Assembly (NCBI GenBank): GCA_001662655.1
Contig: KV460254.1
Reading direction: 5' to 3' (one strand)
Length of the DNA: 64,000 nt
Origin: Pseudogymnoascus verrucosus
Taxonomy: Eukaryota
In this document: positions 1 to 64,000 of the stretch, one piece after another
Layout: every line of letters starts with the position of its first letter
How positions within the stretch are numbered: the first letter of the stretch is position 1
Program-made: the position numbers and the translations under genes
Notes under the pieces: generated by a model
Told to the model about the DNA's origin: nothing
Databases searched by the model: none
What the model saw: the letters and a program-made list of their open reading frames with translations, nothing else

Positions 1-1947
1 TTTTGCGGCATATTGATACCACTAGGTGCTTGCTTGATAGGTCTTTTATGGCGTTTGGCTGGATAAGATGAGGGGGATTTGGCTTTAGCTAATGAGGGAG
101 AGGGGGACAGGAGGAGGCGGATTTGCTTTGAAAAGTTGCTCGATTTAGAGGCGGTAGACTCATCATCAGACAATTTCACTCATGCTGTGGCGGCTTTCTT
201 TGTCTCTTCGCACTCTAATATTTTGCACGTCCCGTGTCTGGAACTCTGTACCGTGCTTGCTGTAAAATTCCCCATATTCGCTACCCTCTTCCCAGCAACC
301 ATCGATCATGACGGGCCAGCCCCCTGCCCCTCCCAACGCCATAATCGGACCGTTGCTGTGCTGTCATAATCCACCGTCCTCCATCAACTGCCCTCACACG
401 ATGTGATGAGCACACGAGTCAAGATCTGAAGTACGGAGATATCCATCCACAGTGTGTATCACCGCCCGTCTCCCGTTTCCACTCCCACTACAAGCCAAAG
501 CACCCCGCATTCTCCTCCCCACCCGCTGTTACTAGTAAAGACATACGGCACACGTGGTACGCCAGCCGGGAGGGGGGAGGGGGTGGCAATAAGTCTGGGC
601 TGGGGCTTGAGCTCGACTCCTCCAGCCAGGGCGATCCGTTGCATTGCCATGGTTACGGCGGCGGAGTGGTTGTAGTGGCTGTGGTTCACGGTGATATTCT
701 CGGACGGTGCCACGCACCGCGGCGAGGAGAAATAGGTCTTACCACGTCACGCATCACAAGACTGCGAACCAGACGATGCAGAGAGCTCGGGGTACATTGC
801 GGCGGGGGGGAGTAGGAGTACACGGTGTGTACTGTCATCCGCGTGTGTTTGCTTGATACCGTGACGAGGAATACAGTTCTACCAGCGCCGTAGCAGCTGG
901 TACACAGCTCCGTGTCTGTTTGCGAGCTGTATATACTCACCCCGCACGCCATCCATAGCTGACACGCGTCTGAAAGCGGCATGATGGTATACAGATATAT
1001 TATATCGCATTGTATCGATCGTATCGATCGTACTGTAAATTGCTATATCGACGGGACTATACCGTATCTGCTACAATGCGGGCAGGGATGTTACTGGTCA
1101 AGTGCCGGGTGCAGGGAGAACGCTGTCTGCCGGATTGGAAGCGCGCGCTGATTGGCGCCGGTGAAACCTTTTTTGGACGTCCTTGACGTAGATGGCGGGT
1201 GAGAATCAACGGAGAAGACGGGAGAAAGAAAAGAACACTACACCGCCAGCACATAATGATATTGAATGATGAGTACGATATGGGATTGTGGGGGAAGTCT
1301 GGGGTACGACGGGAGAGAGAGAAACATGGGCGAGGAGGATCTTCAGTGGGATATCAGGTGAGAGATGTGATACCAAGCCGTGGAGATACTGTACTCCATA
1401 CATGGACGAGGACGGAGCACTCAGTGTCCCCGTCACCTACCTGCTCTGCGACACTTCTGTCTCCCCTCTATAACCTGTATTTGACCGCGTTTACGCCGCG
1501 GATACCACACCGGAAGTGGCAACCCACGTCGTTCATTCGATATCGCCAGACATCTTGTTTATGCACCACGGGTCGATGAGGGGTTACCTACCGCTACCAT
1601 TCAAGCTCTAACTCCCGCACCGTGAGGATGTGTGTCTTACCTGCTCCTTCTTACCCAAACCTCAAACAAGTCCCCGCGAATACACGTCGTGCACCCCATC
1701 CAATGCACGCACAACACCCGTTGACCCTGCTTACCCCTCCCTGGTCCCTTCCTATCCTTCGCTTCCATGCCCTCCCCCGCGACTTCCCTATGCGGTGCTC
1801 TGCTGCTTGTATAAATGATGATTTCCCCGCCCGCCCCAGGCAGGCAATGGGATCTGTCATACCTCCTGCGTATTCCCATTGACTTCTCACTTTCTCCCCA
1901 ATTACAAAGATAAATCTCTCCTGTTCTGGAAAATACAGCAAATCACC

Positions 1948-3935
1948 ATGGGTCTCGCTCTGAAGAAGCCGAAAGACGTGCCCGGCCGCTCGTGGCCTGC
2001 CATTGTCATTGGTTTCTTCGTTGCCTTTGGTGGTATTCTCTTCGGGTGAGTGAACTCCATGATCTAATCCTAGCGAGTGAGGGAGAGAGAGGGCGAGAGA
2101 GGGATGAGGGGAGGATGAGGGATGTGCAAGCCCTAACATCCCCCAGATATGATACAGGTACGATTTCTGGCATCATTGCCATGGACTACTGGAAAGCGCT
2201 CTTCACCGACGGCACGCGCGATGCGAATGGTGATCCCGACATCTCCGCCTCGAACACCGCGGCAATCGTCTCTATCCTGTCTGCCGGTACCTTCTTCGGC
2301 TCGCTATCCGCAGCACCATTCGCCGATTTCCTCGGTCGTCGATTGGCGCTCGTAGGCGCTGCTATAGTCTTCTCCTTTGGCGTTATTCTGCAGACTGCCG
2401 CTACGGCGATTCCACTCTTCTTGGCTGGACGCTTCTTTGCTGGTTTTGGTGTAGGGCTGGTTTCTGCTTTGAGTATGTTAGCCGTGAGCTTAATTGGAAT
2501 TTAACTGACGCGCTACAGTTCCACTATATCAGTCTGAGACGGCACCGAAATGGATCCGTGGTGTTATCGTAGGGGCATATCAACTGGCCATCACCATTGG
2601 GCTTCTCATAGCTGCCGTCGTGGACAATGCTACGTCGAAACGCAATGACACTGGCTCATACAGGTCAGTCCCCTCTTCCCGCTGCCTAGCACGTTACTAA
2701 CCTACACCAGAATCCCGATCGCCGTTCAGTTTGCCTATGCAATTATCCTCGGGAGCGGCATGCTCTTCCTCCCCGAAACCCCCCGTTACCTCGTCAAACG
2801 CACTCGGCATGACAAGGCTGCGCGCTCCCTCGGCCGCCTCAGACGACTCAATGTTGACCATCCAGCCATCGTGCAGGAGCTGAACGAGATCGAGGCAAAC
2901 CACAAGTACGAGCTACATCTGGGCAAGGCGACCTACTTCGACTGCTTCCGTGGCAACATCGGCAAGCGACTTTTGACCGGTTGCTTGCTGCAAGCGCTGC
3001 AGCAGCTTACTGGTGTTAATTTCATTTTCTAGTAAGTTATACGCACTTGTTGTCACTGGTATAGAGTTGCGGGGCATAATCTGCCTTCTCTGGCCATCAC
3101 AGGGGTCTCAGGGCATCTCCGCTGACCTCTCCTAGTTACGGAACTCAATACTTTAAAAACTCCGGAATCACCAACCCCTTCGTCATTCAAATGATCACCA
3201 GCGCCGTCAATGTCGCCTCCACCCTCCCTGGTCTCTACGCCATCGACAAGATCGGCCGCCGCCCGCTCTTGCTCTGGGGCGCCGTCGGCATGGCCGTCAG
3301 CCAGCTCCTCGTCGCCGTCCTAGGCACAACCACCACCTCCCAAGACGCCGCGGGCAACATTATTGTCCATAATGTTGCAGCGCAGAAGGCGGGGATTGCA
3401 TTCATCTGCATTTTCATCTTCTTTTTCGCAGCCACTTGGGGCCCGATTGCATGGGTGGTTACGGGCGAGATTTTCCCGCTCAAGGTCCGCGCGAAGTGTC
3501 TAAGTATGACCACGGCTACGAATTGTATGCACTCCTTTCTCTCCCGGTTCCCGGCGCCCAACAGGCTAACCTCACATAGGGCTCTTCAACTGGGCCATCG
3601 CCTATTCAACCCCCTACCTCGTGAAATGGGGTCCCGGAAACGCAAATCTCCAGTCCAAAATCTTCTTCATCTGGTTCGGCTGCTGCTTCCTCTGTATCGC
3701 CTTCGTCTACTTCTTCATTTACGAGACGAAGGGACTCACGCTCGAGCAAATCGATGAGCTGTATGATGAGGTTAGTGTTGCGAGGAAGTCGGTGGGATGG
3801 GTGCCGACTAAAACTTTTGCGGACAAATCGGGGAAGGAGGGGGCGGAGGAGGTGGAGGGGGGGGTGTTGGAGACAGGAGAGACGGGAGAGCCGGTTAGTG
3901 GGGACGCGGGGATGGTGGGGGGGAAGTCGGAGTGA
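1948..3935 (+). CDS. MFS sugar-porter family hexose transporter (RCO-3/SNF3/high-affinity glucose transporter-like), 6 exons
   Basis: CACCATGG start at 1948 gives MGLALKKPKDVPGRSWPAIVIGFFVAFGGILFG|YDTGTISG. Sugar-porter motifs: DFLGRR, GRFFAGFGVG, YQSETAPKWIRG, PETPRYL, QQLTGVNFIFYY, DKIGRRPLLL, EIFPLKVRA, ETKGLTLEQI. GT-AG introns at ~2046-2147, 2473-2518, 2664-2710, 3032-3135, 3525-3579. Confidence 0.93.
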
Positions 3936-6900
3936 GAGGGTATGTAAGTTCAGGGGGTTAGGGAGGGGTGTACTGTACTGTGTTGTACTGTACATGAAAT
4001 CTGCGGTTCAGTGGTGGGAATTAATTAATATTTATAGCTCTTTATTTTTGATTTCAGTCTATATCCATCTCTCAAACGCCAATGAGGCTATCTCCATGTT
4101 CGTCGCTTGATTGCTGCTCAACTCTTCTGCGCAACCTTTCCAGCCTTTTCTTCAGCATATTTACTTGTCCCTCAGCACATATACAACATATATTAGGATC
4201 GCATCGGTTACGCTACTGTTAATCGTAAGATATATGACAGTTACTATCTATAAATAATATATTATTTTATAGACGCTACGACGGGAGACCTGTCTGAGAG
4301 CGACTCTCCAAGATACCGACAGAACCTAACAACTTAGAATCCAAGCAGAGACTCTGGCAACCGGGACGACCAGAAAGACGATATACCCCGTGCGCGTATT
4401 TGCGAATAAAATCAAGGTTGTTATATGTTGAGAGGTTGGTTATGACTGGAGTAGTGGGGTCGGCGGGGTAATCGGCATTTGTAGGCGCCAACTGCCCGAT
4501 ACCCGCCACGAGCGGGCCGCCCCCAAACGCACGGCCGCCGTGCTCCCATGTAGATCCGATAGACGACACATAGATGGGTTATTTTACGGCTATAGACGAA
4601 TGGATTCTAGTTGTTACTTGGCCCGTCAAGCTTTGAGATTGTAGGTTTACCTCTTGTTCATTTATCTATGTGTATAGACCACGACGTGCCCATTATCTAC
4701 CCTAGATGATGTGATAAAGACCCCTCCACGATGGTAGACTAGGTTCAACTTGAGGATATACAAGTACGGCCTGGTATTTAGACATTGGCTTTGCCTGTAA
4801 TGGATGGCGCAGTACTACGGGGAAGAAAGCCGCGAGTCCAAGACATTATGACACGCATATTTATGACATGCTTCCTTCACTATATTGTTTGCTTCACATG
4901 GCAACCAACCCCAGGCGCCGTGGCTGCACGCTCCGGCTAATGTACCAATCTTAGTGGTTAACCATGGCTCGTAGGGGGTGGCCGGCTTGGATGTAGCCAC
5001 GCTTGACCTGTCCATTATCAATAGCATATGCCGCAAGGATATCTCTTTTCTCCACACGGAATAATTTACCGGAGATGCTTGCACCATTCTCTCGGCCCGT
5101 GACGGGAGTAGGCACAGAGCGTTGACTACTAGGAATATCCTATGCTCTGTCCCATTATTCGGTGTCAATCAGCGGAGGGGGGTGGGGGGGCAGGCGCGTA
5201 GTACGGGAGACGTCCGATTGAGCAAGATTAGTGACCACCCCAGTGTAGACGTTAGTATGTTTGCTTGCCGCTTCGAGGTAATACCCTCGTTTCCTATGGC
5301 CTGTAGTGTATGGAGATCCCCCACCCTGGCGCTTCTCTGTAGGGCAACGTGCATATACAATACGTCAGAGAATACAGCCCTCGGTACGTCAGAAATGACC
5401 AACATGGAAGCCTTTACTTCTTATGTCTCCTGCTCTGCTGTCTTCCTATTCAGTTGCTGGCCCATCTACATGTATTTGCGACCAACACACCCATAAACCT
5501 TCAGCACAATCTTAAAGAATGACTCTTCGAACGATAGAGGGGTTGCATCCCCTTCACCGCTCTTCTTTTTCTGAATTGTGGTCGAATAGGAGTACATCTT
5601 GACACCGGAATCGCCAAACCCCGCAGCCTTGCTGAACACGGGGCGAGCGAGGTTGATTGCCCAACGTAACAATGCTTGTCGGGGCTAGAGACGTGGGTTA
5701 AAAGCCGCAATGAAGAGCCGCATCTTGTGTATGACAGACAGGATGCAATCGCAGTATCTGGAGAGTAGCTGAGTCTTAGTCCAGCCCCTGACAAATATTC
5801 GCGCGCTGAAATTGGCCAGCCTGTGCGTGATCCTCTGCATCCCGCAACAGCAGGGCTACAGTGTCAACCCAATAGCTGGGGCCCAAGGTCATGACATCCC
5901 CAGGCAGGCATCCACCCCAGTCGCGTGTGACTGGAAGCCGACCATCGGATGGAGGCTCCAAGATTCAACAGGCCACGTACGAAATTAAGAGCTTCCTGCA
6001 AAGCCAGGATCATGCGTCGCCAGCCTAGTGGTCATGCGCCGTTGCTCGATAGACCGAATGCGTCCGCAGAGCCTCCCATGGAATGCACTCGAGGATTCCT
6101 AGCAACAGGGTTGATGCAAGGCCGATCGGCAATACCGAGAATCATCAAGAGAGACAGCATGGCGAGCTAGAAAGCTCAGTTGCTATTTCTGAGGGGAATC
6201 GGGGATGCACTGTCTCGGACTGGTTGCCGCCTTCGAGCAGCGTTACTCCTGTTCGCTGATGGTGTAATCCCCCTGACAATGCCTAACTATAGGACCTTTC
6301 TGGAGCCGCAAACTGTTGATCAGCCCATGACGAGCCCCTGGAATGACCGTCCAAACAAGCTGCAATCATATATTAAGGGGAGGATGAGATCAGTAGTTAA
6401 AAGATCATGGCCAGTCAGTGTCAGTACCAGGGTATTAGTCAGAGCCTACTCGAATCCCTAACGTCTCATATAGTAGCTTGTGACCAGGCGAATCTCTAGG
6501 TAGCGCGCGCTATCGCCAGTGGTACTCGAGAGGGGTACCATGTCGTCGCGCAGTCGCACATTCTTTGTCACAATAGTAACGACGGATTTCGTTTGGTGGG
6601 CCGTTTTTTTAACTGGCAGCAGCTGAAAGGAACAATATTGCAAACTCTTGCAATTTTAAGTCGCGTCGTTGCCTCACAGGAATTCCTGGCCTTAACAGGA
6701 GTCGGACGGAGTGGCCGGTGCCATTGTATTACCGACCAGCGAACGAGATTCAACGCAGCGAGAGCAAACGCCAATGATGCCCCGGCCCCTGAAAGAGTTC
6801 TTTATCACACCGCTTCTCCGGAGCCCCTGAACTGTCGTCAGCTTCTATCTTTCAGTGAGATGAGGATGTTCTCCATGAGAGATTTGTGTATGTCCTGGCT

Positions 6901-7504
6901 TGGCACGCCCCTTTAACTCGAGACTCAAACACATAAAGAGTCGTATCGAGACACCTCAGCAGGACTCAACGATGCACAGCATTGAACTTTGGCATATAGT
7001 TTTTCTGGGTCAACCATCGCCTTTGAGCGATCCAACTTGTAAGTTTGGTCCCTTCAGTCTTGGTCGAGCCCCTTATGCGTTCAGTAACTGATAAAGGGGC
7101 AAACCAGAAGACACATCTCGCACTCACTGGGAGATACATCCAGGTTGACAAGAGAATTCCCATATATCAGCACATCAATCTCCAACACGGATAAAACCAG
7201 TGGTCTTAATCGACAGCCCACTCACAACATCTCGTCGCCCTCAACCAACACCACCACTGACGCCTGCCAAGGATGGACGCTGCAAACGCAAACCCTGTGC
7301 TGCTATCAACGATGTACAAATGCTGCAGCTGTGGTAGCCATGTTGTCAAAAGCGGACCACCGGATATATGTATCTGTGGCCACAAGAAGTGCGGGACTTG
7401 TCAAGACCCACATCCACGACCGGAGATAAACGAACCCTTGGTCAAGACTTAAGGATGAAGCCATCAATGAATGTCATTTCTTGGAGACCGCAAGACTGGA
7501 GACA

Positions 7505-8545
7505 TCATTGAGAAACCACGATGCTATGGCGATGTGTGGCCAAAAAATCGCACATTATCCTCGAGATCGATGGCGTCGCTGGAAGTGGAAAGCAATCCAG
7601 TGTTTTGATAGGGATGTCCCCCTTTTGTGACGTCGCCATACATGATGATATTGGCACTGTTCTATGGTTGGGCTTCGGATTATTTGTGTTGATATTGGGG
7701 TTTGACTTGGATATTGTTGTGCCGTCAAGTGGAATTTGCTTCATCTCAGTTGGGATTTTGCTACCCAGCCATGCCAAAGGCACCCTTGCAGGTCTTTCAA
7801 AATACTATGCAGAGTTTTTGAGATCTTGATGGCGGTTTAAAGCAGCGGTGTCGGTTGTACCTAAGCTGTCGTTATTCCCTGACCGCTTGTTGAGCAAGTT
7901 TGTCTTCTATCACATGGTTACATGGTATCATTTGTCAAGGGTGGTTACTCTGTCCAAGAAATGAGGTTGCTGGTCGACCTCTAGCTTTCGGAATCCATTA
8001 ATTATTATGCTCATGTCCTTGACCGCGTCATTTCGTGGACAGTGTTTTATCTGGTGGTTGGCCCACGCGACAGTGACTGGCCTGAGGGATCCAGGCATCC
8101 CATTCCGTTGCCCAGAAGTTCTATTAGCCTTGCGTCTAACCAGACGTCCAGCTCTGCCAGTCACTTCCCCTTGTTTTATATTGATTTGGGGCGGTGCAAT
8201 GTCACGGTCATGGCATGGGGCGGCCGCCATCCAGAAACCAACCACACGTCGTCGTCGCTTGTCACAGAGAGGGGCTAGGTGCATCAGGGTTAGGGGATTC
8301 TCGACGCCCTGCTTCTGCCTATGGAGATATCTATCGGTGGGCCTAGGATCTTCTGAAGTCTGTCTCGCCAATCGCGTGTTATTGAGAAAGTGGGTGCTTA
8401 CTTAAGGTGTGGGATTTGCAGGTTGCTTTTCCATGAAGAAGACTTGGCTTGGTTCATTATCGCGAGATTGACTCCAGAAGCTCGTGGCGCTTTCTGACCT
8501 TTCGACGGTTCGGCATAATGCGGACATAAAGAAGGCAGGCGCATC
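7505..8545 (-). pseudogene. possible decayed protein-coding gene, family unrecognised
   Basis: ORFs 7928-8371 and 7505-7783 lie in the same minus frame, separated by only four stops (TGA, TGA, TAG, TAG). An upstream frame also reads through with TAA/TGA/TAG stops compatible with C>T changes. No homology recognised. Confidence 0.25.
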
Positions 8546-9268
8546 CCATGCTCTCTTTACACAATATACCATGAACCCTCAAAGTGTCGAAAAGTCTAGG
8601 GTACTAGATATTTTCCTATCTTAGGACAGAGTACATTTATCACTTTGCTGCGCAAGTCAAGTCGAGTCGCTCGCAACCTCCACCCTGTGTGATAACATTA
8701 TGATAATATATTATAACAATTTAATCCCTCGCTTTACGGGTTTTGTACGCGCTGGTGCGTCAGCACTCGCGTCACATGCCTATTTTCAATCAACACACAA
8801 GTTCCACACCTGCATAACCTATCATAGCGTAAACATTTGGAGCAAGCCGTCACTCAACAACTCCTATTATTGAAAAAGGTATACCGGCGTCGGGCAGCTA
8901 ATGGGTCGGGTAGGGATTCTAATATAGTAGGAACGGTGTTGCTACGAGCGAGCCAATCGAAATCTGGCGATTCGGAGCTGAAACTCCAACAAGTAAAGCA
9001 GAGCTGTGACGACCAAACACGAAACGCCGTTGGAAGCAATGCACGTCAATGTGGCCTTTCACGTATGTCATGTTGTCATCAAATATTTATAGCTCTTCTC
9101 TCGTTCAGTCCATTCTATAGGGTGGTGCTCACGGCCCTTGGGACACTTCCGATATCCACAACAACATTACCCCAATGCAATCCCCTGCCAAACTCCATGC
9201 TTAACAACCCCCACCAAAGACGCCAGACTAAGTAACCTATTAATCGTAATGCAGAAGGTCCTCCTCCA

Positions 9269-10856
9269 TTAATGTGCGTTTCTCGGTATGCACTCAGCCG
9301 TCATCGCCGGCGCAACCCCACTCTTCTCCATAATATTCCGTTTCGGGCCCTTCAACTTCCTTCCCCTGAACGGGAGTGGTTTCCGCATGTCTTGTTCTGA
9401 CATGAAGCCCACCTCGACGAGCAACTCTTCCACCCAACGACCGGTTTCGAACTGAGATTCGTGGCTCTCATGATTGCGACATGGAGACTGCTTAATCGGT
9501 AGCACCCAGTCCAGGAAATTGTTCCCCATTACCGATTTCCAGTTCCCAACTGCTCCAAGGTCCCATGGGTTTCGCCCAACGGCGAGCTGCAGAATGGCGA
9601 ACGTTCTAGTTGCTCTTGCGTCTCGTTCCAATAAAGTCTCAGGCTCGCTTATGGTCCCGCTGTGCGGTGGAGATGCTGGTGATGATGGTGCAGTAGGTGA
9701 TGATTTCTCACTCTCCGGGAGAGGCAGTGGGTAGGTGATATGCGGATAATTACCCTGTTGGGGAAAAGTGAATGTTGGCGGGATTAGTACAGCAAGTAGC
9801 CATGCACGACTTTTTTTGCTCAGGTTTTCGATTGTCGTGAGGTTTGCGAAAACGAACTGTAGTGAGCTGCATGTCATCCCGAAAGTGAAAAGGCCAAAGA
9901 ATCCGGAGCTAGTAGACAGTTAGAGTTAGTCTTTGATTAAGGCAGGTCTAACCTACACCGCGACAAGAGCCACAAAGTGGCCGTTCAGTTCCGACTGGAG
10001 AAAGGTCAGCAAAATTACTGAAGTAAAATATCAGTGTCGGGTGGTATTGTAAACGCACTGTATTTGACAAATCCTCACTGAGATATATTGCCGTGACAAC
10101 CACCACGAAAAGGCAGTAGAGGAAAGCGTATGCCACAAATTGGACGAAAAATTTGAAGCTATTCTCTCCGACAACCCCACCAACCCTGTCAAAGTTAGTT
10201 TTGGGGCTCCAGGACAAGTCGGCGAGACTATTATGTAACTTGCCATGGACAGTAATGATCCATCTTGTAGACACATCTTCCAATATCGCTGCAGTGATGC
10301 GTTCGGTCTGGTTTCCAGTTGGCGCATTCACTACACCACTTGGGGCGTCCATCTTGGGAACAGACAAAGACATCTTTCGTATAAAATAGCTCCAGTCCAG
10401 GAGAGTCTGCACCGTCGTCTCTGGCTATCGCAGCCTCTGAAGATGGATATTCAGGTCCCAAGGCGTCGTTAGCTCTGCCGGCTACCCTGTTATTCTCCTG
10501 CGAAACGTTCTTGTCGGCCTTGTTATATCTCTTTGCCGCGGGCCCCAGCGGCAGATACCCTGGGTCGACAGTGACAGTATAAACGAGCCTCCCATAGGTG
10601 ATTGTCATGAAAAGAAATAAAACGAAGTATATCGCGAGTAGGGCAGCGGATATGCCAGGGCGCGGCCTATGGCCTCTGAGAAGGAAGTTGACTTGTCTCG
10701 TTAGCATGCTTCGTTCAGTGGCACTTCAACAAATTCAAACTCACCACAGAGTTGCGCAACAAATACATATGTTGCGTATGTTACTGTGCCAGCAAGAAAA
10801 GTTGGGACAATGCGCCCAGCCCACTTGTTGACGGCCTGCGGGTTAACGGGCGCCAT
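9269..10856 (-). CDS. PFA5: DHHC-family S-palmitoyltransferase, Pfa5-like (DHYC variant), multi-exon
   Basis: Cys-rich domain [46 protein letters not shown]-terminal motifs NLTTIE and [15 protein letters not shown] segments present. ATG at 10856 gives [12 protein letters not shown]. Confidence 0.9.
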
Positions 10857-12540
10857 GTCGGTTTCCGGTAGGTCAACTTGTTGTTTGATATGAATGATAG
10901 GTATAGATACTAAAACTCTATGTGACCCCAAACTTTGGAGGATTCGCTTTTAAATGCGACCTCATCTCATCAACAACAATGTCGCGGACGCTGGCGGTTA
11001 AGAAACACATTCGTATCCGTTGCGACTGCCACAAACCTTGGGCAGGCCTGGCCAAGGATCAACAACATTCGGGGCCGGAGAAACTTAAATACGTGACTCA
11101 CCTCGGTATTAACGCGTCGTCGTCGGTTCGACTTCTCACAGCAACCTCTCTCGAGATGAATGAAGAACCTTCCCACCATCATCTACACAACTCACCTATG
11201 TGCCCAGTAGATGAACAGGGGAGACTGTTCAATTGTCACAGGCGAAATATGAAAGTTATGCCAATGAATATATCAAAATGTCGACGCGGCTCCGGCCAAG
11301 GCTGACAAGGATATATCACCTCCTCCCGGTGTAGTTTCTCACCGAGACGTTAGTCTAAGAGCAGTCTCTTACTGAGACATTTTGTGGAGCAGTTCATGCA
11401 CGGCAGCATAGCAATTTATTTTAACAAAGCCTTGTGTTTGTTGAGATAGTTTTATACTGGGAGGGCAAGGCTGAGATGTCGACTACCTACCAATTGAACA
11501 ACGGTATGTTTTCGCACAAACGCTCCTCAAACCCTCTTTATTTGATTGAGAAATATACACTCTTAAGATAAGTCTTCGTTTCATACGTACACACTGCAAA
11601 TATCATCGGCGCAATGCGACTCCAACATGTGACCGCATTGCGACCCTGGAGCGTTCTCTCTACAGTACAGGGCGTACTACGGCTGCTCAGCCACCCCGCG
11701 AGCGAGAATATCCCGGGACGCTTTCTCTGCCCTCATCTATCTTCGTTGTTTTATTAGGGCTGAATTGCCCTGAAACCATAAGAGCAAAATGAACAAATGT
11801 GGAATTCAAGGCTGGGGTATACCGGCTCGCTCGCTCGACTCATACATAGCCGCGCGCTGTTGCATATCGGTGAACAGGCCCTGGCCCTCCCGAGCCGGGA
11901 CAGAGTTCAAAGCCCCGGCAGCCGTGTTATTTTATGCCACGAAAGTGAGGCCACGGGGCTTGAAGTGCCTAGTAGGGCCCATGTCACGCGTTTGCTAGCA
12001 CTGCCATCGCAGTTAATGAGCCTATGACGCCCGATCACCACTACCATCGAAGCCTTTGATTGGCCATGGATGGATGACTTGTCATGTTCGCGGCCATACC
12101 TCCGATGGCTCCCCACTGGCGCCCTGTACCATGACACTGCCCCTTTACCTTGAACTGGTGAATCGGACCTCCCAAGCCGAAATCCAGAGGTGCTCATTTC
12201 ATTCTATTGGGCCTCGGTGTGCTGCTCGGTGTACTAGCGCACCGCAGTTCCTGTCGCCGCCTCCACTTCACTATTACCATCTTCAGACCGCTACTTTTCG
12301 GTGATTCCGGCTTCAAATCGATTGGAAAAGGCATATAGTCACTCCGCCCTATTTTCAAATACGTGTTCTCTTGTCCATGTTAATCCCGTAACGCCCTCAG
12401 GTATCAGGGCACTCATTGGGCTATCCAGGAGAACGGTGGGTTTGGTTGCTTCTGACTATGGGTCTTTGGTTTGTGGTGATGGGCTCGCTGTCACGCCTCA
12501 CTTCTTATACGAAAGACAGTCGAGAGAAGTCACTCTCAAA

Positions 12541-12550
12541 TATATATAGA
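12541..12550 (+). promoter_or_regulatory. probable TATA element of the 74-aa zinc-finger micro-gene
   Basis: TATATATAGA about 250 nt upstream of ATG 12793, followed by a C/A-rich leader. Confidence 0.45.
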
Positions 12551-12600
12551 TATAGCTATGTGCTCACTGAGGGAAGAGGCATCATATTCTCTACCACACA

Positions 12601-12735
12601 CAATCCTCTCAATAAACACATTCTCATTCCCACAGCAACTTCAATCCTCTCAAACACATCCTCATTCCCACAACGACTTCAATTCTTTCAATAAACACAT
12701 CCATCCTCATTCCCACAGCGACTTCAATCCGAAAC
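12601..12735 (+). repeat. three imperfect ~40-nt tandem repeats in the putative 5' UTR
   Basis: Core CTCATTCCCACA(G/A)C(A/G)ACTTCAAT occurs three times, each preceded by AAACACAT. Confidence 0.85.
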
Positions 12736-12792
12736 ATCTTTGTTCCACTGCACCAAAAGCTGTCCAGCTTCCTCTGACCAACTCGAATCAAA

Positions 12793-13017
12793 ATGGCTGC
12801 TTGGAGATGCAAAGGCTGCAGTACCGTCAACGGATCTACTGTCAACAACTGCGCCGGGTGCGGATACCACAAAGCCCAGAAATGGGTCAAGATGATCTTC
12901 TGTGCCCACTGCGATGATGGGCCATATCTGGCTGCCAACAGCGTTGGCTGCATGAGGAGTGACTGTTACAAGTTGTTCGATGGGAACAGCCCGACCAAGT
13001 GGCAACCCAAAAATTAG
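12793..13017 (+). CDS. 74-aa Cys-rich protein with an N-terminal RanBP2-type zinc finger and a second CxxC...C...C module
   Basis: WRCKGCSTVNGSTVNNCAGC fits W-x-C-x2-C-x3-N-x6-C-x2-C exactly. Second module FCAHCDDGPY...GCMRSDC. Good start context CAAAATGG, upstream TATA. Confidence 0.72.
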   Translation: MAAWRCKGCSTVNGSTVNNCAGCGYHKAQKWVKMIFCAHCDDGPYLAANSVGCMRSDCYKLFDGNSPTKWQPKN

Positions 13018-14901
13018 GCTGGTGGCGGGGGGATGGGACAGGAGGTAACCGGAGGATGGAAGGGGACAGGAGGACTGGAGGGGACAGACGGTAGGGGTTG
13101 GGGCGTGGAAGAGCGAGGCCTGTGTATCGAGGTATACCAGATGATGATGGGGTTTGAAATATGGGCTGGCATTAGGATGGCACACTGGTTTGTTGGTTTC
13201 TGTTTTTGGTTCGCCATTGCATACTAATTACCTCGCAGGCCAGTGACGGCACACTACAGAATTCAACTTGAGACAACGCAATACAGTACAGAGGAGAACA
13301 GCACAGGTCATAGCAGGTGATGGGCGTTTCGGGGGCTTAGCATTGATAGGGAGGTTGGATTAAAGGGTGGCTCAGGCCTAGGCGTTTAGGTGGCGGAATA
13401 GTTTATCGATCGCTTTCTTAGATAATTGGAATTGACTTCAACTTGGCACGTCTACATCTCATGCCCAACCACTCACACTGCCTGTTTCTCAGCACCCCCT
13501 AGTCCACAACATTAAGTGAAGTCCAGACAGACACTTCCCATCGTCTTGGGAATGTGGAACATGCACACCTCTTTGTGGCACAGCTTGACCAAGAGTACAT
13601 GATTCGGTGAGATTTTCCGATCTTAAAAACCGCATTTCAACGCTTCATAGCCCTGGATGCCTCTTCTGCACTGCCCCAGCCTACTACCCTCCATTTCCAA
13701 CAAAAAGGGCGATATACTGCTCACGTGATACCAAATTTTAAGGGACTGGGTCCATCCGCCAGGCACCAGCAGAGTCAAAAAACGACACTGCTCCCATTCC
13801 GCTCAGCGTTTGAGCCTTGCACTAAAAGATAACATGCGCCTCTTTAGAATGGGTCCCGGACACCGCCGTCTCCCGATAGAAGCCCAGTTCGCAATCGTAT
13901 TAGTTAGTGGTAAGGGTATTAGTTGGTCGTAAGGCTCAAAAGTTGATCTGAAAACTGGACTTAAAGGGAGCCCACACTCTGCCTCGTAGTACGGCACGGG
14001 CACGAGTGGTAAACAGAGGCGACACGTTCATTCTGAGTGACTTGCTGCGTACCTCCGAAGGCATGGTACTGACGGACAGCACTGCAATACTAATTCTAGT
14101 ATTTTGGTCGTCGTCTCTCACCGCTGGAAGGAGGAGGTTACAAGGCTGAGGCTGGGCGGGCGAGGCTGTACGTTACGTATCCGCGGCCTGAATTCTCGAC
14201 ACTTTGATTCGTTTTATCAACGCCCAATCATACCTGGATGAGTTTGAGCCTCAACCTGAACATAAGCATAATCCCTCATGAGTTGAGTGACAATGGGGTT
14301 GGCGGTCAACTAACTCTGGCTATTGTTGCAACTGATCCAAACAAGGGAAAGGGAATATAATGAATAACATGACCGAAATTTACACTTTGCGTATCCCGTG
14401 GAGGTTCGACAACCATGCCAACAGTTCGCAGTGGGTCTTCACTCACCGAAACCGCCCTTCTCCAGTCGGGATGCACGCTTAACCCGTTACTGTGAGGCTT
14501 TTTTCGGCGCAGTACCGTGGAAGCTGTAGTCTGCCTGGTTATGGTGTGGAACAGGCCTATCGATGGACTCTTTCAGTGGTAATCACTTGGCTTGGCCAAA
14601 GTCGCCTTCTTTCCGGGCACCGCAACGGTGGCATATAGGGTTAGATGCCTGTTGACCTGGCCGTTGTACCCCCCACTGTGGGATGCTGGGGCGAGCGTTC
14701 AAGTGAACTGCTTGGGTTTCAACGCTCCATGCGATCTAACGACCGCCTCGACTGGTTCAGGAGGTATGTTCGGGCGCTCTAGGTGACATGGCAGGCTCAT
14801 TTCGGTGAGTGAGATCGGATTTCTTATGTTTAGCCCTCACATTGGTCAATCGTGTTCCTATTTGTGGCACAGCAATAACGGTTCCTAATGGCATCCCTTG
14901 C

Positions 14902-14909
14902 TATATATA
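14902..14909 (+). promoter_or_regulatory. probable TATA element of the second zinc-ribbon micro-gene
   Basis: TATATATA about 195 nt upstream of ATG 15100. Confidence 0.4.
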
Positions 14910-15099
14910 CGATCTTAGAAGCCGATGAGGGTCAAAAGGCCAGACCAAAAACTCTCATCGCCATTGACATTGACATTTACTCTCACACTCTATTTCTATC
15001 TATCAATTGTGCCACCAATATATATTGCCCAGCAATATCACACCAACACCAACCAGCTTCCTCCCTACCGGCCGCAAAAGCTACAGCTCTGATACAACT

Positions 15100-15444
15100 A
15101 TGGACGGTGTGGCTCAAACTTCAAGATCTATTTCAGTTATGAATATGGCCGCTCCTCAACTCCCACATGAACTTTCCTTCGCCAACTCGAGCGATTCTAT
15201 GACAGCCTGCGGCGCTGGTCATGCACACTCGTTGAGCGATTGCATAAAGCACTGCTCCGATGTTTCCACCAACGACGCGGGCTTTGGAATGGGCTCAGAC
15301 TCAGGGATCCAGTCTCGCGGCGCCCCACGGCTTTGGCAGTGTTGCGAATGTAACGGAGCAGGGCAGACGGTCAACATCATCGCTTGCGCCGGCTGTACCC
15401 ACTATCGATGCGATTATTGCACTGTCTATGTATCACACAAATAG
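15100..15444 (+). CDS. 114-aa protein with C-terminal WxCCxC...CxxCxHxRCxxC zinc-ribbon motif
   Basis: LWQCCECNGAGQTVNIIACAGCTHYRCDYC, a motif I recognise from uncharacterised small ascomycete proteins. ATG at 15100 after a TATA and C/A-rich leader. Confidence 0.72.
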   Translation: MDGVAQTSRSISVMNMAAPQLPHELSFANSSDSMTACGAGHAHSLSDCIKHCSDVSTNDAGFGMGSDSGIQSRGAPRLWQCCECNGAGQTVNIIACAGCTHYRCDYCTVYVSHK

Positions 15445-16100
15445 TGTCTCTGCACCACCGCCATTGACGACAACCACCGGAGGCCATTCTTTGGGCTTTA
15501 CGAGGGAGCTAGGGTGCATTTTTTCAGTTACTATGGACTCGGTGTTTGGCATCATTTGGAATCAGCATGGGACGTTGCAAAGCGTTACGGGAATTTTTCG
15601 ACTTCATGGCAGAGCGAGCGGGATATAGCGGCGAAAGGGGCGGGGTTTTGGCATTTTTTTTGGGGCATTTTTGATATTATTTTCTGTCTTTGTGTTTCTT
15701 TTTTTAGCTGAGATTAAGAATTGGCGCGGCATCATCCATGATTGGCATTTGGTGTTTTTGCATTTGTTGGAACAGGCTTCATGTACGAACAGCTTACTAG
15801 AACAGATCGAACAGACTTGGATAACGGAACGAACTCGTTAGATTTAGACTCACCTCGCACACGGCGCCTGCATTTGTTTTTTGAGTTTGTCATTATTTAA
15901 TACAGTATTGCTTAGACTATTAACTTGTTTGTTACTGATATTGACATCGATACCCGGAGTGAAACATGAGCAATCCTAGACATCATAGAAACCACAAAAC
16001 GTTATTCTATCTCCAAACAAGAAAACAATTCGAGACAAACGGCTTCCACTTGTGCCCTAAAACAGCCCCTCTAACAGCTCCTCCAACTCAGCATCTCAGC

Positions 16101-16847
16101 TCATTTTGGGCTCCACATCATGATACCACCCTCGTCGTCCTTGCTGTCACCAATCTTCGTAACAAACCTGTCCAGCAGGTCGAACCCAATACTGCGATAA
16201 AGACGCTCCCCCATCATGCTCGCCTCCAGTGAAACTGGCACGCCCTCTTTCTGCGCCTGCTCCAGCACCCACGCCATCAGTTTCTTCCCCACGCCCCTTC
16301 CTCGCCATTGCTCCGCCACAACAACACTCTGCACATACCACCGATTATTCCTATCCTCCCTGTCCTTCCAGTGCTTCTCATACTCCAACACCCCAGCCTT
16401 ACTAAATTCCGCTTTCCCTTCGGCGCTCTCACTCCGATTTGGAAACACATATGCCGCACACTTCAAATAAACGCCATATCCCCACTCCACCAACCCCGAC
16501 CACCACTTCTTCTCTTCCTTCTCTACCTGCAGCGCTCCCTCATCGTCCCCGAGCCGAACGCACTGCATATACCCGACCGTCTCCCCATCTCCTACGGCAA
16601 CAAACCCCCTATTCCTGGGGCTCACCATGCGGTTCTTGATCCGTCTTTCAAACCACAGTAAATGATCCTCTGGGTATGACGCTCGGTGAGGTGTAGTCAA
16701 ATCCGAAATTGGCTCGTTCCAATATGCGACTTGCGCGAGCTCTCCTGTACGCTTTGCATCCGCCCATACCATGGGGCGGATTTCCACAGAAGACGACGCA
16801 CTTGCAGGCGGTGGTACCGGCCGGGTTGGAGGCAGTGGAAGAGGCAT
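16101..16847 (-). CDS. GNAT-family N-acetyltransferase
   Basis: Acetyl-CoA binding motif A VVVAEQWRGRGVGKKL and motif B LEASMMGERLYRSIGF. Intronless, 248 aa. Confidence 0.9.
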   Translation of the reverse strand: MPLPLPPTRPVPPPASASSSVEIRPMVWADAKRTGELAQVAYWNEPISDLTTPHRASYPEDHLLWFERRIKNRMVSPRNRGFVAVGDGETVGYMQCVRLGDDEGALQVEKEEKKWWSGLVEWGYGVYLKCAAYVFPNRSESAEGKAEFSKAGVLEYEKHWKDREDRNNRWYVQSVVVAEQWRGRGVGKKLMAWVLEQAQKEGVPVSLEASMMGERLYRSIGFDLLDRFVTKIGDSKDDEGGIMMWSPK

Positions 16848-17565
16848 TTTAGAGGCGTTTTTCTGCCGTGTGCGTGCCGATTTTTTTTATTTGATAGAGA
16901 AGTTGATAGAGTTCTTTGATGAGTTGGAAAGAGAGCGGGAGGGGGTTGCTATTGTTATAACTTTTCTATTGTGATAAGTCAAAATTCTCACGTGAGCGGG
17001 ATTTTTATTTTGCCGCGAGTGAGTCAGGCGGGGAATCTGGCCCGGTTTGGGTGTGTTGCTTACATCGGACCTGCCTCTTTGGGAACTCTATAAAATGCCC
17101 TGTAGTGCCCAAAGCGCACGATTACTGTAGTATGCGTCCGGTGTAGATGGGCGATTTTAGGTGCATGGGCACCTATATGGCCTAGACTGCGTTGCAATGG
17201 AATGTCCAGCTTACTAGGTGGGTAACACAACGTGGTATGCTTACGATGCAAGCGACTCTATGTGATCTAGAGGTATAATAATGTGAGGGTTCCTGGTGTA
17301 TTTGTGGATAGGTTTTCGGATCCGGTCCAACATTCTTAAAAGCTAGAGTTGTTGTGGATTGGCGCTATTTTTGGAATTCAGTAATATGTTGCTAACTTGT
17401 GCGAGAGAGAAGGGGTCAAATAACAATATTATATTCAAAGCTATGATTACTTATTTGGGTATTCTAGCATGGCCAAGATATTTGGCTGCAAGGTAGCAAA
17501 CGCCGTGGCTTAGGTATCATATAACCGTTTCATGATTGGGTGGCCATCCCTTCGTTTCCTATCAT

Positions 17566-20119
17566 CTAAACCTTAAACCCACCTGGTGGATCATCACGCA
17601 CAGCTTCAATCACTGCCTCTCGCATAGTTCTCCTTGGAGCGCGTCGGCCGGTCATAAGCTCGAACTGAGCAATACCCTGCTCGGGCAGGACGTCTAAGAA
17701 GTCGACGATGACCCATGCTTGCCCAGTGCGGGCGCGAAGGTCGCGGATTTGTCTCACAAGGTGAGTTTCAGTGTGGCGATATGCCAGCTGTCAGGTGAGT
17801 AAAGTCAGTCTCAATAATCTATAATCCTCATAGAGAGATCGGTGATGTACATACCTCCATGACAACGCCGCCTGTGGGACTCTGCAGCCACTGTTCGGGC
17901 ATCTCAAACGAAGGGACGGGTTGGTTTTCGACACTGTGCGCGGGGAGGCACGACACGATAAGGGTGGGTGGACGCAGACCTGCGGGCCATGGCTCATCTC
18001 TTGATGGCAGCACCGTGACGACTGGAAGCTCGAACCTGAGCTGTCCGGCCCAGGCATTGAAGTGGTCGGCTACTGCAATAGCATTGGCAAGCGTGCGATT
18101 GAAAATGAAGATTCGACGGCAGCCAAGGCGTATAAGTGCATAGATGGCGGAACGGGCCATGCCTCCTGCGCCAATGATGAGACCAGTAGTCTTGGATGGC
18201 TGGACGGCATTCCGCGGCGACCCATTGCGACGAATCGATGTCATGATGCCGATCCAATCTGTGTTGTCACCGTAAAGGGCAACACATTGACCGGAACGCT
18301 TGGGTTCGGTGGCTTGTAAGGCGAGGGACTGTGTAGACGAGGGCAGTGCGCGCAACGGGACGACGGTGTTCACGGACCCAATGGCGTGGGCATGGTAGCT
18401 GACAGCGGAGAGGTGGGGTACTATGTCCATGCGAAGTGGTTGGTTGGTCGCGGAACCACCGAAATTGGGTTCGTTCGCAAGGCGAAGGAAGTCTTCGACG
18501 GAAGAGGTTTGATTAATGCTATAATCATGCGGCATACCGCAAACTTTATAAGCAGCCCCGTGCATCGCGGGAGAGAGACTGTAGGAGACCATAGCCCCAC
18601 TGATATAGAAGTGGAGGGGCTGAAAGATGGACTTGTGGAACAGTCTTCGAAGAGCCTCTTCCGATGTGAGGCGACTGGTGGTTGGAGTCCTAGTTCGGTC
18701 GAGGACAGGATGGGTGACGGGCGAGAAAATCTTGTTCAGCGCCAGAGTTTCAATTCCGATGCTACCTGCATTATATGCTATAATGGGTAGGTGCGGTGCA
18801 GGGAGTTCTGCTGTTTTCTCCCAGAATATCTTGATGTCGTCGTTATCTTTCAACGTCTTCGCTGTTTGGACAAGTCTGACAATGTCAAAACTGAAGGACT
18901 GGGCTCGACTATAAAGCGCTAGCCGATCTGATTGCAGCCATCCAGAAGGAGGAGGCCTTCCATCATAGTAATGGGCAATGACTTTTGTCCTGCCCTTCTC
19001 ACTGAGGGGTCGTCTGATGTTGCGATCCTCAAAATTCAAATCTATAGCGATGTAGTCGACACCAAGGCGCAGGCCTTGCTCAAGTAAAATGACAGCGATT
19101 TCTTGAGTGAATGGAATGCGAGCCTCTTGACCTACACTTGGCTGGCCTGATTTTGTATGGTCCTCAAGGTCCACCACACTGAGTATGATGGGAACCCCTA
19201 TTTGCCTGCGAATCACGGCCACCAGCTTTGATATCACAGATAGCATACTTGCTGTCCACGTATCGATTTTCAGCTCCACGACATCACCGCCGCCTGATTC
19301 TAACTCAGACATGTCGATGTTTGAAGCGATTAAGTCTGAAAGAGATAAGGACAAGGCAAAGGTATATTGCCTTTTCTCAGGCGGCACAGCTCCAATCGAG
19401 AGTGGATTTTCGAGAGCAGCTAACCCATACCCATTGTTAGTGATGAAGTCAAGAAACCCGGAAAAGTCCTTTTTAGCATCTTTTAAGCCAAAGGAATAAT
19501 TTGGATTTGCTCGGTCCAGAGGGCTGTCGGTGCCATTAGCCTCGCAGCTTGGGTCGTGTAAATTATAGTACTCGAAATTTGAACAAGATCGGTGCACCGA
19601 GTCAGCCCGCTCAAGCCGGCGCCCTTCATCCTCGGAAAGACCGAGAAGGTAACGAATGCGGTTGAAGTTCCGAACGATATGGACCACAGGATGTGATAGA
19701 GAGTATTCCTTCAGCGTCTCTTGGGCTTCCTTGGCCAAGCTTCCCATTCCGCATTCGATAATGCAATTGGATGTGTTCTCCTTTAACATTTTCTGGAGGG
19801 CATAGATGTTCTTCCTCTTAAACTCTTGCTGCCCATGCTCAGATAAAAAGGCCTTCCTAGATAGTCCCGTGACTTCTTCGAAATATTGATCTTCTGTGAT
19901 GAGCCGGCGACCAAGGTGGATAGCTCCAATGAAACCCAGCGACCGTTTGCCTGATCCACGGCAACCAACGAGGACAATAGTAGCATTAGGGGCAAATTCT
20001 CGCCGGCCTTGCGGAGATTTTACACGATAAAGCTCGCCGATTTCAGCCAAAACTGCGTTCCTATCCTGGAGCGCTTCCATATCAGTAGTGGGGGAAGCCG
20101 CCATGATTGGAGGATTCAT
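17566..20119 (-). CDS. qutR: quinate-pathway repressor-like protein (QutR/QA-1S; shikimate kinase-, type I DHQase- and shikimate dehydrogenase-like domains), ~828 aa
   Basis: IVLVGCRGSGKRSLG (SK-like). DVVELKID, LRLGVDYI, DIVRLV (DHQase I-like). YSLSPAMH, GSVNTV, GDNTDWIGI, GAGGMAR, EQGIAQFELMTGRRAP (SDH-like). One GT-AG intron 17854-17788. Lacks the DHQ synthase/EPSPS parts of AROM. Confidence 0.88.
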
Positions 20120-20752
20120 TTTCTCGTGAGTCTAACAATGCAAGACTTTATTAGGCGGTAGTCTTGATCAAACTTTCGCCCCAACATATCTAGATGCATA
20201 ATAGGGCCTCATAAACTTATAGATGTTTTATTTCTCCAGAATTGTTGTTTTGCAAATCATGTCGTGCGACGTCAACTCCGATCCTTTGGTTAGTCAGCAA
20301 CGCAAAACCGGGTAAAGTATCTCCCCGTGGTAGCCGGATCTAACATCCCCAGATTGATCGGCCATGAGTGCCGGGGTTACATCACAACAATATCTGACCT
20401 TACCTTAACCACCAATTATCTCCGACTTGAGTAACGGTAGAGGCCGTGGCATATGAGGCTCCAGTTTAAAGGCTTATCATATCAGAAACCGCGTCTTGTC
20501 CGCCCTCCAACGCAACAATTCCTAGGCGCCGGGAACTGCTCCATATATGGCACAAGCCGCCTTCCTTGAAGTATTCAATTTGAAGGACGAATCTATCCTT
20601 GGCGACCAGAATTCTGGGACGGTCAAGAATGGGCCAGCTCGAGAATAAATTTGGAAGAGAGAACATACCCTCTTGGGCACACACCAATGGTGGCGGTTTC
20701 GTAAAGGGCATTCTGTTGTAGAAGGCTGCCCGCGCAGCTCGCAAACGAGACG

Positions 20753-23185
20753 ATGAGTCCTCCCGCAGTTCAGCGCAAACGCGTGGCTCAGGCCTGCGAC
20801 CGATGCCGGAGCAGGAAAGATAAATGTGACGGCGCGAAGCCCGTCTGCTCAGCCTGTGCAGTACGAGGGCATTCGTGCTCTTATGACCCAGCCGTAAAGA
20901 AAAGAGGGCTTCCGGAGGGGTATGTACGAGGACTGGAGAACCTTTGGGGCTTTACGATACGGGAGGCACCGGAAGTCGAAGCAAATGTGATTTCCTTGAT
21001 GGAGCAGAGGCACGGAACAGACGCTCTACCACGAGGCTGGAACAGCAAAGATGGCGAGGCATTGTCGGATACATGGAGGAAAAGCCGTTTATCTCGAGAA
21101 TTAGACTCGCTCCTCCCGCTTCTTGATATAACTGATGACAGGCCGGCGAAGAGGAGACGCCAAGATAGCTCCTTTACCCCACCGACTGAGGCTTCCGCAT
21201 TCGATCCCGCATTTGTACCCCCTCGCGAAACATATCCGGTGAAAGGAGAGCAGCAAACCTCCTCTGCCATATTTCCTGCGCCGATTTTCAATGGCGCCTC
21301 GTCTTCAGAGGCAATGAAGCTCACAGATTCCCAACAAATTCACCTTCCCCACAATGCCTGGGAGCTTCTTGATGTATATTTCTCTTATACTCATTGCTGG
21401 TTACCAATTATTGAGAAACATAACTCTCTGCGGGCATCTTATCTCTATCCTACATCAATCTCCTCGTCCATGCCGGGTTCTGGAGACCATGCAGCCTTAT
21501 GGGCGATATTGGCCTACGCAGAATGTCATCAGGCTATTATACGGAGAAACATGACACACGGTCTTCAGCAAAACGACCCTTGGATGGCAAGTGATACGTA
21601 TAAAACTGCCCGAAGCCTTATCCCAGATGAAGACGGCGTCTTTGAGCTTGGACACATTCAAAGTCTACTTATTCTCACCCTTCTAAATATGGGCATGAAT
21701 AGATGGAAGCAAGCATGGTCACTCATTGGTCAGGCAGTTCGCATGGCACTTGAGCTTCGTCTTGAAAAGTGTCCAGATGATGCCAAGTCCAGGAATAGGC
21801 ATACGTTCTTCGGTTGCTTTGTATTGGAAACTCTTGTGGCAGCTCGACTAAACAGAAGCCCTCATCTCCGAGCGCAAGATGCGTTGAACTGCGGCCTGTT
21901 GCTTGAGGATGGCTCGGATGAGTGGAGCCCATGGGTAGACAGCATCGGGATTCGTCGAAACAGTGAAAGCTCTTCTCGAGGTCCCGCTTCGACCCTGAGT
22001 ACATTTAATCGGTTGGTTCAAATATCGGCAGTGTTAAATGCCATTGTCTGCGGATACTCTATTGGAGCCGAGGACCATGGGAAGTTTGACCTACTGCTCC
22101 GTAAATTCGGCTGGGACTCAAAAGCTCTGGACAAACCTGGCCCCCCACTTCTTCCTCATCAGTACCATCTCAGCTGCCTTTATAGCGCCACGCGCGCTCC
22201 TGTGCATGCACACCAACGCGGACAGGCAAGCCGGGCAGAGGAGTCCCTTCCCGACCTACTTGATGGCCTTCGGAAAAATTATGGGCTCGCTGCTGTTCCT
22301 CCTACCTTTGATTGTCTAGCCCATGTTTATATCCGGCAGTACGCTTCCCATGGAAGAACTGTGGCTTCTGAGGAGGCCTTAAATAGCCTGGAGGAGTTAT
22401 TAACTGAAATGGCGCAGACATGGCCTACGTTCCAAGACACCCTCTTGGAGCTGGGTAAGTTCCGGTCTTCAATGTCTGGAGCGAATGTTCCGCTCTCACG
22501 ATTCAGTAACCTCCCGAATACCAACCCAACCACTACAGTTGGGAAAGATATTAATTTAAAGGAAAGTCGACCGCAGAGACATCCGTCACTTGATGAGCCT
22601 ATGAACACGCCGAGTTCATCAGAATACACTTCGTCCGGACAAGCAATTCTTGAAGCTGCGATACAGTTCGACCCCTCGTTACTATTGATGGACGATGAAA
22701 TAAAGCCAATAAGCACTCCCTGGTCCTTGCCAGTTGGAAATCTTACCCTAGCAGCCAATTCTCCCAATATACCTCAGCCAAGCGGAGGCCCGGCGTCGCT
22801 ACCATACTACCCGATGTTTGACTCCCAGACCGATGATGACGCTCTCTTTAACGAGTTCGCAACCTTGGATGCCATGAAATGGCAAGTTCTCACACTCACC
22901 TTGCACTTTTAACCCGCTAACTAACAACGCAGGACCAATAACTGGGACCAGAGCCTCCAGAACCTCGGTTTCACAGACCTGGATAATATGAAGCAAGACT
23001 TCCACGCTTTCTTCCAAGAGCCAAATCTTCGACCCTCCAATGAGCATGATATGGGCGATCATTTAATGGCTGGCTCCGCGGCCCTAATGGAGTACCCAAG
23101 TCCGCACATGGAAGCTAGTCAGATTCTGCAGGCACTCTCTGCGTCCGAGATCCCAGTGCTGCCAAGTCGTCAAGATGGAGGCTGA
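20753..23185 (+). CDS. qutA: Zn(II)2Cys6 transcription activator, QutA/QA-1F-like, ~793 aa
   Basis: RKRVAQACDRCRSRKDKCDGAKPVCSAC...CSY...KKRGLPEGYVRGLE. Fungal TF middle region YFSYTHCWLPIIEK. C-terminal LFNEFATLDAMKW|TNNWDQSLQNLGF joined across a GC-AG intron 22882-22932. Divergent from the qutR-like gene, as in qa/qut clusters. Confidence 0.85.
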
Positions 23186-24084
23186 CTTGTAAGTCGATGC
23201 GATGGCATCTCAATAATTTCTATTTGGTAGAGGCTTTATTATGACCCTGTACTCCATCGTGCGCCACAATCAACTATATGGTTGCGGTTAAACAGCGAGG
23301 AGGACGCGGTGTATCTGTGCGGGATCACATATCGTGAATATGGTCTCCACAAGCGTGAAGATGGCAACTATGCCTCCTCAGTGTGTCCAAGGGCATAGAC
23401 TAACGTCGAAACATTACCTGTTTTTCCCACAGGGGACAAAGGTGAAGGGGACGTGTGGATCTCAAGGGACGGCTGGAGGAGGTATACCTTCGTCAGGCAG
23501 TCGTGGCGTAATAACGTCTAAACTTCGAAGCCTGGGATATGTAGGATAGATATTAGGGATTAGGCATGGTGTTGTATCCGTTGTAATACTGTGTATGTCA
23601 CCATCTATAGCCAACTGCTATTTGCATAATACATGGGTAGCTGGAATGTGATAAAGTTACGTAGAGGGTTTTCTCCCGAAGAGGCATTTATCGTCGGAGC
23701 TTCGCAAATAAATTTGGAATTGAAGCCCAAAAGTAGCGTCTATAGATTAGAAGTAGTTTCCCTATAATATTCTTAAACTTGTCGCCATGAATTTGCAATT
23801 TCACTTCGCAGACGTTGGCGTGGCGAGCCTCAATCGACACCCCTACCAATAAATTTGTCAAGCTACCACAACCTTCCCGAGGCCAAGGCCAAACCTTAAT
23901 ATTGACTGAACCACATAACTCCGGGCCAGCCAACAACACAGCATCGCATTGATACCCTCAGACACCGCGCAATCCGACGCAATAACCTCAATCCCATTAC
24001 CTTCGTGCGCTAATCCAATACAAACCACCACATCCCACGCGCATCCAACCACACCCCCGCCAATCCCGCACCCTCCACGCAACA

Positions 24085-24506
24085 ATGCCCTCCTCCTGCA
24101 AAGACATCCGTACGTCCCCCCACCCCCCTCCTCCTCCCTCCCACACTAACCCACCCCAGGCGAAGCCCTCGCGCAATGCCTCCAGCAATCCGACTGCATA
24201 ATGATCCAACGGAACACCCCAGCCGACTGTCTGCGTCCGCCGCTCATCGACACCCTGCCTACGCAGTGCCAGCAGCTTAAGAGGGGATACGGCGAGTGCA
24301 AGCGCGGGATGGTCGATATGCGCAAGCGGTTCCGCGGGAACCAGCCTATTGCGATGGGGAAGTTGGGAGAGCCGGAGAAGAAGAGCGGGCAGCTTTATGC
24401 TGGGAAGGCGGCGTTTGGGGGGGTCAAGGAGACGAGTGGCGATGAGCCGGAGCCGAGGGATTGGAGGGAGGTGGAGAATGAGAAGTTTAGGGAGGGGAAG
24501 GCGTAG
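24085..24506 (+). CDS. PET191: cytochrome c oxidase assembly protein Pet191/COA5
   Basis: MPSSCKDI|REALAQCLQQSDC...ADCLRPPL...CQQLKRGYGECKRGMVDMRKRFRGN (twin CX9C-like). Intron 24110-24159. Confidence 0.92.
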
Positions 24507-24804
24507 GTTTTGGCTTGGGGCTTGGAAAATGGGTGTGCGAAAGAGGATAGGGTATAACATGGGCGGCGTTCTGAGGGAAAATATCACCTAGAGGCCGCTT
24601 TGCATTGCTGGCGTTCATACATCTTTGGATATACTGTACTATACATACTCACAACCGTGTACAATCAACAAGCGCGCAAGGCAATACGAGCGATTTATTC
24701 GGAATCAGACATGCCATGTGTTCCTTCCTACTATATCATCTATACACGATTTTGGTATTCGTACAGTTCCCGTTCACGTCTCAAAAGCAAAATCTAGCTC
24801 TTTC

Positions 24805-26370
24805 TCATTGCGCCTTCTTTCCCTTCGCTGCCGGTGGAGCACTGTACAACCACAACCCCACGAAGATAATCCACCCAACAACTGTGACTGCAACACCCGA
24901 GATCCATGGCCATGCGGCGCTGATGACCCAACTGCGTGGCCATTCGTCGTGTGCAAAGTGGCGTACAGTGACGGTTGTCTTGTCCTCGATGTTAGAGAGG
25001 AAGGGGCGACGGAACTCGACCAGGAAGTTGAAGATTCCATGCTGATCTGGCAGCTTGAAGGTCGTGGTGAAGACGCTGGATGAAGGATTCGTCTGAGTGC
25101 GCTCCAGATTCAGTCGGTGGAAGGGCGAGAGCATAGAGAACTCGAGCTGAACATCGTCACCGGTGGCGGGTACGAAGGGGACATACTCCTTCCACGACCA
25201 TTCAGATAGCTCAATCGAGTAAGTCTAGGAGTAGTTAGTATATGATTCTCACTTTTGGCACAAAAAATCCACTTACAACAGTGTTCTTGACGCGGTAGAT
25301 CTTGGGGTTCGTCAACGAAGCATTGGGTGTTTTCAACCCCTCTTCGTTGAGGAAATGCGTAACAGACTCCACCTTCAGGACTCCAACCTCATTGAAAGTC
25401 CATCCGGAGATCTCCTTCGCAAATGCCTCATTCGCAGCCGCAGCAACCTTGCCGCCAGCAACTTGGACCTTCCCCTTGAACCACTTATCCTCCAGCATCT
25501 CCGCTGCGCCCAAGACAGTGAATCTCGCTGAGTTGCGAGCCTGCATGGTGGTCACGAGAGACAGTTGCTGGCCAACCGCGAACGGGTCCTCAACAGCCTC
25601 AACCTCCTCCTTGGGATTGTATGAGTATGCCGTGCCGGGGGCGCGAAGGACGGGAGTCAGGTACGGGCTATCGTTGCCTAGAGTCTGGCCCACGCCGTGG
25701 GGGAACGCGATGACCTCGTTCTTGAGGATGCCGCCGAAGAAGTTGCGAACACCGGGGCGCACAGCGCTTGGGCGGGGAACGAGAACGACATCGTGGGATT
25801 CGGGGGCAGAGAGGCTGTCGTAGTTGAAGTGGTCGACCACTATCGAGTTGCGGTCGGTGGGGAGGTGGATATCAAGCTCAAGTAGAAGTGATACGAGAGC
25901 TGATGGTGTCGGGTTGGATGAGGAGAGGGTGAGCAGGATGTTGCCCTCGGTATTGATGAACTTCAACAAAGTTTGGGGAGTGAGATTGGGTCCCAGGCCT
26001 ATTATAATTAGCACACAGCGGTCCAATGTCATTCAATGGGTGCTGACCTTTCGACTTGGATGGGAGGATGAGAAGGTGATCATAAGCTCTCTCGCCAAGC
26101 TCGAACAGCGCCAAACTATCACTCTTTGGCGATTCAAATGTAATATCAAAGCCCCGACCTACAATCACCCGAAAGTTAGCTGGAATCCAATTGTATCTGC
26201 CAGTTCTGTCTCCCAGCCGTGCGCTTACCTTTCAGGTCCCCAAAGAACTTAGAGTACTTCTCCTTCTCTGCAAGCTCCTCCAGTACCACCAGTAATCTGT
26301 TTCCACTGGTGCTAAGGGCACTGGCAATGCCTAGCAGCCCTAGAATGAGAAAAGACAGTAGCACCCTCAT
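24805..26370 (-). CDS. WBP1: oligosaccharyltransferase subunit Wbp1 (DDOST/OST48), multi-exon
   Basis: Signal peptide MRVLLSFLILGLL. Motifs YSKFFGDLK.RGF, MQARNSARFTVLG, FKLPDQHGIFNFLVEFRRP, RHFAHDEWPRSW. C-terminal TM followed by KKAQ dilysine ER signal. Confidence 0.95.
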
Positions 26371-26707
26371 TGTCGTCGTTGTCTGGTTGCGCAATCAGAG
26401 CACCGTCAATCAGTGAGCTTGGGGAAACGTATGCGACTCGTATGCCAAGACCCAGTACCAACAGGGGTGGCAGAGCTAAAATATATATCACGTGATGTCA
26501 CCAAATGCCCGAGCTTGGACATTCTTGCGGCTCCGTCAACGTCGTTCGAATAGTCAGGTTGTATCACGACGGCGTTCCTCCCCACTGATCCTCTCCAATT
26601 AGTCTGCGAACCTCTCAATCCAGGTGTGTATTACCCAGCTATAGCTGCACTATAGCTGCAGTTCCATTTATGCGTCGCAATTGCTGACCAGACTTGACGC
26701 AGACACG

Positions 26708-27048
26708 ATGTCGGTGCCGCGCTTCTTTTCGCAGCCCCTCAAGTACCTGCACTGGGCTTCCATCGAGAAACCCGCCATCTTCTACTCCATCATCGTTGGC
26801 AGCATTGGTCCCGTTCTTGTTCTCACAGTACCAAAGATCAGACACCGCTTGGGCGATGGGCCGAGACCCCCGATTCCCTCGACATATCCTAGTACGTTCC
26901 TTCACCCTTCAATACGCACATACGTGTGACAATGAACGCCGAGCGATTGGTGGCTGCGGCCTCGTTGAAATTTGAAGAATTCCGTGCTAATTGATTTGCT
27001 TTAGTTCCCGCGGGTCCAAGGAAACAACTGAGCGGCTACGATGATTAG
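26708..27048 (+). CDS. NADH:ubiquinone oxidoreductase 9.5 kDa accessory subunit (NI9M/NDUFA3-like)
   Basis: MSVPRFFSQPLKYLHWASIEKPAIFYSIIVGSIGP...PIPSTYP|IPAGPRKQLSGYDD*. Intron 26892-27004. Confidence 0.9.
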
Positions 27049-27800
27049 AGGCTTGGGGTTGTAGATATGGTGTTGGGGAATCCAAAGAGTGGTTGACAAG
27101 GGAACTGTTGTTTGTACATAAGGTTGGGAAAGCATACTTGGTGTGGAATTGAACTATTTCAGTTATGTTTTGCGCCTTCAGAATTGCTTCCAATGTTTTG
27201 GGGATGAAGTGACAAGGCGCTCCACTCGAAACAGTCCACCCACGGCAATTTCAACTATCACAATGGCTACAAATTAGCTACGGTCATTTTCCCTGCTATC
27301 AAGTAACCCGGTGTCAAGTTGCGAAGCTATTTGCTCAGTTGTTCAAATCGACCTTAGTATTTCAATCCACTCTTAAAATATTGAGCTCATGACCAAACAA
27401 GCACATATCTCTAGCTCTCCTCAATATTTCAGGGTATCACTGGTATGCTATTCTAATAGCTATATCTATATAGCTTTCATTCGCCCTGTTATCTGACAGC
27501 CTCAAGGGTGTAGAAATTGCGCACACTCGCTCGGATAGGACATACGGTGTCCGAGCTATCAGTGTGTGTCCAAAGGCGAGCTAAGCCTCGTGCCTCATGT
27601 TTCTCACTCGAGGTAGCCATATACCTCAGAGCGCCATATCCGGGACAATCATGAACCGATTCTTTTACCACAGGCACATCTTTGCCAGCAAACCCTAGTG
27701 CTGACGACTGTCCATGGCGAGCTTGTTTCTAGTAGGCTCCATGCCTCTGTGGCCAATTTAGCAGGTCTAACTTTCAGATCTCACGTAGTTCCAGGGTCAT

Positions 27801-28687
27801 TCAATCCAACTCAAACATTTTGCTGCGGTACCAGATGGTATCTGAGAAATCGTCTCTGGACTGAGGCGAATCGTCTTTGGACTGAGGAAAAGGGAAGAGG
27901 CTCTCAAGGCTTTCGTAACAAGTCAGGATATCCGGATATACCTTAATGAAATCCCTACGCACTGTGTTAGTGGCGACAGATATGAACACTCTCTCGAGAA
28001 CTTACTTCGATTCATCGGTTAGGCGTGAAAGGTCATTCCCAATAAGAACAGCTGGCGGGCCCTTCTTTCCAACTTCGTCATAGACGACTGGATAGCAGTG
28101 GATGGCGTATACCAACGAGCTGGAGTCGATGAGGTCAAATCCTTCGGGGCTCTCGAAAACTTTAAAGCCAAGAGACTGCAAAAATTCTTTATCGAGGAGA
28201 GAAAAGGCTGGATCTTGTGCTATCACGGGAATTTCCAATATCGCTGCCATTTGTCAGTATTATTCTCCTTAACCACCATCACGAAGAACCCACCTAAAGT
28301 TTTCCTAATCGTGGCCAACGCAGCCAACTGCGTAAAAGTAGTCCTCGAGAAATCCCCCATCCGCGTCTGAAACGACCCCAGTCCCATAATCACCACATTC
28401 TTGACCTGACTCTTCCCCTCATACGGCTGAACGAGCTTTATAAGCTCCTTGCAGGCGTTGCTCTCTTCCCATTTATCCTTTAGGCTCTCATATTTTGCCG
28501 TTACTTCTTCGAGGGTATAGATCACGACATCGAAGCCCCATTTCTTGATTTTTGCCTTAGTCGCGTCAGGCTTGATCGTTCGGCCGCCGACGACGTGGGC
28601 CCAGCCGTCTTCGTCTTCGATTATTGTGCGCTTCGTCCTGACGGCCTTGTTGGCGCGCTTGTTTTTCTTGGTCTTTGTAGCCGTCAT
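27801..28687 (-). CDS. SRR1/BER1-like protein, 3 exons
   Basis: EDEDGWAHV, VVIMGLGSF, AQDPAFSLLDKEFLQSLG, LVYAIHCY..VY, PAVLIGN, and last exon FPQ...DDFSDTIWY. Introns near 28292-28237 and 28005-27955. Confidence 0.8.
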
Positions 28688-29063
28688 CTTGTTAGGCGTA
28701 TGTTTGGGGCCGAAGAATGTAGGCTTATGGAAGCTTACGCTGCCCTCGGAATACTTATTAAAATATCGGTTCTCAGGCAACCGTCGTGGTCGCGAGAGGG
28801 TAATTTTTTGGCTGGCAGAAATGGGGGGTCACCGCTCCACCGCCTTCAAATCCCACGTGATAAATCGCCAATCGCGGGGGAAGTAGCATCGACGTTACAG
28901 TGCCTATACAACTTCATGATAGAGGTAGATTCCTTATTTTGTATCAAGCTAATCAAGCAGAAGAAGATTTCATGTCATCATAATTTCGGTTATTAATCTA
29001 ATTGTTTTGAACATGTCCCAGTTTCAACCCTTTCGCCCCCAACCCTAACCCAGTATTCGCCGT

Positions 29064-29909
29064 CTAATCCTCATGGTCCGTAGTCTTCACTATATCCGCC
29101 CATTCCTCCAACTCTTTAGCTTGCCTAGCCTGAACACCGGCAATTACTTTAACTGCATCGCTCCCAAGTGCCAACCTCAGGGGAAGCTTCTTCCCTGAAG
29201 CACGACCCGTGAGAGTCAATACCTCAATGATAACTGCCGCGCCCTTAACCGGATCACCAGGTTGGTTTCGATTGACCTTGACCAGCATATCCCTAACTGG
29301 GTCCATCATAGGCCTCAAATCGTCAATGACAGTTTTGCTCTGGATCTTCGCGTCCGAACCCAGGAAGTTCGTGCGGAAATACCCTGGATCGATCATCACG
29401 GCTTGGATACCTAGGTGAGCCTCCTCCTGGCGTAGTGCCTCAGTGATACCCACGAGAGCCATCTTGGATGCGCTGTAATATCCGTACCCAGCATCACTGT
29501 GCCATCCAGCAATAGACCCTAGGTTCGCAACGACCCCTTTCTTGGCCGCGCGCATGTATGGCAACACCGCACGAATTACGGCGGCATGGCCAAAAAAGTT
29601 TGTGCTGAATTGAGCGCGGATTTCGGCATCGCTTGCTTCCTCGACGGCTGCTTCTAAGATGTAGCCGGCATTGTTGATTAGATAGTCGATTGAGCCATAG
29701 GCGTCAATGGCATCTTTGGCGACCTTCTGGATCACGTCGTCGGGGGAGGTGATGTCGAGGGAGAGCGTCAGAGCGCCGAGTTTCTTGAGTTCACTGAGCT
29801 TTGATGCATTGCGAGCAGTGGCGACGACTTTATCACCGCGAGCGAGGGCTTGTCGAGCAATTTGGTCGCCGAAGCCTGACGAGCATCCGCTGATAAACCA
29901 AACAGCCAT
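29064..29909 (-). CDS. classical short-chain dehydrogenase/reductase (17beta-HSD-like)
   Basis: ISGCSSGFG nucleotide-binding motif, NNAG, catalytic YSASK, PGYFRT, QPGDP. Intronless, 281 aa. Confidence 0.93.
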   Translation of the reverse strand: MAVWFISGCSSGFGDQIARQALARGDKVVATARNASKLSELKKLGALTLSLDITSPDDVIQKVAKDAIDAYGSIDYLINNAGYILEAAVEEASDAEIRAQFSTNFFGHAAVIRAVLPYMRAAKKGVVANLGSIAGWHSDAGYGYYSASKMALVGITEALRQEEAHLGIQAVMIDPGYFRTNFLGSDAKIQSKTVIDDLRPMMDPVRDMLVKVNRNQPGDPVKGAAVIIEVLTLTGRASGKKLPLRLALGSDAVKVIAGVQARQAKELEEWADIVKTTDHED

Positions 29910-30668
29910 TGTAAGAGATGGGTGAAGTGGAGCTGTGCTGGTTTTTATAATGAAAGAGATGTGTATTTGAAGTTGTAGATATGAAATGTATCAGAAGTGT
30001 AGCTCTTGACGATATTCCGAGAATGAAACCATTATTGAAGACGAACAGACCTAACTATATATACCCGAGGTTTTCGAACTAGACCTTCGGAGAGAAGCAT
30101 ATCTCCTTGCATCTTGCATTAAAGTTCTTAGAACGATCGGTGTTAGCATCGGTATTACATCATACCCTGCATGAATGTTGTAAGGTTATTTTTCCCCGAC
30201 ACGCTTAAAGATGCTAAGAAACCGAGGGGTGGTTGCTGCAGGCGCTACTCCTATCGCCGGTGCGACTCGTCCATCAGCCATAACTCCGGTTAGCTCCACC
30301 AGAACCGAATAACGCTTAAAAATTATGCCTTGTATACAAGGCTGAATAAAATGCTGCCAGGATACACCCCTGCACGTGCCCTGGTGCCTTTTTGTTCTGG
30401 CTATCGTGGCTTAGTCATCCACAGCATCTAGACCGCCGCCTGGCACATCACAAGGCTGAGAGGAGAGGATGTCACTGCCCGCCTTCTCGTCCCCACAGAT
30501 CACAAGGTGCATGTTCCAAGCTGCTTCGCCACCACACCCTCATAGCTTGAGAGTTAAATGTCCTTGGTCCCTGCCATGATATAGAACCAGTCCCTCTTTT
30601 GCTTGTATATTTCTACCCAACTCCCTCTGCCCGCTCCCTTCGTCACCGCCCGAAACGGTTGCCCCGCG

Positions 30669-32027
30669 ATGTCTCAACCAGCACTGGACCTCTTCGTCCT
30701 CACCTACAACTGCGCCCACAACGCCATCGATGTGCCCAGTTTATCATCCACCCTCTTTAATGCGGTTGACCATGTGCCCGACCTCCTCATCATCTCCCTC
30801 CAGGAGATGAGCCCTCTCTCACACGGCCTAATCGGCGGCTCACTGCTCTCCCCTTTCTTCAGTCGCATATCCGAAGCTGTCGAGATCGCAGCGCGCAAGC
30901 TCTCCGGCGACTCCCCCGTTGCAGGCAGCAGCTCTAACTCGGAGCCGCGCATCTTCACAAATGTCGCGATCCGAAACATCGGGATGACGGGCATCATGGC
31001 GTTCTCCCGCGACGCGGCCGCGATACAAAATCTCCAGACAGGAGAGGTGGGGCTGGGTATCAGCTCTATGGGGAATAAAGGCGGTGTCGGGCTTCGCTTT
31101 ACGTATGCGGATGCGAAGAGTGGGGGGGAGACGGAGCTCACGTTCGTTGCGGCGCATTTGGCGGCTATGGAGTGGGATTGGGAGCGGAGGAACGAGGATT
31201 GGAAGAATATCGTTAGACGGCTAGTCTTCACCCCAGCGGATGGGGGTGAGGGGGGAAATGCGGCAAGGGCAAGAGTGGGTAGTGAGGAGGCGCCGCTGCT
31301 TGGGGAGGGCGAGAGCGCCAATGGGATATACAAGCCAACGAGCCACTTGTTCGTCGCCGGGGATCTGAATTATCGCACGAGCGATACGAAGCCCGGGCCT
31401 GACGACCACGAAGTCTCGTTTCCGCAACCCCATGACACCGTGGAGAGTCCACGACACTACTCCCACCTTTTCAAACATGACCAACTCACTCGGGAGCGAT
31501 TGGCTGGTAGGACTTTCCACGGCCTGAGCGAGGCACCTATCACCTTTCCCCCAACGTACAAGTTTGACGAGGGTCCATACTTGACTGCAGACGAGGATAC
31601 GAAGGCGTGGGCATGGGCATCTCACCGTTGGCCCAGCTGGACAGACCGGGTTCTCTTCCTCGAGGCCCCTAAATGGATGGAGCGAAAAGACGGCAATGCA
31701 AAGATTGAAGTGCAGAAGTACGAACCGCTACCACTGTTCAAAACTAGCGATCATCGCGCTGTGCTTCTGAGCGTCAAGGTGCCGTTGGTGAGTATTCCGG
31801 AGCCGGATGAGGATGAAGACTCAACTAGCTCGGATCCACGCATCAACCCGCCGTTTGAGATTGATCCGGACTGGAGCACGGCTCGGGCGATAGCAAGGAA
31901 GGAGGAGTTGTTTGTAGGCGTAACTGGCTACATTACTGGAACGTGGGAGGGCCGGTGTATCATTGGCGGGACGGTTGCTGCATTGGTGGCGGGTTATTTC
32001 TTACTTCTTGCTGCGTTTGGAAATTAA
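30669..32027 (+). CDS. inositol polyphosphate 5-phosphatase with C-terminal membrane anchor (Inp54-like)
   Basis: TYNC, SLQE, MGNKGGVGLR, AAHLAA, GDLNYR, FPPTYK, PSWTDRVL, SDHRAV. Hydrophobic C-terminal tail. Confidence 0.9.
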   Translation: MSQPALDLFVLTYNCAHNAIDVPSLSSTLFNAVDHVPDLLIISLQEMSPLSHGLIGGSLLSPFFSRISEAVEIAARKLSGDSPVAGSSSNSEPRIFTNVAIRNIGMTGIMAFSRDAAAIQNLQTGEVGLGISSMGNKGGVGLRFTYADAKSGGETELTFVAAHLAAMEWDWERRNEDWKNIVRRLVFTPADGGEGGNAARARVGSEEAPLLGEGESANGIYKPTSHLFVAGDLNYRTSDTKPGPDDHEVSFPQPHDTVESPRHYSHLFKHDQLTRERLAGRTFHGLSEAPITFPPTYKFDEGPYLTADEDTKAWAWASHRWPSWTDRVLFLEAPKWMERKDGNAKIEVQKYEPLPLFKTSDHRAVLLSVKVPLVSIPEPDEDEDSTSSDPRINPPFEIDPDWSTARAIARKEELFVGVTGYITGTWEGRCIIGGTVAALVAGYFLLLAAFGN

Positions 32028-32408
32028 TTGTCTTATAACGTAGACGTGAAGATTCACGAGAAGGGTGGTAATGAGGTATAGGTAATGTGCCAAGAAGATT
32101 GTTGACGGTGGTCGCTGGTATATTCTAGAAGGGAGATACCACTCAATTTTTGCCAATGGCGAGAGACATATAGGGGCTCAGTGGCATTGGCCATGGCAGC
32201 CCGTTGATATTATACAGTATCCATTATATTACGAGAATAAACGAATGTTGTTGATATGCCAATATTCGTCCATATTGCCAAATAGCCTCGATTTGCGGCT
32301 TTACCAAGACAAACTCACAAGGCCCGTTGCTGCATGCTCATTCGCAAATACCCTCTATTTATTTTTAACCATGTTTTATACCACTATATTCTTACATTAC
32401 CCCCCCAC

Positions 32409-35375
32409 CTATGAACTCAACCACCTCAAATCAATCTGCTTCCTCCTCACCATCGGCGCCACAAACCCCACCCCAACCGCCAACCCCACAACTGTACTCA
32501 CAAGCGCCACCTTATTAAACCCAGCCCCCAACACATCAAACGACAAACTCGGCATAATCCTCGTCCCAAACACATCAACCCCATACGCAAACACAACACT
32601 CGTACTCTCCAACAGCGCCGGCGCAACAATCACACCCCGCACCCCAACCACCTCGCGCTGGTGCGTCAGCACCCCGCGAGGATCAAAGTCAAGCTGCGGA
32701 ATATACACCATCAGGCCCTCTTCGGCTGCTGCCGCCGCGGCGGCCTTGCTGCTAATATCGATTGGGCGGCGCGCATCGAGGAGGTTGCGGGGGAGTCCGA
32801 TGATGGAGTTTGAACGCGGGAGCGTGGCCAGGATCTGGCGCGACGTGATGCCCTGGCGCGTCTGGGTGACGGTCATATGCGTGATAGGCTCGGGGATGAT
32901 GTAGGCCTGCGAGATGACGTGGGGGAGGGTGAATCCCTCTGGCGACTCTGCAGGGTGGAGGCTGGAGAAGTTGGCGGCGGAGCCGAGGGGCCCGCGGTCG
33001 TTGGCGAGCTCGGATTCGTAGAGCTCGGCGATGAGGAGCTGGTAGCCTTGTGCTTCGGGGAGGGCGGACTCGGAGGTGGATGCGCTGGGAGAGGCGAAGA
33101 AGGAGTAGGCGAACCAGTTCTCGCTCAGGGTGGCGGTGATGGGCTGGGCGGTGTCGACGTTGGCGTGCGTGGTGGAGTAGAGGAGCGTGCCGGAGATCGA
33201 GTCGAGGAGGTAGAATGATGCGGTTGATTTTGCCTCTGCCACGGTGCTGATCAGGATGATGTTTGGGTTCAGGTACTTGTACAGCACGCTGCGGTCAGCG
33301 AGAGCACGCCCGATGGAGGCGACAGGATCGTGCGGGGGCCTGGCATTGACAGAGATGATTTTTTCACCAGCGACGGGCTTGAAGGTCCAAGTGACGGTTG
33401 AGATTGCGTTGTCTCCCTTGAGGGTGAATTGGACGCCATTGACCTCGCCATTTGCGCCGCGGACAACAAGAGAGTCCTTTGGTGCATAATCCTTAGGAAT
33501 TGGTGGAGAGAGGCCTCCGGGTCCAATTGGAAGAAGCCACTTGCCCCAGGGGCTGTCTACCAGAGCGGTGCTTTGGATGTGCGATGGCTCGATAGGCGGT
33601 GATATATCAACGGTAGCTCCGCTAATGGTCATTATGATGATACACTCGCCTCCGCTTCCCATAATATTTGTAACGCCATTCTGGTTATCAACATAGATGC
33701 CCTTCACATCCCATTTCTCTCCAGCGGGGATCTCAAAGGCCTGGTGCGACCAGACGACAGCTCCCCTGGCGGCGGTATCAAGGCAATACACGCGTCCGCG
33801 CTCAGTTGCGACAATCACGAGTTTGCGGAATCCGAAGCCGTCTCTTGCCAACAAGCTTGTGGATACAGGGTTGGCGTCGCCGGGGAGGAGACTGGCGAGT
33901 ATCCGCTTCGGCAGCTGTTGCAAATGTCCAGGCAGATACTGGAGCTCGGTGACATGGCGAGCGAGTCTGTGGAAATAAGCTTGGAGCGGGTTGCTATGCG
34001 CCTCCACATCCAAAGCCTCGGCCAAGCTTTCCTCCTCTGGAATCTCTGCAAAGGCAGCGGCGACAGATCCGGAAAGTCCCTCAGCGCGCGCCCAGTCGGG
34101 CACTCCGTTGCGAATCATAATCCAGTTTTGGTTGGTAGTCAGGACAGCAGAGCGGACGGCGTAAGTATCAGCAGTCTTGCTGACAACCTCGGCAACACCG
34201 TAGGAAGCTCTGCCAGCGCCGGGCTCGGATGCCAGCGGGAACTTTTGGAGCACACCGTGGGAGTTCGATGACAGAATTGTAACCTCGTCGTCCGTGATCC
34301 GAGTGAAGAAGACATTTGCATCCCTGGAGCTTGTCGCAAACGAACCAGGACCAGCAAGCTTGGGGAGGTGATAACCCTCGTTCACAGTTGCAGCCGCGAT
34401 GTCCACATGGTACACATCAGCCCAATGGCTCGTCGCCGTCTGGCTGTGAACCAAGAAATGGGGCTTAGACTGGATCAAATGCGGCGCGTGAATGACGACC
34501 TTTGTCAGCTCCTCTGGAGTTTTGCTCAACGAGAGACTGTGAACCGCTTGTGTGCCAAGAATGTTGACCTTCAGGGTCTTCAGATCACGATCAGCCCATG
34601 CCACAATCGGCGCAGCAACGTTCGCACCGACGAAGAGCACATCCTCCCGGGTATGCACATCCACCTTGCTCGCCAAAGTATGCTCGTTCACCTTCTTCCC
34701 CGTAACCGGATCCAAGCTGGTGACCTTGATGTTATACCCACCCCACGCCCCATGCAGACTGATCACAAACACACTCTTCGTATCCGTGCTAACCTGCACC
34801 GGCACCGCCCCCTTCTCCCCCTCCACCTCCCACTTCACCGCCCCCGTATTCCCATCCAGGCGTCTAACCACCCCTCCCTTCACCCCCTCAAACAGCACCA
34901 GCGCATCCTTCTCCTCCCCCTCCGTGCCCAGGACCTCCACATCCCTCGCCTTGCCCACAAACTCATTCCCCCACACCTCCCTCCCCGTCACCGCATCCCA
35001 CGAATTCACATATCCCCCCAACGCACTAAGCACCCTCTTCTCGCCCTCCACACCACGAAGGTACCCATCCACCCTCCCCCCCGCCTCAAACTCATTCGTA
35101 CGATTCGCCTTCGCAGCCAGAAACTGGCGCCACACCAGCGCTCCCGTGCCGGGGTTGACGGCTCCCAGCACACCGAGGTCGCTGAGGGTGTAGAGGAGCG
35201 ACGCGGACTTGGGATCGGCGTGCGGGCGGTGGAAGAATGTCGTGCTGGGGAGGGGGAGGCCCAGGAGCGCGTGGTGGAAGTCGGTGGTGTAGGCTTCGTC
35301 GGCGAAGACGGCGGTGGTGGGGGGGAGGAGGGAGAGCGCGAGGGAGAGGAGGACTAGTGGTGATGAGGCGCGCAT
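32409..35375 (-). CDS. EMC1: ER membrane protein complex subunit 1
   Basis: Signal peptide, AVFADEAY..DFH, beta-propeller repeats, RDGFGFRKL, SVLYKYLNPN, ENWFAY, TRQGIT, LESTS.VFAYG.DVF, PS.SFDVL, C-terminal TM. Intronless, 988 aa. Confidence 0.95.
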   Translation of the reverse strand: MRASSPLVLLSLALSLLPPTTAVFADEAYTTDFHHALLGLPLPSTTFFHRPHADPKSASLLYTLSDLGVLGAVNPGTGALVWRQFLAAKANRTNEFEAGGRVDGYLRGVEGEKRVLSALGGYVNSWDAVTGREVWGNEFVGKARDVEVLGTEGEEKDALVLFEGVKGGVVRRLDGNTGAVKWEVEGEKGAVPVQVSTDTKSVFVISLHGAWGGYNIKVTSLDPVTGKKVNEHTLASKVDVHTREDVLFVGANVAAPIVAWADRDLKTLKVNILGTQAVHSLSLSKTPEELTKVVIHAPHLIQSKPHFLVHSQTATSHWADVYHVDIAAATVNEGYHLPKLAGPGSFATSSRDANVFFTRITDDEVTILSSNSHGVLQKFPLASEPGAGRASYGVAEVVSKTADTYAVRSAVLTTNQNWIMIRNGVPDWARAEGLSGSVAAAFAEIPEEESLAEALDVEAHSNPLQAYFHRLARHVTELQYLPGHLQQLPKRILASLLPGDANPVSTSLLARDGFGFRKLVIVATERGRVYCLDTAARGAVVWSHQAFEIPAGEKWDVKGIYVDNQNGVTNIMGSGGECIIIMTISGATVDISPPIEPSHIQSTALVDSPWGKWLLPIGPGGLSPPIPKDYAPKDSLVVRGANGEVNGVQFTLKGDNAISTVTWTFKPVAGEKIISVNARPPHDPVASIGRALADRSVLYKYLNPNIILISTVAEAKSTASFYLLDSISGTLLYSTTHANVDTAQPITATLSENWFAYSFFASPSASTSESALPEAQGYQLLIAELYESELANDRGPLGSAANFSSLHPAESPEGFTLPHVISQAYIIPEPITHMTVTQTRQGITSRQILATLPRSNSIIGLPRNLLDARRPIDISSKAAAAAAAEEGLMVYIPQLDFDPRGVLTHQREVVGVRGVIVAPALLESTSVVFAYGVDVFGTRIMPSLSFDVLGAGFNKVALVSTVVGLAVGVGFVAPMVRRKQIDLRWLSS

Positions 35376-36078
35376 TTTTGGTGAGTTGGTGAGGCGTGCT
35401 GCCTCTGCGTGGTTTGGGGAGCTGGAGAGCTTGGGGGGGAGCTGTGCATTGGAGATGATGTATGTCGTGAGGGTACGGCGGCCGGGAGGGGACGGTGGTG
35501 CGGTGACAGGGGTGACGTACTATGCTGGCTAAAAATCTAAAGGGGGACTGGAGGTGGCAGGTGTGATTACAGCAACTGTAATCAAAATAAAGGCTTTCAA
35601 TTACTAGAGGCTATTATTGTCACATTGGTTACTCAATAATACAAATAGGGGGACAGATATCATCAGCTTAAACTTTCCAAAAAAAAAATAGTGGTGTTCA
35701 TAGTCTCTATTATTCGTGCCATGTAATATTATAAATTTATAAATAATCTCCAACCACGACCAAGTAAATAAAGACTCATATAATGAAGAAGAATCCATCA
35801 TCCATTCCTATCTAATCACCAAATATAAACCGGGCCCCCCCTCATCCCGCATCATGAAGGCAACCAAAAGCCTCTATACTCAAAAAATTAACCCGCCTCC
35901 CCAACCCAAATCGGTAAAAAACACGAACTAAAACGCCGTGGTATCTACACATATGAATCTCCTCATGACATGATATCTGCATAAAACGCGTCCCTCTCTC
36001 ATCATCATCGCATGCCCCTCCGCATCACGACTATTTGTTGCATCCATCCCTCCTCTTGATATTCGAAGGCGACAAGCA

Positions 36079-39000
36079 TTACTCCCTCTGCCCCTCATTA
36101 AGCACCAACTCCACAACCAGCTGACAGTTCGCCATCTCCGGATGCGCCATCGCCACCTTCAGCGACCTCCTCGCCATCGTACTCGCGCCCTGCACCCCGT
36201 AATCCAGACACCTAACGTCCTTCCCCGCGATGATCTGTCTCAGGCGGCCATTCTCCGCGTTCCGCACCTCGACGAAGTCCGTGTCGAAGAGGATCAGGTA
36301 CGCGCCGAACATGGCGGCCGACTTGGCCTTGCCGACGAACTCGAGGACCACGCTGCGCGAGACCTCGCCGTGCTTGTCGATGTAGACGCCGCAGTCCTGG
36401 TAGCAGAGGAGGAACTCGGCGTCGGAGAGGCGGAACATGCCTAGCGGCTTCTGGTCTTTGAGACGGTCGGCTATGGATGCGATGTTGGGCTGGTTGGGGT
36501 CGGGGATGCTCATCGTAATCTTCTTGTCTAGTGTGAGGAGCTCGAATCCCTTGATTGTGCAGACGGCGATGTAGGAGTGGAAGAGATTAATACCGAAGCA
36601 TTCCACGGGGATATAGAACTCGTCGAACTCGCGGAAGAACTCAGTTGTGCCGCCACCCGTCTTGGATCGCCCGAAAAGTTTCGATTTCTTCTCAGACGAT
36701 TTCTGGAAGACAGGCTCCAACACCTTGAATGTAGATGAGGACGAAGTTGCGATGTTTCCGCGCCCTTTGTAGAAGACGAGTGTGCGATCCTTCATCCGCG
36801 CCGTGGCGAAGAAGGAGACTTCGCGGGAGCCGGAGATCTTCTGCGGAGCGCGGCGCGCTGAGTCGTGCTGCGGTGCTGGGAAGTTGGAGACGGGGACGAC
36901 GGAATCGAGGTGATAGGCGATGAGAGATTTATCGGATAAGACGAGGCAGATAGAGAAATCCTCGAGGACTGCTATCTGAGTAATGCGACTCGCCTGTATA
37001 GACTGTGGAAGTAATTAGTATGCTATTCCGACCGCATATGGCTGGAAATCAACTTACTCTTGTCCATCCTCGGGGGTTGTTGACCTCCGATATGTAGACC
37101 CCGTTATCCGCACCAATAGCAACCATAGATTTGCCGTACATGGCGAATGCTGTCGCGCAATTGACTTGTGTTCGGCAAACCGGGGACTGTCTTGCATGGC
37201 CATACTCCCGCTCGATATCTTTAATTGCCCTGTCCAACGGCGTTCCAACGACTGGAATCCCAGCACTGCTCCTTCCACCAGCCTGCATTGGATCGATGGC
37301 GAATGCAGTGTCGGCTAGAACCTTTAGCCGGAAAGGCTCCGCGTTTTGAGAAAAGAGCGATGCAGCATGGCGTTCCTTGGCCCACATAATCTTCTCACAC
37401 CATTCCTGCCGATTCTGGGCGCTGGGTGCATACAGTGTATGCACTTCCTGAGACCCGAGATGCTTGATTCGGAATGGAAACATGGATCGTGCATCAAATT
37501 CACCAGTTGTGTTGGAAGAAACTTTCGACATCGAACTCAATGACGTGTTAGTCGAGGCGTGGTCTAACGGAGGGCGGTCTGATGCCGTAGATGCCCGGGT
37601 AATCCTTGAGTCTGAAGTCGAAGGAGCCGATCTCGTAACTGTCGTTACACTACCCAACCCCTTAGATTTCACGACCGCTTCATCGTTTGTGCTTTCTAGC
37701 ACGAGAAGTTGCATCGGTATAGGCTTTTAGATGGTTAGAGAGTTGGATAAGGTGAGGGGTGATGGTTTTCTTACCTGTTTCGAAATATCGAAAACCTCCT
37801 TGTTTTTCAGGCCTGAACTGTCGCGTTGAACAACAGCCTTGGCTAGCACGAGGTAATGATCAAACAGAATAGCACGGGTTTCCAGCCAGTTGAAGCGACT
37901 ACTACCAGGCCGTTGCAGGTCTCCTTGTAGGATAAGTTGCCGGCCAAGATGATCCAAGTGAAGATCAACACGCCTAAACCCGGGGCGCATGAATAGCTTT
38001 GTCTGCAATTCTTGCATCTCGATCTTCTTATTCTCTTCATTGACCTTTTCATCACAGGCGAGAGTCATATCATCTACTTCCCTGATGGCGATTATGAGGT
38101 TGCTTTTCTCTTCGCTGTCAACATATGTATGCTTAAGAACTTCTTTTAGCAGTAAAGTATACTGCTGCAGTCGCTTCAATGGCGCGAAGAGATAGGTATC
38201 CCACCCCAGACGATCAGATACTTTGTTGCTCTGTGCTTGGTCGAGGAACTGGCGGAAGAGTACATTCTTTTCCATCTCCCTCCGCACTAAATAAGTGGCA
38301 TTTGGATAGCTCGCAGCATAATCCAAATATACCTGGCTCGCTCGTCGTTTCCACTCACGGAAGATGCTACTAAATCCTGTAACCCATGGGCCTTCCTCCT
38401 GTTGGCGGTACTTGAGTTGTGCCAGCAAATGGTTCATGTTGACATTCTTGACAGCCTCTGCCCTACCGAAGACCTGTTGGATGAACCGAGGAAGTTTGAC
38501 CTGGCCAATAATCGGCGGTTGCCAGGCCTGAAGCTCATCTCTATAAATCGTCCGCAAGACATCCAATTGCACCATGAATTTATCCTCGGACATGATAATT
38601 TCGTGAAGATTGTTCTGCCGGAGCACCTCCTTGCTATCTGCCGCATCAATCTGCAACTTGGTGAGCTTGAAGAACTCATGCCAGGGCTCGGCTCGTTTCG
38701 CCGGTGCCATTTTCTGCGCATGCAGGTTGATCTTCTTCAGAGTCCGATGACAGTGATGGGAGTAGCAGCGGCCGTGAATCTCGTGCTCGTGAACCTTCGG
38801 AGAGTAACAGCCAGAACCGCTCATCTGCCAGAGAACTCCGGATATTTCCCCAGGGCCAAACTTGACCCATTCCTCGTCTTCTACCAACACGCTGGCCTGC
38901 AGCATATCGTTCACGACGACGGCGCTTATCACTTCTGCATCAGCAGTGTTCATCGTAGGTACTTTGTGCGTGAATAGGGCAACGAGCAAGTCTTGAATGG

Positions 39001-41464
39001 ACTTCACACGCAGGTCAGCTTCTCCGTCCCCTGACTCCCCGCAGTACATTTCCCGGATCCAGTCGGCAATGCCGCTCAACGCCCACGGCTCTCTGCACTT
39101 CTTGTAGTCGGACGACCTGAGATTTTCGGGCGTGGCCTTCTTTCGTCGACCTGGTGGGAGTGCTGGCAGGTCAAGAGGCGTTGTCGATTGCGGCGTTCCT
39201 GCATCAAATCCATCGACGCCGTGGCCTCTCAGAGCGCGCTGTCTGGCTTGGCGCTCCTCGGCATCCGTCCTTGAGCGCATAGGGGGGACCACGAGAGGGG
39301 TGCTACTATGGCTTGTCAACGATGCCGATCTGGGTACAAACTGTCCTCCTGGGTTGAGAAGATCCTGGGTTGCATACGATTCGGGGCCATCCGGAGGGTA
39401 CATTTGGGATGTCCTCTGTGGGTCCTGTTGTTGGTTCGGTGGGTTACGGTATGATCCAGCAGGGAGCAATTGCGGCGTCCTGTTTTCACTTAAAGAAGGA
39501 ACCGCTGGCAAGGGTCGATTGTGGGCAGATGCTGCTGAAATGCCGGGATGGTAGGGGATATCCGGAAACTCCTCCCTCGACGGGCTGTCGCTTCCTGACC
39601 TTCCACTGAGACGTGACTCGGTCGTCAAGCGGGACCCAAGCGATGATCTCTCATCACCCTCGTCAAAACTACGCCGGTGCTGTTGTTGTAGGGCTGGAAT
39701 TTCTGCTCCTGGGTCGTGAGTAGGGGGGAACGGATGGTGTATGTCATCGCTAGGTATATGATGGTAAGTCAAGCCTCCAAGCACAGATGCTGTCGGAGGG
39801 GCGTACGCTTCCCGTCCGCGCATGTCTGGCAAAGGGCGGCTTTCGTCTTGCATCTCATCCCGAACTGCAATGTCGTTTCCGTACGACATCGGTACATTAA
39901 GACCCCCACCAAGCATCGTGAGATCCATCCCCACCGCATAATTATCACTGTCGCTGCTGGCATCCTGGGATGCCTCTTGAGGCCGTTGTTGGGAATAAAG
40001 CCCAAATGATCCCATGCTACCTCTGTTGGCCTGATTGGCCTCTTCCTCTTCGGCTAACTTCAATGCCAAAACCCCAGAAGCAGCTTCCGCCTCATCACTG
40101 TCTTCGAATTCGTACATCTGCTCGGAAGTCTGGCCAGCTGTTGGTGTTCGCGCCTCAGAACCTAAACCATTGGGGTGGTCGCCGAATTCATTATCGAGTA
40201 GGTCTCCACTCATTGGAGCGTGCGGTTGGCTTATTTGAGTCCTGTTAACAGTATTTACCCCAATAGCAGCCTCAATCTCTTGGAACATCAGCTCCTGTGC
40301 CCTGGCTTCAGTAGATAGTCTATCCTGATCATCATCGAACGGGTCTGTGTCCTCGATAGCAGGAGCAGTTGGGAGTGCGCGACCAGTTGGATGCCGTCGA
40401 AGCTGACTGATGTGTTGCACGTCATTCTCCACTGGGACTGGTTGGGGCGGGTTGCTGTTGCTTGAGGCGCGGCTGGGTCTGCCTCCATACGCATCGGCAC
40501 CGAAGTCGTCATATGCAGCAGAGTATGATGGGCCCATAGGCATTTGCGTAACTGCTGGGTATGGGGATGGGTTGCTCTGCGCTCTGTAATCATTGGTAGA
40601 CCCGTATGTAGTCCCGTTGGCAGGGTACGTCGGCGCTGGGGGCGGAGCTGAGTACTGAGCCGGTTTGGGAGGGAGAGGTGCAGGTAGCGACGGGGTATAT
40701 GAAGGCTCATAGGCGGGTTCATAGGAGGTCTCATATGCGGGTTGAGTAGGCACTCGGTTGGGGACTTGTGGCGCAGCTCCATATTGCTGAGACTGAGGAA
40801 TCTGGGGGGACCAATATGGACTCGCTTGAATAGGCGGGCTATTGAATGTTTGGTTCTGTTGTGGAATAGGAGATGCTCCATAACTCGGTCCTTGTTGCAT
40901 ATAAGGGGATTGCGCGGGTGGCCGCGGCGGCACCGGGGGTTGCTGTGTCTGGTACGCGGCCGGGACATAGGGGTGGTGGTGCGAAGAAACACTTTGGCTG
41001 CTGTATAATTGAGGATTATAATTAGGCGTCTGAACATGCGCTTGGCTCTGCGACTGCGTCCGTGGAAAGTGCTGTGGGTTGTATGCTGACGGTGTACTCG
41101 GGGTTTGCGGCACTCCACCGCCCTGTCCTGCGTACATCTGGTTCGTATACTGGGAAGGCTGTGGACTATATGGTGGTCGCTCCGGGGATCGATGGCCCCT
41201 GCCGGACCCATCTAGATATAGTTCGTCTTGTCCTCCTCCATGTGATCTTTGGCTCCCATAATGGTTTTGTTGCGCGTAAGCGTTTGGCTGCGCCGGCGGT
41301 GGCCGTGTGCCATTCGTATTGTCGAAGAACTGGGCATCATCGCCGTTGTCGAAGCTTGACTGTCGCTGCAAGCCAAGGCCTGCATTCTGAACTGGCTGCT
41401 GGCCTCCATATTGTTGCGGAGGGACGTGGCCATATCTATGCTGTCCGTTTTGGCGGAAAGACAT
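36079..41464 (-). CDS. rgf3: Rho1 guanine-nucleotide exchange factor, Rgf3/Tus1-type (DH-PH-CNH), 3 exons
   Basis: Long Q/P-rich N-terminus. DH region RQNNLHEIIMSE...PLKRLQQYTLLL. PH region LQGDL...LFDHYLVLAK...TLYAPSAQNRQEW. CNH region to VVELVL. Introns ~37775-37725 and ~37056-37004. Confidence 0.88.
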
Positions 41465-42538
41465 CTTGGATAGGTCTTAGTTTCGAGGTATGCGGGGTTT
41501 CGTGACCATCGACGCTCCCGATCTCTCCATCGGCTTGCTGCACAATGAGCAGTTTACTTCAAACTATTGCCGTGAGAGCGCCCATTAATGTTCTGGTAGT
41601 CGTTGGGATCTCCGCGGGCGCGCGATGGCGACAAAGCGTCTATTCTGAGGTGTCGCGCGACGTCGTTGAGCCTCAGCTATGCGACAGCGGGAGCACTCGG
41701 ACTGAAAGCACGACAACGAGGTGCTGGGTTTCTCGTAAATGTGCAACTAGCCTGCTGCAAACGAGAGATCAATTCAAGCCACTGTGAGTTGCTCTAACAA
41801 GCCTAGAGCACGTTGGAAGAGACGTTGTGATTCTCTAACGACTCCCTTCACACAATTGAACTTGAACTGCGAAGCTGATGTTGCGGTTGACCGGGGGTGA
41901 TAACGTGGCCAATGGCCTTCAACCACGGAAAGATGTGTGGCGGTGCGTAAGGCTTCCCTCTCCCCACTATCCCTTCCTACAGGTGCTACGGAGTACATAC
42001 ATCGAACACGACCACAAATGTTTAACACGGCCACAATGAAGTACAGAATGTATCTTTTGTCAATACGTTCGTGCCTGTCTGATGCTGGAGATTAATAAAG
42101 GGTAAAAGAACGTGGAGATATTAACTCGTCGACATCTTGGCACCCTTTGGCCGTTTGAAACAAGCAGCCCAGAGAATCCTACGGTTCCTACGAACCTGCC
42201 CAATTCGACCTTGTCGCAGGGTACAGTAGGCCAAGAATCAATACGAGCACCATTCGACAGAGCCAAGGCGAGAGACAGTGTGATGTTTATTTGGCCTGAG
42301 TCAGATCGATCGAAGCCCATGCATGGCACCCCAGAGCCTATTCATGTACAATATTGAGACAATTCCAACGCCAACATCACCACAGGTCATTCCGGACTTC
42401 TAGTCCCCTCATTGAATCCCTCATTGGCATCATCATCACAGGTTATTCCAGACTCCCAGTCGCATCCAACCCCCCTTTCCCCATAAACGCCAGCCGACCA
42501 CCCCGTATTCCGCTATTCCAAACACTTTCCACAGCCTC

Positions 42539-43165
42539 TCAAGGGTCGCAGAAGTAGGTAAACTCATCATCACTGGTAACCACCTGCGCCTGCGCCTGGC
42601 TACTCGCCGAAGAGTCGAAACTCGTCACCGTCGCCTTATCCTGCGTCGACAAGCAGGTTTCCCGCTGTTTATCGCAGTCACTCACTTGCAGACCGTTACT
42701 ATTGCCCCCGCTGTTGGCGATCTTTGCACATGCGTTTTTCTGGTTATCGCAGGTGCGGCTGGCAGCTGACTTGAAGTCGGTCTGTAGGGGTTTGTTAGGA
42801 GAAGTGAGGAGTGGGTGGATTGGTTGGGATTCATACAAATGTATCACCGGCAACTTCGAAGGGCCGGTTTTGGTCATTAGTGCTCGTTATGGGCTCGGCG
42901 GCAGCGCCTCCCAGTGCGCCGGTGAAGGTCTGTATCTGGATATCAGCTTCCATTGTATTGTTGGCCCGACTACTTTCTCAGTCCTATCTGCAATGCCCTC
43001 CTCCAGTATATCGACAATAGTAGAGATGCATACCTGCAGGTTTGTGGTCTGCCGCGGCACCAACACATTCCCGAATTCATGTCTTAAATCTATGTCCGCA
43101 TGGCTCCAGGCCGTTGCTTCCACGGCAAGGACAAATAGGGCGATATACTGCACGTGGCGTAACAT
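42539..43165 (-). CDS. small secreted Cys-containing protein of unknown function (~155 aa, 3 exons)
   Basis: Exons 43165-43034, 42929-42837 and 42781-42539 splice in frame (GT-AG). Signal peptide, PRQ processing-like site, FTGALGG, RPFEVAGDTF|TDFKSAASRTCDNQKNACAKIAN...CDKQRETC. Confidence 0.82.
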
Positions 43166-44430
43166 CGTAAGGACGCAACAAACTAGAGATTCGAGCGATA
43201 ATAACAGGAATAGAAAGTAAGAAGCAAAGACGTCAAAGAACGGATTATCTTAAGATACTCAACCTACAATATGACCATTTCCTTGGTGGCGGCGTGGAAT
43301 CGAGTTGAGGAATCCAACGCCTGAAACCCGAATGACACGCCAAGACACGACCTCGAAGCCTCGTCGACGCTGTGGCGCTCTCCCTTGAAGACATCGTCAT
43401 TGGACTGTGGCTATGTCCTGGAACCATCAAAAAGGTTAAACTCCAACCACAAGAGTCCTTGCGCGCTCTTCTGGCATCATCGGACCTTCGCACACCTGTG
43501 GGGTTTCAGCCCTTACGAGCGACAAGCCAATTGCTGTTGTCGGCAGCTCCCTCAGACAACTCGTGTCGGAGATAGAACGTAGTGGCTGTGCATTTAGCTC
43601 CCGTGCTGCCAGCTGGCATCCGCATCTCGTTATTCCCCCCCAGACCGCATATATATGGGATCCTATAGGACATACGTCAGTTCACTATAACCGGTATATC
43701 TTTTTGCTTGTGTATATATGCTGGGAAGTTATGATGATCTTTATCACAATGATATTCCAGAGATGGGCACAAAAAGGAAGAGGGGTTTCGTATTCCAATG
43801 GTTGCATAAATAGAACAAGTTTAGTGATTGGCCCCGAGAAGCCTTTCCCGCCCGCCGCTTTGCCGAAAACGGCATAAATTCTGCCGGATCTTTTTCACCT
43901 AAGAACCCCCTTGACCCAATTTTGCCAATTTTGCCCTGATTAAGAAATAATGTGTGCCTGTGGGTGCCTGAGAGTGACTGTGAGTGCCTGAATATCTAGG
44001 TTTCTCAACGTTGTGCTTCTCCTTGCTCCCGCTCTAACGGCGATAAGTGCTCATGTATCTCTGTACCCGTCTCCACCACGGACCCATGCTGTTTGGAATA
44101 CGAAGTCATCTCACCCGCCCGACCACGAATCTTTCACGTCCCCTAACGTAAGCCCTGAACGTTGGTAGCATCAACAAAACACCTTCACTTGTTAACTATT
44201 TTCTTCTTTTCTTTCATTATCTACAGGCTTGACTAGCCCATCAAGTGACTTCGAATCTTTATTTCCTCCTTCTTTTCATCCGCCCACGAGAAGTTTGACC
44301 TATACACAAAAACTTCGGTGGCAACTCGGGATATTCGTTGCCTACTGTGCACTCGACCCTCTCAACGACGGAGATAGAACTCCAGTCATCGACACAACCG
44401 CACACAAGAATTCCCTTCACACAGAACATC

Positions 44431-45291
44431 ATGTTCTCTTCTATACAGCCCGCGAGGTTATCGCTCCTCACCCTGTTGGTCGCCTCTTTCGTTTTGTCCG
44501 GCGACGGACATCGCATCTCTGGGGTCCAAAAGGCCGGGGGACCGGAGGTAGCCGCCAGGAACAATGTGGTGAATGTAGTACATATTCGACAAGATTCCTC
44601 CGGAATCCTGGATGGCTTGATCCCAAGTTCAGGAACTACCAACACCGCCGACCAAACTTCGTCCGATTCTACGACATCTACAACCGATTCCCAGTCAGAG
44701 ACAACGACGGAACCTCCAACCACAACCACATCGGACGAATCGACGACTACTCCCTCTGATACTGGAGCGTCGTCGACCCCTTCACAAACCTCCGATACTC
44801 CATCGTCGAAGACGACGACTGACTCCACCGAGACAACCGACTCGTCTGAGACTACCACATCAAAGCCCACCACCACCGCTCCTCCCCGCAGCACCATCAC
44901 GTCGAAGCGCACGACCGTGATTGACGTGACAAGCGATGGAAAGACCTACCAGACCACCTCCGTCGCTACGTCCCTGATCCCAACCAACACTGCCTCCCCA
45001 ATCGACGACACCCCAGATACCGAGTCTGGCATGAGCACAAAGACAAAGAACACAGTCATCGGTGTAGTGGTCGGCGTCGGCGGTGCCATCTTCCTAGGCC
45101 TCATCTTCATGGTCTTCTGGAAGTTCTGGGGCCGCAGACGGTCCTCTCGCAGGGCCCAGGAGGACGACGCTCTGATGATGACATCCCCGGGCGAGAAGCC
45201 GGATACTGCCTCCACCTCGAACCCCTTCCAGAGCACGCTCGAGAGCTACCACGCCCCGCAGCGTCCTGTCAATGCTTCATCTAACTTTTAG
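44431..45291 (+). CDS. Mid2/Mtl1-like Ser/Thr-rich single-pass cell-wall stress sensor
   Basis: Signal peptide, long S/T/D-rich ectodomain, TM segment NTVIGVVVGVGGAIFLGLIFMVFW followed by RRR, conserved-looking tail NPFQSTLESYH...NASSNF. Probable 5' UTR intron ~44148-44226. Confidence 0.85.
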   Translation: MFSSIQPARLSLLTLLVASFVLSGDGHRISGVQKAGGPEVAARNNVVNVVHIRQDSSGILDGLIPSSGTTNTADQTSSDSTTSTTDSQSETTTEPPTTTTSDESTTTPSDTGASSTPSQTSDTPSSKTTTDSTETTDSSETTTSKPTTTAPPRSTITSKRTTVIDVTSDGKTYQTTSVATSLIPTNTASPIDDTPDTESGMSTKTKNTVIGVVVGVGGAIFLGLIFMVFWKFWGRRRSSRRAQEDDALMMTSPGEKPDTASTSNPFQSTLESYHAPQRPVNASSNF

Positions 45292-45691
45292 ACGCGTGGC
45301 GGAGAGAGAGCGGAGGGATATTTGCATGGCGCTGGTGTTTAGAATGGGCTTGATTACTTTCCTTTTACCTGGATCGAGAGCGAGGCCGCGTGACGCCTTC
45401 GAATACGGAGATTTGTCAGGCTGCGGGTTGCTAGGGGAGCGAGATCGTTGTAATACCATGGCGGGCGATTTTGCTGCGAGAGAGGAGAGAAAGAAGGAAG
45501 GAACTTTGGCCATTTTGGCTCCATACTGATTGGACTTCATTTTTGTTTTGTTTTATAACTCATTGCAGCTTTTGCACGAAAAGCGGGGATTGGACACGGG
45601 GGAAGACACGGGCTACAACAGTCAACGAACGGCGGTTTGTACAAACAGGCAAGCGAGGATATATGGCGCGTCGGGGTCGAGTTCTGGGCCT

Positions 45692-45722
45692 GAGAGAGAG
45701 AGAGAGAGGTAGATAGATAGAG
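45692..45722. repeat. (GA)n microsatellite followed by (GATA)n
   Basis: GAGAGAGAGAGAGAGAG then TAGATAGATAG, downstream of the Mid2-like gene. Confidence 0.8.
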
Positions 45723-46727
45723 AGGATATAGGTAGTCGCTGCTTGCTCGGATTCTCTGCCGGCTTGCTAGTTAGTAATATCAGAGACATGACTACATTAT
45801 TTTACGAGCTATATGATCAATTTGATATCCCGTCCCGTATTATGGTCTGGAAGCCTCGAACATGAACGTGTGGACCCGCCTGCCGTTGAACGTCAATCTC
45901 TTCATGGCTCCCAATCTCCACCATTGCAATTTAACAGTCACGTGTTTGTATGTGTGAAATTGTATAACCCCTGACAACTGGGTGCTAGCAGCAACCCCCC
46001 ATCCGTTTCTGGACTAGCGGCGGTACTTGTCTGTGACCGTCCTTATCGTTCGAGTCCCTACTAAAAAGTAGAAACATCGAACATTAAAAGTCCAGGTCAC
46101 GATATTTTCAAATGCCCTCAACAGTTTACTCGGATGGATATATTAATAATCCCTATAGCGATCTCTATAAATCATATAATAAATAATAATCGTAGAATAT
46201 AAACCCAGGAATAAGAAGAAATACTTAGTACACTCCTGAGCCGCTTTAACATCGGCTGATCGCCAAGTAAAAAGCTCGCCATTCCACAGAAATTTCGCCA
46301 ATTTCTCTCTACCTGAACACATGGACCGCATGTAGAAATGTACTGTAATGTAGCACCATGTAGTACATCGTCGTTTGTACTAGTTCTAATCGCGACCTCC
46401 GAACAAGATTATCCCAAAAATAAGCATAGTGTGGCCACCCACACCCACCACCTCCAAATCAATCTTTCTTCACTCATTCCCTTGCCTCACCTATCATCGT
46501 ATTGTCGTCAAGGATCCTATTCAGAAGTTATTCGTCACTTTTGTTCCAAACTCCTGCTTTCTCTCCCAAGAAGGCATCCACACTCGTTTGACCACCAGCC
46601 GCCAGAAGATCAGTCAACAAAACTGCACGCCCTGCTGTCTCCTGATAGATCCCCTATGTCGCCGTGATACGCCACAACTAGACTGTGACACCGTCTCCCG
46701 AACCACCGATTGCATTTGAACGGCGAG

Positions 46728-48130
46728 ATGGCTTCTAGGCGCTTTGGACTCTTCACTGGGCTCGTCGCGCTCCTTGCCATCTGGGTCCTAGCCGTTGGAC
46801 TCCGAGCTACGGTATGCTCTGCCCTCCACCACCGCGTCCCGGTCGTTCCTGAAGACTTCACTTCATCCCAAGCGATCCGGGACCGTGCGACGACGTTAAC
46901 CAGAGCGCTACTAACTTCTCTCCCAGGGCCATTTCCCAAATGTCGTCTCGCAATGGAACCACGATGACCACTACCCCCCCCCAACAACCGCCTCCGTCAG
47001 CGCAGCCGAGAACCTAGCCTCACAGCTCGCCGCTGTGGCCGCCGAAAAAGATGCGCTCAAGGCGCGGGAAACCAAGCTCGCCGAGCAGGAAAAGAAGCTC
47101 AAGAAGGACCAGAACGCATTGATGGAGGACAAGGCCAAGCTCCGCGGCGACCGCCCCAAATCCCTCATCTCATACGTCTACACCGAGTCGCCCACCAACC
47201 GCCGCAATCTCGAGTTCTTCATCAAGCACGGCCTGTACGCCGGCGCCGACTTCGTCTTCAGCTTCAACGGCGACACAGATGCCGAGACCATCCTCCCCGT
47301 GTACGAGACGTCGCCGTGGTACGATCCTAAGATCACGAACATCGAGGTCCTGAAGCGCGATAATAAGTGCTTCGATATGGGCGCGCATGGCGAGGCGCTG
47401 CTGCGTGAGTGGAACGATTTGGGAACCAAGCTCAGCCCGATGGGCGGGCGTGACCGCGGCGGACGCAAGTTCTGGGAGGGGTATGAGAGGTTCATGCTTA
47501 TGAATGCGAGTGTTCGTGGCCCGTTCATGCCGATCTGGAGTAAAGACTGCTGGAGCGAGGCGTTCTGGGGCATGCTCACGGATAAGAAGAAGGTATGTCT
47601 CACTTCACACACTCTAATTCCTCCGATATAGTCATGATACAAGTGCTAACGCGATACAGTTGGCGGGCATGAGCTACAACTGCCATGGCGGCAAGGGCCA
47701 CGTCCAATCCATGGTCTGGGCACTCGACCGCGTCGGCATTGAGATCCTAATGAAGCCCGAAGCCGAAGGCGGCATCGGCTACTGGTGCCCCTACGACATG
47801 GTCAACGCGATCGGCGGCGAGATCCGCTCGACGCCCTCGATCATCAACGCCGGCTACGAGGTCGAGGCGCTGAACCTGGTGTACCACTCCCACGACGGCG
47901 AGGACCACGACAAGGACGGCAAAAAGGATAATAGCCCCAAGGGATACATTGAGGGCTGCACCGACGACGACTTCTTCCATGATAACTACTACTATGGCTT
48001 CAATATCCATCCGTACGAGACGATCTTCATGAAGGCCGCGAGGAATATGCAGGATGTCCTTATTGGGAATTTCACCGAGTGGACTGATGGCAGTGGATAC
48101 AGCTCCTACGAGGCTTGCGCTCTGAAATAA
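46728..48130 (+). CDS. type II membrane protein, putative glycosyltransferase with RgpF (rhamnan synthesis F)-like motifs, 3 exons
   Basis: N-terminal anchor MASRRFGLFTGLVALLAIWVLAVGL. Intron 46812-46926 joins in frame to a coiled-coil stem. Motifs RDNKCFDMGA, MNASVRGPF, HVQSMVWA, GGEIRST, HPYETIFMK. Intron ~47593-47659. Confidence 0.7.
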
Positions 48131-49882
48131 AAGAAAAAGAAAAACAGAAACTTTATGCAAGACTGGGAGAATTGAAACGAACGACCAAGATTATCTGAAA
48201 AGAAAAAGAAAAATGTTGCAAGAATAACAGGAACCTGCCACCAACGGCGGGCTGGGGGGATGGCGGCGGAAGGGGGGGTGGGGGTTGTGTGGGAGTTGTT
48301 CTAATATGTTTCCATGCTTACATGCCGCATCACATCAAGGACGTTTACAAGGCGTTGAACCATAAAGGGAAGGGGGAAATGTTTTTGGAAAGCTGTGTTT
48401 TTATTTTCTTCTCCCTTCTTCCTTCCTTCCTGGTATTTTTTGATAGCGAAGAGGAAAAGAAGGAAGGGCGGGAGAGGAGGGGAGGATGGCGGGGGATCTA
48501 GGCAGTCTAATTGATGCCGGATACTTGTGCTATTTGTTTGTTGGCTATGCATTTTTTTACTAGTTGGATCGCTGTACTTATATCTTACACCGATTTTCCC
48601 CAGTTGGTAGTCGGAAGGAGAGGGAGGGGGGGAAGACAATATACATAAATAAGACTTATTAATCAATCAATCCACTCAAGCCATATGACGACGGTGATGA
48701 TGATCGGAGACTGGGATTGATGGACTGGAAGAGGTAAGTGTGGTTTCTTCGGCTGGCCGGGGGGGAGGGGGGAGTGGTTTAGTTTTGAGAATCGAGATGG
48801 GCGTCGTGGTGAGTACGTACGTATGTGTCGTCGTGCCCCGCTGTTTCGCCACCATCGTAGTAGGCATGCCGGCAAATAAAGCAATGGTCGATTGAGAGCG
48901 AGAGATATCTCGTACCGCCCTCGCTCTCGTGAAGTTACTGAAGCGGAAACTGGGATCCAAGGTGTGGGATTTCTAGAGCGGAGAAACAGGGATGGGGGAA
49001 AGCCGTTCACTGGGATCTATCTCGCCTATTTGCTATTTGTAGGTCAAGCATCAGGGTCAAGCTTCGATCAATCTTCAACTCCATGCCATTCTGTCTCACT
49101 TTTTTGGGGGGGGTGTTTCGATTGTACTACTTCGTTTCGTTCATGGGTTGCCTGTTGTGCTGCTTGGGGAAGGCTGGCGTGGCGTTCTTAATGCTAGGTG
49201 CTGTTTATTTCAAGTTATAATTCCATGTCTGTCGTGTTTGGCACAGCCTTGCTGGATATATGCATGTTATCTGTTTTAGTGGGAGAAAAGCTTCTGTTTT
49301 ACTTTCTGGGATTTTATGTATTTGATCTACACTCTACTGTCTGTTTGATCTCCCAATGTTGTTTACTCGTTGGCACTTGTAACCTTCTCACGATCTTGAA
49401 ACGAATCGTCACGTTTCTATCCTTGATGCGGTATGGGTCTCATCCTTGATTCAGTGTCGCGGTTCTAATATCACAAACTTGTCGATGTGTCATTGTAACA
49501 TCTCAGCCTTGTGGCCACTGCCAACCAATGAATACGGGTTAAAAAGCTGCCATTATACCTGCTATCAGTGCACCGGTAAAGCGCATTCGGCTTCATTACT
49601 CGGAGAGCCACATCTACAACTCTCTAGCCGGCACATCACCGCCAAAACTTTAGGCATTGAAACTCTCCATCCCCAGCTTGGCTGTGTCACGACGCTTGCT
49701 CTAGAATGACCGACTGTGGTGCATCGGAACGCTGGACGTGCTTCCGTGGACAGGAATCAAGAATTGTGTTCCCCAACGACAAATCACGTACGACGTCAAC
49801 GAGCAGTGACTGGAAACGAATGTGGTATTGCTAGAAGTACTGATTGCAGAAACATAAAAACACTTTGAGAACCACCTAAGGG

Positions 49883-51280
49883 TTACACAGGTTCATACGA
49901 CCATTCCTCCACGGCTGCCAATAATATGGCCAATGAAAAGGGGCTGAAAGCCAAAAACGTCAACCTCTTGCCATCAACCATGAGCTTGCCACGCCGACGC
50001 TGTGTAACAAAACCTATACCACGCGTCATTACTGGCCTTGTCTGGAGCTTCTGCAATGGAGGGAAACTTACCTGTTGCTTAGCCACATTCTGTGCCACAG
50101 TTTCCGCAGATCTTGCCGCGGATAACCCAGACTTCGATCCCATTTGCAAAACAGGTAGGGCATTTTACGCCGGCGATCTTTGGGTTGTCAGTTTGGCTCT
50201 GCGTCTTATTATGGAGTCACCTACGGGCATCTGTGTGATGCCAGGCACTGGAGTCTGAGAGAACTGTGAAGCTTGGGAGGTCGCATGATCCTCTTGAGGG
50301 AGGATGTTGATTGATACGCGAGGAAGCATGGTGCTTGGAGCGCTTTGTTGTGGGGAGTCGCAATGAGTTTGATAAAGTTGCGTTGAAGTTCAGTATTCTG
50401 GTCTATGTGTTGCTGTTGATGTCTCAATTTCAAGGGAAATTCGCTGGGCTTTATACTTCGATGGGGCATTGGGACGGGAAGTGAGAAAGGGCTTCTCAGA
50501 GAAACGATTGTCCCTTGGGGGTCTGCAACTGCTTGACTGGGAGAGGGTATTCCCAGCGAAGAGATTGTCCCGCCGGGGTCTGCAACTACGGCTGAGGCAT
50601 TTCGATTCAACCACGGGTACCTAACTAGGGATTGCGATCTCTACGCCTTTGGCACAATATCTCGTTGAAGTCTCGGAGCTACACGATGGGCCTGACACGG
50701 ACTGGGACCCCCACAATATCAGTCAGTCCTATAGACACGATGTATGAGGATGATCTTTACATAAGCGGCGTTCAAGTCCAATCACCTAGAACTCTTGTCG
50801 GCAGTGATAGTCAAAGAAAACGAGCATCAAATGCTTGGTTTTGAATCCATGAACCATCCTGTATCCGGAGCGAATGTGGCGGTTTTACAATGCTGTAATA
50901 GGCGTCGAGAGAAGCTTCACTTGATGAAGCTACCACACTAGCTGCAGATGTGGAGTCGGACACATCTAAAGTCACTGATCATCTTCTTCGTCCATGCGAA
51001 TGTCCATATCGCGTTTTCTAAAAGAAAGATGCGATTGGGGCGAGTAAAGGGGCTTTCAATCGTCCGAGCCCAGCGATACGCGGATCACGGACCGTCCCCG
51101 CGTACTCGTGTGTTTACAGCGTATAAAAGACGACATCAACTAGAATGCCCGCGCTTGTAATCCAGATACATTTAGTGGATTCCGGGCACGGTCACTTCAT
51201 AATTGAGATCTTCAGATAAAGCTAGTCATCTGCTCACTTCTGCCAAGGCCGCGAGCAGCTGTCACTTTTGGATCTGCCAT
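49883..51280 (-). pseudogene. possible decayed gene, family unrecognised
   Basis: Strong CACCATGG context at 51280 (MADPKVTAARGLGR). Protein-like fragments in shifting frames. Internal direct repeat with a 57-nt (19-codon) period at 50506/50563. Confidence 0.25.
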
Positions 51281-53172
51281 GGTGATGGGATCTGAGATGT
51301 CCGCTCGCACAGGATATGTTTTGAGCACATAAACCCGCTGTGGATTCGAGCTAAACAAGCGCTCGGTTGCAAAAAAAAACCATCGTGTGACTTGCGTTTT
51401 ATGCAATGCCATCAACCATCCCGCGGTTCTATCTTATCACATATCACCGCCGTATCGAAAAATAATCGGATTCTGATAACAGCGGCTGTTCAGCGGGACA
51501 GGGGTAAAACCGTAATCGGATATCCTCCGAACAAGCTGGTTTTTTGGGATGGGATGGGTTGCTATGCATGCACGACCGCGAACCGCTGATATTTGTTTTG
51601 GAAGCGGGATAATCTTTGAATATCAAATCACTATACGAGGGCTTAATGTCAATTAAGTTACTCTAGCTGTGGCGTCCAGAGAAGTGTTTTGAGAGTGAAA
51701 TTCGTATTGAATCTTCCACACTGAACCAATCAGCTCCACAAGAGTCATGTCTCATTAGCACGGACGTTTCCACAGCTAAGGATGCACGTTTGCAACAGCC
51801 CCAGTTCAAGGACGTCATTAAATTAGGGGTGTGGGACATGGCAGCTGTCACAGCCTTCTTTGTCACTAGGGAACATAAGCCGGCCTTTGCTCGTTGAGCA
51901 AGGGGCTCAACGGCCAATGTAACTGCATAAGTGAGTATTAAGATGCATAGTCTACTCTGACGGTCTTTTCCGAACATTGCTTTGCTCTCAGTCCGTAGAC
52001 CCTTCAATGCGATGATGCATCCCAAGCAACTTGCGTAAACCCCACGCGTCGGGTTTCTTGTTTTAGCCTTTTACCTTACTTCCCTCGACATGTTGCTGAC
52101 AGATATGAAGCTCGCCTTCACCACTTTGCGCGATATATTTCTTTCAGTCTGCCTCCGCGGCCATGCCTTCGGAGCTTCTCCGGTTGCTACGTCAGCCAAC
52201 AAGCCAACCATTGACGATTGGACTATCGCGGAGGAGACTTCCGATCCTGCATGTCAACAATCCCATTAGTGCACCATCTTGCGCATGCACATTGGCCTTT
52301 AACGTCCTCCCCTCCCCCCGTCTTCCTGCATCTGTGAGACCCCGCCCCGGACCGCTCCCTTCCCGTGTGCTACCTGCCGCATTGTAAGACATCCCACGGA
52401 GCACTGCATCGGGGGGGCGTTTTCACTCGCAGGATCTCAGCGGCCTGTGACTGAGCAGATACTGCGGCAGTGCCCGCTGCTGGAGTGGTACGGGTTGATG
52501 CTTTTGGCATCTCGCGATGCGACGTCGTGGGGGCATGTGTTCTAGCATGAGGCGGGGAGGGGTCCTTCGACTGCAGCGCCAAGGGAATACTACTGTATGA
52601 TAGAATACATCGCTCGTCCTCCCGCTGCCGATTCATCACATATATGACAAGTCAGAAGGATGGGATGAGTGCCGGCGGTTAGCTTCACACACCCCTCCTG
52701 TTCTCCCTTGTCTGTACTTCAAGTGCCAGAGATCGGCACCCTCCTCGGTTAGCCGTCTACAGTAACTCAGGCCTGGCATTTAGGTTCTAGGGGCTTCGAG
52801 TGGAATGGCTTGATGGCGCTACATCCCTTCGGTAGGCGCCCTGTCGTCATGGATGGCAATGCTACGCTATAGAAGTCAGCGACATGCACTGGAGATCTGC
52901 AGCTGCTGGTTCGCTGCAACATGCACTTAGTAGCGAGCCACGGGGTCGCATAGAGGGCCCCAGGCCGCAGAGAGGGCTCTGCACTTGTGCGTTGTAATAA
53001 AAATCGATCGAAATTTGACGGGAACGACGGCTAGATAGTTTGTATGGTACCCAGATTATGCTACATCACCTTGGCGGTACGCCCCTTCAGATCCATTCGC
53101 CAGCTCTTCCTTGTGTCCGAAAGCCCCTTTCACCCCACGTCCCATGTGCCTCGCTCGGCCTCTACTCTACCC

Positions 53173-55628
53173 TCAGCGCTCTACCTTCTCCACGCTAATA
53201 AACAGCAGTCCATCCGTCGCCGCCCCCTTCGCGTCCCGCAGCTTCAAAAACCGGTACCCATTCTGGAGTCGATCAAGCCGCACACACGCCCACGCCGCCA
53301 ACGTATCCGTGAAGCCGTCATCCTCAATACGGAACCTGCATCACCATTAGCATCCATCCTGTTGCAACCCCACCAGTCCCCGCCCCCACCAACAAAAGAA
53401 AGTGGTGATGCCCAAAGACACACACGCCCAAGGAAGAAGATCCACCCCCGGAAAGTGCCTACTAACCTGACAAAACTCAGCTCTTCCACCACCCCCGGCC
53501 CCGCCCCGAGGAAATCAAGCCGCTCCCCCTCCCAATCCACGCTCGCCCCCCGCTTCGTCTCCGTATGCCTCTTCCACTCCTCGCCCGCCTTCTCCCCCGC
53601 CCTCTCCGCATGTACCTCGACCTTGACGCGCGCGCGCAGCTCCTCCTCCCCTAGGATGCGCTGTGCCGCAAAAATGCGAATCCGCAGGTCCATTAGCTTC
53701 CCCTCCACCTTATGCGCATCGAGCTCTGCGACCTCGGCACCCTCCCGCATCCCAGGCGGCTTTAGCACCCACCCGTCCGAGCCGTCGAACATGGCTTCGT
53801 TGAGCATGGTGCCGTGGTCCCAGACTTGCCAGTTTAGGGCGGCCATTTGGATGCCCTTGCGCCAGAAGCCGGAGGGATCGGGGTTAGAGGAGTCGATGCG
53901 GTGGCCGGCGGGGTAGGCGCGCATCATGTAGTTGCGGTTGTGGGCTAGGAGGGCGTTGGGCGAGGCGGCGAAGAGCTCGAGGATGTCGCCTTCGGAGAGG
54001 GAGTAGATGTGTGATGGGATCGAGGCGGAGGGGGCGGTGAGGGATGAGAAGTGAGAGCTGTGTGTGTAGATTCCTAGCGCGGAGAGGGAGGGATGGATCC
54101 GCGCCTTGTTCTTTGGGGCGGGGGAGCGGGAGGGAGAATGGGAGAGGGATGGGGAACGGGAACGTGAGGATACTGATAGGGCGTCGAGAGCGTCGTGGGA
54201 GGTGGTCGGAGTTAGGGGTGTAGAGATAGTGGTGGTGGGGGTGAGTGTGGAGGGGCGCGGAGAGAGCGTCGTGCTTGCAGTCGTGCTTGCAGTCGTGCTT
54301 GTTGTCAAGCTTGTTGTCAAAGGCGTGATGGGGTTGCTGCTGGCAGTCATGCTAACATCGGGGCTCGGAGTCTCGGTTGGTGCGACCTCAGCACTTCTCT
54401 TAACCTTGATGAGGATCTTATTCAGGAGCTCATCGAGACGCGGCAGGCGTTCCTCGGGGTGACAGGTCGGGTGCGCGGTGTCGACAAGAACGCCCGCCCA
54501 CTCCTCTTTCATGATCTGCACCATCACCTCCTGCTGATCCACATCGCAGCCCACTTGCAAGCTAACAATGAGCGGCAGGTTCGACGTCTGAAACGCACTC
54601 TCGCGCACGGCGCGGCACACTTCGCGAAAGCCGACAGCGCGCGTTAACGTCCAGGCATGCAACACAACCGGCTCTCCCTTTAAGATCGAACTCGAGCGCC
54701 CCCTCGAGTCCTTCTCTCCAGACTCATCATCTAAATCGGAATCGTCGTCGCTGCTGCTGCTGCTGCTGTCGGCGTCGCTCGTCTTCTCACGACTGATACT
54801 CGGCACATTGCTCGCCGTCTTCTTGTGCCCCAGCCTATGTCCCAATCCCGACTTCTCATCTGCGGCCGCGTGCTCTTTTTTGTCATCGCTCCGACCCCAG
54901 GGAATCTTGCCCTTCAAGGAACCGAGCTTCGCTTTGTACTCAGCTTTATACATGCGCTTGTACTTTTTCTTCGCCTGTATGGCAGATACGGCGAGGTCAG
55001 ACGGGGTGGTGCCGGTGATATGAGGGATGCGGGAGGAAACGGACACAGGTTCGCCGTTGTGGACATCGATTTCGATGCATCGACAGCCGCGGATGAGGAC
55101 CTATATATCAATTAGCACAAATAAACTTTATCCCCCCACCCCACCAAGTCTTCGAGCCGACCGGGCACTCACATTTTTATAAGCATCTGTCGTACTCTTG
55201 CTCATAAGCTGGTTCCCGCTCAGATACGTATTATGGCTGCTGCTGATATAATAACTGCTGATCGGCTTCCCCAAATCCTTATTCCCCGCCAGCGCGCCCA
55301 CGCCCTCAAACCCACCCCTCATCCACAGCAGCGCCAGCCAGTCCGCAAACGTATACTCCGCGACATCCTCGCTGAGCGGAATATCCTGCCCCTGCACATC
55401 CTTCAGGAAAGCCACCAGCGCCTCGCGCGACACGAACTGCGACTCCCCGCACAGCGAAGTGTAGATCTTCCTCAAGTGCGCTTGCACGGGATGCGAGAGG
55501 TAAGGGACCGTAGGCGGCGAGGGCGCCGTGTGGTGGTGCGTCGGAGCCATGAGGGTTGTCATTGAGACGAGGGAGTGGAAGGAGAGGTGGTGTTTCTGCG
55601 CGACGCTGTGGTGGGGGAGGGGTGCCAT
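53173..55628 (-). CDS. phosphoinositide-specific phospholipase C (X, Y and C2 domains), 3 exons
   Basis: X box YYISSSHNTYLSGNQL...|VLIRGCRCIEIDV...EPVVLHAWTLT, KILIKVK. Y box MRAYPAGHRIDSSNPDP..FW..GIQMAALNWQ..D..MLN.AMF....GWVLKP. C2 end RLDRLQNGYRFL; stop at 53173. Confidence 0.92.
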
Positions 55629-56620
55629 GGGTTTTCCTGGGTGCGGGGTCAGCGGTGCGGGATTTAGGCGATGGGGATGCGGGAGGGATGGTGCTTACGG
55701 TGAGACGACGTGGCGATGGCTACATGCGCTCTCTCGCTGGTACCAGGGCGAGCGGAGGAGGGATGCTGGCGGCGAGGGGAGGTTGTTTTCGAGGTTGATG
55801 AAGGATTATCGTTGTATGTGTTGTCTCCACTGTGTGTCTCCACTGTGGTTCCTGGCTTAGGCCTTGGTGAGCCTTGTCAGAAGTTATCGCGGTTGTTGCA
55901 GCGATTTGGTCAATCTCTCAAAGTATACCAGATGAACAGAGAATATTCGGAGAAAACTCGTATCATATAAATACTATGTACAACCCAAATCCCAGCCTGA
56001 CGGAGGATATAAATCCTTTCCTTGTGGACAACTCAGCCTCAGTCTCTCAGCCTCGAGCTGAAAGAATTGCGGGGACGGTCTAGACCCTTTCTACGTCATT
56101 GATAGGTACACCGGCCCGCGAATGAGAGCCTGCCAGCCTTGTGTCTGCCGAGCGGCACATCGTAGAGTGCTGACTTACAATAACCACTATTATCAAGGTT
56201 ATGCGGAGGTGTTTCAGAGAGACCAGCTGGAGTGATAGGGTGAGACGCCGTCTTAAACTTTGCTGCGCTTCTTACCGCGGTGCTGCGCCAATGTAGGCGG
56301 CCGAGTGGTCGGCCAAGAGGCGGCGCCTAGGGACGGCCCGCCCTAGGGTCACAACATCGTCCTTCGGCGGGGAAATGGATTGGTGCTGATTGATTTTGCT
56401 AGGAATTGAGTTTAAGCATTGCGGAGTGGCTAACGGCGAGGCATTTCAACTCCGTATCCGTGGCCTTTGTCTTCGGGGAGGACGCCAGAGTCTCACTGCA
56501 TTTACCCCTCGCCGAATGACGCATCCAGCAACCATCAACACCACCACATAAAAAGGCGACCAGCGCACAACCGTATCCCCCATTCCAAAGACCCCATCTC
56601 CTCCTTCACCAAAATCAATA

Positions 56621-57451
56621 ATGGCTCCAACCCCGCCACCCTCCTCCGTCCTCACAGCCTTCTCCCTCACCACCCCCCCAACCCCCCTCCCCGGCGGCCA
56701 AAACACCTCCTTCCTCAGCGGCACCACAGTCCTCAAACACATCCCTCCCACCCCCACCTCCGAAGCAGAATGGACATCCCACACCCTCTCCCTCCTCCCT
56801 CCCTCCCCCCACTTCACCATCCCCACCCCCCTCCTTGCCTCAACCGGCTCCTACGTCCACGAGAACTGGACCGCAACCACCTTCTACCCCGGCACAGCCC
56901 ACCCCGTCGGCCATTGGGACGCCCTATTCTCAGCAGCGCGGCACTTCCACGCCTCTCTCGACGGGATCCCAAGGCCGGACTTTCTGCGCAAACGCACGCA
57001 TCCGTGGGCAAGGGCTGATGGCGTCGCGTGGGGTGAGGAGTCCGTCGATATCGTTCCGGCTCTGGCACCGCTGTATTCGCGCCTCGTATCTCTACGCAAG
57101 GAAGTGGGCGTAGTGATAGCGCAGCTCGTGCACGGGGATTTAAGCGGGAACATCCTCTTTTCTGACGACAAGCCTCCCGTGATTATCGATTTCTCTCCCT
57201 TCTATCGATGCGTTGATTACGCCGTCGCGATCGCTGTTGTAGACGGGATTGCGGATTTCGGGGAGGGAGAGGAAGAGGTCTTAGGCGCTTCCGGGCTGGG
57301 GACGGGGAGACATGCGGTGCAGATGCTAGTTCGGGCTCTGTTGTTTAGAGTCGTGGCGAGGAGTGAGCTTGTGGGTGTTATGGGGGAGGTGGGGGCGAGG
57401 GAGATGAGGGGGTTTGAGAGGGTGATGGGGGTTATTGAGAAGTATGTCTGA
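56621..57451 (+). CDS. aminoglycoside-phosphotransferase/kinase-fold protein resembling actinobacterial TIGR02569 family
   Basis: PPSSVLTAF, PLPGGQ...VLKH, EAEW, FH..L....RPDFL, PWARAD..AWGE, QLVHGDLSGNILF (Brenner motif), IIDFSP, QMLVRALLFR. Intronless, 276 aa. Confidence 0.8.
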   Translation: MAPTPPPSSVLTAFSLTTPPTPLPGGQNTSFLSGTTVLKHIPPTPTSEAEWTSHTLSLLPPSPHFTIPTPLLASTGSYVHENWTATTFYPGTAHPVGHWDALFSAARHFHASLDGIPRPDFLRKRTHPWARADGVAWGEESVDIVPALAPLYSRLVSLRKEVGVVIAQLVHGDLSGNILFSDDKPPVIIDFSPFYRCVDYAVAIAVVDGIADFGEGEEEVLGASGLGTGRHAVQMLVRALLFRVVARSELVGVMGEVGAREMRGFERVMGVIEKYV

Positions 57452-57720
57452 TGAGGGGGTTATGGGAGCTGGGGGGGGGGTATGGATTTGTGTTGTGAGA
57501 ACGCCTGATTGAGAAGCCGAGGAATTATGGGATTTCTACCATGTCACGTCACTGCACACGCTAGAAAGGGATAATTGCAAACACAAGATATAGCTGTCAA
57601 TAAATGGTCTAGAAATTGCATATCCACATCCAACCAGGACCAAAAACACAAATCACAAAAATACCCCTAAATCTACCCCTTTTCCCCTCACATTATCCCA
57701 TTACCCCCCCCTCCCTTCTT

Positions 57721-57850
57721 CCCCCCTCCCCCACCTCACCAAACCTCTTCCACCTCGTCCCCCTTCACCTCTCTACACACCCCCCCCTCCCCCACCTCAC
57801 CAAACCTCTTCCACCTCGTCCCCCTTCACCTCTCTACACACCCCCCCCTC
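57721..57850. repeat. perfect 61-bp tandem duplication spanning the SPATA20-like stop codon
   Basis: 57721-57781 is identical to 57782-57842, followed by 8 nt (CCCCCCTC) of a third copy. Confidence 0.92.
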
Positions 57851-60822
57851 ACAAACCAACACCCTCTCGCCCTTCCCTCCCTCCGCCAGCTCCCCTAACC
57901 CCCTACTCCTCCCCCCAATCCACGCCCCATACCCGCCCCCCACAAAACTCACCGTCTCGATCCCCCCCTTCGCCTTCGGCCTCGGCCACGGCGGTAGTTT
58001 CGTCCCAGCCTTAGGGGCGGGGTGGGGTGTCTCCCCGGCTTCGACGAGGCCGCCTGAAGGCGTGGTGTCGAGGGCTATGGGGTGTCGTGGTGGGGTTACG
58101 TCGGTCGCGCTGGGGATGCTGGTGGGGGTGTCTGTGGTCGTGGAAGCGTCGGTGGAAGATCCCGTGACAACATCCATGACAGAATCCGCGACAGCTGTCG
58201 TGATACCGGTCGTGGAAGCGTCCGCAGCAGCGGGGATAGCTGGCTCAGCACCAGCTGTTGCAGGAACAGCAACTGCGGTACCATCCGCTGCCGCAGACGC
58301 GGGCGCAGGAGCAGCCGCATCAGCAGCAGGAGCAGGAGCAGAAACACCAGTCTCCACCATAGGAGCTGCCGTACCTGCTGTCACGCCAGGCACAACCGGC
58401 TCCCCCGCCCCCACCCTCACCACCCCCCTAACCCCCGTCACCCCCGCCACAACACTAGGCATAAAACTGCCAAACAACCACGGATACTGCATAATCTCCG
58501 CCTCAAACGCGCTCACCGTCTCCTTCGCAAGAGCTTCGTACTTGTCGTCCCCCAGCAGGCTGGCGAGCCGGAACAGGTTCGAGGCCGAGACGCCGTTGGT
58601 GGAGGGTTCGGAGGCGTCCATGCCGTCTTTGAGGCGGAGGATGGTGTGTGGGGCGGCGGCAGCGGTGGCGAAGAAGCCGGAGGAGAGGGGGTCGAGGAAG
58701 TGGGTTATTTGGGTTGCTGTGTGCGCGTTAGCTTGGGTCCAAGATATCCAATCTTCCTAGCCACATGACGAAGCCGTGGGGTAGGGAAGGGCGGGGGGGT
58801 TAGAAAGGGAGACAGAGAAAGGGGCAAAGAGGGAAAGAAAAGAAAATCACTCACCCTGCAGCTCATCAGCCCACCTAACCCACTCATCCTCAAACGTCGC
58901 CTCATACAGTTCCAGCAGCCCCTCAACCAAAAACGCATAATCATCCGCAAACCCCGCCGTCTCCCCCGGCCCATCGCGCCACACCCTCCTCAGCGTCTTA
59001 GCATCCTCATCATACATCTCCCTCCTCACGAACCTCGCCGCCCTAATCGCAGCATCAAGACACTTCTCCGACATCTCCCCATCCACCTCCCTCAGCGACG
59101 ATCCCGCGCGCGCCAGCGCCCCAATCGCTATCCCGTTCCACGCGCATACAATCTTATCATCCAGATTCGGAGCGACGCGCTCGGCTTCTCGGTGCGCGAG
59201 AAGGGTGCGCTTCGCGGCCTTGATCGTCTCCACGACCTCGGACTCGGAGATGCCGAATTGCGACGCGAGTTGCGAGGGGGTGGAGGCGATGCGGAGGACG
59301 TTCTGGTTGATGAACTCGTCGTGCACGTCGTGGCTAGGCGCTACATTGCCATCGGGACTCACACCGAAGAACGCGGATACGATATCCGCCGCGCCGCCGC
59401 TGGGGAGGAGAGTCTCCAGCTCGCGCGCAGTCCAGACGTAGTACGCCCCCTCGCGCGTCTCCTTATCCCCCTTGCGGTAAAACGAATCCGCATCCTGGGA
59501 GCTGTAAAATCCGCCCCCCTCTCTCGCAATGGGCGCAGAAGTCAAATACGCAGCGAGATCGTAAACAACGCCCAGAAGCTCCGCGTCCGGTTTCTGCAGC
59601 CCGAGAAAGGCGTCCAGGTACACATGCAGCAGCTGCGCGTTGTCGTACAGCATTTTCTCAAAGTGCGGCAGCGACCAGTCCGCCGTGACGCTGTAGCGCG
59701 AGAAGCCGTGGCCGATGTGATCGTGGATCCCTCCCCTCGCCATGGCGCGCAGGCTGGAAAGCGCCATGAACTGCGCAGATTTGACCTCCTCCGCGCCGAC
59801 AACATCAAGGACCGGCTGCGGGAAATGCGGCAGCCGGAGCAGGAAGGACAGTTTGCTGGGCGTGGGGAACTTGGGCGCGGCGCCGAAGCCGGAGTTGGTC
59901 GTGTCGAAGGTGGACATGAGGTGCTGGTAGGCCTCATCGATGACATCGAGATCCAACCCCCCTGCTGCTGGCTCGGCGCCCGCTTTGGTAGCGCTGCCGC
60001 CGCCGAGAGTGCCCTCTGCGGCGAAGTCTTTGAGCTGCTGTAGGATCTGCGCGGAATCGAGACGGCATCTGGATTCCTGCTCGCGCCAGGCTTGGGAGAG
60101 CTTGCTGAGGATGCCGAGGAAGTCGACGTGGTCCTCGAGTTCGAGCTGGGGGGTGTTGGAGTGCGGGCCGTGCCAGTACGTGCCTCCAAACACCGGCTCG
60201 AGGGTCGGGGTGACGAAGACATTGAGAGGCCAGCCGCCGGACCCGGTCGTGGCTTGCACGAAGTTCATGTAGATGCGGTCGATGTCTGGGCGCTCTTCGC
60301 GGTCGATCTTGATGGGGATGAAGTCCTTGTTGAGGATCGCGGCGACTTCGTCGTTCTCGAAGGATTCTTTCTCCATTACGTGGCACCCTGGGTTATGTTA
60401 GCTGGGTATATCGGACGCCGAGGGGAGGGGTAAGGAAACGTACAATGGCAAGCGCTATACCCAATACTAATAAACAACAATTTATTCTGCTTCTTCGCCA
60501 ACTCAATCGCCTCATCCCCAAAAATCTGCCACGCAACTGGATTATTCATATGCCCACGCACCTATCCACCAGTCAGTCAGTCAGCCGCGGTTCCATCCCC
60601 ATCCTCCACCTCCACAGCGCCGGCAAAACTCACATAAGGACTCCTACTCTCCCCCGCCCTATTCCTCAGCGTCGTCACAGCGGGGACATCTTCCTTCGCC
60701 GCCGCCGCGCCGGCATCAACAGGAGCAGCAGTCTGCGCTCCCACGCCCCTCTCCTCCCTCGCCTTGAACCCCAGCTTCTCCGCCGCTTCTCCTAACATCG
60801 ACTTCCCCTCCGCGCCGACCAT
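57797..60822 (-). CDS. SPATA20/YyaL-like protein (thioredoxin-like DUF255 domain plus (alpha/alpha)6 barrel), 4 exons
   Basis: NRAGESRSPY|V..H..NPVAW, SIGYSACH|WCHVMEKESF, KIDREERPDIDRIYM, GGWPLNVF, GFGAAPKFP, PHFEKMLYDNAQL, DDKIVCAWNG, GFADDYAFL, DASEPSTNGV. Confidence 0.93.
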
Positions 60823-62080
60823 GACGACAACGAAACAAACGGTGTAGTGCTAGACGTCTCTTCTCTTCTCCAAACAACGTAGTAGCAGCTCTAGTCCAGA
60901 GCGATAAGAGGTAGGTAGTAGTTCGTCGTTGAGGGTAGCGCAGTGGTCTTTTTTTTTGTATGTATGTACTGCGGGAAGGGCGGACGTTGCGTGTGCGGCG
61001 GATTAATGGGGGATCGAACCCGGGTAGCTGTTCGCTCGCTCGCTCGCTCGCTCGTCGTTCCCCGCCAGTCCGTGCGGGTGGAGGAGGGGTTGCGGACTCG
61101 ATTTGGCATGGCGTCATGGCGTAGTGTGGGTGTGGTGATTATGTAATGGGAATCGTGGAAGTCATCGGATAAATGTAGCGGTCATGGGAGTTAGTCAATG
61201 CTAGAGGTAAATTGATGCCCACAATATAATTATATTCACGCTAGCAATTGCGATGATTTTTGTTGAAGAATTACTGGTATCAGTTTCACGTTTAGATAGT
61301 ACCGGGGAGAAATTGTAGAGAAAGGTCTGTAATTCCGGATCGAGAAGCTAGCTACAGTAGTATACCCAGCCCAGCCTCAGACCACCATCCTACAGCTTCT
61401 CCAGTGTCATAAATGTGTTCAATCACAACCACCACCCCAAAAAAATCACACAATTGAAGTAGCAGACTTTTTTCATATTCATTCACTCATCCCTAACCCA
61501 TCCCATCTCCATCTCATCCCAGAAAAAAATCCCCTCCAAGACTCGATAAAGATAGGAAACAGAAGCCCAAGAATCGCATCCACACCCAGAGTCATCGTCG
61601 GACAAACACGCAGTAAAAAAACTGGTTACTGTACAAGAAGTGAAAACAAATGTAGATTTTTGAATGATAAAAAGGTGTGTTCGTTGTATGCCAGCCGCTC
61701 AGGCCGTCCTGCACCAGAGTTGTTTTTGTCATGAGGTACAGGCCGTCAATGGCCGTAAAGAATGGTCCAGAAGTGAAGATACAAAAAAAGGTAAGACGCG
61801 CCGCCCTGGGCATCGTCGTCCTCAAAACCACCAAGCCACACCAATGCAGGATTTCTAAATGCTCGCGACGCGCGTCAGTGGATGTGGGATTGATACCCGA
61901 TCAGCCCCCAACCGTCTGCCGCCCGCTGAAGGAAAAAAATCAAGTTGCGTAGCACGCTCGCGGAGCATGCTGAAAGAAGCGAAGAGCGAAAAGGGGGTGT
62001 AAAAATGTGTTGATATCCGACGACTCTCTGTGCGTACTGCGTTCTTGGGAAAGAAGAGGAATGTGCGCAAAAGGGGGCGT

Positions 62081-63266
62081 TTAGCCGACGACCGCGGATT
62101 TGCCGAGGGGCTTGAGGACGTTGGCTGCGTATTGGCCACCGACGTTTCCTTGAGGGTGAGTTAGTAAAGGGGTTCATTTGTTAGGGAGGGTCGAAAAGGG
62201 GGGACGTACCAGGGCTGCCGTAGTTGCAGACGGTGTACCATCCGGAGAAGGGCGCGGAGAACATCGGGCTGCCGGTATCGCAGAACACTGTTGCGCATCC
62301 GACGGTCCCGGTGCCCTTCCAGACGACCTGGCTGAAGTGGCCCCAGCTGTGGAAGTTGGACATGTCCGGGTCGTTCTGGCCGTACATGGAGGGGTCGAAG
62401 AGCGGGAGCTCGCCGTTATACCACTGGTTGGAGATGGCACCTCCGGAGATAGTGGCAGGGTCGCGGGACTTCTCGTCGCCCGAGCTGCCGGACTGCGCGA
62501 GGTTCTGGCCGTAGCCGCCGCCGCCGATGCTCGTGTCGTGCTTGAAGACGCAGGTCTTAGCGAGCTGGGCGGCGTAGCCGGCGAGCTCGTCGCTGTAGGT
62601 CAGGGCCGGGGCGGAGTGGTTGGTGCGGTGCACGTTGTGGTGGAAGAGGACGGCGCTCTTGTAGTCGGTGCCGGCGGGGGATGCGACGGGGGCAGCGGCG
62701 GCGGTGGTCTGCACAACGGGGGCGGCCTGGACTGGTGTCTCCTGGACGACTGGGGTGGTCACGGCGGGGGTGGTGTCAACTACGACGGCTTGCTGGGGAG
62801 CCTGGGTTGTGACGGGTGCCTCAGGGGTGGGGGTTGGTGTCGGGGTCTCGACGATTGGCTCCGGAGTCGGGGTTGGGGTTGGGATTGGCTGCGGGGTGGT
62901 GCTCTCGAGGAAGATGGCATCGGTGAGCACCGGTGCGGGAATAGTTGGGGTCACGACAGGCGGGGTCGAGGTGGTGGTTGGGACGACGCTGGAGCTGGTC
63001 TTGGTCTAATCGGGGTGTTAGCGTGCCGATCGTTCAAGATGAGGATAGCTGATTGGCGACCAAATCGCCAGTCAACGCCAATTGAGCACTCGAAAATGCC
63101 AAATATTGAGATGGGGGTGTGAAGGAGGACTTACAGTAGAGAGGCCTTCAGTAACGAAGACGGTCACGTAGTCGATAACGACGTCGGTGACATATGCGCG
63201 CTTCTGGACGGGAGCGGCAAGGGCGAGGGCGGACAACCCCGCGAGGACGATAGCTGAAGAGCGCAT
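62081..63266 (-). CDS. secreted CAP/SCP/PR-1 (Pry-like) protein with P/T-rich linker, 3 exons
   Basis: Signal peptide plus KR site. HHNVHRTNH, YGQNLA, QWYNGE, WGHFSQVVWK...VGCA, YTVCNY.SP|GNVGGQYAANV. Stop at 62081. Confidence 0.93.
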
Positions 63267-64000
63267 GTTGATTCTTGGTAAGTATCGTGGGTATGCGTTA
63301 GGTGTTGACGTGCGTGCTTGATCCCAGATCAGCGCTTGCTAAAGCTATTTGGTTTTTGAGGTCGTAAATGGTAGCTATGAGAGCAATTTGTGGTTGTTTG
63401 CTGGTGATAAGCTACTGAGTGAATTTCGATCGACTTGCGATTTTCTGCTTGACTGAACTGGCAGTACAAGTGATTGTTATCTTCTCGAGGGAAGGATCGA
63501 TAATTCGAGTGAATGGTGCTGCTGGAATCGATCCAGTCGGGCAATAGCGATCGATCGTGGAGATCTGAGTAAGTCCGGAGACGTGGGTAATGCAAAGGAG
63601 TGTTATAGAAAAAGGACAGTGAATCTTCTTGACCGAAGAAGGAAGTTGTAGAACAAGGAGTGGACGTTGAGTAACCCAACAAGTCAAGAGATGGTGGTAA
63701 AAGAGGAAAGAGGTGAGGAGAGGAAAGAAGAGGGAGAAGAGAAGAAGAGGAAGAAAGAGTGTGGTTGTTGTATGGTGTTTTGGCGGCGGTGACCCAAGAT
63801 TGGCAGATTGGGAGCACAGATTAGGGAGCGCGGGAGGGAGATTGGGTGTGTTTGGGTGTTTTGGCAGTGGAGAAATGTGAGAGCCTAGAGTTGCTGCTAG
63901 GTACGCCAGGAACACCAGGGATTGTTTGTGGGGTGGGATGAGAAGGGTGAGAGGTGACTGGGGGGGAGTTGGACAAGGGGATGGGTTGGTTGATGGGCGC

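What the first reader, a model, noticed from the sequence alone, without database searches (positions are those of the whole stretch)
12541..15444. Two co-oriented, intronless zinc-ribbon micro-genes in their own ~5 kb accessory block
Seen: between PFA5 and the GNAT lie two tiny plus-strand ORFs (74 aa and 114 aa). Each has a TATA element, a C/A-rich leader and a long non-coding flank. Both carry an aromatic-x-C-(C/x)-x-C...CAGC-x-H/Y zinc-ribbon module (WRCKGC...CAGCGYH; WQCCEC...CAGCTHYRC). Known: such short ORFs are often missed by gene callers, and WxCCxC...CxxCxHxRCxxC proteins of ascomycetes are largely uncharacterised. Inference: a locally clustered family of small zinc-binding regulators (metal or redox buffers, nucleic-acid or protein adaptors). 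This is the best candidate here for an undescribed system.
Basis: partly seen in the sequence, partly recalled or inferred. Interest (0 to 1): 0.7.

Follow-up and report, generated by a model that had tools for sequence, protein, structure and literature searches.

The report
Fungal zinc micro-genes; one donated domain
Both tiny genes of this soil fungus look real, but they belong to two different zinc-finger types. A third was overlooked nearby, and a copy of the 74-residue gene, with part of its untranslated leader, forms the tail of a large patchwork protein elsewhere in the genome; what any of them does is untested.

Summary
Both ORFs, their TATA boxes and C/A-rich leaders are there and exceed chance. 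The fungus is a Pseudogymnoascus (inferred from homologues). They are not one family. ORF B (114 aa, perhaps 99) is conserved across the genus (57-96%), already annotated as hypothetical in two genomes, and covered unspliced by a contig of a run that looks like RNA. ORF A (74 aa) is a double zinc ribbon whose first finger fits the RanBP2/NZF signature but lacks the ubiquitin- and RNA-binding residues. A is 59-63% identical to the last 70 residues of a ~1,090-aa patchwork gene on contig C55; A's 5' leader matches that gene's coding linker. Its BAG and C2H2 blocks also have separate relatives in the genome, so A was probably the donor. A third co-oriented micro-ORF of B's type (7273-7452) lies across PFA5, so some clustering is real. 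'Accessory block' is not shown. Most likely these are independent zinc-stabilised binding modules; no function or joint system is shown. The scan's earlier notes held nothing like this.

The parts
7273..7452 (+).
   Evidence: full module found 2 times in the window (B, C) and 0 times in 150 simulated 64-kb windows. Conservation and expression untested.
7040..7272 (+). candidate 5' leader of ORF C: GT..AG candidate intron about 7039-7107, then a C/A-rich stretch
   Evidence: read from sequence; composition 33% A, 34% C; inference
9092..10958 (-). PFA5-like DHHC palmitoyltransferase gene lying between ORF C and ORF A (approximate, transcribed extent)
   Evidence: PF01529 E 9.9e-13; spliced contigs of X1 and X2
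12541..12548 (+). TATA element of ORF A
   Evidence: TATAWAWR, 1 of 10 on the + strand
12601..12734 (+). three imperfect 38-45 nt repeats in the leader of A; copy number varies
   Evidence: D1, D2; a 45-nt skip in X3 and X5 (table 5)
12749..12792 (+). end of A's 5' leader, homologous to the coding linker before the fused copy on C55; one in-frame stop 5 codons before the ATG
   Evidence: 24 of 39 nt ungapped; 1 of 300 shuffles and 0 of 300 random 60-mers reach it; 9 of 17 residues match the linker of P0010
12793..13017 (+). ORF A, 74 aa double zinc ribbon: C6/C9/C20/C23 (RanBP2/NZF-type finger) and C37/C40/C53/C58
   Evidence: paralogue at G000:C55 E 1.3e-22; dN/dS 0.49
14902..14909 (+). TATA element of ORF B
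15100..15444 (+). ORF B, 114 aa (99 aa if Met16 at 15145 is the start)
   Evidence: 6 homologues at 57-96%; alignment; X1 contig 15102-15452; Atlas cluster of 63 ascomycete proteins, 0.93
   Evidence: all six ligands invariant in 7 of 7 sequences; 15203-15257 is the only anchor inside B for the most diverged contig of X3
15334..15420 (+). C-terminal module of B, W-x-C-C-x-C-x11-C-x2-C-x-H-x-R-C-x2-C (eight candidate ligands)
   Evidence: C81 C82 C84 C96 C99 H101 R103 C104 C107 invariant in 7 of 7
16101..16847 (-). GNAT acetyltransferase, right-hand neighbour
   Evidence: PF00583 E 5.7e-13

Best explanation
A, B and probably C are independent single-gene units, each with its own promoter, encoding small proteins folded around structural zinc. 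B and C belong to an uncharacterised ascomycete type with an eight-ligand module (probably two zinc ions; inferred). B also has a conserved His/Cys site in an otherwise poorly ordered N-terminal half. A is a different type, two C4 ribbons, the first with the RanBP2/NZF fold. They most likely act as small binding modules for other proteins (about 50%), less likely for RNA (about 12%) or as metal sensors or stores (about 15%); this step is inference. A copy of the A gene, with the last ~45 nt of its leader and its stop codon, was joined in frame to the 3' end of an unlinked patchwork gene (C55) that had also taken a C2H2 block and a BAG domain from other genes; the leader became coding linker. 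Shown: the ORFs, their conservation, the homology of A and its leader to C55, and separate relatives for the three C55 blocks. Inferred: translation, zinc binding, direction of capture (about 65:35 for A as donor), function.
For: B: 6 of 8 candidates are full-length homologues at 57-96% with all ligands invariant; a gap-free X1 contig covers it. A: 5 of 7 profile hits are family members, two free-standing (P0009, 61%; P0015, 74 aa, starts at the same Met) and three fused. All eight Cys are kept in P0009; no gaps across A in X3 (10 differences in 343 nt) or X5 (8 in 310). dN/dS 0.49 against C55, p 0.028, 69 codons. Best model pLDDT 87; residues 1-29 superpose on RanBP2/NZF fingers at 0.5-0.9 A. 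Capture: C55 blocks match C63 (62%), the C-terminal BAG domain of the ordinary BAG gene on C6 (44%; 65% for P0011) and A (63%). The 45 nt before the fused domain are 13% G and 47% C, against 22-33% G in the five steps before. P0010 and P0011 keep a Met 2 and 4 residues before the domain's Trp.
Against: The domain tree has 0 of 4 inner branches supported, so direction is not shown. A and P0009 share a 2-residue insertion absent from all fused and outgroup sequences, which fits either direction. dN/dS of 0.49 is weak constraint and mixes two branches. No fold match reached E 0.001 or Z 3, and three of five models of A scored under 60. B's model is unusable (pLDDT 36). The two differences in X1's copy of B both change an amino acid (Q80K, A97P). 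X1 and X2 are only guessed to be RNA by the tool and may carry DNA; X2 also has a contig in non-coding DNA at 14329-14537. ORF C has no conservation or expression data.
Confidence: 0.68

Rival explanations
1. A is an escaped fragment: the 3' end of the C55-type gene was duplicated here, an internal Met became the start, and the linker decayed into a leader. The free domain could then compete with the full-length protein, as microProteins do.
For: A's leader reads in frame for about 54 codons with a single stop that aligns with a linker Ser; P0009's leader is open for about 90 codons; A and P0009 share a derived insertion.
Against: Homology stops about 45 nt before the ATG: the rest of the leader is no closer to the linker than 421 of 500 shuffles. 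B's leader is also open in frame (156-codon frame), so open C/A-rich leaders are ordinary here. The distant P0015 is free-standing from the same Met. C55's other blocks have separate relatives, one of them an ordinary BAG gene.
Confidence: 0.25
2. One reading: A and B (plus C) are a co-regulated cluster of one family that works as a system.
For: Three co-oriented zinc micro-ORFs within 8.2 kb. Of 22 genome-wide matches to the tail pattern (controls 11), 5 have a proper head, in 4 genes, and two of these are B and C; chance of a pair within 8.1 kb is 0.003 for 4 genes, 0.024 for 10, 0.097 for 20. A and B share a 26-residue local alignment.
Against: A and B differ in ligand pattern; the alignment is 17.7 bits and its CAGC is not kept in relatives. 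No shared repeat of note between the two promoters. A lacks an anchor in the diverged X3 contig that anchors B. The clustering test is after the fact and the gene count is a lower bound.
Confidence: 0.15
3. The proteins are metal or redox buffers (metallothionein-like), B's His/Cys motif acting as a labile site.
For: B has 10 Cys and 6 His; its invariant C-x3-H-x-H-x4-C-x2-H-C lies in a region with no confident fold.
Against: Cys content is 11% and 9%, with conserved aromatic and other non-ligand residues, unlike metallothioneins (recalled: about a quarter to a third Cys, few or no aromatics). A has a defined fold model.
Confidence: 0.15
4. A and C are non-functional or decaying ORFs; only B is a working gene.
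For: A's family is small (5 members among 7 hits); the fused P0010 has lost one Cys; C has no homologue in the genome at E 10.
Against: P0009 keeps the frame, all eight Cys and the stop position at 61% identity; no gaps in X3 or X5; dN/dS below 1; intact TATA and start context.
Confidence: 0.1

Closest known systems
RanBP2-type / NZF zinc finger (PF00641; ZRANB2, RBM5, Nup153, TAB2/TAB3, Npl4)
   Same: A residues 4-23 fit W-x-C-x(2,4)-C-x3-N-x6-C-x2-C exactly (signature read in passages of bioRxiv 10.1101/2025.06.19.660640; regex); the model superposes at 0.5-0.9 A over 25-29 residues.
   Different: 13.8 bits against a cut-off of 27. Ser-Thr stands where ubiquitin-binding NZFs have Thr-Phe, and Gly-Ser-Thr-Val where ZRANB2 has Trp-Ala-Arg-Arg. 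It is followed by a second, different ribbon and forms a whole 74-aa protein. B does not fit the signature.
Double zinc ribbon (PF12773 DZR, PF18912 DZR_2)
   Same: Two C4 ribbons in tandem; A's relatives P0015 (E 2.6e-5) and P0011 (E 0.04-0.09) match weakly; Atlas neighbours of A are zinc-ribbon and DZR clusters at 0.85-0.87 (leads only).
   Different: A itself has no DZR hit at E 1 and no relative reaches the cut-off.
Uncharacterised ascomycete WxCCxC...CxxCxHxRCxxC proteins; PF26652 'probable double zinc ribbon'
   Same: B's nearest Atlas cluster is 63 ascomycete hypothetical proteins of 115 aa (0.93, 196 of 256 features); PF26652 appears at 0.79. The genome has a two-module gene on C29 and an intron-split one on C82. 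B is annotated as hypothetical V501_08948 and GMDG_00885.
   Different: B has one module plus the extra His/Cys motif; PF26652 could not be scored here and 0.79 is a lead only.
[quoted passage not shown]
   Same: The C55 gene carries C-terminal copies of domains of other host genes and lies head-to-head with a DUF7580 gene. The paper reports zinc fingers at the C-terminus of 52 Sordariales NLRs and a kinase copied from CHK-2.
   Different: C55 has no P-loop motif and no NACHT or NB-ARC hit, so it is not an NLR; the paper finds head-to-head NLR pairs rare.

Membership tests
RanBP2/NZF zinc finger (ORF A finger 1) | signature W-x-C-x(2,4)-C-x3-N-x6-C-x2-C | tested here: met
RanBP2/NZF zinc finger (ORF A finger 1) | PF00641 gathering score | tested here: not met
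   13.8 bits against 27, E 0.035
RanBP2/NZF zinc finger (ORF A finger 1) | two-hairpin C4 fold | tested here: inconclusive
   rmsd 0.5-0.9 A over 25-29 residues, Foldseek probability up to 0.99, but E 0.5 and Z 2.9 at best
NZF ubiquitin-binding branch (ORF A) | Thr-Phe after the second Cys | tested here: not met
   A has Ser-Thr; TAB3 and HOIL-1 fingers have Thr-Phe
ZRANB2-type RNA-binding branch (ORF A) | base-contacting Trp and Arg residues after the conserved Asn (positions recalled) | tested here: not met
   NGSTV in A against NWARR in ZRANB2
RanBP2/NZF zinc finger (ORF B) | signature | tested here: not met
   no regex match in B; no Pfam hit
Double zinc ribbon PF12773 (ORF A) | gathering score | tested here: inconclusive
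   no hit for A; relative P0015 24.7 bits against 27.3
   B and C
Ascomycete WxCCxC...CxxCxHxRCxxC type | the same pattern in ORF A | tested here: not met
   A has neither the CC head nor the H-x-R-C-x2-C tail
PF26652 Zn_ribbon_double | profile score | not testable with these tools
   no such family was reported by the Pfam copy; Atlas 0.79, 127 of 256 features
Metallothionein | very high Cys content, few aromatics (recalled) | tested here: not met
   8 of 74 and 10 of 114 Cys; conserved Trp, Phe, Tyr
Any zinc finger | measured zinc binding | not testable with these tools
   needs purified protein
NLR with integrated domain (C55 gene) | NACHT or NB-ARC nucleotide-binding domain | tested here: not met
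   no P-loop in the 1,089-aa splice model; only BAG in Pfam

The most novel reading that the evidence does not exclude
The C55 gene is a non-NLR bait protein. It collects copies of host domains (a C2H2 block, the BAG domain, the A double ribbon) at its C-terminus and is paired head-to-head with a DUF7580 gene that acts as the executor. Free A would then be a host target of some antagonist's effector, and the B/C/A stretch a reservoir of small zinc modules from which such baits are drawn.
Probability: 0.07. Interest if true: 0.8.

Novelty: new variant of a known kind. Interest (0 to 1): 0.36.

Why it matters
The proteins are small variants of known zinc-ribbon folds with no shown function, so the finding is less than the undescribed system that was proposed. 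Its value lies in two things. It gives a traceable case in which a whole micro-gene, with part of its untranslated leader turned into coding linker, appears as the terminal domain of a patchwork protein while the free gene survives; donor and recipient lie in one genome and can be tested. It also adds an unlisted third micro-gene and an invariant His/Cys motif to a widespread, unstudied ascomycete zinc-module type.

Tried and rejected
No RNA holder is on record for the stretch, and no X1 or X2 contig covers A's coding region; neither is evidence against expression. The word-seeded search with A found no candidate; the search among longer proteins gave 1 of 5338 candidates, P0020, a C55-type fragment that ends without the ribbon in frame. 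I did not use it for direction because its tail may run into an intron. Two metagenome scans and one viral scan confirmed 0 of 133, 0 of 132 and 0 of 120 pattern matches, so no orthologous DNA was available for synteny or orthologue dN/dS. Two of the 7 profile hits were dropped: P0012 (RanBP2 nucleoporin, generic finger) and P0013 (acid phosphatase repeat). Solved structures: no hit better than E 0.066 for A, none for B. B's model was not used for a fold search (pLDDT 36). A folded with the UBL-BAG part of the C6 protein gave no answer (score 0.00). No Rfam match in 4000-17500. The domain tree was unresolved. Homology of A's leader repeats to the C55 linker repeats was rejected (421 of 500 shuffles). 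The WxCCxC head pattern was too noisy to count genes (223 matches, 113 control); the CGxGHxH pattern gave 10 matches against 5 control and was not followed. The C24 hit to P0008 (E 0.04) lies inside a long unrelated frame. Exact look-ups of A, B, C and alternative starts: 0 of 6 in the collection. Paper searches with no paper: WxCCxC (30), Pseudogymnoascus + lineage-specific genes + zinc finger (62), RanBP2-type zinc finger + BAG domain + fungi (63), Zn_ribbon_double (81), DUF7580 (85), GMDG_00885 (100). One search listed two unrelated reviews (listing only). Supplements of PMC12113139 (1 file) and PMC5606880 (4 files) did not hold B's P. destructans identifiers; they may use other identifiers or be cut. 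Earlier findings of the scan: nothing by place, sequence or words for this locus; one search listed 8 prokaryotic or phage zinc-ribbon notes that I did not use.
Full report
Observation. ORF A (12793-13017, 74 aa) and ORF B (15100-15444, 114 aa) lie on the plus strand between a DHHC palmitoyltransferase and a GNAT, with the motifs quoted. Two of the ten plus-strand TATAWAWR sites of the window are at 12541 and 14902, and both leaders are G-poor. Simulated copies of the block gave one such motif ORF in 1 of 2000 runs and two in 0 of 2000. GC content is flat across the block and there are no long terminal repeats. The window is G000:C49:186001-250000 of a 30.2-Mb genome; named homologues place it in Pseudogymnoascus (inference).

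ORF B is an ordinary, conserved, uncharacterised gene. Six of eight candidates are full-length homologues at 57-96%, two annotated as hypothetical proteins (V501_08948, GMDG_00885). Only Met16 is invariant, so the protein may be 99 aa. The 191-aa database model starts in a frame that runs through the TATA box (compare) and is probably over-extended. The Atlas places B next to 63 ascomycete hypothetical proteins of 115 aa (0.93). The tool only guesses that runs X1 and X2 are RNA, but X2 skips two GT..AG introns and X1 lacks 170 nt within PFA5 (table 8). X1 holds a 351-nt contig over 15102-15452 with no gap and two differences, both amino-acid changes at variable motif positions; it has no depth in the ten bins from 11005 to 15014. 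This is modest evidence of an unspliced transcript; DNA carry-over is not excluded. One more diverged contig of X3 (judged by its shared depth of 20.9) has anchors in order from PFA5 through B and the GNAT to the quinate repressor, and its only anchor inside B is the His/Cys motif (table 5). So B is not an accessory insertion. That contig has no anchor in A, which may be absent or too diverged there.

ORF A is a different protein. Against B it scores 17.7 bits over 26 residues, and the shared CAGC varies in relatives of both. Residues 4-23 fit the RanBP2 signature (passages of bioRxiv 10.1101/2025.06.19.660640) but score below the Pfam cut-off. The best model has pLDDT 87, three of five are under 60; residues 1-29 superpose on ZRANB2, RBM5, Trabid, TAB2 and Nup153 fingers at under 1 A, without a significant score. 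The Thr-Phe of ubiquitin-binding fingers and the Trp-Ala-Arg-Arg of ZRANB2 are absent. A second C4 ribbon follows. A profile search of 1.84 billion representatives gave 7 hits, 5 of them family members: free-standing P0009 (61%, with a recognisably homologous leader) and P0015 (74 aa, 32%), and fused P0010, P0011 and P0014. Close relatives X3 and X5 show no gaps across A.

The main new result is A's paralogue. It is 59-63% identical to the last 70 residues of a long frame on C55 (E 1.3e-22), 156 of 207 nt identical, ending at the aligned stop, with dN/dS 0.49 (p 0.028). The C55 gene is about 1,090 aa on a three-intron model: an N-terminal region without Pfam hit, C2H2-like fingers, a C2H2-WWRC block, a BAG domain (E 1.5e-14), a repeat linker and the A-like ribbon. 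Homology runs about 45 nt into A's leader: 24 of 39 nt, reached by 1 of 300 shuffles and 0 of 300 random window 60-mers, and the leader read in frame matches 9 of 17 linker residues of P0010, including the Arg-Ile-Lys-Met at A's start. Further upstream there is no homology. Each C-terminal block of C55 has a separate relative in the genome: C63 for the C2H2-WWRC block (62%), the ordinary UBL-BAG gene on C6 whose last 87 residues match (44%; 65% for P0011), and A. Serial capture by C55 explains this more simply than three escapes, and the 45 nt before the fused ribbon have leader-like composition. The tree does not resolve direction (0 of 4 branches supported), so I put capture at about 65% and escape at 25-35%.

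Clustering. A scan of the window found a third plus-strand micro-ORF, C (7273-7452), across PFA5, with a full B-type module. Such a module occurs twice in the window and 0 times in 150 simulated windows. Genome-wide, 22 matches to the tail pattern (11 control) gave 5 with a proper head, in four genes: B, C, a two-module gene on C29 and one on C82 whose head needs an intron that I read by eye. A pair within 8.1 kb has a chance of 0.003 for four genes and 0.097 for twenty; the count is a lower bound and the test is after the fact.

Mechanism. Shown: frames, conservation, promoters by consensus, homology to C55. Inferred: A binds two zinc ions in separate C4 sites; B and C bind two through eight ligands; B may bind a further metal at its His/Cys motif. 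The likeliest role is a small binding module for other proteins (about 50%), since A's domain also works as a terminal add-on to a larger protein and lacks the known RNA and ubiquitin contacts. Metal sensing or storage is about 15%, RNA binding about 12%. Nothing shows that A and B act together.

Comparison and novelty. A works like a RanBP2/DZR-type ribbon but meets neither Pfam cut-off nor the binding signatures of two known branches. B and C belong to an unstudied ascomycete type near PF26652, which I could not score. Six paper searches returned nothing on these proteins; the library lacks most subscription journals. PMC12258605 (passages) describes captured C-terminal domains in fungal NLRs, but C55 has no nucleotide-binding domain. 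Its head-to-head DUF7580 neighbour leaves a bait-and-executor reading open at about 7%. Verdict: real micro-genes, a new variant of a known kind, with a clear case of domain exchange and no shown function. Interest 0.36.

Noticed in passing
window 7273-7452 (+): Third co-oriented zinc micro-ORF (ORF C) of B's type, with a candidate intron in its leader; conservation and expression untested.
   Followed up: partly
L005 4463-7991 (+) and 1792-4023 (-) (G000:C55): A ~1,090-aa patchwork gene (C2H2 fingers, BAG, A-like ribbon) lies head-to-head, about 450 nt apart, with a DUF7580 gene whose N-terminus resembles HeLo-like proteins (resemblance recalled; no Pfam or PDB support).
   Followed up: partly
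L007 about 4740-5220 (-) (G000:C82): Intron-split gene with a B-type module. An inverted partial copy of its 3' end lies about 120-300 nt downstream and could form a hairpin RNA; AT-rich, transposon-like DNA lies upstream.
   Followed up: no
L080 1306-2471 (-) (G000:C63): Gene with the C2H2-WWRC block that is 62% identical to the one in C55, ending in another small C4 motif, tail-to-tail with an ankyrin-repeat gene.
   Followed up: partly
window 12601-12734: Leader repeat of A has three copies here, one unit fewer in X3 and X5, and apparently one copy in the source of P0009.
   Followed up: partly
window 11466-11487, 12139-12170, 15533-15558, 15766-15832: Short non-coding stretches kept in the most diverged contig of X3; candidate regulatory elements (table 5).
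   Followed up: no
window 14329-14537: A low-depth contig of the RNA-like run X2 lies in non-coding DNA between A and B; DNA carry-over or a non-coding transcript.
   Followed up: no
window 17828-20119 (-) and 20753-22912 (+): Divergent quinate-repressor-like gene and Zn2Cys6 activator next to the GNAT; ordinary quinate regulators.
   Followed up: no
window 14974-15099: B's leader is open in frame for 42 codons and its last ~25 codons are similar in five of six homologues, with no consistent ATG; a non-AUG extension is possible.
   Followed up: no
L013 / L073 (G000:C29:316492-316749, -): Gene with two B-type-like modules in neighbouring exons, resembling the PF26652 double ribbon.
   Followed up: no
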